A DNA stretch of 64,000 bases from Octopus vulgaris (lineage: Eukaryota): assembly GCA_951406725.2 (NCBI GenBank), contig OX597820.1, positions 6,820,001 through 6,884,000 on the forward strand, in the 5' to 3' direction. The notes below the pieces were generated by a model. That model was not told the origin of the DNA. It saw only the letters and a program-made list of their open reading frames with translations, and made no database searches. Below are positions 1-64,000 of this stretch, one piece after another. Both the position numbers and the translations under genes were made by a program. Numbering within the stretch: position 1 is the stretch's first letter; every line of letters begins with the position of its first letter.

Positions 1-92
1 GGAGTTGATTCATTAAACTACAATTCTTCAAGGCATTGCCCCAGCATGGCCACAGACCAATGGCTGGAAAAAGCAGAAGAATAAAAGAATAC
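1..92 (+). mobile_element. 3' tail fragment of tRNA-headed SINE family A
   Basis: GCCCCAGCATGGCCACAGACCAATGGCTG...AATAAAAGAAT matches the tail of the full copies at 2924-3330 and 50302-50710. Confidence 0.7.
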
Positions 93-156
93 ATTCTCTG
101 CTTTGATCTTATGTTCAAGGCATGAGAAAGCTTGAGTTTACATGAGAAGGCCTAAC

Positions 157-422
157 AGACCTGGTAGAAACAGCAGCCAAATCTCCCTCAAATCACACCT
201 TACTGTCTTATGTATGTATATATATATGAGCCAATGAGGGGGACCTCTACATGGTAGCTAGACCTGGTAGAAATAGCAGCCAAATTTCCCCCAAATCACA
301 CCTTACTGTCTTATCTATGTATATATGTATGTATGAGCCTATGAGGGAGACCCCTACATGGCAGCTAGACATGGTAGAAATAGCAGCCAAATCTCCCTCA
401 AATCACACCTTACTGTCTTATG

Positions 423-458
<36 letters not shown>
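157..458. repeat. ~105 bp tandem repeat, 3 copies
   Basis: AGACCTGGTAGAAAYAGCAGCCAAATCTCCCTCAAATCACACCTTACTGTCTTA recurs at 157, 260 and 367; each unit contains a (TA)/(TATG) tract. Confidence 0.9.
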
Positions 459-460
<2 letters not shown>

Positions 461-660
461 AGCCACTACGGTTATTTAATGTAAAGTCTTCCTCAAATCA
501 CTCTCGCTATTTACTCTCTTCCAAGAACATTTTCACTCACTCTTATCTCTTAGCTTGCCATACATTTTACTCATGTATCTATCAGCATGATAGACAGAAA
601 CAAATATTACATCGCCATCGCCATCGCATTCTATTGTCTACCTGTCAACACACACACACA

Positions 661-937
661 GTGAATTACTTTCATTTTATTCGTTGCACACTGTGTGTGT
701 GCGTGTGCGTGTGGTGTAAACCACATTGAAGAAAAGCATTTGACATACACACCAGAATGTGAGTTTTCTGTAAATTTTGCTTAATTGGAGTTTAAATTTT
801 AAAAACTGGAACTGGCATGACCCGATGCATTCTACTTTTTAAAATGCTAGGTAAATTGTAATTGAAGAAATCCTATATTGTAGATTTCTATAACTGACAA
901 AGGGAGGCAGATAAAATCTGCCTTTTATAATAAGAGA
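661..937 (-). mobile_element. Helitron-like 5' segment (type A head), partial copy
   Basis: Minus strand begins TCTCTTATTATAAAAGGCAGATTTTATCTGCC (5'-TC plus GGCAGAT/ATCTGCC hairpin); diverged copy of 2635-2910. Confidence 0.6.
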
Positions 938-1781
938 CTAGCAGAATTGCCCGGCGTTGCTCGGGGCTGAATTGCTTGAAAGTACTGTTAATGATTGCAC
1001 TGAATTATGATGATTATTCAGGCAAATATTGATATAAGTTTACGGTGGGAGATAAGGACTTAACGATAAAACGTGTGCCATTGCATTGTTTTGGGGGAAC
1101 CAAATTTCTGATGAGCATTATAGGGGCACCAACTTTAAGTTTGAGAAAGTGTGGTGGTAGTCCGGGGTGCTCAAAGGAATTGAGTACCTCTATTGTATAG
1201 TTGATGACGTCCTCTGGGTCAGGAGTTGTATCGATAGACTGATATACATAGACTTCCCCAGGAATGAGTTTTAGCATTTCATCATTAATATGGTGAACAG
1301 TTTTATTCCTCGGGGCCAGTATAGCCTTTTTGCCAATCCAATCCATATTCTGATAATTAGCTTGTAGATCTGGGAACACTGCATCTCTGAGATCAGAAGG
1401 CGTCTTAACAATGGTACAAATGGAATCGATGGCAATATTACCATTTTCATCCCCTGGTATTTTGCCTTCGCCAAGTGCAAGGGGGGTGTGAGGAAATGCT
1501 GCTGATGTGATATTACGTCGCATATGAGCACGCATATTGGTGTGAAGTTTGAGAGTTACTTCCCTTTATTTAAAAAATATGCATTAAAATGGAAAAAAAT
1601 GATGGTAAATTATTTGTAAAGTCATAGACTCATCGTAGACGCGCGCTAATACCCAGAAGGGCTCGATATGAATCACGACTATAAGATACCCGGTTTTGGT
1701 TAAACTGCATTGCAAAATGTGGGAGTAGTTAGGAATCTAAATCGGAGTAGACAGACACACAACCTTTCTTTTATATATAAA
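938..1781 (-). mobile_element. Non-autonomous Helitron carrying a PIF1-helicase fragment
   Basis: Minus-strand 3' end CCCGAGCAACGCCGGG hairpin then CTGCTAG; first ~230 bp match element 16711-17208; contains ORF 1014-1535. Confidence 0.85.
1014..1535 (-). pseudogene. Helitron RepHel PIF1-type helicase C-terminal fragment
   Basis: Motifs (L)HTNMRAH, KAILAPRNKTVHHIN, GLPPHFLKLKVGAPIMLIRNL, CNGTRFIV are typical of Helitron PIF1 helicases; truncated at both ends. Confidence 0.9.
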
Positions 1782-2460
1782 TATTTTCGTCCTAAAAAAC
1801 TTTGTATGGATTGAATGGTTACCTCTATGGAAATATATACACGCACATTATACATACATGTGTATATAGATGAATATATAAATACATTTAAATATCTATA
1901 TACACTTTTGGGCGATCTTTCTTTTTCTTAGAGATAACTTTAGATCTTATATTCGTCCTAAAAAACTTTGTATGGAGTGAAAGGTTACCTCTATGGAAAT
2001 ATATACACACACATTATACATACATCTGTGTATAGATGAGTATATAAATACATTTAAATATCTATATACACTTTTGGGCGATCTTTCTTTTTCTTAGAGA
2101 TAACTTTAGATCTTATTTTCGTCCTAAAAAACTTTGTATGGAGTGAATGGTTACCTCTATGGAAATATATACACACACGTTATACATACATGTGTGCATA
2201 GATGAATATATAAATACATTTAAATATCTATATACACTTTTGGGCGATCTTTCTTTTTCTTAGAGATAACTTTAGATCTTATATTCGTCCTAAAAAACTT
2301 TGTATGGAGTGAAAGGTTACCGCTATGGAAATATATACACACACATTATACATACATCTGTGTATAGATGAATATATAAATACATTTAAATATCTATATA
2401 CACTTTTGGGCGATCTTTCTGCTACTTGGATATAGGTCTTATATTCGTCGTAAAAAACTT
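1782..2460. repeat. ~166 bp tandem repeat, 4 copies plus partial, inside Helitron-like element
   Basis: TTCGTCCTAAAAAACTTTGTATGG...GGGCGATCTTTC...TTAGATCTT repeats at ~1782, 1949, 2114 and 2281, partial at 2441. Confidence 0.95.
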
Positions 2461-2910
2461 TCCTGTCACACACTCACGCACACACACACGCACACACACG
2501 CATCCTCACACACACACGCACACACACACACTCACACACAGACGTTAGCTTACAATTTTATTTATATATTTGCGTGTCTATGTGTGTAAAGTGGAAGTGG
2601 GAATGTAGAGTGAAATAGTCACTTCCTACAGAAAGTGAATTAGTTTCACTTTATTCGTTGCACACTGTGTGTGTGCGTTTGCGTGTGCTGTATCCCACAC
2701 TAAGAGAAGCATTTGACTCATACACCACAATGTGAGTTTTCTCTAAATTTTGCTCAATTGGGTTTGAAATTTTAAAAAGTGGACCTGTCACAACCCGATG
2801 CATTCTACTCTTAAAAATGCTAGGTAAATTGTAATTGAAGAAATCCTATATTGTAGATTTCTATAAGATACAAAGGGAGGCAGATAAAATCTGCCTTTTA
2901 TAATAAGAGA
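1782..2910 (-). mobile_element. Helitron-like element, type A head with internal satellite
   Basis: A|TC start at 2910 on minus strand, subterminal hairpin GGCAGAT-TTT-ATCTGCC, (CA)n and 166-bp repeats; abuts Helitron 938-1781. Confidence 0.55.
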
Positions 2911-2923
2911 TATTGTATTATAT

Positions 2924-3330
2924 AGGAGAGGCTGTGTGGTAAGTAGCTTGCGTACGCAAACCACATGGTTCCGGTTTCAATCCCACTGCGTGGCACCTTG
3001 AACAAGTGTCTTCTACTATACCCTCGGGCCGAGCAAAGACATGTGAGTGGATTTGGTAGACGGAAACTGAAAGAAGCCCGTCACATATATGTATATATGT
3101 ATGTGTGTGTGTATATGTTTGTGTGTCTGTCTTTGTCTCCCAAAATCGCTTGACAACCGATGCTGGTGTGTTTACGTCCCCGCAACTTAGCGGTTCGGCA
3201 AAACATAACCGATATAATAAGTACTAGGCTTACAGAGAATAAGACCTGGGGTCGATTTGCTCGACTAAAGGCGGTGCTCCAGCATGGCCACAGTCATATG
3301 ACTGAAACAAATAAAAGAGAGTAAAAGAGT
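2924..3330 (+). mobile_element. tRNA-headed SINE family A, full length
   Basis: A-box-like GGCTGTGTGG, B-box-like GTTTCAATCCC, CORE-like ACCTTGAACAAGTGTCTT, internal (TG)n, tail CAGCATGGCCACAGTCATATGACTGAAAC; multiple copies in window. Confidence 0.85.
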
Positions 3331-3346
3331 ATATATACATATATAA

Positions 3347-3420
3347 TTAAAATAAGCAACAAGGATATCCAAGGTAGAGTAGTACAAGTGTTTCATGCTT
3401 GGATATCCTTGCTTATTTTG
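3347..3420. repeat. Short fold-back (inverted repeat)
   Basis: AAAATAAGC..CAAGGATATCCAAG / CTTGGATATCCTTG.CTTATTTT. Confidence 0.75.
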
Positions 3421-3453
3421 ATTATAATCAACTCATTTGAATTATATGGATAA

Positions 3454-3830
3454 CTAGCAGTATCGCCCGGCGTTGCTCAGGTTTGTAAGGGAAATAACTA
3501 TAAAGCATTTTTAGAGAATTATAGCCAAAAAATAGCAAAAAAATGGAAAAAAAATGATGGTAAATTTTTTTTTGAGTTAAAAAAGGTGGAGTTGCGTCCC
3601 CTAGACGGTCTGTGGTTTGGGTTTCTGATTCTCGACCCCATGTCGAATTTATCGATTTTTTCAGAACTGGGGGAACTTTTCAAAATTTTCGCTGCGTTAG
3701 TTTTGAATTATGACATTGGGCTATGTGTGTGTCAAGTTTCATCAGAATCGGTTGAAAGCCGTGGTCAGGGTGAGGGTACAAGCAAACAGACACACAGAAA
3801 CAAACAAACTGTCGTTTATATAGAGAGAGA
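3454..3830 (-). mobile_element. Non-autonomous Helitron (~375 bp)
   Basis: 5'-TC, 3' hairpin plus CTAG, inserted in A|T with no TSD; near-identical to 43224-43593. Confidence 0.9.
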
Positions 3831-3902
3831 TACCATACAAAATGCTGGTGCCTTTAACTTAAGTGCCATATTCATCTGAATCTAAAGTTTGCTGAACTTA
3901 TA

Positions 3903-3959
<57 letters not shown>

Positions 3960-4291
3960 TGTTTATACAGTTTGTTGTACAGCTCCTATTGTAAGAGTTA
4001 GAGCTTCATGTAGATCATCATCATCCAGTCAGCTTCCTGTAAAGTGATTAGTCGACCCCTATACTTACGGATTATTTTATGCAGACCATATATAGTGAAG
4101 AAATTAGGATATAGATAACTATAAATTAACAGCTCCTACGCACGTTTCACCGGTGCTGTTATTTGGAACTCAGCATTGGATGTTGCAAGCGTATTTGGGT
4201 GCCTAACTGCAAAGGATAATCAAGGGAACACTTTATCGCCTAATGTTTCAGATATCTAAGATATCTGCGTAGGAACTATGAATCTATAATT

Positions 4292-4526
4292 ATTTATTTA
4301 CTACCCATAAGGGGCTAAACACAGAGAGGATAAACAAGGACAGAGAAACGGATTAAGTCGATTATATCGACCCCCCAGTGCGTAAGTGGTACTTAATTTA
4401 TCGACCCCGAAAGTATGAAAGGCAAAGTCGACCTCGGCGGAATTTGAACTCAGATCGTAGCGGCAGACGAAATACCGCTAAGTGTTTCGCCCGTCGTGCT
4501 AACAATTCAACCAGCTCGCCGCCTTA
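4292..4526 (-). mobile_element. tRNA-headed SINE family B
   Basis: Minus strand GGCGGCGAGCTGG...GAGTTCAAATTCCGCCGAGGTCGACTTTGCCTTTCAT...TAAGTACCA; >6 copies in window. Confidence 0.85.
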
Positions 4527-4908
4527 AAAGTATATGAATTTATACTAGTGACTGTCTGTGTGTATATATATATATATATATATAATATATAACATTCGTT
4601 TACATAAGGAAAAGATGTACTGAGTGGTGTCTGCAAGAGAAAGGTAGAAATTAATGAATTGATTAGACATTACCTTTAGACAGAGAAGGCAAAGAAGCAC
4701 CTAGCGGTGATTATCTCCTCCTTCCCTTTTAGGAGGAGATAATTTATCTTGTCTACTTTGATCGGTGAGCAGAGAATTTTCATTTAAAAAAAAGTGTATT
4801 GAAAAAATTTGCTATATAACGTATACATGACAAAGTAGGTAAATATACTAAAATTATGTGTGCGTGGGTGTGTGTTCGTGTATGAATGTATGCACTCAAT
4901 GTGTGGGT

Positions 4909-4949
<41 letters not shown>

Positions 4950-5239
4950 GCAGATGTTTAAAAGCAAGTATTGGTTTTCGTCTAATAATCGATAGAAAAA
5001 TGATTTAAAAGTTTCCTCAATGCGACAAATATTTTCGGAATCTTATCTCTACACATGCAACAAGATGTATGTTACATATATGTATGTATGTATATATGAA
5101 CGTAAATACGTGTCTGTAAATGTGTGTGTGTGTATGTGTGGGTTTATGTGTGTGTGTATGTGTGTGTTTATGTGTATGTGTATTTAAATGTTCGTGCTTA
5201 AGTTGCTATGCGATGCAGTTCTTTCTCGTTCTCCCTTTA

Positions 5240-5277
5240 TCTATCTATCTATATATATATACATATATATATACATA

Positions 5278-5343
<66 letters not shown>

Positions 5344-5454
5344 CATACCTATATATATATATATATATATACATACATACCTATATATATATATATATAC
5401 ATACATACATACCTATATATATATATATACATACATACATACCTATATATATAT

Positions 5455-5485
<31 letters not shown>

Positions 5486-5505
5486 CATACATATATATAC
5501 ATACC

Positions 5506-5597
<92 letters not shown>

Positions 5598-5653
5598 CCT
5601 ATATATACATACCTATATATACATACCTATATATACATACCTATATATACATA

Positions 5654-5693
<40 letters not shown>

Positions 5694-5965
5694 TGCATGT
5701 ATGTGCATATATAGAGAGGGATAGATAGAGAAAGAGAGAAAGAAATGGGTGCAAATTTGTGAATATTTACGAATGATTTATAAATGTAAGTTCGTATATA
5801 TGTGTATGTGGGCATATGTATATACGCATGTATGTATGTATGTATATACGCATGTATGTATGTATGTATGTATGTATATACGCATGTATGTATGTATGTA
5901 GGTATATGTATATACGCATGTATGTATGTATGTATGTATGTATGTATGTACGTATGTATGTATGT
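5240..5965. repeat. Compound (TA)n/(TACA)n/(TATG)n microsatellite
   Basis: Directly visible. Confidence 0.95.
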
Positions 5966-6591
5966 GCATATCTTAACATCCACATACTCACAAGAATGCA
6001 CATTACCTCATAGAGTGCAATTTTTCCTACCGCCAATATCGATCGTTCCATGTTGCAGAAATCAAAGGATTCTACGCTCTTTATGGATGGCATTATGGGT
6101 AACGCTTTTGAGAAGATCAATGTGGGCTGAGCATGCTGTAGGCCTAGGTCACCTTTGTAAGTTGTTCTCAGCTTAAGAACGTTGCTAATAAAGCCTTATT
6201 TGACTTAGGGCGGAGCGTGTAGTCTTTATTGGAGTTCACTCTTTGATCCTCTCTGACGTAGACAAGTCCTTAATAGATTGGTGATACGTGACAGAAGTTT
6301 CTGTTATAGAATTTAGCTAACGGGATATATGTTTGAACATCAGGCCTGCTGTTTTTGTCATAAAAAGAAACGTTAGCTTCTATTTCTTCGATCAAAACTT
6401 TCCGCTGTTGGAACTTCTTCCAAATCAGAAAGACTTAAATATTCCTCCGCCTGACGCCAACCACACTCACACTTTATTAGCGGTCGAGCTGTCTTTCACT
6501 CTATCACTCTTTTCATTCACCGTATCTGTGTGCTCGTCTCTATATATTCCTCATACAGACATCTATTTATATATCTGTGTATGTATGTATG

Positions 6592-6652
<61 letters not shown>

Positions 6653-6689
6653 CTGTGAATCTGTGTGGTGTGTGTATGTATGCCTATAA

Positions 6690-6730
<41 letters not shown>

Positions 6731-8760
6731 AGGGAGTATTTATAGATGTGTGTGAGTACTCGTGCGTGTGTTAGTGGATGTGCGCTTTTGCGTATTCGAT
6801 TCGTATATACGTACAAACATACTAACAAAAGCATATATATAAATACATACATATACGCACCATTCTCATAACATATATATATGGTTATGTATGTACACAC
6901 ACACATGCATACACATACAGTTTTTCTTTCACACACACACACTAATTGTCGTAATTTTCTATAGCTACTCTGTGTATTTCTCCACGCATCTTTGTCTCTC
7001 TCTGTCTCTCTCTCTCTCTCCTCTGTCTCTCACACTCACTCTTTTCCTCACTCACGCACAGCCTTCCTACTCGTATTTTCTCATTCCGTGTCCTCTTTCA
7101 TGCTTCTCCATATTCTATCTTTCTCACTTCCACTTCCATTTACATTTTACTCTCTCTCTCTCACTTCACTCATCCCCCTCCTACCCCTATACTGTCTCTA
7201 TATTCTTGTTCTATGAAATCGTTGGTGTCTGTAAAAATTTATTCAGCCTGATACAAATAGCAAGCAAATCTCCCTCGATTCATACGGTGCTCTTTTAAAA
7301 GTATTTGTGACTTGTAATATGTAGTCTAGAAAAAAAGAGTGTATGGTCATGGTTGGAAAGTCTTAGATCCTAGGTTCTTCCACTCAAGGCCAAACTTGTA
7401 AGAAGTAACATCCAGTTCTCTCCCTTAATTCTCTTACAACTATATTACCTATCTTTACTTCTCTCTCTAATTGTTTGTTTTATGCAATGCCAGTATTTCC
7501 AAATACATTCTTAGATGTCTTGCAAACAACTTGCACATGCAAGTGCTACCAGTCAAAAACTCTGCATACCAGAAGCCAGCAAGTGTATGGGGTCATCAAG
7601 AGAGAATGCGCGCCGTTTCGGGGCCTACCTCTCGACGGCATCAATGCACACCGCCTCCCCTCCCCACTCACTGATATGAGACCCCGCTTGCTAGATCAGC
7701 TGGTTATCAAATAAAGCTCAATATTCTTCTAGCCATCGCTCATCGTCTCTTTTTAACCAAATCCAGTGGCTAGCCTTCTCCACTGTAGTTTGGGTATCGG
7801 CCATGGTGGTATTGACTTTACGATTAGTTAGGGCTAACGATAACAACAGTTTAGTTGAATCTCCAAATATCTAGTTCGTAAATAACAATATATCATAATG
7901 TTTTTATTTTATTTTATTTTATCGAACAGTAGCTGACGGTTTATTCAGTACACTTGTCTCTCTACACTACAGGGCCATACGCAATGTTCTACGTTTACTA
8001 AATTCAAGATTTTAGCCGGCACAAGTCAACCATACGGTCTTCGGACTGCTTTTATCTGTAATTCTCTATATTTAGTCAACCATTATTCATACAATACTTA
8101 ACCTGGCATTAAAGATTGATATTTATTCGTAAACGATAGACCTACGTCAGAAATAGCACCAAAATATTCCCAAATCATTATTTTAAACATTCACTCTTTT
8201 CCAGCGGAAATCAGACAAATACCCTCAAATTTGCATTAACTCACCTGCAGTAATCTCTCGACTATCCTAAGTGTTACCTTCTAAAACCCACCGCGATAAA
8301 TGAAAATCCGCGGAGTAGAAACAGTACTGTACTCTATATTTTATTATTTTATATGTATATATTTATTTTTTTATGTTCATATGTTTAAGCTTTTATGAAC
8401 TCTCTCCTCTCACTTAGGAGTTTCGTCTTCCATAGAGTACCTGCGATTCTTTGTTTACTCATCTACCGTACACCACGTAATTTCTTTTGATATATTTTAA
8501 TTAATATGTTATATAGAGCAGGTTCTGTATTTTTATTTATTAAATTATTAGATTAATAAATTTTAGGTGTGAAATTGCTTATTTTGCCACAGAAATAGTT
8601 AAACTCTAAAAAAATATTATTACCTATCGGCCGCAGAAACACGTGATATACTGAGGAGTCCACAATATAAATTTACATATATCAGCCAGAAAAATCCGCG
8701 ATGTACTGGAGGCGCGATAGGTGAACAGCAATATGGCATGTGATTATTATATATATATAT

Positions 8761-9072
8761 TTCTTTATTACACACAAGGGGCTAAACATAGAGGGGACAA
8801 ACAAGGACAGACAACGGGATCAAGTCGATTACATCGACTCCAGTGCGTAACTGGTACTGGTTCCTCCTGATGATGTCTTGAGCTAACTGGATCCTATAAA
8901 GGAGCTGTTGTGGTAGCAAACCAAGAAACACGGTTGTAATTCCTCCTTTATTGACCCCGAAAGGATGAAACGTAAAGTCGACCTCGGCGGAATTTGAACT
9001 CAGAACGTAACGGCAGACGAAATACGGCTACGCATTTCGCCCGGCTTGCTAACGTTTCTGCCAGCTCGCCGT
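8761..9072 (-). mobile_element. SINE family B interrupted by an ~89 bp insertion (8859-8947)
   Basis: Colinear with 4292-4526 apart from the insert between ACTGGTACT and TTATTGACCCCG. Confidence 0.85.
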
Positions 9073-9154
9073 GTGATTATTATATATGTCAATCTCTGTT
9101 TTACGCCAGGAAGAAATATTTTGTGACGTTTCCTCCGCTTTTTCTTTCTGATTT

Positions 9155-9302
9155 TTAATTCTGCCGTGGTCGAGTTTGCCTTTAATCCTTTCGTGGTCGA
9201 TAAAATAAGTTGACCAATGAAGGTCGATATAATCGACTTACATTCCCATCCCACCCCCGCCACCGAAATTGCTGGGGTTTTTTTTGTTCCAAAAATTGAA
9301 AC
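9155..9302 (+). mobile_element. Degenerate SINE family B fragment
   Basis: AATTCTGCCGTGGTCGAGTTTGCCTTTAATCCTTTCGTGGTCGATAAAATAAG. Confidence 0.65.
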
Positions 9303-10294
9303 TAATATACTACATTTATTGTTAACACTGATATATTTTATTTATAATGGTTAATATTTAAATATTAAATATTTGAGTATTCAATATACAATAATTACGT
9401 TACTGCTTTTATATTCAATTTATAATAGTCAAGCTACTGTTTATAAAACATGTATAACTGTCACGTTGTCGGTTACATATTAAATCTATACTAGTTAAGT
9501 TAAAGGTGAAATATTTAATGTAAACAGTTTTAGTTAACATACCGGTTATGTATTTACTTTCAATAGGTGAGATACGTTTCATATAATCAATTCATAATAA
9601 TTAGTTAATTTTTATATATTTCACATATAAGTTTTGCTAAGATACTATTTCTATATCAAATTTTGTAGTAGTCAAGACAATGTGAATATAAAATAATTAA
9701 GTTAGTGTTCACATATTTAATGCATGTACTTCGACTATTAATTGATGATTAATTGTGAATAAACATATTTAATTTTAGATGGATTAAGGACCCTAAGTGG
9801 ATGGATAAGAAAATATCGTCATAATTAAGTTACTGTTGATATTTTGAATCCGTGGATGTTTAAGATTTTAACCAGAACGCGACAAGAGAAAGCAATACTA
9901 AACAAGGACTAAGGTAATTTTAGGAGATAATTGCAGGTATACTTCGCTCTTATGCAAACCTCATCCGCAAAGCTTGAGGTTTAATTCTACGAGAGTAGCG
10001 ACGGCAGTCGGCTGGATTTAACCATACAGAGCCAACTCAGAGAGAGGCAGAATTGAGTATTTGCCTGCTGTTTACACGTAGGAACTGGTTTCTGCGCGCA
10101 CGCGTCTTAGCGATATAAATTGCATGTAACATACATTCATAAATTTTCATAAATTTGCCCGCCAGCTCACGTGCACAAACACTTGTATGTATGTATGTAT
10201 GTATATACTTATATAGGTATGTGTATATATATCTATCTTTACATATATAAATATAGAAATATATACACAAACAAATATATACACATATATACAT

Positions 10295-10348
<54 letters not shown>

Positions 10349-11154
10349 GCGCACGCACATACACACACACATATAAGTATGTATGTATATATGTATGTAT
10401 GTAACTTATATTTGGCCTAAGGTATCGGAACACACCCACCGAATTCCATTGAAATCAGCATCTTCTTTCACCCTCTTTCTTTCTCGCTTTTCAAGTCTTC
10501 TGCTATACAGAACCTCAATTCTACAGGAATCTTTCTTCCATTTTTTCCTTCTTACAAGCAATAAATGTGTAGAATCCCAGATGAACTTCGACCTTCATAG
10601 TTTGATATTATTTTGTTCACTTCTGGCAGCATACATTGGAATTCCTTGCAAAATGAAATATTTTCTCAGGTGCAGTAATGTTATTGAGCAAAACCATATT
10701 TTAAACAATTCTCTGAATCCATTGGAAGAATTTACAATCGCAGTTTGCTATACTGTGCACAAATGATTTGGTATTCCACATAGTGAAGTGTTGCAAAGTA
10801 AGGCATTAATTTATGTCCTAGAAATATGTGTAACCTTTAATGTTTATGTATATAGGTCATTACATCTAGGATAACATATCTATCGGTATATGTTTATATA
10901 ACTTGTGTGTGTATGTGCGCACGCACCTATGTGTGAGTGTGTGCACGGCTCTGTATGTCTGTGTGTGTGTAGAGAGAGAGAGAGAGAAATCGTAGGCGAG
11001 ACCCAGTGATTCTCAGTATAGGTTACTTTAAGTGGTGCTCAAACCCTTCAAACTTAGACTCCGATGTCTGTGCAGGGGATTATACCACAAGGTAAAGAAA
11101 GGTTATAGGAGGGATCAAGTTGAGCGGGTATAGAGGTAATTACAGAGATAAACA

Positions 11155-11396
11155 AATTACATTATTTACATTTGATGGATATTTGTCCTTATCTTGTTTG
11201 TTATTAACACAACGTTTCGGCTGATATACCCTCCAGCTTTCATCAGGCGTCTTGTGGAAATTTCGAACCTGGGTTCTCATTCCTAAGCTATTTTTAGATG
11301 TTATTATCATTATTGTTATTGTTCAGGTCACTGCCTGGAATGGAACTCGGAATCCTGGGGTTAGTAACCCGCGCTCTTAACCACTATGCCCTATGC
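11155..11396 (-). mobile_element. tRNA-headed SINE-like element containing a hammerhead motif
   Basis: Head GGGCATAGTGGTTAAGAGCGCGGG...GAGTTCCATTCCAGG (A/B-box-like), followed by a hammerhead core at 11206-11251. Confidence 0.65.
11206..11251 (-). ncRNA. Minimal Type I hammerhead ribozyme motif
   Basis: GACGC-CUGAUGA-aa-GCUG(gaggguauau)CAGC-c-GAAAC-GUU-GUGUU; stem I GACGC/GUGUU, palindromic AACGUU in place of stem III. Confidence 0.65.
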
Positions 11397-11794
11397 AGAT
11401 GGAGTGAATTTTAGGACTTATAAATCTAATATGGATTCATCGTCTGTGAGTATGAAATATCTCCTCATATCTCCGGTAATTGCACCTACATTATGGATGG
11501 ATTTACCTTTTCTGTGAAGCTAACAAGCTTTTTTAAAGCCTGTTATAAGACTGTACATCATTAGAGAACTTTGGAAGTCTGCTTACAATCTAAATTTGCT
11601 TTATATAGAACTATCTTCGATACTTCATGAGTGTAGCCTCACCCGCTAGGATGCTTGGAGAACTCATATGTGTTTCGGCTGATGAGTACGGGACACATTG
11701 TATTTGCTGCAATATTTGCAGCTTTTAATAAAGCTGGTCTTCGTATGAAACAATTGTACTGAAATACAAAATCCATTCTTGTTGCTTTTTTCTT

Positions 11795-11940
11795 GTGTAT
11801 ATATATATATGTATATATGTATGCATATGTATATATGTATATGTATACATATATATATATATGTGTTTGTGTGTGTGTATATGTCTATATATTTTGTATA
11901 TATGTACATTTATATGCACATATATGCATATATATATATG

Positions 11941-11991
<51 letters not shown>

Positions 11992-12054
11992 GTACATGTA
12001 TATATATATATATATGTATGTATATATATATCTATATATGTATATATATATATA

Positions 12055-12085
<31 letters not shown>

Positions 12086-12164
12086 GTGTATATATATATA
12101 TATGTGTGTGTGTGTGTATATATATATATGTGTATATATATATATGTGTGTGTATATATATATA

Positions 12165-12210
<46 letters not shown>
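11795..12210. repeat. (TA)n/(TG)n compound microsatellite
   Basis: Directly visible. Confidence 0.95.
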
Positions 12211-12211
<1 letters not shown>

Positions 12212-12570
12212 CCACAACCCAAAATATAGGTACGGAATTAGTAACCAATATATGCTAAAGGAGAACGTAGCGTATGTAAATTGTTTCTGTAACAAAATTT
12301 TGAGCTGATCATTTTATAATTACATAAAAATCGAAATGATAATTGAATTTAAAGCTAATTAGACAATTAAGGTAAAAACAAAAAAACAACAGAAAAAGCA
12401 ACCATATTTGCCATTTTTCTTCAAATTTTCTAAAAAAGAAAAAAAAAAGACTCTTAAAATTTGGAAATGGAAAAAAAAAATTTATGAGTGTCATATTTAT
12501 AAACAGAAGAAATTAAAAAGAATTTTCAATCATGTTACCAATTTGGTTAGTGAATATTACAACAACAACC

Positions 12571-12624
<54 letters not shown>

Positions 12625-12829
12625 GCAGCGTTCACAATGCTTCGTTTTATATGTAGGAAGACCTATCAAATAAACATGAAAAGAAAAAAAAATATTTCAA
12701 GATGTATGTAAAAAGTAAAGAATACTAGGAAGAGAAACTGTGTTATTTATAAAGAAGAAAAACATCCTGATAATGGGGAAGGGAATAATACAGGATGAGT
12801 TAATATAATTACATAGAGGAAAGCGTAAA

Positions 12830-12883
<54 letters not shown>

Positions 12884-13002
12884 TAAAATCATACGTGTAT
12901 GTATAGGTTTGGTGATACAAATAACAAAAATAGAACTCAAAATATGAATATACAAACGCGCGCACACACACATATATATGTATATATATATGATTATTAT
13001 AA

Positions 13003-13062
<60 letters not shown>

Positions 13063-14953
13063 GTGCGTGTATAAATATATATAAATATGTGTATGTATGT
13101 GTGTTTGTGTATGAAATATAATATAAACGAAAAATTAATTTATGTATGTTTATTTATTCCAAATAAAAATCGAAACAATTCAAATATGTTCGAACTAATA
13201 CTCTAAAGTGTCTTTGACTTACAATTGAAGTTGTTTTGCTAACTTTCAATTTTGCCTCAATTTCAGTCTTTAATTTCCGAATTTTGCAATTTATAAACAT
13301 GCATTCCCCCACCCTATGCGTCCATACGCACACCCACACATAAACATACATCCCTGATTGTGCTTAGTGTTTTCAATTTAAAGAGATGATATTCCTTAGT
13401 ATGTCTTATTTTAATCGTTTCACTGTGAAAAGTACTCCATTTTTGCCAAAAATATCCGCTACTCAAAAAAATACAAGAAGTGTTTATAACTGTGCGATAC
13501 GTTTCTCTGTATTTGTCAATTAAATGCTTTATATTCGTCCAAAGATGCATTGTGTTTTGTGACAGCCTGTGAATATGAATATTCCACGACAAGAATACTT
13601 TTGTTAATTTGAAGAGGTTCAGTCAAGCACTTATTATGGTACAATTTTTACCCCGGAAAATTTTAAATGTCTCCTGATAAAAGAACAGAAATCATTGTTA
13701 TTAAAATTCTCTTCGTTGAATCGCAAGTTTTAATATCAATTGAAATAAACTGGTGTCCATTGAACAATAAACATTTACCCATCCGAAATAATATACATAC
13801 AAAATATATTAATGACATTAGACCTAAAAATATCAGTTTATGAGGTCGACATAAATGTGGAAATTATATGTATGACGTAATCAACAGGCAGAGGCAGGAC
13901 AAATACTAAATCAACCGATCAACTTGCGATGGACAGAAACTCTCGGAAAAAATCAAGACATTGGAAAACAGGATGTGATTACGTTGCAGACAAGTCGAGA
14001 ACGAGAGAGAAAGAGTGATTTAGGTAGAACGGAAAAGAATAGAGATAAATGATTTCACAATAACAAGATCGAAGAAACTGAATACAGATTAACAGAAAAC
14101 CAAAGTCGATTACTGAAATATTAGGAAAAAAGAATTGGAAATTGTAATGTCATAGTTAATACTCTAAATATGCGGTAAATTATCCCAATTTTACGTTCTG
14201 GTTTACTTCACTAAAATTTGCTTTTCATCGCTGCAAAGTCGATGATGTAAAGAAGCATTCAGATACTGAGTTCGGTGAAATTAGCTAATAACACTTCTGG
14301 TCTTCTCCCTAAATTACAAACGAGTAATAAAATGCAAAAGCGTCAGTGCGTCGAATAAAAATCTATTCTGGTATTTGTTCTCACTGTTTAGGTTCTGAGC
14401 TGAAATCCTGCTGGGATCAACATGGTTTTTCATCTTTCAGGGATCGATAAATTAAAATACGCGACAAGTGCAGGGTTCACTGTAACTGACGAGCCCCCTC
14501 CCTTCGATTGGTTCTGTCAGCTGGTAAACCAACCTGGAAACGATGTACTGAGGGGTGGGGCTGCTGAGATTGCAGCACCTGAACTTAAGTGAGATTTTTG
14601 TTTACCTCAGGGCGATGAAAGGAAACTAACAGTGAAGTAATATTTGAAATCAGATTGAAAGGGAATATATACTGCAAGGCATTATTATACGACGCTCTAA
14701 AGATTCTAATTTTTAAAAATTTAGGTATATAATTTTGGTGATGATGTCATAGGATTGATGACGGCTTCGAAAATAATGGTAATTAAGTTGATGACGATAT
14801 CTATGATGATGATGATGATGATTATGATGATGATTATGCTGCTGCTGCTGCTGATGATGATGTTGATGCCACCGTTGTTGTTGTAGCCGTTATGGTTGAA
14901 GCAATATTATGAAATACAAAAAAAAAAAGAGAGGGCATGATAGATAGATAGAT

Positions 14954-14991
<38 letters not shown>

Positions 14992-15512
14992 ACAAAAACA
15001 AAGACTGAATAAGAGAAAAAAAATTGTGATAAGCGTTAAAAACGTATTGAAGCATAAAAATATATATAAATATATAAAGAGAGAGAAAAAAAAACTAGAA
15101 ATAAATATTAAAGATGGCGATTCTTCATCAAATACTAAATATTATAAAACTGCAGTGTTATATCGCCCTCCGCCCATTCAATAACAACTGTTTATTTATC
15201 GGCTTATATTAATTTTCATTTATTAAATTAAAGGCGAATAGGAAATAAACATGGACTGATATCGTGTATCATAATTTGAATTTATTTGCTGCTATTACAA
15301 TCTGGTAATTAGCAGGGAAATATTTGCACTGTTTACACGGTGCGATAGAAAAACGGCAATAATCGTATGAGTACATTGACAACGGCGGTCACGTTATTCA
15401 TTATGCGTGGCACATTACACAGAAACCGCCAACTGTTGAACGACTTCATAAATAAGGCGATAATGGCAGTATCGAGACATTAATGAAAAATATTTAACAC
15501 TAATAATGATTA

Positions 15513-15812
15513 AGGTAGTAGTAGTAGTAGTAGTAGTAGTACTACTACTACTACTACTAATACTACTACTACTACTAGTAATAATAATAATACTAATGAT
15601 GATGATGATGCTGCTGCTGATACTGCTGATGATGATGATGCTGATGGTGATGATGCTGATGGTGATGATGCTGCTGATGATGCTGATGATGATGATGCTG
15701 CTGCTGATACTGCTGATGATGATGATGCTGATGGTGATGATGCTGCTGCTGCTGCTGCTGCTGCTGCTGATGCTGCTGATGCTGATGATGACAACAACAA
15801 TAGCAACAACAA
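15513..15812. repeat. Compound trinucleotide repeat (GTA)n(CTA)n(GAT/GCT)n
   Basis: Directly visible; includes a duplicated ~60 bp GAT/GCT block. Confidence 0.9.
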
Positions 15813-16710
15813 CATTCGCCAAGGTGTTGTTGTGGTCACTTTAGTAAGGGTAATAAGATACTTTTGGAATGGAAATACGAAAGGCACCAAATGAGGCAGA
15901 CTGACCATTCAAGCAAATGATTCGAGTCGCATGGGGTGAAGAGAATACAAGAACCCCTCTATTCCATCTTCGACCAATATTTGGGTATAGATGGAAATAA
16001 CTCTAAGTAAATGAATGCTTTCACAACAAGATGCAAAAATTAGTCAAAAAGTTTAAGAAATAATAATAATCTCAGCAGCAAAAGACACGCTGACATATCA
16101 AGTTTTGATACCAGTTATAAAATACGGTCTAGAGCTTTGGTGAGGAGCTTGACACATTTTCCTTAAATCTTAATATGAAAAAAATTGTAAAATGAAACAT
16201 ATTACACAATATGCTTGGCACCAAGCATCTGCAGGTCCCGAGACATACGTGTAGTAGGAAATTTATTGAATATCATGATGTAATACACCGAGTCAACCGT
16301 TGCTCTAACTCATTAAAAGAGCACAAGAAAATATGCGACCCAACCGTTTGATTATCATATGAAAACAAGTTATATCCACGGCAGCAAGGTTCTCAAAAGA
16401 AGTTTACCTAGATTTCAAACAATAAAAAACAGAAACTCTCTTAGTTCATTTTTCACGCACTCTGTCTGGTTGTCTGTCTCTGTCTCTGTCTCTCTATCTC
16501 TCTCTCTCTCATTTCCATTGAGTATTATTTTCTCCTTGGGTCAACAAATTAAATATGATTTCAATTTCGTTTCGCGGAAATTTCTTCTTTCATCTCTGTT
16601 CTTTCTTTCCTCTTCTTTTCATTTCTTTCGAGACGAATCACCTTCAGAATATCATAGAACTTAAAATTAACAACTTGAACAGCATCTAACCATAATTCCT
16701 AAATTACATA

Positions 16711-17208
16711 TTTTTATATATAAAAGTCAAGTTGTGTGTCTGTCTCCTGCGATTTAGATTCCTAACTACTCCCACATTTTGCGGTACAGTGTAACCAAAA
16801 CCGGGTATCTTATAGTCGAGATTCATATCGAGCCCTTCCGGGTATTAGCGCGCGTCTACGATGAGTCTACAATTTAAAAACAAAAATTACCATCATTTTT
16901 TCCCATTTTAATGCATTTTTTCGCTATTATATAAGGGAAGTAACTCTCTAAAAATATCTACGATGAGTCAACGATTTAAAAAAAATTACCATCATTTTTT
17001 TCCATTTTAATGCATTTTTTCGCTATTATATAAGGGAAGTAACTCTCTAAGAATGTCTACGATGAGTCAACGATTTAAAAAAAAATTACCATCATTTTTT
17101 TTTCCATTTTTGATGCATTTTTTTCCTATTTTTTGGCTATAACTCTCTAAAAATGCTTATATAGTTATTTCCCTTACAAACCCGAGCAACGCCAGGCGAT
17201 ACTACGAG
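16711..17208 (+). mobile_element. Non-autonomous Helitron with three ~100 bp internal tandem units
   Basis: 5' part matches 1550-1781 (minus); units CTACGATGAGTC...AACTCTCTAA at ~16856, 16958 and 17057; 3' CCCGAGCAACGCCAGGCGATACTACGAG matches the 43224-43593 end. Confidence 0.85.
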
Positions 17209-18220
17209 TATATATATATATATATAATCGTAATTAACCCTTCAAATTTTACAGAGACACGTCAATCGCCTACACTAATTTCAAGTTAATGTAAAACCTA
17301 TTTCTATTCTCAATTTCGAAGCACCTCGTGGTCAGGTATTTCATTTTAATATTTGCAATAAGATCTATCAATTGAATCAGTACATCAGTCGTTTCAAAAA
17401 TTCGCATAGAGCGAAACATGTGGTTAAGTGTTAACAATCACATTTTAATGTAAGATACAATGTATTATTTTCGACCTCTAATCCCCACCAGAGTCCTTTA
17501 ATTGTCAGTGGTTTCGCGTTTTTGATTATCGTTTGGAATATATTTGGGAATATATGTGAGTATTCGAATAGATTTGTGAGTTATGCGTGTGCGCGTCCTC
17601 GTCTATTTTCGATATGCAATCATTATGTGATTTATTTTCAGAACAACTGATTACCTGAGCATTGACATCTTTTCGCTAGATGTGTATCTTTATACGTAAA
17701 CAAGGTGAAAATATAATCCATACGGAGATTCTGAAGAAATTGTAGGGGTTCTCCTGCGGAATGTAACAGATAAAACTACTAACTTCCGGCGAAACATTTT
17801 TAGTTTTTTGTTCATTAAAACCAACATTTGTTATTTGTTAAAATTTTCATATCATTCCTAATTGGATTAGCCGCGATCAACAGAATCACTTCTGTTTTCG
17901 TAATTTTTCTCTAACTTTCCGCAAATACGATGTATAGCTCGATCACAAAAATGGATCTTTAATTTTATTATAATACTCTTTTAATATATTTCATAATTAA
18001 ACGCGTTTAGAAACAAATATTATTTCAATGCGCTTTAAAATGTAATGTGTTTAGATTAAAATTGAATAAACAAACACCACGAGATATGTGCTGAATATAT
18101 GAATGAGTGTATGTGTGCATGTATACGCTTGTATGTATGTGCTTGTATGTACGTATGTATGTACGCATGTGTGCACGTGTTTGTGTGTGTGGAGGTACGA
18201 CTGCGTGGGCAGTTAGATGC

Positions 18221-18385
18221 ATGGCTGTGTGGTAAGAAGCGAGCTTCCTAACCACATGGCTCTGGGTTAAAGTCCCACGGTGGGGCAACATTGGCGAGTA
18301 TCTATTGCTAAAAAAGTTCACATTCACTTAGAAGACTTTGCTCGAGCAGAACAAAGTCTTGTGAGTGGATATGGTAGATGGAAAA
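18221..18385 (+). mobile_element. SINE family A 5' half, degenerate
   Basis: GGCTGTGTGGTAAGAAG...GTGAGTGGATATGGTAGATGGAAA. Confidence 0.7.
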
Positions 18386-18664
18386 TTTTGTATGGTATTA
18401 TCCATATAAATCCATGGGGTGATTATAATCAAAATAAGCAGCAAGTATATACGAGGTAATGTGGTACGATCGTTTCATGCTACTTCATTTTTATTAAACA
18501 TCAGTTTTAAAATGTCGAGCAATCTTCGCCACTTATCGAAATTTTCCAACCAAACGGACAATGCACATTCTTATCTCTACTTCGTTTGTCAACATTGTAA
18601 AGAGGGTAGATATACAGACAGAGATGTTGGTTTCATTCTTAAGAACATGATAGTATGAAATTTA

Positions 18665-18729
<65 letters not shown>

Positions 18730-18832
18730 GTAATAGAAGATAAGACTGTTTTTAAAAAATTGTATCAGTATTCAGCATATAAAACGAAAAGGTGAAAATC
18801 ATATAAATAATTATAAAATCATATAAATAATT

Positions 18833-19242
18833 ATAATAAAGGCTTAGAAATTTTTTGTAGCCTATATGCTGAGAAATAGACGCTAAATCATCTTACCAGC
18901 CAAAGAAAGTCACAAATACACGAGTTGAATTCGATACCAGAAGCTACCGGAATTTTTTAATAAAATAGATAGTACTGTATTAACCTAATTTTGGGGTTTG
19001 CCCAGAGGCTCTCCCGTCTTCAGCAGAACACACTAATAGAAATGGAGGAGATTTTTATATATACTCAGAGGAAATTTGTTTCGTAGATATATGGGTATTT
19101 GCGTTTTGCTTTCCTATCTTATTAAAAATTTCCATTAGCTTGTTGCGCCGAATTCAACACGTGTGTTTATGATTGCTTTGAGTAATGAGACGATTTAGCG
19201 TCGATTTCTTAGCATATAGGCCAGAAAATGTTTCGAAGCCCT

Positions 19243-19250
<8 letters not shown>
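18833..19250. repeat. Fold-back element with ~135 bp imperfect inverted arms, flanked by (TA)n
   Basis: 18833-18968 is the reverse complement of 19114-19250 (e.g. CCTATATGCTGAGAAATAGACGCTAAATC / GATTTAGCGTCGATTTCTTAGCATATAGG). Confidence 0.85.
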
Positions 19251-19273
<23 letters not shown>

Positions 19274-19820
19274 CAGGGTCAGGCAAAATGATCTGACACA
19301 TTTGTAGGTTAAATAAAAGGCATTGTTTTTCGTTTCTTTTCAGTTGCTGCTATGAATTGGACTGGTGAGCATCGCGCTTTCATTGTGGAAACGTTTATCA
19401 AAACAAACGATTCTGTAACTGTAACACAAAGAGCGTTCCGTTTGCACTTCAATCTTGGTAGACATGATCCCGTACCTGCTCGAAACACGATCTTGTTATG
19501 GGTTACCAACTTCAGAGCTACTGGATCTGCATTGAAACGAAAATCAACCGGCCGACCTCGCACCGCCAGAACTTAAAGATGCAATTCGTCAAGAAATTAC
19601 TGCCATTCCACATGAAATGACCCGCCGAGACAACTTTCGTGAACGCCTTCGACAGTGTGTGGACAATAATGGATCCCATTTGACTGATTTAATTTTTAAA
19701 ACATAATGAAACAAAATGGCATTATATGTACTTTTCAAAAATAAAAACACTTTTTTGTTTCTTTACTTCATTTGCCTTTTATTTAACCTACAAATGTGTC
19801 AGATCTTTTGCCTGACCCTG
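19274..19820 (+). mobile_element. Tc1/mariner internal-deletion derivative
   Basis: ~50 bp TIRs CAGGGTCAGGCAAAA(T)GATCTGACACATTTGTAGGTTAAATAAAAGGCA, TA on both sides; N-terminal HTH ORF 19352-19576 (..QRAFRLHF..GRPRT) fused to C-terminus (ELKDAIRQEI..RLRQCVDNNGSHL); catalytic domain absent. Confidence 0.92.
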
Positions 19821-20054
19821 TATATATATTCGGGATGCGGCGAATAAATTGTCGTCTAAATTACACAAAAGGAAGATAACACTGACATCTCATTTTAACA
19901 AATATATTTACTAAAATTTCATAAAATCATCTTGAAATACAAAAAAGTTAATTTATTCAATAAATTTGCAATTGGCTTGAACTCATCCCCTCCCCCGAAA
20001 ATGGCTGCTCTTGTGGCAAAATTAAAATAAATTATTAGTATCATTATTATTATT

Positions 20055-20339
<285 letters not shown>

Positions 20340-20779
20340 CATCTACTTCCCTTTCTCTCTTTTGAGTTATATCTAATCAGTCTTTTCTAGTCTACATTTG
20401 CTGTAGCAACCACTACCGCCCTCCCGTAGTTCTGCTTATTATTTTTATTCTTCAACCAATTAGTTATATAAGATTTACAAGAGAGACTTCAGATTAAAAC
20501 TAATTAATCGAAATAACAGCTAACCATCGAAAACGAAGAAAAGCAAAACTGTTTTTATTCACAGTTCTTGCTGGTTTCATGGTGAATATAGTCGTTCACT
20601 TCCATTTTAAAAATGTGTCTCACTCCTCCTGGGATAAATTACCATTTTATCTTTTCTTGCAATAATTACTCGTCTTTTTGGTGATGTTTTTAAGGCCAGT
20701 TGCTTCCGGTTATATTGTTAGCCCAATAAATGTAAAATGTAAGAAACACAGACTCATTCGTGTGTATATATGTATGTAT

Positions 20780-21290
20780 ATTATATACATACACACACAC
20801 ATACACACACACACATATATATACACACACATACATATGTATATATATATACACACACACATACACACATATATATATATATATACACACATACATATAT
20901 ATACACACACACATACATATATATACACACACACATACACACACATATATATATATATACACACATAGACATATATATATACACACACACATACACATAT
21001 ACACACACATACACATATATATATATACACACACACATACACATATATATATGCACACACACATACACATATATTTATATATACACACACATACATATAT
21101 ATATATGCACACACATACACATATTTATATACACACACACATACACATATATATATATACACACATACACATATATATATATATATACACATATATATAT
21201 ATATACACACACACATATATATACACACACATACACACATATATATATACACACACATACACACATATATATATACACACACACACATAT
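20780..21290. repeat. (CA)n/(TA)n compound microsatellite
   Basis: Directly visible. Confidence 0.95.
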
Positions 21291-21344
21291 TTCGTTTTTG
21301 GTTTGCAAGATTCTTTATATGAGTTTGTGTGTTGGAAGCATATT

Positions 21345-21567
21345 CTATTGTGTCTGGGGAGAGTCATTTTCTTTTTGTGCCTTATTATGTAACACACTCA
21401 CCGGTAAAATTTCCACGTTTTACTTATATTTATTGTCTTAAAATTTTCGTTGCGTCTTGCAACCTTTTCAATAGGACAATAAAAATAAGAAAAATGTGGA
21501 AATTTTACCGGTGAATGTGTTACTTAATAAGGCACAAAAAGAAAATGACTCTCCCCAGACACAATAG
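21345..21567. repeat. Fold-back element with ~95 bp near-perfect arms
   Basis: CTATTGTGTCTGGGGAGAGTCATTTTCTTTTTGTGCCTTATTA... / ...TAATAAGGCACAAAAAGAAAATGACTCTCCCCAGACACAATAG; 31 nt spacer. Confidence 0.92.
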
Positions 21568-21624
21568 TATACATACATACATCAACTTCTATATTTGTAT
21601 GCGCAAACGTACGTGTGTGCTTAG

Positions 21625-21972
21625 AAGCTAGCTACCCAACGACATGGTTGCACGTTCCGACCCAGTGCGTGGCAATTTTGAGGCAAATGTCTTTTATAGC
21701 CTCGGGTCGACCAAAGCCGCGGGAGTAAAAGAAGCTAGTCGTGTATGTATGTAAGTATGTATTGTGTGTCAGTGTTTTACCCCTTCCACTGCTTGATAAT
21801 TGATGTTGGTTTATTTACGTCCCCGTTTGTATTAGCAGTTCGGCAAAGAGACCGGTTAAATAAGCACCAGCCACTAAGGAAAAATATATACCTGAGTGCA
21901 TTCTTTCGACTGAGAAACTATTCAGGGACGGTGCTCCAGCATGATCGGAGTTTAATGACTGAAACAAGGAAA
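21625..21972 (+). mobile_element. SINE family A, degenerate
   Basis: TGCGTGGCA...CTCGGGTCGACCAAAG...GTTCGGCAAAGAGACC...GGTGCTCCAGCATG. Confidence 0.7.
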
Positions 21973-22459
21973 AACATGTGTGTGTATGCACGTTTGTATG
22001 TATGTATGCGTACGTGTATTTTCTTTTTGTGTGTGTGTGTGTGTGTGTCTCTGTCTGTCTGTGAGTGACAATTTTTCAGAAAGGACTTGATACGAGGAGA
22101 CCAAAATATTACTATTCGATGTTTTAGATTTTCCTATTTATTTAACTCTCAGTCTGTTTAATCAACGAAACCTCTCGTAGAAGTTTCTCCATATTTGTTC
22201 ATCTCAGCCATTGATTTTTAAAAAAAAATATTTCATTTGATTTTTCAGCTATTGAGATTTTTTAGAAAAATGTTTCAAATGATTTAGGAATTATTTGGGA
22301 GAGATATATTTGCTATTTCTAATATTTTAAACTGCCGTTGGCTTCAGTTGTTAAATTCTGTTTCACCGAATGTCCCTCCTGCGCAAACAATGATGCGCTT
22401 ACTGTCACGATATGAAACTAGAGTCGCTAAGTTAGTGATAACGATCTTCAACTCCCTTT

Positions 22460-22840
22460 ACAATATCTCAGTTTGAGTCGGGGGTAGAATGCGCCGTTGC
22501 AGCATGATGCTGCATTCACCTTTTGTCGGCATATTTCCAGACCTTCCCTGGCTATCCATCAAGCAGAGTTCCAGCCTGACCCCATCTCCTCGGCTCAATG
22601 CCTCATCTGCCCTGATCAAGGGGCACACGTGATCGATCAACTGCAGATTTCAATCCAGCTGGATCCTCAGTGGAGGATACATTAAGCAAGATCTGACATG
22701 GAAAATTGAGCGACATGGCCAAATAGTCTGAGTTGGCGCTCCTGAATCATACCAGATAACAGGATGCATCTCAGTTTCTGAGCTGAGTCATTGGTTGGAT
22801 CCAAAGTTCAACCCATGGTAAATCATAATCTTCCAAAGCG
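22460..22840 (-). mobile_element. RTE-clade LINE 3' fragment (decayed ORF2 C-terminus)
   Basis: Minus-strand translation IQERQLRLFGHVAQF..DPAG resembles the RTE 'RQLRWFGHVxR' motif; contains stops. Confidence 0.65.
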
Positions 22841-23020
22841 TCTTGGGACCCAAAGAAGCTCAGGCGGCCCCTAAGGATCCCGGAGAGCATCCAAGTGTCA
22901 CAACCTCAGACCAGGATAGAAATTCAAAGTCACTGTTTTGTTGCTTGAGTTTGATTGCTTTGTGCCTTATCCAGTCAGATACTGATGAAGATAAAGAAAG
23001 TATTTGACTCGAGATAATAT

Positions 23021-23347
23021 AAGGAGCACTCCGTCGGTTGCGACGACGAGGGTCACATCTGATACGATCAACAGAACAGCTTGCTCGTGAAATTAACGTG
23101 TAAGTGGCTGAGCACTCCAGACACGTGTACCCTTAATGTAGTTCTCAGGGAGATTCAGTCTGACACAGAATGTGACAAGGCTGGCCCCTTTGAATTACAG
23201 GTACTACTCATTTTTGCCAGCTGAGTGGACTGGAGCAATGTGAAATAAAGTGTCTTGCTCAAGGACACAACGCGCCGCCAGGAATTGAACTCAGGACCTT
23301 ACGATCATGAGCCGAATGCCCCTAACCACTAAACCACGGGCCTTCAC
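23021..23347 (-). mobile_element. tRNA/CORE-type SINE family C with 17 bp TSD
   Basis: Head GTGGTTTAGTGGTTAGG..GAGTTCAATTCC, CORE-like GTTGTGTCCTTGAGCAAGACACTT; TSD ACTC(G/A)AGATAATATAAG at 23007-23023 and 23348-23364. Confidence 0.9.
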
Positions 23348-24996
23348 ACTCAAGATAATATAAGATGTTATTAAATACTATTTTGGAACTTGGCATGACA
23401 CACTGTAACCATTGCCGCTTCGTGTTTCACAATCATGGTTGTTTGTACAAATTCAAAAGTTTCTTCAACCGTTTCAGAAGCCCTTAAAATGGAGGTTTGA
23501 TTACTAAATAATAGTTGTCATTAAATTTTACTCAACTAATTGTATTGAATTCTGCAGTAGGTAAATTCTTTTTCTAAAAGTTAATCAACAACACGCAATA
23601 ATGAAACATTCCTATACGTGTGTGCATGTGTGTTTGTGTATATGTCTGTCTGTGTATGTATGTCTATTTGTATGTATGTATAAATACATGTATGTAGGTA
23701 TGTATGAATGTATATATGAGTGAACTTCTCCTAAACAGTTTTAAAATGTTTTTGCAATATCATAACCGAAATTATTATGTTTGTTGTCGTCTCCTTGTAA
23801 ACTTTCCGATATGAATACCTTCTCGTCTCTTATGGGGATGGGCTCTGGATAATTTGGAGACAAAGTTATCGACAAACCATTGTCGCTATTAGCACCGAGA
23901 TAGATTTTATCCTGCAGCATAGAGTATTGTGGTGTATATTACGAAATGTAACATTAAGAAGACTGACCGGATTTCATTGTGTACATGTATGTGTAGATTT
24001 TGTAAATATGTGTGCATATACATACATATATATATATATATATATATGCGTTTCAAATGAGAATCTCCTACATCCCGTTGTCTCAGTGAGAAGAGGTAGA
24101 ATTTTTGGTCGGACTTAATGCCAAATTGAATACCTCTTTTGTGGATTGTTGATTTGTAAATCGAGGAAAAAGAAAATTCTCGGGGAATGCTGGGTTAATT
24201 ATATCAGCGAAATATTGGGAATAATGTCTTAATCATATCTAAACTCCATCGACGGAAGTCTGTGAGAAATCTTCAAAGTGGGAATCAATAACTGGAAATA
24301 TTTTGTTCAAAGTAATCTAAGGAAATATGGTGTCTCCCTGTGATTGTGGAATACATAATTTATGATGATTTATGAGAGACAGCATCATCACCATCGTAGT
24401 AATGACGGTGGTGGTCATCATCGTCACCAGCAACATCATTATCAACATTATCAAACTGTACAGCAGCCATAGAATCAGCAGCAGCAATTATATGAAAGCA
24501 CATGGAATCTATAAATGTTAACAATAACATGAAGAAGGAAAAGAGGAAGAAGATTGAAGAAGTAGTCCAAAAAAAGAAGACCAAAAGAAGAAGACGACGA
24601 AGAAGAAGGAGGTGGTGATGGAGGAGGAGGTGGGGGAGGAAGAGGAGGGGGTAGGGGAGGATGTGGTGTTGGAGGAGGAGGACAACACAACAATAGAAAA
24701 AATAATTTTGGCAATAATAATAAGGATAAATATATAACCGATTTGCATAAAAGTGCAGTGAAATATTTTTAAATCACATATTCTTGGTAATAGAGGAGGG
24801 TGTAGTAACAGTTAGGGTGGTCATGGACGGAACACCCTTCATCGTAGATTTATAGGATGCAGGAAGGATGAAAATAGAACAACGGTAGAAACAACAATAA
24901 CAACAACAGTCAACAGTAAGAACAACAGGAATCGACAGATCTGTGGAACCGAAAGATAATGACAGAAACGCAGAACGAAACAGCAATCGGTGATAA

Positions 24997-24999
<3 letters not shown>

Positions 25000-25065
<66 letters not shown>

Positions 25066-25138
25066 CACGTATATATATAGATAGATAGATACATATATAC
25101 GTTTATATATATATATATATACTTTTATATATATATTA

Positions 25139-25177
<39 letters not shown>

Positions 25178-25390
25178 TTTTATATATATATTATATATGT
25201 ATATATATATATAAATATATATATATAAATATATATATATAAATATATATATATAAATATATATATATATAAATATATATATATAAATATATATATATAT
25301 AGATAGATAGATACATATATACGTTTATATATATATATATATATATATACTTTTATATATATATTATATATGTGTATATATATATATATT
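25000..25390. repeat. (CA)n/(TA)n compound microsatellite
   Basis: Directly visible. Confidence 0.95.
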
Positions 25391-27287
25391 ACATCATTAT
25401 ATCGTGTTATGTTATACATGAGGTGCATTTCTACGAGAATTTGACCAAACAACTGTCTGTACGTTGTTAGTAATAATTAATATGACCATCGTCGGCAGCA
25501 CCGCCGGCAATGTCAGCAACAGTAATATTATTATTAATAGTTGCTTGGCTCAATGTTATATGAAAATAGAGAGGGAGTGGGGTGGGGAAAGAGTAAGAGG
25601 ATAGGGAAGAGGAGCCATACAAGGAAGAATGGCAACTATATGAGCAGTAGTAATAATAGCAAACACTAAATATCCTATCATCACCACCACCATCATTATC
25701 CTCATAATTATCATTATCTTCACCACGTTAAACCTCATCAACAGCATCATTATCATCGTTATCCGCCTTTTCTCCTCCTCCTCCTCCTTCTCCTTATCAA
25801 TATCATCATCATTATCACCATTGTCATCATCATCATCATCATTGTGACAATTTGCTCATCAAAGAAATTATTGCCTCTAATTACCGTCACGAAAATTTAC
25901 AAGTGAATTCAATTGCCTTGCGTATCGATCAAATTACCCACAAATCAATGCCATCCAGCGTCCTGAAACGTCAACCCCGATGACGTCACCACTGTGCCCC
26001 CCCTTCCCCACCGCCGTCAACGTCGTTGACGCTGCCCTTATACACTCGTTCACTCGTTCGAGGTGAGAAATTTCTTTCCTTCTCTATTTCGTTTGATGTG
26101 TTACTTGACTTTGAGACGTCGTTCTTCACCACGACCACCACCACCAAACACGATCATTATCATCCGCTTGCTTTCCTCCTACTCCTCCTCATCATAGTCA
26201 TAAGCTATACCTTCACTGTTACCAACACCTGTACATCCAGAGCATCCTCTTCCTCCTCCTCCTCCTACTCCTCCTCATAATCATCATCATCATCATTAGC
26301 AGCAGCATACTCATGATGATGACGATGATCATTATGGCCATCTCAGAAATCATAGTCTTATTCTTGTTGTTGTGGATTCACTACTGATTTGCAACTATTG
26401 GTCAGCCTTGATTCAGCATACTCATGATTAAATGAATTCTATCCGTGCCCATCACGTCTTTTTGTATCACGCTAACGAACAAGTTTCTACATTGTAACTC
26501 AGTCAGTGTGCCAGAAACAACAGCCAAATCTAACCTAAATCATTCTGCCAACTTTATAAAGGCGGAGTCACATCGGATATGGTCCTTGATTTCCTACACA
26601 CAGGAAAAGGACATGATGGCCATAGATGGAGTGTCTTTGATCATTGGTATGTTTTCTTCGCAGTACCCTAGGAGTTAAAAATAATAACAACAACGGCAAT
26701 ATCGCGTATCTTTTTCATTGATTTAAAAAATTTTTTATGAATACATATTCTTTTTAAAGAAGGTAGCCTGTAATACGAGGGATATTTAGCTGCTATATTT
26801 TCCATATCAAATGACGGTCGTCGCTACACATTTTCCTACTTAGCGTCTCCAGATAAATGGCTGCGAGAAAGCGGGCAAGATTGCAGGGTATATGTTTGGG
26901 AATAGTTTTATTGTGCAATATTAGTTTGACTGCGGTGATGCAGGTACCTCAGTGTTTTACCTTCTACACTGATCTATCCAACAGTGTTACACAACTAAAC
27001 TAAGTGGCTATGGGCTCCAGAAGGCTTAATGTGTAGGATGTGCACTGAAGAAAGAACAAGAACTCTTGAAATATGCATATACACTCATTACCTTTTTTTC
27101 TATCGTCGGTCGCATTCTTTACATGGATGTATTCATATATGAAACATCATAATTTTGAGTGCTGGCTCTAAATTCAATAGAAAATCCCTTAAGATTACTT
27201 AAAAGTGATTAACTATCACAGCTAACACAAAATCTAGCAGTTGCTATTAACTTATGAGCTTTTAATATACTTGGAAGCATGTATACT

Positions 27288-27688
27288 ATTCTTTCCTATT
27301 CTAGGCACAAGACCCGAAATTTGGGGAGAGGAGACCTAGTCGGTGATATTGACCCCAGTATGCAACCAGTACTTAATTTATCGACCGCGAAAGGATTAAA
27401 GGCAAGGTCAACCTCGGCGGAATCTGACCTCAGTACATCAAGACAGACGGAATACCTATTTCTTTACTACTCACAAGGGGCTAAACACAGAGGGGACAAA
27501 CAAGGACAGACAAACGGATTAAGTCGATTACATTGACTCCAGTGCGTAATTGGTACTTATTTAATCGACCCCCGAAAGGATGAAAGGCAAAGTCGACCTC
27601 GGCGGAATTTGAACTCAGAATGTAGCGGCAGACAAAATACCCTTCAGCATTTCGTCCGGCGTGCTAACGTTTCTGCCAGCTCGCCGCT
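27288..27688 (-). mobile_element. SINE family B with internal tandem duplication
   Basis: Two successive B-box/GGTCGACTTTGCCTTT units, then tail CCCCAAATTTCGGGTCTTGTGCCTAG. Confidence 0.85.
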
Positions 27689-29439
27689 TTAACGAAATAT
27701 GGTGTTCTTACCAGCAATAAATCTGTTAATATTTCATATTCATAGAGCTAACTTTGCTGTATTTCTACAGGGTTATTTCATCAGCAATACTTCAGTATGT
27801 ACGGTGAATCTGTTTCCCTAAGGTGATCAAATAACATCGAAACAGGAAACTAGTTGCTTCCCATACTTCTTAAAATCCCTAAAATACCGTTCGCTTCTCA
27901 TTAGGGTTTCCTGTTTCTAATTTTCTTGTTTATACTCACTGTATTAAATATGCTCAACAATACTTAGCTATTGATTTTTATGCATAAGGGCACCCTCAGT
28001 AATTCATATCAAAGTTTTGTTGTTATTACTGTTTTGTTGTTATTCTTGTTGTTATTGGTGTTGTTCTTTTTTTCTAAGTCTTAAATAAATATCAAGAGCG
28101 TCATCTTCAGTTTTGTAAGAATGATGATATCAGCTTTTTCCTTCAGGTGGAAAAATATAACCGACGTAAATGAGATTTGCCCATTCACAATAACACCTTC
28201 GTAGAGATGCAACTAGATAAATAAGCTACCTCACTTAATCCGCCCTTAATATAGAGACAGACTTAGAGATAGAGAGGAAGGAATATTCTCAAACACAAAG
28301 TAAAAATTAATCCACATTCATATTTAGTGGTGGACAGCAAGGAGTTGTTTTATGCACAGAACTTGAACCAAATCATCGAAAAGAAAGGTCACTGTTTCCA
28401 AGGGTTTCGTACAAAAAGATCTAAAATTCAGCCTGTAATTTGACCTGTCCACTCACACTGTTGAGCAATCAAATTTTCGCTAAATTATTATTCCTGGCAC
28501 TTCTACAATTCCGGGAAAAATTAGTAAACTGACAACTATTTCATGTGGAGAAGCCAATACGTCTTTAATCGGCATGCTAGAAATAGCAGCAACATTCATG
28601 CTCCTGATAGGAAAAAGGATGGGAGAGTCACAAGTTGAATGCATCTGATTATACATTTTCTCCATCAGGACAGACCTAGGGTTGAATACCGACAACAACA
28701 ACTAGAGCAGGTGTGTTCGTTCTCTATTTTACTCTTTCGAATATTAATCCGGCAGTCATCGAGCAAACATTCTCGCTTCCTTTAATCAATCAAACAAATC
28801 GTCTGTGAGTAGCACACTAGATGTCGCTACTGTCATATTTACATTTATCAAAGACTGCAGCTCAGTCAAACAATTTTCTTTGACCAATTTTTCTTGCATT
28901 GCATAATCGTTTGGTTCCATCAAATATATTTTTCCGTTTCTTATTTACAGAGCCAAAGAAGCAGAACTTAATTCCAGGTTTTTATGGCAACAATTACGAG
29001 GGAAACGAGTTTGAAAGAAAGAGATTTGCTGGTAGAGTATGCAGGGAAGAGTTCTTTACGGGTAAAAATCTAAAGGTAGTTATTTACGGGTAGATTGTAT
29101 GTGGTAATTATTTACGGGTAGATTTTGTAGGGTATTTATTGCTGGATAGATTTTGAAGGAGCTAATCAATATAAAAATAGTCATAAATAGATTTGAGTGA
29201 TATCTAGAGCGGCGAAACACGTGAATCACACGTATTGCGATGTGTATGTCATTGCATATCCGCAAATGTGCTATAATTGAAGGGGCGCGGATCGAGGAAA
29301 GAGATGGCCGAGTGGTTTGATATGTTCAGCCTGCATTTAGTAAAAATCTGAGTTCGCTTTCACTCAGCAATGTTCGAGACTTCTTTTTTTTTCTAACGGA
29401 AACTCGTCAAAAAAGCTTTGCAGAGATAGAATTTGTATT

Positions 29440-31425
29440 TTCAAAGGTCCAGCGAAACCTTTGAAATAGACGTGTGCTATTCCGAACAGGTCTCTCCGCA
29501 ACAACCTCCACCACACGTGCTACGTCATAGAGAGGGTAGGCAAGGAACATGACATAGGTGGAGCTCTGATCAATTTGGATCAATCAAAAGCTTTTGACAG
29601 AGTCGACCATCAATACTTGAAGGCTGTCCTCACAGCGGCCGGTTTCGATCCTGTTTTCAGACGCTGGATCGCTGCAATGTATAGCTGCATCCGTTCGGTG
29701 GTCAAAGTAAACGGCCTTGTATGGGCATCGTTCGGTCCGTCAAGGATGGCCACTCTCTTCCCTTCTATACGTGCTGGCTCTCGAGCCATTACTAAGGAAG
29801 GTGGATATTTAGAGGGGCATCCCGCGTGATCTAGGGTGCAGAAGGGCCATGTCGGCTTATGCGGACGACGTCACCTTAATAGTGTCGATCAGTTTGGAAA
29901 TCGAGGTGATCATCTCCATCATAAGGAAGTACGAAGCGCTGACAGGAGCAAAAATTAATCAGAAAAAGTTGGAGGGCCTGCAGCTCGGCACATGGAGAGA
30001 CAAGTCTTATCCAGCCGACAGCGTTGCAAGGTGCTGAACGGAAGGACCGACTAAATTGCTCGGGATTTGTTTTGATTCGGACCTCCAGTCGGACAGTAAC
30101 TCTGTGGGGGAAATGACGAGCAGGGTAGACAATCTAATCAAGAAATGGTCAGAGATAAAGTTGTCCTTCAAAGGTCGGGCAGAGGTGGCGAATGCGTACA
30201 TCGTTTACGTCATCTATTAACGGCTGACCGTCGTACCTTGCCCTGCTTCATGGCCGACCAAGCTGGAACGCTTTCTTTTCTGCTTTCTGTGAAGGGAAGT
30301 TTTCCGCTCGCGAGACGGTCCATCTGCTGTCAACAACCACTGAGTGGAGGACTGAGCATTCCATGGTTAATGATGCACAGACACACACTGACGCTACACC
30401 ATCTCCAGCATTTTCTTAACGGGGAACAGGTGAGGTCACCGTTTGTCAAGCAGGATTTCCCGCAGCTCGTTTCATTGATGGAGCTACAGTCCTGGATTAA
30501 ACGTAGAACAAGAAACGAAGTTTGGCACATGGTCGTTGGATGTTCCACTATGGAGTTCTATGGGGTTTTCCTGACGGGCAAGGGCGATGATGTCCTGGGG
30601 GGAAAACTGTAGGCGTTGGGAGGGACCAATTAACCGGTCTTTTCCGGAGGATTTCCGAGCCAAGGCCTATGAATAACTTCCAGAAATCCCTGACTTGGCA
30701 GTGCTACCGCGCAGTTCTGTCGGTTTGAGAGAAGCTCTACAGACACGGAAGTGCTATCAGACAGACTTGTCCGAGATGTGCGCATGGCTACGAAACTGTC
30801 CTGTACGCACTCGTCCAGTGGCCGTGCGTTATTGACTTGTGGAGCTGCTATCGTGTGTAGGACGAATCCGGTTATCAGCCGGGTCCATCGGGAAGATCGC
30901 CACGCCACGTTTCTTTGGTTGGGGAGGAAAGCCAGTTTTCCTCTGTCTGGTGGCTATGGCGAAGGAGCTAGTGTGGTGGACGAGACCGAAAGTACTGAAG
31001 ATAGACACTTCCTTCTTCGGCCAAGCCCTCATCGACCGTTTCAAGTTCCACTTGAAAAGGAAAGGGAGGGTAGAGAGGGAAGTTCTGCTCCTCAGTAAAT
31101 TTGTTGAAAAGTAGGTTCATGTGGCGAGGATGGCCTGTGTGAATAGGCCTACGCTGAACTTTTGTTTGTAAACCGGAGGAGCTGAGAAGTGGAGAGACAC
31201 CTGCTTAGGTGCATCTGGTGGTCGGGTTAACCAGGTTGTGTGGGGGTTCTGCAGTTGTCCCTATGAAGAACACCCACAGTTTGGGGAATTTTTATTGTTA
31301 AATTGTTTTGCTATTTTGTTTGTTATTGTTATTACACACGGCATTGTTCAGAACCCCACTTGCCCCTTGTATTGTATTGTTCCTATTTTCTTTGTGTTCG
31401 CCCCCTTGAGGCCAATAAAAGAAAG
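29440..31425 (+). mobile_element. 5'-truncated L1/Tx1-clade LINE, decayed ORF2
   Basis: RT motifs LINLDQSKAFDRVDH, VRQG, SAYADDVT, GAKINQKK; C-terminal CPRC zinc-knuckle remnant near 30767; frameshifts and stops; AATAAA at 31414 followed by an (ATT)-rich tail. Confidence 0.9.
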
Positions 31426-32046
31426 TATTATTATTGTTGTCATTCTTATTGCTATTATTATTATTGTTGTTATTATTATTAGCATTGTTATATGGTTATT
31501 AAATCACATAGATGGATAACTACACTGCAAGTTCAGTGTTCTCGTGTCGGAGACTTATTCTGATCGCTCAGTCATTTGAATGTGTTATTTTCTGTTACTA
31601 ACAGGAGATTTGTGAATATAATCAGAATCCTGTATGTCACACAGGCTTGCATGTGTAAATCTGCAATCCTTTGATCAGCTACCACAGATAATCGACCGCA
31701 AATAAACCATTTCTTCCCCTCACACACACACACACACGCACAAAAAGAAAAAAAAAAGAAAAAAACTTAGGGATAAGGCAGGGAATAATTAATAAACCAT
31801 AATAATCTCCATTCTAACCAAAACATTGTTCTATCTTGCTACTATGCACCAATATAGGCATTGATGGAATTCTTCAATAGGAACCAATTCACAGCAGTAA
31901 CATATTTCCATATGTCACCGCAAGCAACCGGTCTTTTCATGCATCAATGCAACTAACCGATGTAGAACAGGTTTTAACTGGGAAACGTAAATGAATGGTC
32001 GTCTGCCGCAGTTGATGCGCACATATACACAGTGTCTATGAATCCA

Positions 32047-32049
<3 letters not shown>

Positions 32050-32088
<39 letters not shown>

Positions 32089-32098
32089 TATATGCATA

Positions 32099-32135
<37 letters not shown>

Positions 32136-32149
32136 GATATATATGCATA

Positions 32150-32195
<46 letters not shown>

Positions 32196-32247
32196 CATAC
32201 ATATATATATATATATATACGTACATACATATATTATATAACTATGT

Positions 32248-32333
<86 letters not shown>

Positions 32334-32517
32334 CTTATGTACATTTGTAAGTATGTGAACATGTATATTAGTATGTATGTTTTGTAGGTCTGTCGGTTGT
32401 TATATCAGTATATACATGCACATAAGTATGTAAATATGTCCGTGTTTAAGACTGCTTGCAGACTTCTATGTCTGTAGGTACGCATCTATCTATGCATACA
32501 AATATGTGTACTGTATG

Positions 32518-32559
<42 letters not shown>

Positions 32560-32704
32560 TAGATATGCAAACATTTACATATGTTCTGTATAAGACTGCA
32601 TTTGTGCATGTCTGTATCCTCTATGTATATACGTAGGTGTATGCAGTACATGTCTAAGTATGTATGAATGTGCGTATATATGTGTGCTTATCCAGTCGGT
32701 ATGC

Positions 32705-32738
<34 letters not shown>

Positions 32739-32997
32739 CTATGCGTCTTGATAATGCTAATAGTGACGTATGAGATTTCTGCTTGGACACCGAAATGTGT
32801 GACCTAATTCTATGCCTCGTGCAGGTATTTCTAAGTGCGAGTCTGCGAGTGTATATGGTTCTCTTTCTCCCCCTCCCTCGGTGTATATATATATGTGTAA
32901 ATGGGGAGAGGGTGAGGCGAAGAGAGAAAGAAAGACAAATAGAGAGAATAGACAGCAAGTTGATGTGCATGTATGGGTGTATATGCATATATATGCA

Positions 32998-33042
<45 letters not shown>

Positions 33043-33061
33043 GCTTATAAATATGTATATT

Positions 33062-33097
<36 letters not shown>

Positions 33098-33170
33098 CAC
33101 TTATAAATATATACATTCATACATACATACATATATATATATATACATACACTTATAAATATATACATTC

Positions 33171-33201
<31 letters not shown>

Positions 33202-33309
33202 CATACACTTATAAATATATACATACATACATATATATATATACATACACTTAGAAATATATACATTCATACATACATATATATACATACACTTAGAAAT
33301 ATATACATT

Positions 33310-33363
<54 letters not shown>

Positions 33364-33473
33364 GACACACACACACACTTACACATACACATTTTCTATA
33401 TTTACAGAAGGAGACAGACAGAAATAGATATATAGATGTACAAATATATAGATTTATATCTATATATACATAG

Positions 33474-33519
<46 letters not shown>

Positions 33520-33550
33520 TATATATAGAGAGAGAGTGAGAGAGAGAGAT
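32050..33550. repeat. Microsatellite-rich block, including a ~40 bp higher-order unit (33037-33320)
   Basis: ACACTTATAAATATATACATTCATACATAC(AT)n repeated about 6 times. Confidence 0.85.
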
Positions 33551-34205
33551 AGAGATACTGCTGCTGCTGTTTTTACCTAATCTTTTACCTAAGTTAGTTT
33601 TGTTAATTATAAAATGTCGGAGCAGTGAAGTGTAAACTCTTTGATGTGGTTCATTTGAAGATATTGTATCTTTATTGCTAAATAAGTTGATATACGATTT
33701 GCAGAACGAAGCTTCGAAGTAGCATTAAAATTAATTGAATTTCATAGAGTGATTAATAGTAGTGCTGTGGCGCCGCCGAACACTGGGTTTTTAGATTCTT
33801 TTCATTGTTTATCTCGTAAATACGTTTTGTTTCTTCTGTACATATTGTTATTGTTTATGTGGTCTACCAAAGCTAGCTGTGACATGGACGACGCATTTCA
33901 GCCCTGACATCCCTGTCTTGTTTTAACTGTGATATATCCAGAACTGAATTATTCAATGCGACTCATTTTGAGAAGCAAAGAGAGTGGTATGAAGATTTGG
34001 CAGGCATTTCATACCGAAGAATTAATTCTATAAAGAATCAATTCTGACCTTGTACTGTCGCTGTCTTTGTTCTGATGTTGTTAGCATTGGTGTTGTTGTT
34101 GCTGATCTTCAGTAAGTTTCTTTTTTGAACAGCCTTGTTCGTGTTGTCAAAGATATTCCAGTCGTATATAAACGTATTTAGCAATAAAGGTCTCTTTCTC
34201 TCGCC

Positions 34206-34266
<61 letters not shown>

Positions 34267-35388
34267 CGTATAATCCAACGTGGTGCTGTTTTAAGCCGTG
34301 ATTTCTAGCGGAATCTATGCACATGCATTAATTCCCCGAAGGTGTGCATATGTTGAATGAAAGTTTTCTTCAAGTCATTGACATCGAATCCTGCATAATT
34401 ATTTACGATACCATCAAGTATATTAAGGGTCACCTGTTAATACACTTTTAAGAAACCAAAATCCCATCAAGTGACAGGAAAGTGGATTGCCTTCGTCAGG
34501 AGCAAGTGGGCGCCTGGAGGATATCTTGTTTAGTTGTATAACTTTTTTTGTTGCCGGGGAGTGATTGCGATGTCGGAGCGATATTCTTTAGGCAAGTGAG
34601 ACTAATTGTGACATTATGCGCATTAAAACGTGTATGACATACGAATTTGGCTGAAACTTTAGTTCCTGTTGGTATTATAGATTAACTGTTAAACATATTG
34701 TGACGAAAATGCCAGGATGCAAAGTTATGAATTCCTAGAGCTGAAGAGATTTCATCAGACATACAGGTTTTTTCTATCTGAATGATGGGACAGTCTTGTT
34801 CAACAATGTCGTTTATAATTATATTGTTGCTTTTGTAAGGCTAATAATTTAAATTAAAAAATTAAATAAAACATATAAAGATGAAATTCCAAATGAATCT
34901 CCCAAAAACCGTAACGGCAACAAAATGAATCGCTTCATAAAACTAATTCAGTAATATAAAGGTGAGTCAGGAGACACAAAGAAATCTTTTAGTCAGACTG
35001 GTTCCAGCTAGTTGAATTTGTCAATGGTATAGCATCACCAGGAGAGCAATTACAAGCAACGTCACACAAACACACACACACACAGAAACATACTAATCAA
35101 TAATGAAATCATAAATTCACAAAATAAAATTATGTAAAATTAGAAATATAATTCTTGATAAAAAAGAAATTGTAACAGTTTGTTTTCACTTCTTAAAAAA
35201 AGCGAAACATATACAAATGCGTAAACATTTAAATATATATTTTGTTAAGTATTTAAATTTTTATCTTGTGTTGTAATACATCATAAAAGTGGTGTCCATT
35301 CTTTAGAAAAAGATACACGTTGCCAGCAGCAAAATAACGCAATAATCATTCTTGTTTATTTAATAATAATTTTATATGACACACAAAA

Positions 35389-35777
35389 GGAGGAAGCACT
35401 CCGTCGGTTACGACGATGAGGGTTCCGGTTGATCCGAATCAACGGAACAGCCTGCTCGTGAAATTAACGTGTAAGTGGCTGAGCACTCCACAGACACGTG
35501 CACCCTTAACGTAGTTCTCGGGGATATTCAGCGTGATACAGAGAGTGACAAGGCTGGCCCCTTGAAATACAGGTACAACAGAAACAGGAAGTAAGAGTGA
35601 GAGAAAGTTGTGATGAAAGAGTACAGCAGGGATCACCACCATCCCCTGCCGGAGACTCGTGGAGCTTGTAGGTGTTTTCGCTCAATAAACACTCACAACG
35701 CCCGGTCTGGGAATCGAAACCACGATCCTATGACCGCGAGTCCGCTGCCCTAACCACTGGGCCATTGCGCCTCCAGG
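35389..35777 (-). mobile_element. tRNA-headed SINE family D (family C tail, different head)
   Basis: Head GGAGGCGCAATGGCCCAGTGGTTAGG..GGTTTCGATTCCC; 3' ~190 bp shared with 23021-23200; TSD CACACAAAA at 35380 and 35778. Confidence 0.88.
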
Positions 35778-36676
35778 CACACAAAAACAATGTTCTGTCA
35801 AGCTGAAAGAGAAAATCATTGCAAAAGAATACTGTATAATTATCGGTTCTAAATAGGATTAAGACCTCAACATACACAGGGAGGAAAAATAGAGACTAAT
35901 ATATAGGAACTTACCTTTGATTTTGTCAGTGAATGCGATAAAGAGAACAAGGAATAGATAGGAAGGCGTACACATCGCTGATGGTGGAGGTGGTAGGAGC
36001 AGTAGTAGTAATAGTTATTGTTGTTGTAACTGAGATTGTTGTTGTTTTCTACGTCCAAATTTACTGGCAATTTCCTAATTCAACTCAGATCTCTGCATTT
36101 AAATTGAGGCTTAATTAGTTTATGTCATTAAGAATATCAATTGTAATGGTCGTAACATCGACGATGGCGTTAAGGTTAATTGAAGGAACATCCGATCACC
36201 TTCGTATATGCTACGATGACACTTGTAAAGGTATCTGTTTTCACTCTGGTTCACGCCCTGAAAATAGAAGAAAAAGGGAATAATATTAGTTAAAGCTAAC
36301 CTCACTAATACACACACACACGTATCGAGAGAGTGAAAGAGAGAGACATATATAGATACATGTATAGATTCATATATAGTTTCATGCATACAAGTAAGCT
36401 CACTCGTGGTAAGCATTAAAGCTGCAAACCAGCTATCAGGTTAAACAGTAATAAAACTCAGAAGATATTTAACTTAACTATGCTCCTGAAAAATTAAGAA
36501 AACCCTCGCAGTAATATTACTACTATAGCGTGCATAATAATCATTTAATGTCAGGTGAAGTGAGAGGCAAAATAGCATTAAAGTCTGAAACCTCACATCC
36601 GTTGTCAATGATGGAACGGCTGTAACCATAAAGAATTTTTCAAGATACTTTTTACTTCTCCTAGGCTATACTTATG

Positions 36677-36713
<37 letters not shown>

Positions 36714-37732
36714 ATGTGTGTGTGTGTGTGTGTGTATGTGTGTATGTATATATTACATATCATAAATGAGTACATACATTCATATTCATTCGCACATTCA
36801 TACGCACGAACACACGCGCACTCTGAAGCCTAAAGAAGTGTCAAAAACCAGTGCGGGAAGAACAGATGTTAAAAAGCAAAGGTGCACATTCGATGGTTTG
36901 GATGATATTCTTCCAAAATAATAATAATAATAAATAATAATAATAATAATATAAAAGAGTAATCGGCCGGTAACAAATGAACAAGCGGAAACGACATGGA
37001 GAGAAACACGTGATAAAACGTTAATGTGGTGAAATGTAATCTTATGAAGTGTTGTCAGAAATGGCGGTGTGGACGAGCGTGCAGGTGTTGTGTTGGAGCA
37101 TATCGGAATTTTATTGTTGGTGTAGAGGTTGGTAAGCGGTTGAATCGTTAGGACGTCAAGAAAACTATCTTGATCGATTTGTGCCGCTTCGAATGCAACT
37201 TTGAGTTTCATCTTCTTATCCGTCAAGTAGTGAGTAAGATTCAACAGAAAGTCCCCTTCCCCTCATATTTCTGGACTCGTGACTCTCTGTTAACAAATTT
37301 TGGTTGTTTCAGTTGAAAATGAATAAACAATCAAGTCTGGTCAGATGTACATGGTCCACCACAAATGATTATAATATAAATGCTGGAAAATTCATGACAT
37401 TCACGGAAATTGATGTACAAATGAGATTGTTGTTTGAAGAATTATCGTAATTGTGTGATGAATATTTTAATACGTTAAACATCTCTGTCATTGTTCTCGT
37501 TGCAAGAAATAACGAGACTCATCAAAGATTGATTATATATTTAGAAATGTATTCCTTCGGTTAATTTGTCAAATCACTTAATAAATTTTCCGCATTCTTG
37601 GAGAAATCTACTGAGTTGCATTTGTTTAAATATTGAGAAATATCTACCTAGATGTTTACTGGCTTGTCTTTCATTTATTCCAAGAGTTCAGAAATATTGG
37701 CTCCTCTTGTTTCTGCTTTCGATACTAACTCT

Positions 37733-38904
37733 CAGGCTGAGTAAAAAGTTAGCAATGTTTTGAAACATGAAATTCATCACAATATATTTCAACAATGCAG
37801 AAATTTTCTTCATCAAAGTAAGTACCATTTTTGCCAACGAGTTACAAGTTTCTTTATTCTGGTAACTTAAAAATGTGGAGTTCTGGAGTTGATGAACTCT
37901 TTGAAGGTGTATTCAACAAGAGAAAGGTCTGCGGTATAGGCTGGATGGAGAAATGCTTCGTAGCCACGTTCCATCAACTTCTGGAGCGTCATTAGTGAAA
38001 CGTGTGGTCGAACATTGTCATGAAGAATGATTGGTCCTCTTCTGTTGGCCAGTCTGGGATGGAGGAGTAGTCGTTTTCAGTTCATTTTGGTAATTTCATG
38101 GCAATATGTTTCTGCTGTAATGTTTTTCCAATTTAAAAGGGGTTATAGTGGAGGAGTCCAGCAGTACACCACAAAACAGTTACCATCACCTTCTTTTTGA
38201 AGAGCTCGGATTTAGGGAAGGTTTTTCGGTGCTTCTTTTTGGTCCAACCTCTGCGAAGACCGTCTTTTTAAAATTATTGTACAGAATCCACTTTCATCGC
38301 AAGTTACAATGCGGTCGAGAAATGAATCAGTCTGTTTACGGAGAAGAAGCGATGAGCATATTTCATATCTGTGCATTTTCTGAATTTCATTCAAATCATG
38401 TGGTACGCATTTGTCGAGGATTTTGATTTTCCAATCGCATGCAAATTGTTGCAGGCAGTTGTTTTGGCTAACGAAGTTCTTTCGCCAGTTCTCGAGTGGT
38501 TTTACGTGGGTCTTTCTCAAAGACGATCTTCAATTGACCGTCATCGATGTCAGATGGGCATCTACTACGTTCACGATCTTCAAGGCTTGGGTCTCCACTT
38601 TCGAGCTGCCCAATCACTGATCATTTCTTCACCAAAGGTTTTGTTGATATCGCGAGCAGTTTCAGCTTCTTTACATCCTTTTTTAAAGTTGAATTTCAAA
38701 ATTGCTCGAATATCGCGCTTTGACAGTCCCATTACAGTTGATGGTAACAACTTTCAAAACATCAATGTTAATTTATTGGCGCATTTGGGCAAGTCTGTAT
38801 TATGAGACTATTTGAAAAAAATATTTTTTAAAAATTCAAAACTCTAGAAAATCCGGCACAAATTCTTCATGGTTCAAAATGTTGCTTACTTTTTACTCAA
38901 CCTC
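37733..38904 (-). mobile_element. Decayed mariner (D,D34D-type) transposon
   Basis: ~40 bp TIRs AGGYTGAGTAAAAAGTWAGCAAYRTTTTGAAMCATGAA; minus-strand motifs VPHDL, FLDRIVTCDE, LHDNVRPH, HPAYTADL; frameshifted. Confidence 0.9.
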
Positions 38905-39766
38905 ATATATAGTTTAATTTGATGTTAAGTAATCACTGTTGTAATAAATTCCGTTGTGTATTTATATATTTTCTTTCACGTATAAAGAAGTAATTCCGTT
39001 TCTTAGGTAAATTTTCATTTTATTTATTATTAATGTAAATACTGGACTGACTCATCGATGCAGAATTGTTTGCAGCAAGTCTACTTCAAAAACATACACA
39101 GGTTTCTATATTTCAACTTTATTTATTATAATTTTCACTACATTTAAATCAAACAAAACATATTTACTGTCATTATTGATCGTATAGATATTCTTGTCTA
39201 TTTACTAATTTACTTAACAGCGCTATTCGATACTATTTAGACACTTATTATGCAGGAGGTATATGACAACGATGTTCTATGCGCGACCGTCCAATTTGAT
39301 TCATACCTTTGGTGATTTACATGGTGGCGTGCGACCATATTTTTTAAAATTCAGTGTTGACATTTGTTGGGTGGTTAGCTGATATTTCTTCGACATTGAT
39401 ATCCTAACATAGAGGTTCTACCTCATGCGGTGACAGAGACATGCAAATATTATTGGTTCAGTCTCGTACTATGGATTTGAGTGTTTCAAATTGTTACGAG
39501 ATATTATTTCTTCTTCAATTAGAGTCCAGGTATCATCAGCTCAGTATTAAGTATTATCAGAATGAATATTTTAAGCTGTACCCTTGTGCATGATCTTGGT
39601 TATTGTTGTTGTTGTGTTTGTTTTACTCTAGGACATGAACACGAAATCTCTAAGATTAACAATCAATTTATCATACTGTAACAATTAGCAACATCAATAA
39701 TTGTTGTCTGAGCGTAAATATAATATTGACTTAGGTTATCATTAACAAAATTATTTTTAAATGTTG

Positions 39767-39910
39767 GGCTGTGTGGTAAGTAGCTTGCTTACGAGCCACA
39801 TGGTTCCGAGTTCAGTCCCACTGCGTGGCACCTTGGGCAAATGTCTTCTACTCGGGCTGACCAAAGCCTCGTCAGTGGATTTGGCTGATAGAAACTGAAA
39901 GAAGCCCGTC

Positions 39911-39972
<62 letters not shown>

Positions 39973-39980
39973 GTGTATGT

Positions 39981-40019
<39 letters not shown>

Positions 40020-40240
40020 CGTGTGTGTATATGTTTGTGTCTGTGTTTGTCCCCCAACATCGATTGACAACCGATGCTGGTGTATTTAAGTCCCCGTAAA
40101 TTAGCGGTTCGGCAAAAGGGACTGAAAGAATAATTACTAGGTTTACAAAGAATAAGTCCTGGGGTCGATTTGTTCGATTAAAGGCGGTGATCCAGCATGG
40201 CCACAGCCAAATGATTCAAACAAGTAAAAGAGTAAAAGAG
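39767..40240 (+). mobile_element. SINE family A with expanded internal microsatellite
   Basis: Colinear with 2924-3330 and 50302-50710. Confidence 0.88.
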
Positions 40241-40535
40241 ATTATTTTGTTAAGATGATTTCTTCAGATATACTATAGAACTTATCACCAGCCCTGATTT
40301 TTGCTACAACGTTTCGTATCGAAGCGTCAGATGTAAACAGACAACGTGATGGAAGACAAAAATGCGTAAACATTGTATGTGCTATATTTCGTGGGGTTGT
40401 TACCCGTTCTTCAGCACTCGTCTAACCCCTTATTGCCTGCGAACGCCTTGCTTATATAGCCACCGCACACAGCGGTGGTAAGTTATTGGATATACCAATT
40501 TATATATGAGATGCATTCATGGGGCTGGTGTTTAT

Positions 40536-40621
40536 ACATTAAGGATTTGTAGGTACGTGGTACTTCGTTGTGCAAACGCGTTTGCATGACGAAGTACTAC
40601 GTACCTACAAATCTTTTATGT
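40536..40621. repeat. 86 bp spacerless palindrome
   Basis: Centre AAACG|CGTTT; 38 of 43 pairs Watson-Crick. Confidence 0.9.
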
Positions 40622-41392
40622 TGATATTGTTTTAAATGTCGGTGATGGATTTGTCGCTGTCGTTGTAAATGTTACAATCGAACTCATTGGTGTTTAGCTG
40701 ATTTTATCAGTTACTGATGATGAAAATTGTTCCACAGCTTCCTTACAGGTTTTCTTTATTCAACAACATATTTCCACATACGCTTAGTTTTTTTTTATTA
40801 TTATATGTACTGCTGGATTTGAAAAAGATTTAGCTGTTGTTTCTAGTTTGCCGCGTGGCGGAAGGCCTCATTCACGGATCATGAATATCTTACAGATATG
40901 CAGTGACGTCAGGGATATAACTAGATATAGATGTGGATCTTATACTCAAAAGGAATCACAAATGTTGTTATCAATATCTCCGTAAGGAGGGTACCACACG
41001 ATTTGAATGAAAATCTTCATAGGGGTTTCTTGATTTATGGAGGCAGAGAGAGATTTCTGGAAATTGGAGGCCTGATTCGACTGTTGGGAACAGAGTGCAC
41101 TCCAATAGTGATAGTCAGGTGTGAAATTGGGGAATGGATTAACTCTACAGTAATGATTCTAATTAAAGAATTGGAGAAATAAGAGATCCAAGAGTATTAT
41201 CGGTGGTGATTTTAAGAGGATATTTTGAGTGTATTAACTTTAAATACAGTATGTCAATGAAATAAGAAGGCTTTCCTTTCCATTTTCGAATCCTTTAAAC
41301 AAAGTTGATGATTTATAAAGTAAACAAGACTCGACAGTAAGAATGAGATTAAAATGTAATTATGGCGATAAAATTGAGATATCTTCACAACT

Positions 41393-41612
41393 AGGCGGAG
41401 AGCTGGCAAAATCATTAGTACACCGGGCGAAATGCTTAGCGGTATTTCGTCTGTCGCTACGTTCTGAGTTCAAGTTCCGCCGAGGTCGACTTTGATTTTT
41501 ATCCTTTCGGTGTCGAAAAATTATACCAGTTCTGGGTTGATAATCGACTGCCTCCCCCCCCCCCCCCCCCAAAAAAAAAATTCGGGCCTTCTGTCTAAAC
41601 TAGAAAAGATTA
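41393..41612 (+). mobile_element. SINE family B monomer
   Basis: GGCGGAGAGCTGGC...GAGTTCAAGTTCCGCCGAGGTCGAC...poly-C...TTCGGGCCTT. Confidence 0.8.
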
Positions 41613-42224
41613 TCTTCGCAACTACATAGGTTCCCAAGTTGTTGCACGTTTGGGAAGTTTTGTCTAGATTAACCTCTGGTCAATAAAAGATTTATGAGGG
41701 AAATTTCATAGGAAACAACTGCGAGAATATACACTATAGAGAACACTCCTGCCCTCGAGCGAAACAATTCACCTGTCGCCATTTCAACACCAAAATCTGG
41801 CTGTTGTTTTTCTTTCGTGGAATCTGTTCTGTTGCAAGTATTTCGGCAACACTGTGTCTAAGGGGAAATTCCGCCTATGACTCTATGAAAAGAACATAAA
41901 TTAATATATATATATATAAGAAGGCATCATTACGGCGTTGATGCACTGAAAATTATAGTATTGACGACGAGTAAATGCCAATTGCTCATTGAACGGTTGC
42001 TCCAGTTTTAGAGTTATAGATTATTGACTTGTGTAAATTTAGAAAAATTCATTGAATATCACGTCAAACCAAAAATAGTTTAAATTATACATTACTAAAT
42101 AATTATTTATGAGTATAGATAAAACGAAATGATAAGTGGCAACGAAATTGAAATATTTATATTTAATTCTGAAAGAATTTATATCGCAATTGAGTCCAAT
42201 CTCTGAGTGTAAAAGTGTGCTTGC

Positions 42225-42311
<87 letters not shown>

Positions 42312-42677
42312 TTTGTGTGTGTGCGGGGCATGTGGGTGTAGAATATTTTACTGGATCCTACTTGTATATTTTCGTCTGCCATTCCAATCAATTCTCTCTA
42401 TAAATTTGTGTCCGCTTCCTCAGAATTTTACGAATAATATACGCCGAGATATGAATATTAGTTCCTTTTGCTTAGTTCTTCAAGACACAATGTTTCGATC
42501 GTGACACCCTCAGTGGTTCTTCACGTCTAACAGTTTTCACCAAAATTCTAAGAATTTCGACCAGAACTAAGCAGTACGCGTAGTAGATTACCAACTGCCG
42601 TTTCTGTCGTTGTCGCAATGAGTTAAATCACAGAGATAGACTCTCTCTATCCCTCTATGTCTCTCCCTCTCTCTCCT

Positions 42678-42744
<67 letters not shown>

Positions 42745-42749
<5 letters not shown>

Positions 42750-43070
42750 TTAGGGAATGAATCCAAAATTACAGGGAAAAAAATCAGATTTAGGGTTAAA
42801 TCCAATTTTATAGTAAAATATTATATAATATAATTCGAGACAAAACCACTATTTTAAAACCAAACAAGGAAAGACTTAATCAATACATAAAATTTTAATA
42901 TAAATTAAATAAACCGCCACTACAAATGTTTCATGTCTGCTACCGACAATCTTCAGGTGGATTTTCGATCTTCTAATCAGTATCAAATTTTGAAGTGAAT
43001 TATATTAAAATTTTATGTATTGATTAAGTCTTTCCTTGTTTGGTTTTAAAATAGTGGTTTTGTCTCGAAT

Positions 43071-43080
<10 letters not shown>
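42745..43080 (-). mobile_element. Fold-back element in (TA)n with a hammerhead in the spacer (Penelope-like non-autonomous element?)
   Basis: Perfect ~80 bp inverted arms 42823-42903 / 43000-43080; 42745-42825 module shared with 57371-57452; (TA)n on both sides. Confidence 0.75.
42917..42960 (-). ncRNA. Minimal Type I hammerhead ribozyme motif
   Basis: CCAC-CUGAAGA-u-UGUC(gguagca)GACA-u-GAAA-CAUUUG-UA-GUGG; stems I and II pair, GUA cleavage triplet. Confidence 0.75.
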
Positions 43081-43130
<50 letters not shown>

Positions 43131-43135
43131 ACAAT

Positions 43136-43640
43136 CAGCAAAATTATCACAAAAGCTGTTACTGAGAGTTGCACGTTCTCGTTCCTCGGACAGTTTTGTT
43201 TAGAATGGAGCAAGATGAAGTTATCTCTCTATATATAAACGGCAGTTTGTCTGTGTGTGTTTCTGTGTGTCTGTTAGGTTGTACCCTCACCCTGACCACG
43301 GCTTTCAACCGATTCTGATGAAACTTGACACACACATAGCCCAATGTCATAATTCAAAACTAACGCAGCGAAAATTTTAAAAAGTTCCCCAGTTCTGAAG
43401 AAAATCGATAAATTCGACATGGGGTCGAGAATCAGAAACACAAACCACAGACTGTCTAGGGGACGCAACTCGACCTTTTTAACTAAAAAAAAGTTTACCA
43501 TCATTTTTTTTCCATTTTTTGGCTATAACTCTCTAAAAATGTTTTATAGTTATTTCCCTTACAAACCCGAGCAATGCCGGGCGATACTGCTAGTACGTAT
43601 ATATAACTCTGAGTAACAGCTTTCGTGATATTTTTGCTGC
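43136..43640. repeat. Fold-back element (~35 bp arms) interrupted by a Helitron
   Basis: CAGCAAAATTATCACAAAAGCTGTTACTGAGAGTT / AACTCTGAGTAACAGCTTTCGTGATATTTTTGCTG. Confidence 0.75.
43224..43593 (+). mobile_element. Non-autonomous Helitron (~370 bp)
   Basis: A|TCTCT start, CCCGAGCAATGCCGGG hairpin, CTAG|T end; sister of 3454-3830. Confidence 0.92.
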
Positions 43641-43895
43641 TTTTTAATATAGCATATTACTCTACCTCTCGTATTCGAGTACTATTTTTTCCACCTTGTT
43701 TCGCGTTTATGTGTCTACTGTGGTATGTATATTTATATATGTATCTGTCTATCAATGACCTTGCTCTACCCCTTGCTTCATGAATATATTAGGGAAGCAT
43801 GGCAGTATGGTTACAATACTAGCTTTGCAGCAGCGAGATTGTTGGTTCAAATCAATTCAGTGACGCATTCGGGCCGCACAATGTGTTATATATAT

Positions 43896-44268
43896 TCTTT
43901 TATTCTTTTACGTGTTTCAGTTATTTGATTGTGGCCATGCTGGAGCACCGCCTTTAGCCGAACGAATCGACCCCAAGACTTATTCTTTGTAGGCCTAGTA
44001 ATTTTATCGTCTCTTTTTCTGACCCGCTAAGTTACGGGTACATAAACACACCAACATCGGTCATCATGCGATGGTTCAGGGATAAACACAAACATGTATA
44101 TACCCACGACGGTCTTTTTTCAGTTGCTGCCTACCAGATCCACTCACAAGGCTTTGGTCGGCCCGAGGCTATAGTAGAAGAGACTTTCGCAAGGTGCCAC
44201 GCAATGGGACATAACCTGGAACCATGATGTTGGGGAGCATGCTCCTTACCACACAGCCACTCCTGCGT
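43896..44268 (-). mobile_element. SINE family A
   Basis: Reverse complement of the family A sequence seen at 50302-50710. Confidence 0.85.
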
Positions 44269-44270
44269 CT

Positions 44271-44343
<73 letters not shown>

Positions 44344-44502
44344 CATCGTGTGTGTGCGTACACACGCACAGAGATGGATAGGCAGACTACGACGGATAAA
44401 CAGAGCGAAACTGAAAACTATCAACCTCCATTCTCCCGGTAGTTTGTTCTTGGGCAGATCTTATGAAAGGGAACTTTCTTCAGCGCTCTCTATGTGACCT
44501 GG

Positions 44503-44616
44503 GAGGAGCTTGGTCTATTCGTCAGTATGTTGCACTGACGATTGCTAGACCGTGGGTTCAAATCCTTGACCGGGCGGCACGTCGTGTTCTTGAGCAAAAT
44601 ACTTCATTTCATATTG
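44503..44616 (+). mobile_element. Degenerate tRNA/CORE SINE head
   Basis: GGGTTCAAATCC B-box followed by GTGTTCTTGAGCAAAATACTT. Confidence 0.55.
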
Positions 44617-46919
44617 GTCTGCCGGTGGGAGAGTGGCGGAACTGTTAACCCTTCTGCAGAGATGTTTTACGGTATATCTGGCAGCTTTGTATATTATGGT
44701 TTTAAATCTCTTCTGCCCGGAGAAGGCAACGAGAAACCACGCCATTGTCTATCCCATGTGTAGTTACGGTAACGAAAAATCCAGTAATTTATTCTTCAGC
44801 GACAGGGGCAGATAAGCATCAACCTTTAGAAAAAAATTTAAAGAGATGCTTTGAAATGTAGAATATTGTATTGTGGTTTATTCAGATAATATATAGACGA
44901 AGATGTAAACAAAAAAATATTGCAAACAAGAATATTTATGTCTCTACTCCATCTGTTTTAAGTCTGTAACGCTGTATATATCTGCGAGCTAGTTATACGT
45001 ATACTTGTGTTTGCAGATGTGGTGGCATTGAAAAATACCTGTTAAATGTGTGTGTGTGTGTGTGTATGTGTGTGTGTGTGTGTTTGTGTGTATTTAGAGT
45101 TCACTTAATTACCTGAGGGATATATAGCAGAACACCAGCTGCCTCTACAAGAATCTCTTTAAAGAGACTCTACTGCCTAGCTAACATGATCGGCAGTAAT
45201 ATTTGTCAGGAAACAGTTAATCCTTGCCGTACACACATAAACACACAGCCAGCAGCATCAGACCAGGCTTGTAGACATAATAACAAACATCGAGACTCAG
45301 GTAAGAATCCATGCAATATTTATGTCGTCCTCAGGTTTATTTTCTCTTACTTTATCAGTATCAAAAAAAAATTATTAAATTAAAAGAAAATATTTTATAA
45401 TCATTGATATTAATATTGTTATTATTTTTTATTATTGATATTATTATTATTGATATTGGTATCGTTATTATTAATATAATTATTATTACTAAATATATTA
45501 TTATCACTGTAGTTATTTTGCTGCTTTTATCGTTGTAATTTCGCAAGAAACAATATTCGGTTGGTTCTTATTGAACAGAATTTATCGAACTTTTATAATT
45601 GGTTTCAGTATTGCTGTTCCAGTCTATTTATTACATGTATCATATATGTCCATTTGTGTGTGTGTGTGTGTGTGTTGAGGGGTGTGTTTATCTGTGTGTG
45701 TGTATGTGCGTCGGTGAGTGTGAGTCTGCGTATTTTATACGGAACTATTACGATGTGTGGTTGTGTTTTCCAATGGCCTGCAGATTGCTTATTTGGTTAT
45801 TCTATAGAATTAGACTTACAAGATTTGATGTAAAAAAACACCTTGTAAGTATTCTCAAATGTACTTATGTACGTATGTATACACAATTATGCATGTGTGT
45901 GTGTATGTGTGTCTATGTACGCTTAGTCAAGGGTTGAGATACAAGGATACTCCATGTAGAAAAAAACATCAGTAACACTCCGACATCGTTATCGCGGAGT
46001 AAAGACAGGCTATAAGAGGAATATAGGTGAGCAGATATGGCGATAATGATTCAGTTGAACAAATAAAACCGTTTGGGCTATATATAACACAGACACACGC
46101 AAACATACACACATATATATATATATATATATATATGTAAAGGGAGAGAAAACAAAGACTGAAAATACGCAGACGATGAATATCCAAATGTATAGATATT
46201 TGTATACCAACAGAATAAACTTACAATGAAGACAAAGACACAGAACACAAAGGGGAGAGGGTATTGTATTACAGGTCCAATAGCTGTTTCTAGGGGCTCG
46301 GAATTACTTCAAAATTTTGGCAGAAAACTTAGAAAATGAAGATTACATGATATCTTGTAAGTATACACACTCACTCACACACACAGGTGTATATTTATAA
46401 ATTCTAATCTTTCCATAAGTATGCAAGTCCATTGGCTACTGGCGATAAATCGGACAGGTGTCGTGCCGGTAACGCCTATTGAGACAAAAGCATGGGCGAC
46501 ATTTGTCCTCTTATCTCCACACTACAATCTCATTCTTTTATTTAATAGTATGTTAAATTTAGAGTTATCTTGATTCTTGGGACTATCTTCCTCCTCCTGG
46601 GGAGCAGGTTTCAATTGCCATTCGAAAATTATTACGTCTCCTGTAAATGCAGCGGTGACGATTTTCATAAATGAAGAATTTATGATGTAAAGTATTTGAT
46701 ATATCTGTATTCACACACACACGCGCGCGCGCGCACGCACATGATGAAAGTTTTGAGTCATGTTAGAGTGTTTAGGAAATTCGAACTGTAATCTTGAGGT
46801 TTCAAAATCTAAAGTCACTGAGATTTCAAAATCTCCGCTCACTGATGGAATGGCCAGTGAGTGGTGGGAGATCTGACCTGCGTGAACAGACGCACAACCG
46901 GAATGTTGTTAAAGTATCA

Positions 46920-46975
<56 letters not shown>

Positions 46976-47100
46976 AATAAGAAAATGGAGAAACAAATTT
47001 AGTTTGTTCATCAACTTACGGATATTATGTTGGATTATTTATTCATTTTACAAATGAGAACATCAAAAGCATGCTACACCCATAACCTCTATCTTACTTT

Positions 47101-47168
<68 letters not shown>

Positions 47169-47548
47169 GAGAGAGAGAGACAGACAGAGATGAGATGTAA
47201 AGAGACAGTGAAAATTAGATTGATTAATTCTAGGAAAAAAAAATGGAAAGTTTTGCTATTAATTTTTTTATTCTCTATTACTTACGTTTCTTTACTAGTA
47301 GGAGTTAAACAGGTGGGAAACACTAGAAATCTGCCATTAGTAATTTATCAGAGAATTAAAGTAATACAATCTTGCAATCGTTTGTATATGCGTCTGTGAA
47401 TATGTTTAACATTTATCTCAAACACACATAGAATCTTATCTTAATTTATACATAATTCTGTTTCTCTTTACTTCCCTCTAACAATATGACACCTGATTCA
47501 TATTCAATAGATATACATATACGCACACACATTTATATACATACATAC

Positions 47549-47599
<51 letters not shown>

Positions 47600-47663
47600 C
47601 ATACATACTCACATATAAGCTTTTATATAAGGAAAAGATGGTTTTTAATTACATATATATACA

Positions 47664-47723
<60 letters not shown>

Positions 47724-48245
47724 TATCTATGACTTCATTTTTCCTCTCACACCGTCTCCGATGCAGGGATATTATTAATTAATATCCTAGAAACAGCTGT
47801 AAGATCTATCTATAAATGCTCTAATATCTATACAGGCTTGGTTTTTTTATCTCATTACGCAAAAAATTCTTATATGCATATATATACACATACATATATA
47901 TATATACATATATAAGCTTGTATTATTGTAATTTTCTATCTGATAAATAACTAAGCCGAAATTAACGTCTTTCCAGGTGTACACCGATGGTATACACACG
48001 GTAAAGAATCATGCGTAATACAGAATAAATAATAACAAAACTTTCCAGCTTTGTGCTTTGATATGTAATTAATTACTCGGCCATAAATACTTTCCAGCAT
48101 TTCGCGTATTCTTCTATATTTTTTCAACTCTCCTATGGATCATAACAACGACGGATCTGCTTCGGAGAACTGGAATACGCAAACGTGGTACATGAGGACG
48201 CAGCTTATATGGTAATTCTCTCTCTCTCTCTCTCTCTGTAGATCG

Positions 48246-48326
<81 letters not shown>

Positions 48327-48924
48327 TACACAGATAGAGATATTCAGCCATATATAGCTGTTATCAATCTTATAGCTAATGCTAGCCTTCGAGAATCTAT
48401 GTTTTTGGTTGTCGAAATTTTGCTCGGGGAAACTCTGTATAAAGTATTCTCTCATTGATTTCATGACAAATCTTAAAATGAATATATTCTAATGAAATAG
48501 GTTTTGGTAAAGACGACGATGGTGGTGATGGTGGTTGTTGTTGTTGTTGTTGGTGGTGGTGATGGTAGTGATGGAGGCGGTGGCGGCGATGATGATGATG
48601 ATGATTGTGATTTCAATGCCTCAGCGCATTCTTCTGTCGTTTTACCATTTGGGGTTAGACATCTCCGGCATTACCAGCAGCAACGAAAAGAGGCTAAAAC
48701 AATATCACAACATCAAAGAGAATAATTATGAAGATGATGATGATGATGGTGGTGATGATTTCGAAAATGGCAGACAATACACTTCTACAGAACACAAGAA
48801 CTATAAAAAAAAATAGTTCCAATTTGAAGTCTTTATGAATACAAATGATGGTGATGATCCTAGGGACAACTGAACAAATAAATACATATTGATAGAAATG
48901 TATGTATGTATATATACATACATA

Positions 48925-48963
<39 letters not shown>

Positions 48964-49942
48964 GCGCACATTATATCAGCCATACAAAACAAGTTCAAAT
49001 GTATTCTGGCGTAGAAAGAGACAATACTCCGCAGAAGTTTTTTCGAGAGAGAAAATTCCCCTGATAGATAATATGGTTCCAATCACACCTCTAGCCCATC
49101 AATGATATACCGGAACCGTAGTGCGTACGGCTTTCATTACTGAGACAACTTGTGCAGAGTATGGTCTTTCCATGTCCGAGTGTAAGAGAACAGACTAAAT
49201 ATGAGTGTATACATCTATTTACCCATCGTGTGTGCCATTAATGTATTTATTAAAGAGTGACAAAGCTTTCAACCATCAGCAAACGAAAGATTGGCTATTT
49301 TAGTATTAGAATGACCACCCTTTCAGTCCCAAGAACGGTGGTATGTTCCTGCTGAGAATATCTAGGAAAGAATTATTTTCTATATTTTGTGCAGGGCCTA
49401 CAATATTCACCCTATCTCGTCACTTGACAATTGTAGACATAGAGAGAAATAGCAGAGATATCTTTCGTAAATCACACAATAGGGTCTTAAATTCAGACCG
49501 CAACATTCCATAATAGACTCCCTAATGAACAGAGAATGGTCACAGCTAGAAAGCTTTCCAACATATTACAATTACGTCATGCTCATCTGGGTCTTAATAA
49601 CAGCAAAAATATAAAGGGAAAAGCGGTCGCCTGATCGTGGATCAGTGCTGTCTGAGAGTGAAATGCTGTTGATAGTTACATCGGTGGAAGAGGCTCTCAC
49701 CACCATTTACCATAACACTATTACATGATGCAGTAAAATATAACGGAGTTATAGATAATATGGCCGATGTCCAGAGACTATCAATCACATTGTTTATGGT
49801 CGAGCAGAAGAAAACAAACAACAAAATGTGGAAACATAATATATACAATCGTAACAGGTTTCAGAGTTTATAATTCAATAACAATAATGATAATAATATT
49901 AATAATAATAATAATGATATAACAATAACAATAATAACAATG

Positions 49943-49995
<53 letters not shown>

Positions 49996-50301
49996 TTAGG
50001 CACAAGGCCAACGATTATGACAGAAATGGGTAAGTCGAAGCCATCACCCCTGGTATTTGACTGGAAATCGATAAGTCGCTTGATGCTGCTTCAAATATGA
50101 TCATCGAGTGTGTGTATATGTGTGAGGGGGGGGGGTCAGAGAGAGAGAGAGAGAAAGAGAGGAAAAGAAAGAGCATTATAAAGAAAAACATAAAAGTTTC
50201 ACATGGTGAGACAAGAAGACATAGCATCTTGGGATACAAACGACTCTGTATAACGGAAACGAGGAAATGAGACAGAAACAGCTGTAATTTGTTGGTTGAA
50301 T

Positions 50302-50710
50302 GCAGGAGTGGCTGTGTGGTAAGTAGCTTGCTAACCAACCACATAGTTCCGGGTTCAGTCCCACTGCGTGGCATCTTGGGCAAGTGTCTTCTGCTATAGC
50401 CTCGGGCCGACCAAAGCTTTGTGAGTGGATTTGGTAGACAGAAACTGAAAGAAGCCTGTCGTATATATATGTATATATATATAAGTGTGTGTGTGTGTGT
50501 GTGTGTTTGTGTGTCTGTCCCTCTAGCATTGCTTGACAACCGATGCTGGTGTGTTTACGTCCCCGTCACCTAGCGGTTCGGCAAAAGAGACCGATGGAAT
50601 AAGTACTGGGCTTACAAAGAATAAGTCCCGGGGTCGAGTTGCTCGACTAAAGGCGGTTTCTCCAGCATGGCCGCAGTCAAATGACTAAAACAAGTAAAAG
50701 AGTAAAGAGA
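50302..50710 (+). mobile_element. SINE family A, well-preserved copy
   Basis: A/B boxes GGAGTGGCTGTGTGG and GGGTTCAGTCCC; tail CAGCATGGCCGCAGTCAAATGACT. Confidence 0.9.
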
Positions 50711-50779
50711 GAGTATATACACAAATATACATACATAGAACAAAGTTCAAACGCATAGACATACATTGTTCATATATGA

Positions 50780-51060
<281 letters not shown>

Positions 51061-51104
51061 AATGAGTACGCACAAATACAGCAAATGTTTATTATTTTTG
51101 TTTG

Positions 51105-51325
51105 TTTTTGTTTGTTTTTCCAGTTTCAGCTCTTGAGCTGTGGCCATGCTGGGGCACCGCCATTGTGGTGAAAGAGTACAGCAGGGATCACCACCCCCTG
51201 CCGGAGCCTCGTAGAGCTTTTAGGTGTTTTCGCTCAATAAACACACACAACGCCCGGTCTGAGAATCGAAACCGCGATCCTGCGACCGCGAGTCCGCTGC
51301 CCTAACCACTAGGCCATTGCGCCTC
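51105..51325 (-). mobile_element. Chimeric SINE: family D head plus CR1-like LINE tail
   Basis: 51163-51325 matches 35607-35775; 51120-51161 reads GGCGGTGCCCCAGCATGGCCACAGCTCAAGAGCTGAAACT, matching the LINE end at 54469-54510. Confidence 0.8.
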
Positions 51326-51825
51326 TGAACTTCTTTCAGAATTGTATGTGGATACTCTGGGTTTCCTGATAGCATAATAGATGAGCCATTATTCGTACAA
51401 TAGGTGATAGGTTTCGCTTTAAGTTAAGCCATTTTAGGGATAAACGCTTAAGAAAATGGCTACCGGAAACAACGTTGTGATTGGTTGTTAGATTTAAATC
51501 TCCAATGAGGTTCATACATCCATGAAATTCATACAATTTTTCTAACCTGAATTTCTGAGAGGTTCTAATCACTTCTTTCCCGATGCGGTTTCCTCCGAAA
51601 TCATTTCTAACCAATAAAAAAATACAAAATTAAACCATGAGTCCTCAGTGTCCTAGATATGAGACTGATTCTTCATGCTGATGCTATTTATGCAATCATT
51701 AAAGGCTGAAGGAAAGAACTGATGTAAGAGATGAAGAAAGAAAGTCAACAGACATCTATCAGTTCAGTATCGATATATTAGGGACTGAATCATTAATCAT
51801 TCAATAGTCTGCTAGTCTTAAAGGT

Positions 51826-52390
51826 TTGCGCTGGCAGAAACGTTAGCACGCCGGGCGAAATGCTTAGCAGTATTTCGTCTGCCGTTACGCTCTGAGTTCA
51901 AATTCCGCCGAGGTCGACTTTGCCTTTCATCCTTTCGGGGTCGATTAAATAAGTACCAGTTACGCACTGGGGATTGATGTAATCGACTTAATCCGTTTGT
52001 CGCCTCTGCGTTTAGCCCCTTCTGGGTTGTAAAGAAATAGGTATTTCGTCTGCCGCTACGCTCTGAGTTCAAATTCCGCCGAGGTCGACTTTGCCTTTCA
52101 TCCTTTCGGGGTCGATTAAATAAGTACCAGTTACTCACTGGGATCGATCTAAACGACTTAATTCCTTTGTCTCTCCTTTTTTGTCCTCTCTGTGTTTAGC
52201 CCCTTGTGGGTAGTAAAGAAGTAGGTATTTCCTCTTTCCTTACCTTCTGATTCCAAATTCCGCCAAGGTCGATTTTCCCTTTCATTCTTCGGGGTCAATA
52301 AATTAAGTATCAGCTGTCTAATGTGGTCGGTCTAATCGACTGGACCCCCTCCCCCAAATTTCGGGCCTTGTGCCAAGAGCAGAAAAGAAT
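51826..52390 (+). mobile_element. SINE family B with three tandem internal units
   Basis: GTATTTCGTCTGCC..GAGTTCAAATTCCGCCGAGGTCGAC units at ~51870, 52041 and 52225, then tail CCCCAAATTTCGGGCCTTGTGCC. Confidence 0.88.
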
Positions 52391-52698
52391 AAGCTGCAAG
52401 TCTTCTTAGCTATGTTTTTGCTGCATTCTATTGTTTATGCTAATGGTGGTGGGGTAACCCACGACACATACATTATCAATCCAACAACGAATATATGTTC
52501 CTTCCAGACTAAAAATGCGTTGCCGTCTGCAATATCGATTGCTTTCAAGCTGATATTAGCAGATTCAGTCAAAAGGCAAGTTGAACAAACAAAGTCCGTA
52601 TTTTAATAGTGGTTAAAATATTTTCCTTAAACGTACAATGTGCTCGCCAAGAATGCTGACCCTTGGACACAATGATAATACTCCCTATATGTGCCCAC

Positions 52699-52786
<88 letters not shown>

Positions 52787-52787
52787 C

Positions 52788-52940
52788 ACTCACGGAGTGG
52801 TTGGCGTTAGGAAGGGCATCAAGCTGTAGAAACACTGCCAGGTCAGACTTGAGCCTGGTGCAGCCTGCTGCCTTCCCAGACCACCGTCGAACCGTCCAAC
52901 CCATGCTAGCATGGAAAGCAGACGTTAAACGATGATGATG
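52788..52940 (+). mobile_element. 5'-truncated SINE with V-domain-like core and (GAT)n tail
   Basis: GGTTGGCGTTAGGAAGGGCATCAAGCTGTAGAAAC resembles the V-SINE domain (from memory); ends GACGTTAAACGATGATGATG. Confidence 0.6.
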
Positions 52941-53029
52941 ATATATATATATATATATATATAAGTACATATATCTGTACACATAGACAAACACATATGT
53001 ACATACATATATCTGTACATATACAGGAC

Positions 53030-53077
<48 letters not shown>

Positions 53078-53345
53078 TATAGTTCTGTATTCATACGAGC
53101 ATACAATAGATCAAATGATGAATGTATTTTGCAACTATATTAATCTTATCCAGATTAATGTTTTAGGCAAGAAAACAGTGACTTTATCGTAAAAAAAAAC
53201 AGTTTTTATCACAGAAGACTCCTGTACACACACATAAACAAAAAACACAGAGACACACACACACACACATACATACATACACACATACATACATACATAC
53301 ACAGGTCTAGTTTGATACACAGATGAAAGCATACATGTGCCTACG

Positions 53346-53393
<48 letters not shown>

Positions 53394-53583
53394 AAAACAC
53401 GCATGAATATACAAGTATATACATATGTATACACACACACACACATATATATATATATACTGATGCATACACATCATGCATATATTCTGAACACTATCGC
53501 AAACGCATAGTTGTGTTCAAAAATTCACCCATACACATACTTAAAAGCCAGTCTTATACACATACACTCAATCAAACACCTAC

Positions 53584-53615
<32 letters not shown>

Positions 53616-53729
53616 CACACACACAGCAAAAAAGTAAATACATGCCTGTTCTTAGATACAGTCGGTGGCGAATATCTAACGAATGTCGCAAGACATCTTT
53701 ACAACACTGCTTCTTAGAAAAAAAAAACC

Positions 53730-53801
<72 letters not shown>

Positions 53802-54135
53802 ATTGTAGTAGTAGTAGTAATTGTAGTACAATGAAACAGTGAAATTAATTGTACTCTAGATGAAGTTGAGAATAAAAAGAGAAAGGAACTAGAAAGGGCC
53901 GAAGGGAGGGGAAGTGATGAAAGAAAGGATGAGAGGAAAATATTAATCTTCCTTTAATCTCCACTTCTTTATCTTTTTCATCTTTCATCTTTCATTGTAC
54001 TACAGTTTTATTGTCTTTCTTCTTCAGGTAGAAAACATGGGAATATCACCGACGGAGAGTGGCTATGTGTGCGGATTCTGCTGTATATCTATACATGTAT
54101 GTGTGTCAGTACAATAGAATTGTATGCTATACTAG

Positions 54136-54173
<38 letters not shown>

Positions 54174-54226
54174 GCCAAATTATGGTGTATAAATACGTAT
54201 ATACATAGATATATTTATATACATAC

Positions 54227-54510
54227 TGCAACAGCCTGGGTTTCAAGGGCCCACAGCTTTTTAATATCCTCCCAAAGAGTCTGAGCAACTTGCACAAATT
54301 AGATATAGGGGCTTTTAAATCAAAGCTGGACCTCTTCCTGTCGAGAGTCCCGGATGAGCCTACCTCACGGCAAGGGATGCAAATGAGGGTAACTATATCA
54401 AACTCCATTCTTCACCAAGTGCCACATATTCGAGGAAGGCTCTTAGTAATAACAGTGTAGCACAAAACGGCAGTGCATCAGCATGGCCACAGCTCTGAGC
54501 TGAAACTAGA
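54227..54510 (+). mobile_element. CR1/L2-group LINE 3' end (ORF2 C-terminus plus 3' UTR)
   Basis: Open 77-codon frame CNSLGFKGPQLFNILPKSL..FKSKLDLFLSRVPDEP..SNSILHQ ending TAG at 54458-54460 (no ATG, so absent from the ORF track); short UTR with hairpin. Confidence 0.8.
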
Positions 54511-54579
54511 GAGGAAAAAAATACATGTATACAGATGTGTATGTGTAAGCATATTAAGTACACGTGTATGTTTGAATGT

Positions 54580-54654
<75 letters not shown>

Positions 54655-54655
<1 letters not shown>

Positions 54656-55005
54656 TTTTTTTTCTTTTATTTGTTTCAGTCATTTGAATGCAGCCATGGT
54701 GGAGCACCGCCTTTAGTCGAGCAAATCGTCCTCAGGACGTATTCTATCCGTCACTTTTCTCGAGCCGTTAGGTTACGTGGACGTAAACACACCAGCCTCG
54801 GTTGTCAAGCGATGTTGGTGGTACAATCTCAGACACACAAACATACACATATGTATATACGACGGGCTACCAAATCCACTAACAAGGCCTTGATCGGTTC
54901 GAGGCTATACGAGAAGACGCTTGCCCAAATTGTCACGCAATGGTACTGAACCCAGAAGTATGTGGTTGGTAAGCAAGCTACTCACCACACAGCCACTCCT
55001 GCGCC
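54655..55005 (-). mobile_element. SINE family A, degenerate
   Basis: Reverse complement of the family A sequence. Confidence 0.8.
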
Positions 55006-55119
55006 TACACATATATTTAAAGATACACACACACACACATATATGTATATATATATATATAGCTATATTAATTCACCGCCCCCCCCCCCAAAAAAAAAAC
55101 ACCCACACACCCACACGCA

Positions 55120-55250
55120 CGTGGTTTAGTTATTGTGACGTCGGATTCACAATCGTAAGATGTTAGTTTCGATTCCTGGACCGAGGGATGCCGTGTGTTC
55201 TTGAGCAAAACTCTTCGTTTGATGTTACTCCAATCAACTCAGCTGGTATA
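55120..55250 (+). mobile_element. Degenerate tRNA/CORE SINE head (family C-like)
   Basis: GTGGTTTAG..GTTTCGATTCC..GTGTTCTTGAGCAAAAC..ACTCAGCTG. Confidence 0.6.
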
Positions 55251-55473
55251 TATTAGTTATCCGGTAACGGACATTATACCCCGTACAAGAGGTGAAGAAT
55301 AATATATGCCACAGAATTCGGGAAACCAGATTCATGTTCTTACGGCTCGAGAAAAACCTGCCTCATTTATTATATACGCATGTATATGTATGTGTGTATA
55401 TTGTGAGTGTGTGTGTATGTGTGTGTGTATGTATGTACGCACACAGAAATCAATGTCTCTTGAAGTAATGTTC

Positions 55474-55700
55474 TTTTGTCTTCTTCATCGCAACCGCACT
55501 GGCCTCTTAAACTCTTAGTTTGTAGGATTTGTATCTCATTCACTCAGACATTCCAAACCAAATTCTCTATCCATTTCACAGCACACTTGATGCCAACAAA
55601 CGACTTCTCCATCCACATTAACCACAGTCTTTCCGTATGCAGAACACCTGTCTGATAGAATCTTCTCCCTCTAACAAGGCCTTTAAACGGCAACATTCTC
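55474..55700 (+). mobile_element. Highly decayed CR1/Jockey-like ORF2 C-terminal remnant
   Basis: Translation CLLHRN..GFVSHSLRHS..RTPV**NLLP loosely resembles the 'SLFYRY..RT..LWNxLP' terminus. Confidence 0.35.
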
Positions 55701-56196
55701 ACTTGTCTTGTGGGGTCAGTAGATTATAAACGTAAATGCATACACACTCATGCATTCATACACCCCCACAAATACACATATTAAGAGGAAGATATACAGA
55801 TATGTATATATGTGTGTGTATGTTTGTGAGTGTATCTTTGTACGTATAACCACAAAATGGAAAACAGTAAAGTGTATATATAAATAAAGATTATTTCTTC
55901 AAACTCGTGAAGGAAAACTAAATAATCTCAAAATGAAAGAAGAAAAAACAAAAAAACTGACGTCGGCGACTATAATAAATAAATATATTCAATAAATTCC
56001 GAGCTGAAACACAACTAATCATATATTACAAAGTGTGAGAAATCTCCTGATTATTTTTGAATTCAATACATATATTTATACATAAACATTTACATACAAA
56101 CCTCCGCCATATATGCGCACATATACGTTGGTATTTGTGTTCTTATAAATACGCATTCCTATATATATGTATTTGTATGTGTGTGTGTATAAGTGT

Positions 56197-56228
<32 letters not shown>

Positions 56229-56431
56229 CAAACTACTTTTTCTATAAGAGTGAACTTTAGATATCCCTGTCTCTATACACTAAGAAGCACATATGCATAC
56301 ACATACAGACACAGACACACGCACACACACACACACGTATACATATGGGTGTGTATGTATGTACGTACTAGTATTTATCTGTAATTCTATGTATGTATAT
56401 ATATTCATATATGTATGTATACACACACACA

Positions 56432-56489
<58 letters not shown>

Positions 56490-56637
56490 TATACGAATGT
56501 GGATGTGTAATTTTATCATAAAATCTGAGAATGTAATCTCTGTCTGTACAGGTGTGTGACTTATTCAAATTTTAAACACCCATTTGTACGAGTTTTCGGA
56601 TAGAAATATATATTGAGCACATATTTGTACTTTATAT

Positions 56638-56691
<54 letters not shown>

Positions 56692-56809
56692 GTGTGTATA
56701 GACAGAGATACCTATATACATACATGCATATATATATATATATATATATACATAGATTTTGTTTAAAAAAATATACGTGTGTACAATTCACATCGAATGT
56801 TTAGTAAAC

Positions 56810-56850
<41 letters not shown>

Positions 56851-57069
56851 CAAGAGTTGAAATGTCTATTTGTTTATATGTGTTTATGTATATTTGCTTA
56901 TTTGCGAATGTGTAATTTGTTGTCTGATACTAATTTACTACGACGAGGCCTGCCTTCCAATACCAATATTACTGTCTTCGACTATTTTATTGTCTCAACA
57001 TTACTGCAAACTCTGATGTTGCTATTCAAAGGAAATACCATCGTCTGCCTAGGCATGCCAACGTACATC

Positions 57070-57105
<36 letters not shown>

Positions 57106-57281
57106 GGGAAGAGGACGTCACCAACAGTAAACAGCATGAAATGAGGAAAAAGATGAGTTAAATACGCAAACAACGAAAAGAAAAGTGGAAAATAGGACAA
57201 GTGAAGCAAAGAACGACTCACGATTTTCCCTTTGTTCTCTTTAGTTCATTCTTTGAAAATAAAACGACTGTCCCCATATAC

Positions 57282-57362
<81 letters not shown>

Positions 57363-57370
57363 TTAATAAT

Positions 57371-57620
57371 AAAATATTAGGGAATAAATCCAAACTTACA
57401 GGGAAAAATCAGATTTAGGATTGAATCCAATTTTATAGTAAAATATTATATTATTTTAAATATATATCAAAATTATTAAAAAAAAAGATAATTAGTATAA
57501 CACTACGATCGTTTCATGGCTGTCCAATTCGTAAAAATTCGAGTTACAGTAATTCTTCAGGTGATTGAAATATTTAACTTGGCGCGGTTTAATCAATATT
57601 TGTCTCAATACATCATTTCA
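57371..57620 (-). mobile_element. Relative of the 42745-43080 element, with hammerhead
   Basis: Shares AAATATTAGGGAAT.AATCCAAA.TTACAGGGAAAAATCAGATTTAGG..AATCCAATTTTATAGTAAAATATTATAT; directly follows (TA)n. Confidence 0.7.
57501..57563 (-). ncRNA. Minimal Type I hammerhead ribozyme motif with long stem II
   Basis: CAC-CUGAAGA-[~38 nt]-GAAA-CGAUCG-UA-GUG; palindromic stem III, GUA triplet. Confidence 0.65.
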
Positions 57621-57939
57621 CAACCCGGGAAACTTGCAAAGCAAATACATAAACAGATATGTGTATGTCTATATATTTTATTCTCCCTCTTTTTCTATTC
57701 ACTCTGTTTATTTCCTCCTGTTCCTTTATATCGAAGAGCGTAGGCCCGAAACGTCAAAGACTTTCTCACCTTCCCGAGCGATAAACTAATACATCTATGT
57801 AGTTTATACCCCTGTTTTCGTCTTTTGTTTTTCTGTTAATTTCAACTATATATATATATATATGATGTTTTAGTTGTTTCAGCCGTTTGACTGCGTCCAA
57901 GCTGGAGCACAGCTTTGTGTGTGTGTGTGTGTGTGTGTG

Positions 57940-58252
57940 TCACTCCGTAGCTTACGACGTCGAATGTTCCAGTTGATTCAATCAAAGGAACACAGAGCTC
58001 GTGAAATTAACTTGCATGTGGCTGAGTAGTCCACAGACAGGCGTACCCTTAATGTAGTTCTCAGGGAGATCAACGTGACACAGAGGGTGACAAGATTGGC
58101 CTCGTTGAATCACAGGTACAAGTCATTTTTGTCAGATGAGTGAACTGGAGCAACGGCAAATAAAGTGTCTTGCTCAAGGACACAACAGTTCGCCGGGAAT
58201 CGAACTCACGACTTTACTATAGTGAGCCGAATACCTTTACCACTAAACCAGG
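57940..58252 (-). mobile_element. SINE family C
   Basis: Colinear with 23021-23347. Confidence 0.85.
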
Positions 58253-58254
58253 TT

Positions 58255-58306
<52 letters not shown>

Positions 58307-59029
58307 GTTCACTTGTGTTAACAAGCACGTACTGTGCGTATCTACGTGTGTGCACATTGATATACAAACTATGCAATATCTATAATATATATATGGTTTA
58401 TTTGCCTATATGTTTGTGTATGTGTATGTAGCACCACTCGTATGGTTATACTTACGATGATTAATGATTGAGTATCAGAGAGTATCCAATGTTAGTCGTT
58501 TGTCTGAAGCGATTCGCAATTTCTGAAGTTAATAAACAACGAGAGTAACCTGGAGCTATGCCACACTTCTTCAGACTGTCTACAATCTATAAACATTTTT
58601 TTTTCTGGCCATTCTAATGTATGGTATTATGAGGTGAGGAAAAGGTAGAAGGCTTTTACAACTGTGCACCGTTTGGATGAGTTGCTTTGTTATTATATTT
58701 TCACTACCTTGTCGTGATTAATAAATCATAACATCCGACGTATGTTATACACTCACCAAACATTAGAATAAATGTCAAATATTATTCTGCAACATTGTGG
58801 AGAGAATGGTTTAGAGTCTATCAGATGATAACAGAGAATTTTCATCTTTAAACAATCCTACGGGGTAATTTGTACTTTAAGCGCAATCACAATTAATTTA
58901 TGATATTTTTTCTCTCTTCAATTGTTGGTGAAATTCATAGTCAGAGATACTATGTACACGTGTGTGTGTGTGTGTGTGTGTGTATATAATTATATATGTA
59001 ATTATAAATTTATTCTTACGTATTCATAT

Positions 59030-59081
59030 TTGAATATATGTATGTGTGTGTGTATATATACATACATAAATATATATATAA

Positions 59082-59114
<33 letters not shown>

Positions 59115-59433
59115 CACATATATACATATATATATACATATATATACACATATATATATATATACACATATATACATATATATATACACATATATACATA
59201 CACATATATATACATATATATATACACATATATATATACACATATACATATATATTTACATATATATATACATATCTATACATATATATACACATATGTA
59301 TACATATATATACACATATGTATACATATATATACACATATGTATACATATATATACACATATGTATACATATATATACATATGTATACACATATGTATA
59401 CATATATATACACATATGTATACATATATATAC

Positions 59434-59474
<41 letters not shown>

Positions 59475-59515
59475 TATACATATATACATATGTATACATA
59501 TATACATATATATAC
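59030..59515. repeat. (TA)n/(CATA)n compound microsatellite
   Basis: Directly visible. Confidence 0.95.
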
Positions 59516-59798
59516 TAATTGCTAAATTTTTCTTGAAAACATTTCTTAGTGGTAAGACCATGGCGGATCTATTTCTAGCATAAGGGTGTCCAAATACTGG
59601 TTTCCCTCTAATATATATATATATATAACAACAGCTTTCTACAATACCTTAACGATTGTTCGATGATGAGGTATGTTTAATAACGACGTACACGTAGTCA
59701 GTCAAGAATTAGCAATCTTGCTAATTGGTAGGCTATAATTAGTTGAGATATTGTCAACGTTGTCCTAGTAATGAAGTGTCGGTTCACATATTGCATGC

Positions 59799-59897
59799 AA
59801 CAGACCGGATGTTGTAGTCGCCGACAAGGAAAAAGAACTGTGTATTGTAATCAATGTGGCATGCTTATTTGACATCAGAGTAAAATCTAGTTACTAA
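59799..59897 (+). mobile_element. Fragment of a restriction-like endonuclease of an R2/R4/NeSL-group non-LTR element
   Basis: Translates NRPDVVVADKEKELCIVINVACLFDIRV, matching the RLE 'RPD-x~14-D' motif (second D changed to N). Confidence 0.65.
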
Positions 59898-62800
59898 AAT
59901 ACACAGGAGGACGACATTGTTAAGGCTAGCACGCCTAATAAACCTGCCTTTTCAGAGCTAACCTTGAGCTAAACAACAACAGAAGCAGCAGTAGCGACGG
60001 TAGTGGTAATAATGAATCCGAAATAACTATAACGTTGTGTGTGTTCCAGAAAAGTACCACGATTGTAACCCGTTGCGTTTGTTATTATAAGTGTGTTAAG
60101 ATATATTTTATTTCAATACCTAAAGATAAACGTTATACTTTCACCGCCATTTTCTCTCTGCTACTAATACAGCGTTTAGCTGCGGATTTAAATTCTTGTT
60201 CAAAATGTTAACTGAAAATGTTTAATCAATTTAGTCATCTTTAAACTATTAACTTTTAGTTTTCGAAGATTGGAATGTTTTTGTTGATTTGTTCTTTTAT
60301 TTTATTCCGCTTCATTTGGTTTTGTTTTCATGTTTTATTCCACTGGAAATCTTGTGAATAAAATAATATGTTCAGAAATTTGATGGTTTAAAAAGGAAAT
60401 TAAAGATTAAAGCCTGAATTCAATAAAATTTACGCATTTGTTATTCATTGCGTCATTGAAAATAATGAGAGAAAAAAAAGGAGTTGAAAAGATGTGTAAT
60501 TTTGCTCTGGTGAAACCAGGTTATATGAAGACAATAACATTTTAAACAGCTAATGACCTGTGTTGTCTGTCGCCATTATCCCAGGAAAGTGACGTTAAAA
60601 TAATGTGTTTACAATAATGAAGTGATTATACTGTGACTTAATGCAAATTCCCACTGATAAAACTAATTAGATTGTCGAAAATGAAATAGGAATAATTCTG
60701 CAGCAGAAAGAAAATGAAAACAAGAATCTTATACATGCGAATTTATATCTTTTCACTAAGATTTTGTCCGACAAAAATCTGATGCGTCATAATAATATTT
60801 GTACTGTAAATAATTGAAAAAATATCAATTTGTTGCAATATTTATCACATTTGGTGATATCATGATCGACGGCTGCCCTCTAAACCCACTAAAATGGTCC
60901 GAGCGAAACGATTGCTTAATTGGAATATTTGAACCAACTCAAGTGCAATTTCTCGTCGTAATAAAATCTCTTGAGCTCTGACTTGAAATTCATGAATATT
61001 TTTTTAACAAAACCGTTGATTTTAATTTAAGATGATATGTAAATTTTAAATTAAGTTTAAGAACAATACATCATAAATACCATCACATTAACCCTAGATA
61101 TGGCGGTTCTGAGACCTATCGCAATGATAAGTCTCAGAGTGTTACCCCACAACGCCACCACATTCAGTAAATGTGTCGTTGGTCACATTTTTTAATCCCA
61201 CATGTCTAACAACCGTGGACATGCTTACAAAATCAAAAACAACACAGAAACCTTGACTTTCGGTAACATTTTTGTACGTTCAAATTTGGCCTACAATAAT
61301 CGGTCTACATTTGATGATCCGTGTAGTCTTTATTTTAATGTGGTTTGAAGTTAAATCTATTTTCGCGAGTTCCACATTACCAATGTTTGCATAAACGGAA
61401 ACAGTTCTCGCTCAGATTATACACATAATGCTATTTAACTCTTTAAGATAATAATCCTACCATATGCTGAGAATATAGCCACATGTAGAACGGTGGAGAC
61501 TAATGGTGGAGACTTATACTTTTAATTAAAAGGAATTTATCCATTTTTCAGGGTAGTTATATTTTAACTAAAAGATAATGTTATTTCAAAGTTCGCATAA
61601 AGAATACTCTTTTACTTGTTTCAGGCTTTTGACTATGGCCATGTTGTGATTAAATTTGAAACTGTTCTCAATTTTATTTCTTAAGATATATGAAACCTAA
61701 CTCCAGATGTGCCCCTCTCGTATGACAATGGAGTCTGTGTCTTGTGTGGGGTGTGACACATTTATTAACGTTACAGTATGTCGTGTTTAGATACTTATAT
61801 AGAAATATTCGTAATGTAACACCTTCATATAAATCTTAATTAGATGAGACCGAATATTGAAGTGATCACTACGGTCACTATGTATGTATCGATCTTAAAC
61901 CTTCATACATCAAAGAAAGAAGCAGAAGATCTCTTCATGTCACGAATACATTAAACCACCAACTGACAATTTAGCACCATAAATAATATTATCAAAACTC
62001 ATAAATAACATTATCAATTTCATTTGATGTCCCAACTGACCACCACCTTTATACGTTCCACTTGGCATGTTATAGTTAAACATCAACATTATCAATGTGT
62101 TTTATGGGTTCTCGGGGTTTGCAGTGAAGAGGCCCGGTGAATTCGCAGTTAGCTCTTTGCATAACGGACTCTTTAAATGTAGAAAAATGTTCAGAATTTG
62201 TCAGTGAGGTGTGGAATCTCAAAGAAAACTCTACTAATAAACATGTTTTTAAAATCTACTAAAATTCTGCGTAATTTTCGGTTCGTTATTAAACTATTTC
62301 CTCAAACGAAACATGGAAAACTATTAAACAATGACTGAATGTTGGTTTATTATAATTTTATTATAAAGTTATCATAATTTGGTTTGTTTGAGAGGTCGGT
62401 GCTTCTGAGAAATATTAATCATGGATTCGTCCACAAAGAAAGCGATCTGTAATTAATATACGTTTGTTTATAGTCATAAGATGAAGTGTAATTTGGCACA
62501 GAAACCAGCGGCCTTAGAATAAAACCTTTCTGCCATGCATTTACGGAAAACGCATCTACATACGTACGCATACGCATACATATACGTACACATACACACA
62601 TATGCCCATATACATACGGGCACACATACGGATAGAATATATCTGTATATACGTATAAGTATACACTCATATATATATATATATATATATACATGGATGC
62701 ATACATACATACATAGATGCATGCATGCATACATACATGCCTAAATACCAATCTTGAGAAACAAAGCTTCTCCAAATAAGAAAGGAAAAAAAAACTAATT

Positions 62801-63924
62801 CGAAGATTGCAGATCAAATCCTTCATTGGAACTGTAAAAATCTGCAAAACTTTCCAGAATTTTATCATTTAAATATATATGTGCATGTCTAGATATGCAA
62901 CTATATCCATGAGAATACATACATAAGACAAAACATACAAATCTGCACATACAGAAACATACATACATACACACACGTATATATACAATCTTTTCCCCTC
63001 TACACATTCTGATCGAATCCTGCGTGTGTTAACGTGGGCCTTCTAACGACAATGTAAACTTTCATTTAATCAAGATGTCCATGGCCTGAAGAGTAGTCTG
63101 TGGTATACATCTTGCTTGGATATTTACCACTTCCGAGAGGTTCCCCGCGCTATGAACATAAGTAGCTAGGACCTTATCTACCCCATTCCTTCACTCTTTT
63201 GTATATGTGTGAGTATATATATAAATATATATAATAAATGCCAAGATGAATTTCTGTGTGTCAGTATGTCACACTTTGACCCCTCTCTCACTAATCAATG
63301 ACACTTCTACTATTCCTCCTGCTGGTGCGAGAGTAATATTGTAGGCATAGACACGGTAGTAGATTGATGATTGTGATGGTAATGGGGTGATAGTAATAGT
63401 ATGAGCTGTAGTTGTGATAGAGGTGGAGGAGACGGTGATGATGGTGTTGGTAGTAGCTGAGGCGGTCAAACATGACGGTGATAGTAAGGAATGTGAAATA
63501 CAGTGGAGACAGTGGTGGAGGGGAAGGTGTCTAAATCAAAAGGGTATTGATGTTGGTGGCGTCAGAAGTCTGAATGGTGTGTGTATGGCAGTTGTGGTGG
63601 CGATGGTGATAATTGAAAACAGTCAACAGAAAGAGAGAGAAAGAAAGAGATTAGAGAGAAAAAATAGTTGTACTGACCCTCGAATATGAAGGCAAAAAAC
63701 TTGTTTATCATGCAGCTTTGCAATAAGTTCCAAGTCGACAAATTATATCACGGTTTTGGTAAAAATTGTTCATTGCTTGAAAAATATCGGTCAAGTCTAA
63801 TAAAATTGAATACATACTCAATGCATGAAGTGTCCTTATTGGGCACAAAGCAGATGAAGAGCCCTCCACAGGAGCTAGCTTAAGGACCACCCAATGGGGT
63901 AGCTTTTAAGTAAGTATACATATA

Positions 63925-63975
63925 TATTCTTTTATTCGTTACAGTCATGCAGTCGCGGTCATGCTGGAGCACCAT
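63925..63975 (-). mobile_element. SINE family A tail fragment
   Basis: Minus strand GGTGCTCCAGCATGACC...TGACTG...AATAAAAGAAT. Confidence 0.55.
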
Positions 63976-64000
63976 CCTTTTATATATATATATATATATA

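What the first reader, a model, noticed from the sequence alone, without database searches (positions are those of the whole stretch)
42745..43080. Youngest exemplar: perfect 80 bp fold-back enclosing an intact hammerhead, inside (TA)n
The arms show no visible mismatch, indicating a recent origin. The spacer holds CCAC-CUGAAGA-stem II-GAAA-CAUUUG-UA-GUGG. Predicted cleavage after GUA would release an RNA starting GUGG that runs through one arm and the 80 bp terminal module into (TA)n. The second arm resembles the inverted partial pLTR copy produced in Penelope-type retrotransposition. No coding capacity.
Basis: partly seen in the sequence, partly recalled or inferred. Interest (0 to 1): 0.72.

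Follow-up and report, generated by a model that had tools for sequence, protein, structure and literature searches.

The report
Spliced Penelope retrocopy, inserted head-to-head
This fold-back is the intron-less front end of a protein-coding Penelope-type jumping gene, present as one long and one short copy joined back to back in a TA repeat, and its many sister insertions suggest that both cut DNA strands likely copy the same spliced RNA from two fixed start points, with the ribozyme, whose cutting is untested, left uncut in this copy.

Summary
In detail: 82-nt arms, 100% complementary, a type I hammerhead motif between them on the minus strand, (TA)n on both sides. It is not a stand-alone fold-back element. 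It is the 5' end (pLTR) of a Hydra-clade Penelope-like retrotransposon whose coding copies lie elsewhere in this genome. This copy lacks their 1,288-nt GT-AG intron exactly, so it was copied from spliced sense RNA, read across the uncut ribozyme to about the likely start site. Intron-less junctions outnumber intron-bearing ones 270 to 80 (exact patterns). In two censuses, 90 of 91 two-armed insertions pair one long end (with the ~80-nt tail) and one short end. The arms agree in splice state and almost always in source variant. In 12 of 46 the short arm holds sequence the long arm lacks, which excludes simple snap-back there. Best reading: both nicked strands prime on one RNA at the two ends of the tail. 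The layout, ribozyme and TA targeting are published. The spliced templates and the pairing rule were not in the papers I found. Perfect arms are common (10 of 37), so "youngest" is unsupported.

The parts
42681..42744 (.). (TA)n target tract at the long (tail) end
   Evidence: 107 of 117 census 3' ends run into TA-like sequence
42745..42821 (-). Tail (~80 nt) between the short and the long 3' end; in coding copies it continues through ~55 nt to the ATG
42745..42999 (-). Long arm: spliced pLTR copy from about the likely start site to the end of the tail (q1-q255; q n = window 43000-n)
42822..42903 (-). Part of the long arm that pairs with the short arm
42917..42960 (-). Type I hammerhead motif; predicted cut between 42921 and 42920; U.U at the base of stem II, 2-bp stem III
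   Evidence: activity untested
42969..42970 (-). Exon 1/exon 2 junction; the 1,288-nt GTATGT...TTTTTAG intron of source copies is missing exactly here
   Evidence: 270 exact hits for the joined form, 80 for the intron acceptor form
42970..42999 (-). Exon 1 (30 nt), starting at an initiator-like TCACTTC (start site inferred)
42999..43000 (.). Head-to-head junction of the 5' ends of the two arms
43000..43081 (+). Short arm: inverted, 5'-truncated pLTR copy (q97-q178), ending at the short 3' end, without tail
43082..43127 (.). (TA)n target tract at the short end

Best explanation
The locus is the intron-less 5' end of a Hydra-clade Penelope-like retrotransposon, present as a long copy with tail and a short inverted copy without tail, likely made when the element's endonuclease nicked both strands of a (TA)n tract and each nick primed reverse transcription on the same spliced, uncut RNA, one at each end of the tail. 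Steps: (1) A source copy with promoter, exon 1, intron, hammerhead, tail and ORF exists (shown). (2) It is transcribed and spliced (inferred from exact intron loss). (3) The RT-endonuclease, possibly a dimer, binds the tail region and nicks both strands of (TA)n (inferred; shown in vitro for the anole element PAc). (4) One strand primes at q~260 and the other at q~178 (the two fixed ends and their pairing are shown; priming is inferred). (5) Both cDNAs run toward the RNA's 5' end; here one reached about the start site and the other stopped at q97 (extents shown). (6) The two cDNA 3' ends join, mostly by short overlaps or small inserts (junctions shown, pathway inferred). The product has neither the upstream promoter region nor the intron and is likely a dead end; its hammerhead is a passenger that is predicted to cut poorly as a monomer.
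For: Source element: the tail runs into an ORF with DKT, YRDD, CxCX5C, YIG, CxxC and CxH motifs. Coding copies 99% identical in the pLTR exist (L187, L188, L101), and a ~90% sister subfamily has open ORFs of 837-851 aa and an exon-1-like stretch with GT donor plus the same acceptor position. Splicing: exact loss of the GT-AG intron; 270 against 80 exact hits. Four sequence variants each occur both spliced and intron-bearing (46/11, 12/3, 7/3, 11/7), so splicing recurred. Pairing rule: in census 1 (70 loci from the first 100 of 622 hits) all 47 two-arm loci are head-to-head and 46 pair long with short. In census 2 (60 of 61 loci of the 131T variant, from all 87 hits) 44 of 44 do (42 after removing two apparent segmental duplicates). 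Long coding insertions L188, L191, L199 and L200 show the same pairing. Two primings: in 12 of 46 loci the short arm reaches further 5' than the long arm, in several with no overlap at all; short ends also occur alone (10 of 23 single-arm loci). One RNA: splice state matches in 12 of 12 informative pairs (8 spliced, 4 intron) and 8 of 8. The ~12% minority 131T variant is on both arms in 31 of 32 informative pairs. In a pooled, selection-biased set of 112 pairs no diagnostic site was mixed. Ten variants seen in only one locus are shared by both its arms. Frangieh 2024 (PMC11167929) reports nicking and extension of both strands, two internal start sites bounding the tail, a predicted dimer, and uncut RNA as the main substrate.
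Against: At this locus alone the short arm lies wholly within the long arm, so snap-back cannot be excluded here. One mixed pair (L316, C/T at 131), one short+short pair (L071) and one long+long pair (L012) exist. 69 private differences between arms are discordant against 10 shared; I read them as later mutation or RT error but did not test this. Concordance could also come from two RNAs of one active source in one cell, or from later conversion between arms. No subfamily-A coding copy that I inspected has a complete ORF (L101, L187, L188 frameshifted, L198 deleted). An earlier AI note on another family in this genome reports mixed arms in about a tenth of palindromes (e1-9536500, unchecked). 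Frangieh saw no strand difference in start-site use in vitro. No target-site duplication can be read in (TA)n.
Confidence: 0.75

Rival explanations
1. Two primings as above, but on two separate RNA molecules held by the two halves of the complex, usually from the same source locus.
For: Explains the pairing rule equally well. One mixed pair (L316).
Against: Splice state never mixed in 20 informative pairs of the two censuses, although both states occur within each variant. When one arm stops at q76-90 its partner almost never passes further 5' (0 of 15 and 1 of 21).
Confidence: 0.15
2. One cDNA primed at the long end folds back on itself and makes the short arm as second strand, which then joins the TA target by chance homology (snap-back; related to the published self-priming idea).
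For: At this locus the short arm is contained in the long arm. Short junction overlaps and the TCAAAATTTGA palindrome are common at junctions. It explains all concordance between arms.
Against: 12 of 46 loci have short-arm sequence absent from the long arm. The short end is fixed at q~178 and also ends single-arm copies and coding elements. The antisense-template version (PMC3846280) does not fit exact intron loss in most copies.
Confidence: 0.07
3. A self-propagating non-autonomous element (retrozyme- or SINE-like) whose unit starts at the ribozyme cut site.
For: High copy number, no ORF in the copies, hammerhead present; a few copies begin exactly at GTGG (L102, L167).
Against: No tandem arrays among 130 census loci; copies cross the uncut site and a splice junction; spliced copies lack the promoter region; each variant also occurs with the intron.
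Confidence: 0.03

Closest known systems
Hydra clade of C-terminal-endonuclease Penelope-like elements, incl. Hydra-1_Obim (Craig et al. 2021, PMC8557442; passages, sections 11 and 15, supplement searches)
   Same: Single ORF with DKT, CxCX5C linker, CxxC and CxH flanking the endonuclease E/N, canonical hammerhead, (TA)n insertion; inverted 5'-truncated copy and a tail on one end (their Fig. 2 legend, for PLEs generally).
   Different: A different family from Hydra-1_Obim (protein and hammerhead differ by eye; no alignment run). KWK in place of RWK; Asn-rich insert makes the ORF ~840 aa; tail ~80 nt rather than 30-40; 1.3-kb 5' UTR intron, lost in most short copies.
Poseidon from Anolis carolinensis, PAc (Frangieh et al. 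2024, PMC11167929; parts 1-2 of 4 read)
   Same: Two internal RT start sites bound the tail; both strands of AT-rich DNA are cut and extended; uncut RNA serves as template.
   Different: There the tail lies inside the ORF, no strand asymmetry was seen in vitro and no reads ended at the cut site. Here the tail is in the 5' UTR, the two ends pair one-to-one per insertion, and many 5' ends pile up just 3' of the cut site.
Adineta vaga Penelope elements (PMC3846280; passages)
   Same: Head-to-head inverted pLTRs with palindromic junctions, optional tail, Inr-like TCACT, Asn-rich ORF inserts.
   Different: That paper proposes self-priming on an antisense template, compatible with intron retention. 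Here most short copies have lost the intron exactly, which needs a spliced sense template.
Minimal hammerheads of metazoan PLEs (Cervera and de la Pena 2014, PMC4209133; parts 1-2 of 4 read)
   Same: Type I core, short helix I, short helix III, pairs of motifs on opposite strands 100-700 bp apart, intron 3' end close to helix I (D. virilis); low activity expected, dimer likely needed.
   Different: No G10.1-C11.1 pair (U.U here); helix III loop not palindromic in this variant.
Metazoan non-LTR retrozymes (bioRxiv 10.64898/2026.07.22.740005; part 1 of 5 read)
   Same: Short, non-coding, hammerhead-bearing, related to PLE pLTRs.
   Different: Not tandem; unit not bounded by cut sites; directly traceable to a coding element's spliced 5' UTR.

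Membership tests
Hydra-clade PLE | Single ORF, RT followed by C-terminal GIY-YIG-type endonuclease | tested here: met
   Open ORFs of 837-851 aa in subfamily B with YRDD then VVY..YIG. Pfam gave no relevant hit; Atlas neighbours at 0.95-0.97 carry HTH_animal in 28-84% and RVT_1 in 16-20% of members.
Hydra-clade PLE | DKG motif modified to DKT | tested here: met
   VQSDKTRN (definition)
Hydra-clade PLE | N-terminal RWK motif | tested here: inconclusive
   RIKWKA: conservative R-to-K change at the motif, aligned by eye with RMRWKA of Hydra-1_Obim
Hydra-clade PLE | CxCX5C linker; CxxC and CxH around the endonuclease E and N | tested here: met
   CTCRDKSKC or CTCRDKSNC; CYLCSNE; CRH
Hydra-clade PLE | Canonical hammerhead in the pLTR | tested here: met
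   Motif present in subfamilies A and B; cleavage not tested
Hydra-clade PLE | Insertion in (TA)n | tested here: met
   107 of 117 census 3' ends
Hydra-clade PLE | Phylogenetic placement within the clade | not tested
   No tree built; reference proteins were seen only as supplement text
EN+ PLE insertion | pLTRs in partial tandem, adjacent inverted 5'-truncated copy, tail at one end | tested here: met
EN+ PLE insertion | 5' UTR intron in the pLTR, usually retained in genomic copies | tested here: inconclusive
   Intron present and retained in long coding copies, but lost in most short copies, 270 against 80
Naiad PLE | N-terminal endonuclease, DKA motif, no canonical hammerhead | tested here: not met
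   C-terminal endonuclease, DKT, hammerhead present
Non-LTR retrozyme | Tandem units, each with a type I hammerhead | tested here: not met
   No head-to-tail short arrays in 130 census loci
Non-LTR retrozyme | Circular RNA from self-cleavage | not testable with these tools
   Only assembled contigs were available
Active hammerhead ribozyme | Self-cleavage at the NUH site | not testable with these tools
   Indirect only: natural GUA-to-GUU variant keeps the rule; 5' ends pile up at q80-90

The most novel reading that the evidence does not exclude
Penelope-like elements insert by an asymmetric double priming on one RNA: each nicked strand takes one end of the tail, so head-to-head inversions and one-sided tails are the normal product, and sense spliced mRNA is a routine template. 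In addition, the ribozyme, cut or folded, forms a template boundary at q~87 where this telomerase-related RT slips and repeats a short U-rich word (TTTAT/TTTTAT runs of varying length), a genomic record of telomerase-like reiteration in a retrotransposon.
Probability: 0.3. Interest if true: 0.8.

Novelty: new member of a known kind. Interest (0 to 1): 0.52.

Why it matters
How Penelope-like elements make their inverted copies and one-sided tails, why they keep introns, and what their hammerheads do are stated as open in the papers read. This young family gives internal markers (splice state, minority variants, two fixed ends) that turn those questions into counts. The counts favour a sense, often spliced template and two primings per insertion over the published antisense self-priming idea. 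They give clear predictions for the existing in vitro system. The single locus is an ordinary dead copy; the value lies in the family.

Tried and rejected
Rfam: no hammerhead model matched; only chance miRNA hits. Folding z-scores of the ribozyme region were not significant. Pfam did not recognise the ORF. RNA evidence: no RNA holder was listed on record. Four guessed-RNA runs held only contigs; they covered the pLTR, one run showed an exon-1 loose end at the acceptor, none covered the 55 intron bases laid. Cap-derived G: of 50 spliced arms reaching the likely +1 A, 25 have the templated C, 14 G, 6 T, 5 A, but at least 9 of the 14 G are also explained by the opposite arm: inconclusive. A search for the tail running into an ORF by pattern gave only TA-type or unrelated flanks; the coding copy came from walking upstream of L067. 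The ORF fragment in L061 belongs to another PLE family. I first took the ORF for a Naiad from memory; the paper showed otherwise. The pattern for copies starting at the cut site mostly returned a GUU variant (28 of 30 inspected of 41). Hybrid arms with subfamily B: none in 47 pairs or beside 23 single arms. Presence/absence polymorphism was not tested. Literature searches found no paper with the long+short pairing rule or a majority of spliced copies; subscription papers (e.g. the 2003, 2006 and 2008 Penelope papers, known to me only by citation or recall) and bioRxiv supplements were not seen and may bear on this.

Full report
Observation. The arms are 42822-42903 and 43000-43081, 82 nt and fully complementary, 96 nt apart, between two (TA)n tracts. 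The minus strand of the spacer holds a type I hammerhead core as described. A core scan gave 3 hits in the window and 0-1 in each of 30 shuffles. The motif has weak points: a U.U pair at the base of stem II, a 2-bp stem III with a non-palindromic loop, and a competing fold of lower energy. Rfam does not score it. Below, q n is window position 43000-n, read on the minus strand; the cut is predicted at q79|80.

The family. The window lies in a 2.8-Gb genome of 227 contigs; an octopus host is inferred from its size and repeat content and from earlier AI notes, not shown by a call of mine. A 36-nt word of the arm has 622 exact hits and a one-base variant 87 more. Six other loci equal this one over 178 nt, and 10 of 37 census loci have perfect arms. 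The family is young, but this copy is not shown to be the youngest.

The source element. Copies L061, L067 and L100 hold a 1,288-nt segment between q30 and q31 that starts GTATGT and ends TTTTTAG. The window copy joins q30 to q31 exactly. Upstream of L067 the tail continues through ~55 nt into an ORF. A protein search found about 20 near-full-length copies at 95-99% identity. Their layout is: promoter region, 30-nt exon 1 starting at an initiator-like TCACTTC, intron, hammerhead, short end q178, tail to q~260, ORF, repetitive 3' region, then the same pLTR again. Subfamily A, 99% identical to the window copy, had no complete ORF among the four coding loci inspected. Subfamily B (~90%) has open ORFs of 837-851 aa and a matching exon 1, donor and acceptor. 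The protein shows DKT, YRDD, CxCX5C, YIG, CxxC and CxH, the features given for the Hydra clade in PMC8557442 section 11; the RWK motif reads KWK. It differs by eye from Hydra-1_Obim. No tree was built.

Spliced templates. The joined exon junction has 270 exact hits and the intron acceptor 80 (patterns of 29 and 33 nt, arms not loci). Four sequence variants each occur in both states, so spliced copies arose repeatedly from intron-bearing sources. Spliced arms end at q1-q19, with a peak at q7; one (L017) reaches ~17 nt upstream of q4. None of the four ORF-linked loci has a spliced 5' end. A short copy from the start site to the tail is what internal initiation on the first pLTR of a spliced transcript would give; a transcript of a solo intron-bearing pLTR would give the same, and I cannot separate the two. 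Either way the template was sense RNA and was uncut at the ribozyme.

The pairing rule. Census 1 took all 70 loci behind the first 100 of the 622 hits. 47 have two arms, all head-to-head; 46 pair a long with a short end and one has two short ends; 23 have one arm (13 long, 10 short). Census 2 took 60 of the 61 loci of the 131T variant (the coding copy L188 was left out). All 44 two-arm loci pair long with short; two pairs look like segmental duplicates, leaving 42. Against random pairing each census has p below 1e-12. A pooled, biased set of 112 pairs gave 109 long+short, 2 scored short+short (one has a deleted long end) and 1 long+long. In 12 of 46 census-1 loci the short arm reaches further 5' than the long arm, which a fold-back of the long cDNA cannot give.

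One RNA or two. Splice state agreed in 12 of 12 and 8 of 8 informative pairs. The 131T variant, about 12% of arms, was on both arms in 31 of 32 informative pairs; L316 is mixed. Ten private variants are shared by both arms and 69 are not. One RNA copied twice is the simplest reading.

The boundary at q87. 27 of 117 arms in census 1 end at q76-90 (16 at q87) and 33 of 104 in census 2 at q81-90 (22 at q87), against 12 and 6 ends over q31-75. Their partners almost never pass further 5' (0 of 15, 1 of 21). Many carry runs of TTTAT/TTTTAT of varying length and order at the junction, built mostly from words of q86-102. L102 and L167 start exactly at the cut site and L058 has GTGGCGG as its 5'-most element sequence. 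L324 carries three bases upstream of the cut site, which argues against cleavage there. q81-89 is also predicted to pair in alternative folds. So the boundary may be a cut RNA end or a folding stall, and the repeats may come from RT slippage or from host end-joining (polymerase theta, recalled). This is unresolved.

Mechanism and comparison. Frangieh et al. (PMC11167929, parts 1-2 of 4) showed for a Poseidon element that both strands are cut and extended, that RT starts at two internal sites bounding the tail, and that ribozyme cleavage is not needed. The genomic pattern here fits that and adds that one insertion uses both sites, one per strand. Craig et al. describe the inverted copy and one-sided tail and call the mechanism open. 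PMC3846280 (passages) proposes antisense self-priming, which exact intron loss in most short copies does not fit. Cervera and de la Pena (parts 1-2 of 4) describe such hammerheads, opposite-strand pairs and low activity. PMC13282606 (passages) lists Penelope-like families in Octopus vulgaris without these features. My six searches found no report of the pairing rule or of a spliced majority; older subscription papers were not seen.

Earlier notes. I recorded my reading before looking. Several AI notes on this genome reach the same layout, pairing rule and spliced templates, perhaps for this family. They are not independent support, and they show that the pattern recurs across the genome rather than being special to this locus.

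Verdict. A real, ordinary dead copy of a new Hydra-clade family. Identity as a spliced pLTR retrocopy is about 0.95 likely, two primings about 0.9, one RNA about 0.8 given two primings. The family-level counts bear directly on an open mechanism. Interest 0.52.

Noticed in passing
window 57372-57570, minus strand: Relative sharing the tail (92% over 85 nt) with its own hammerhead, CAC-CUGAAGA-long stem II-GAAA-CGAUCG-UA-GUG at 57560; one arm only.
   Followed up: partly
window 11671-11770, plus strand: A third type I hammerhead with a 61-nt stem II region and palindromic CAAUUG; similar long-stem motifs occur in L040, L062, L081, L093.
   Followed up: no
window 21343-21570: Another near-perfect fold-back of a different repeat family, seen as a chance miRNA hit.
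   Followed up: no
L061:2-707 and L061:1337: Fragment of another Penelope-like ORF (thumb, Cys linker, GIY-YIG) with a minimal hammerhead downstream.
   Followed up: no
L187, L189, L194 ORFs, residues ~500-610: Asn/Lys-rich insert of variable length between RT and linker, in frame, as described for A. vaga Penelope elements.
   Followed up: partly
L145-L174: A variant changes the cleavage triplet from GUA to GUU and makes stem III palindromic (CAAUUG); both fit hammerhead rules.
   Followed up: partly
L132: Both arms share several private changes, including in stem II of the hammerhead.
   Followed up: no
L300/L301, L312/L313, L203: Identical two-arm insertions repeated 5-12 kb apart, likely segmental duplications or assembly duplicates.
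   Followed up: no
L067/L101, L187 3' region and intron: The 3' untranslated region and the intron are built from the same TG-rich repeat blocks.
   Followed up: no
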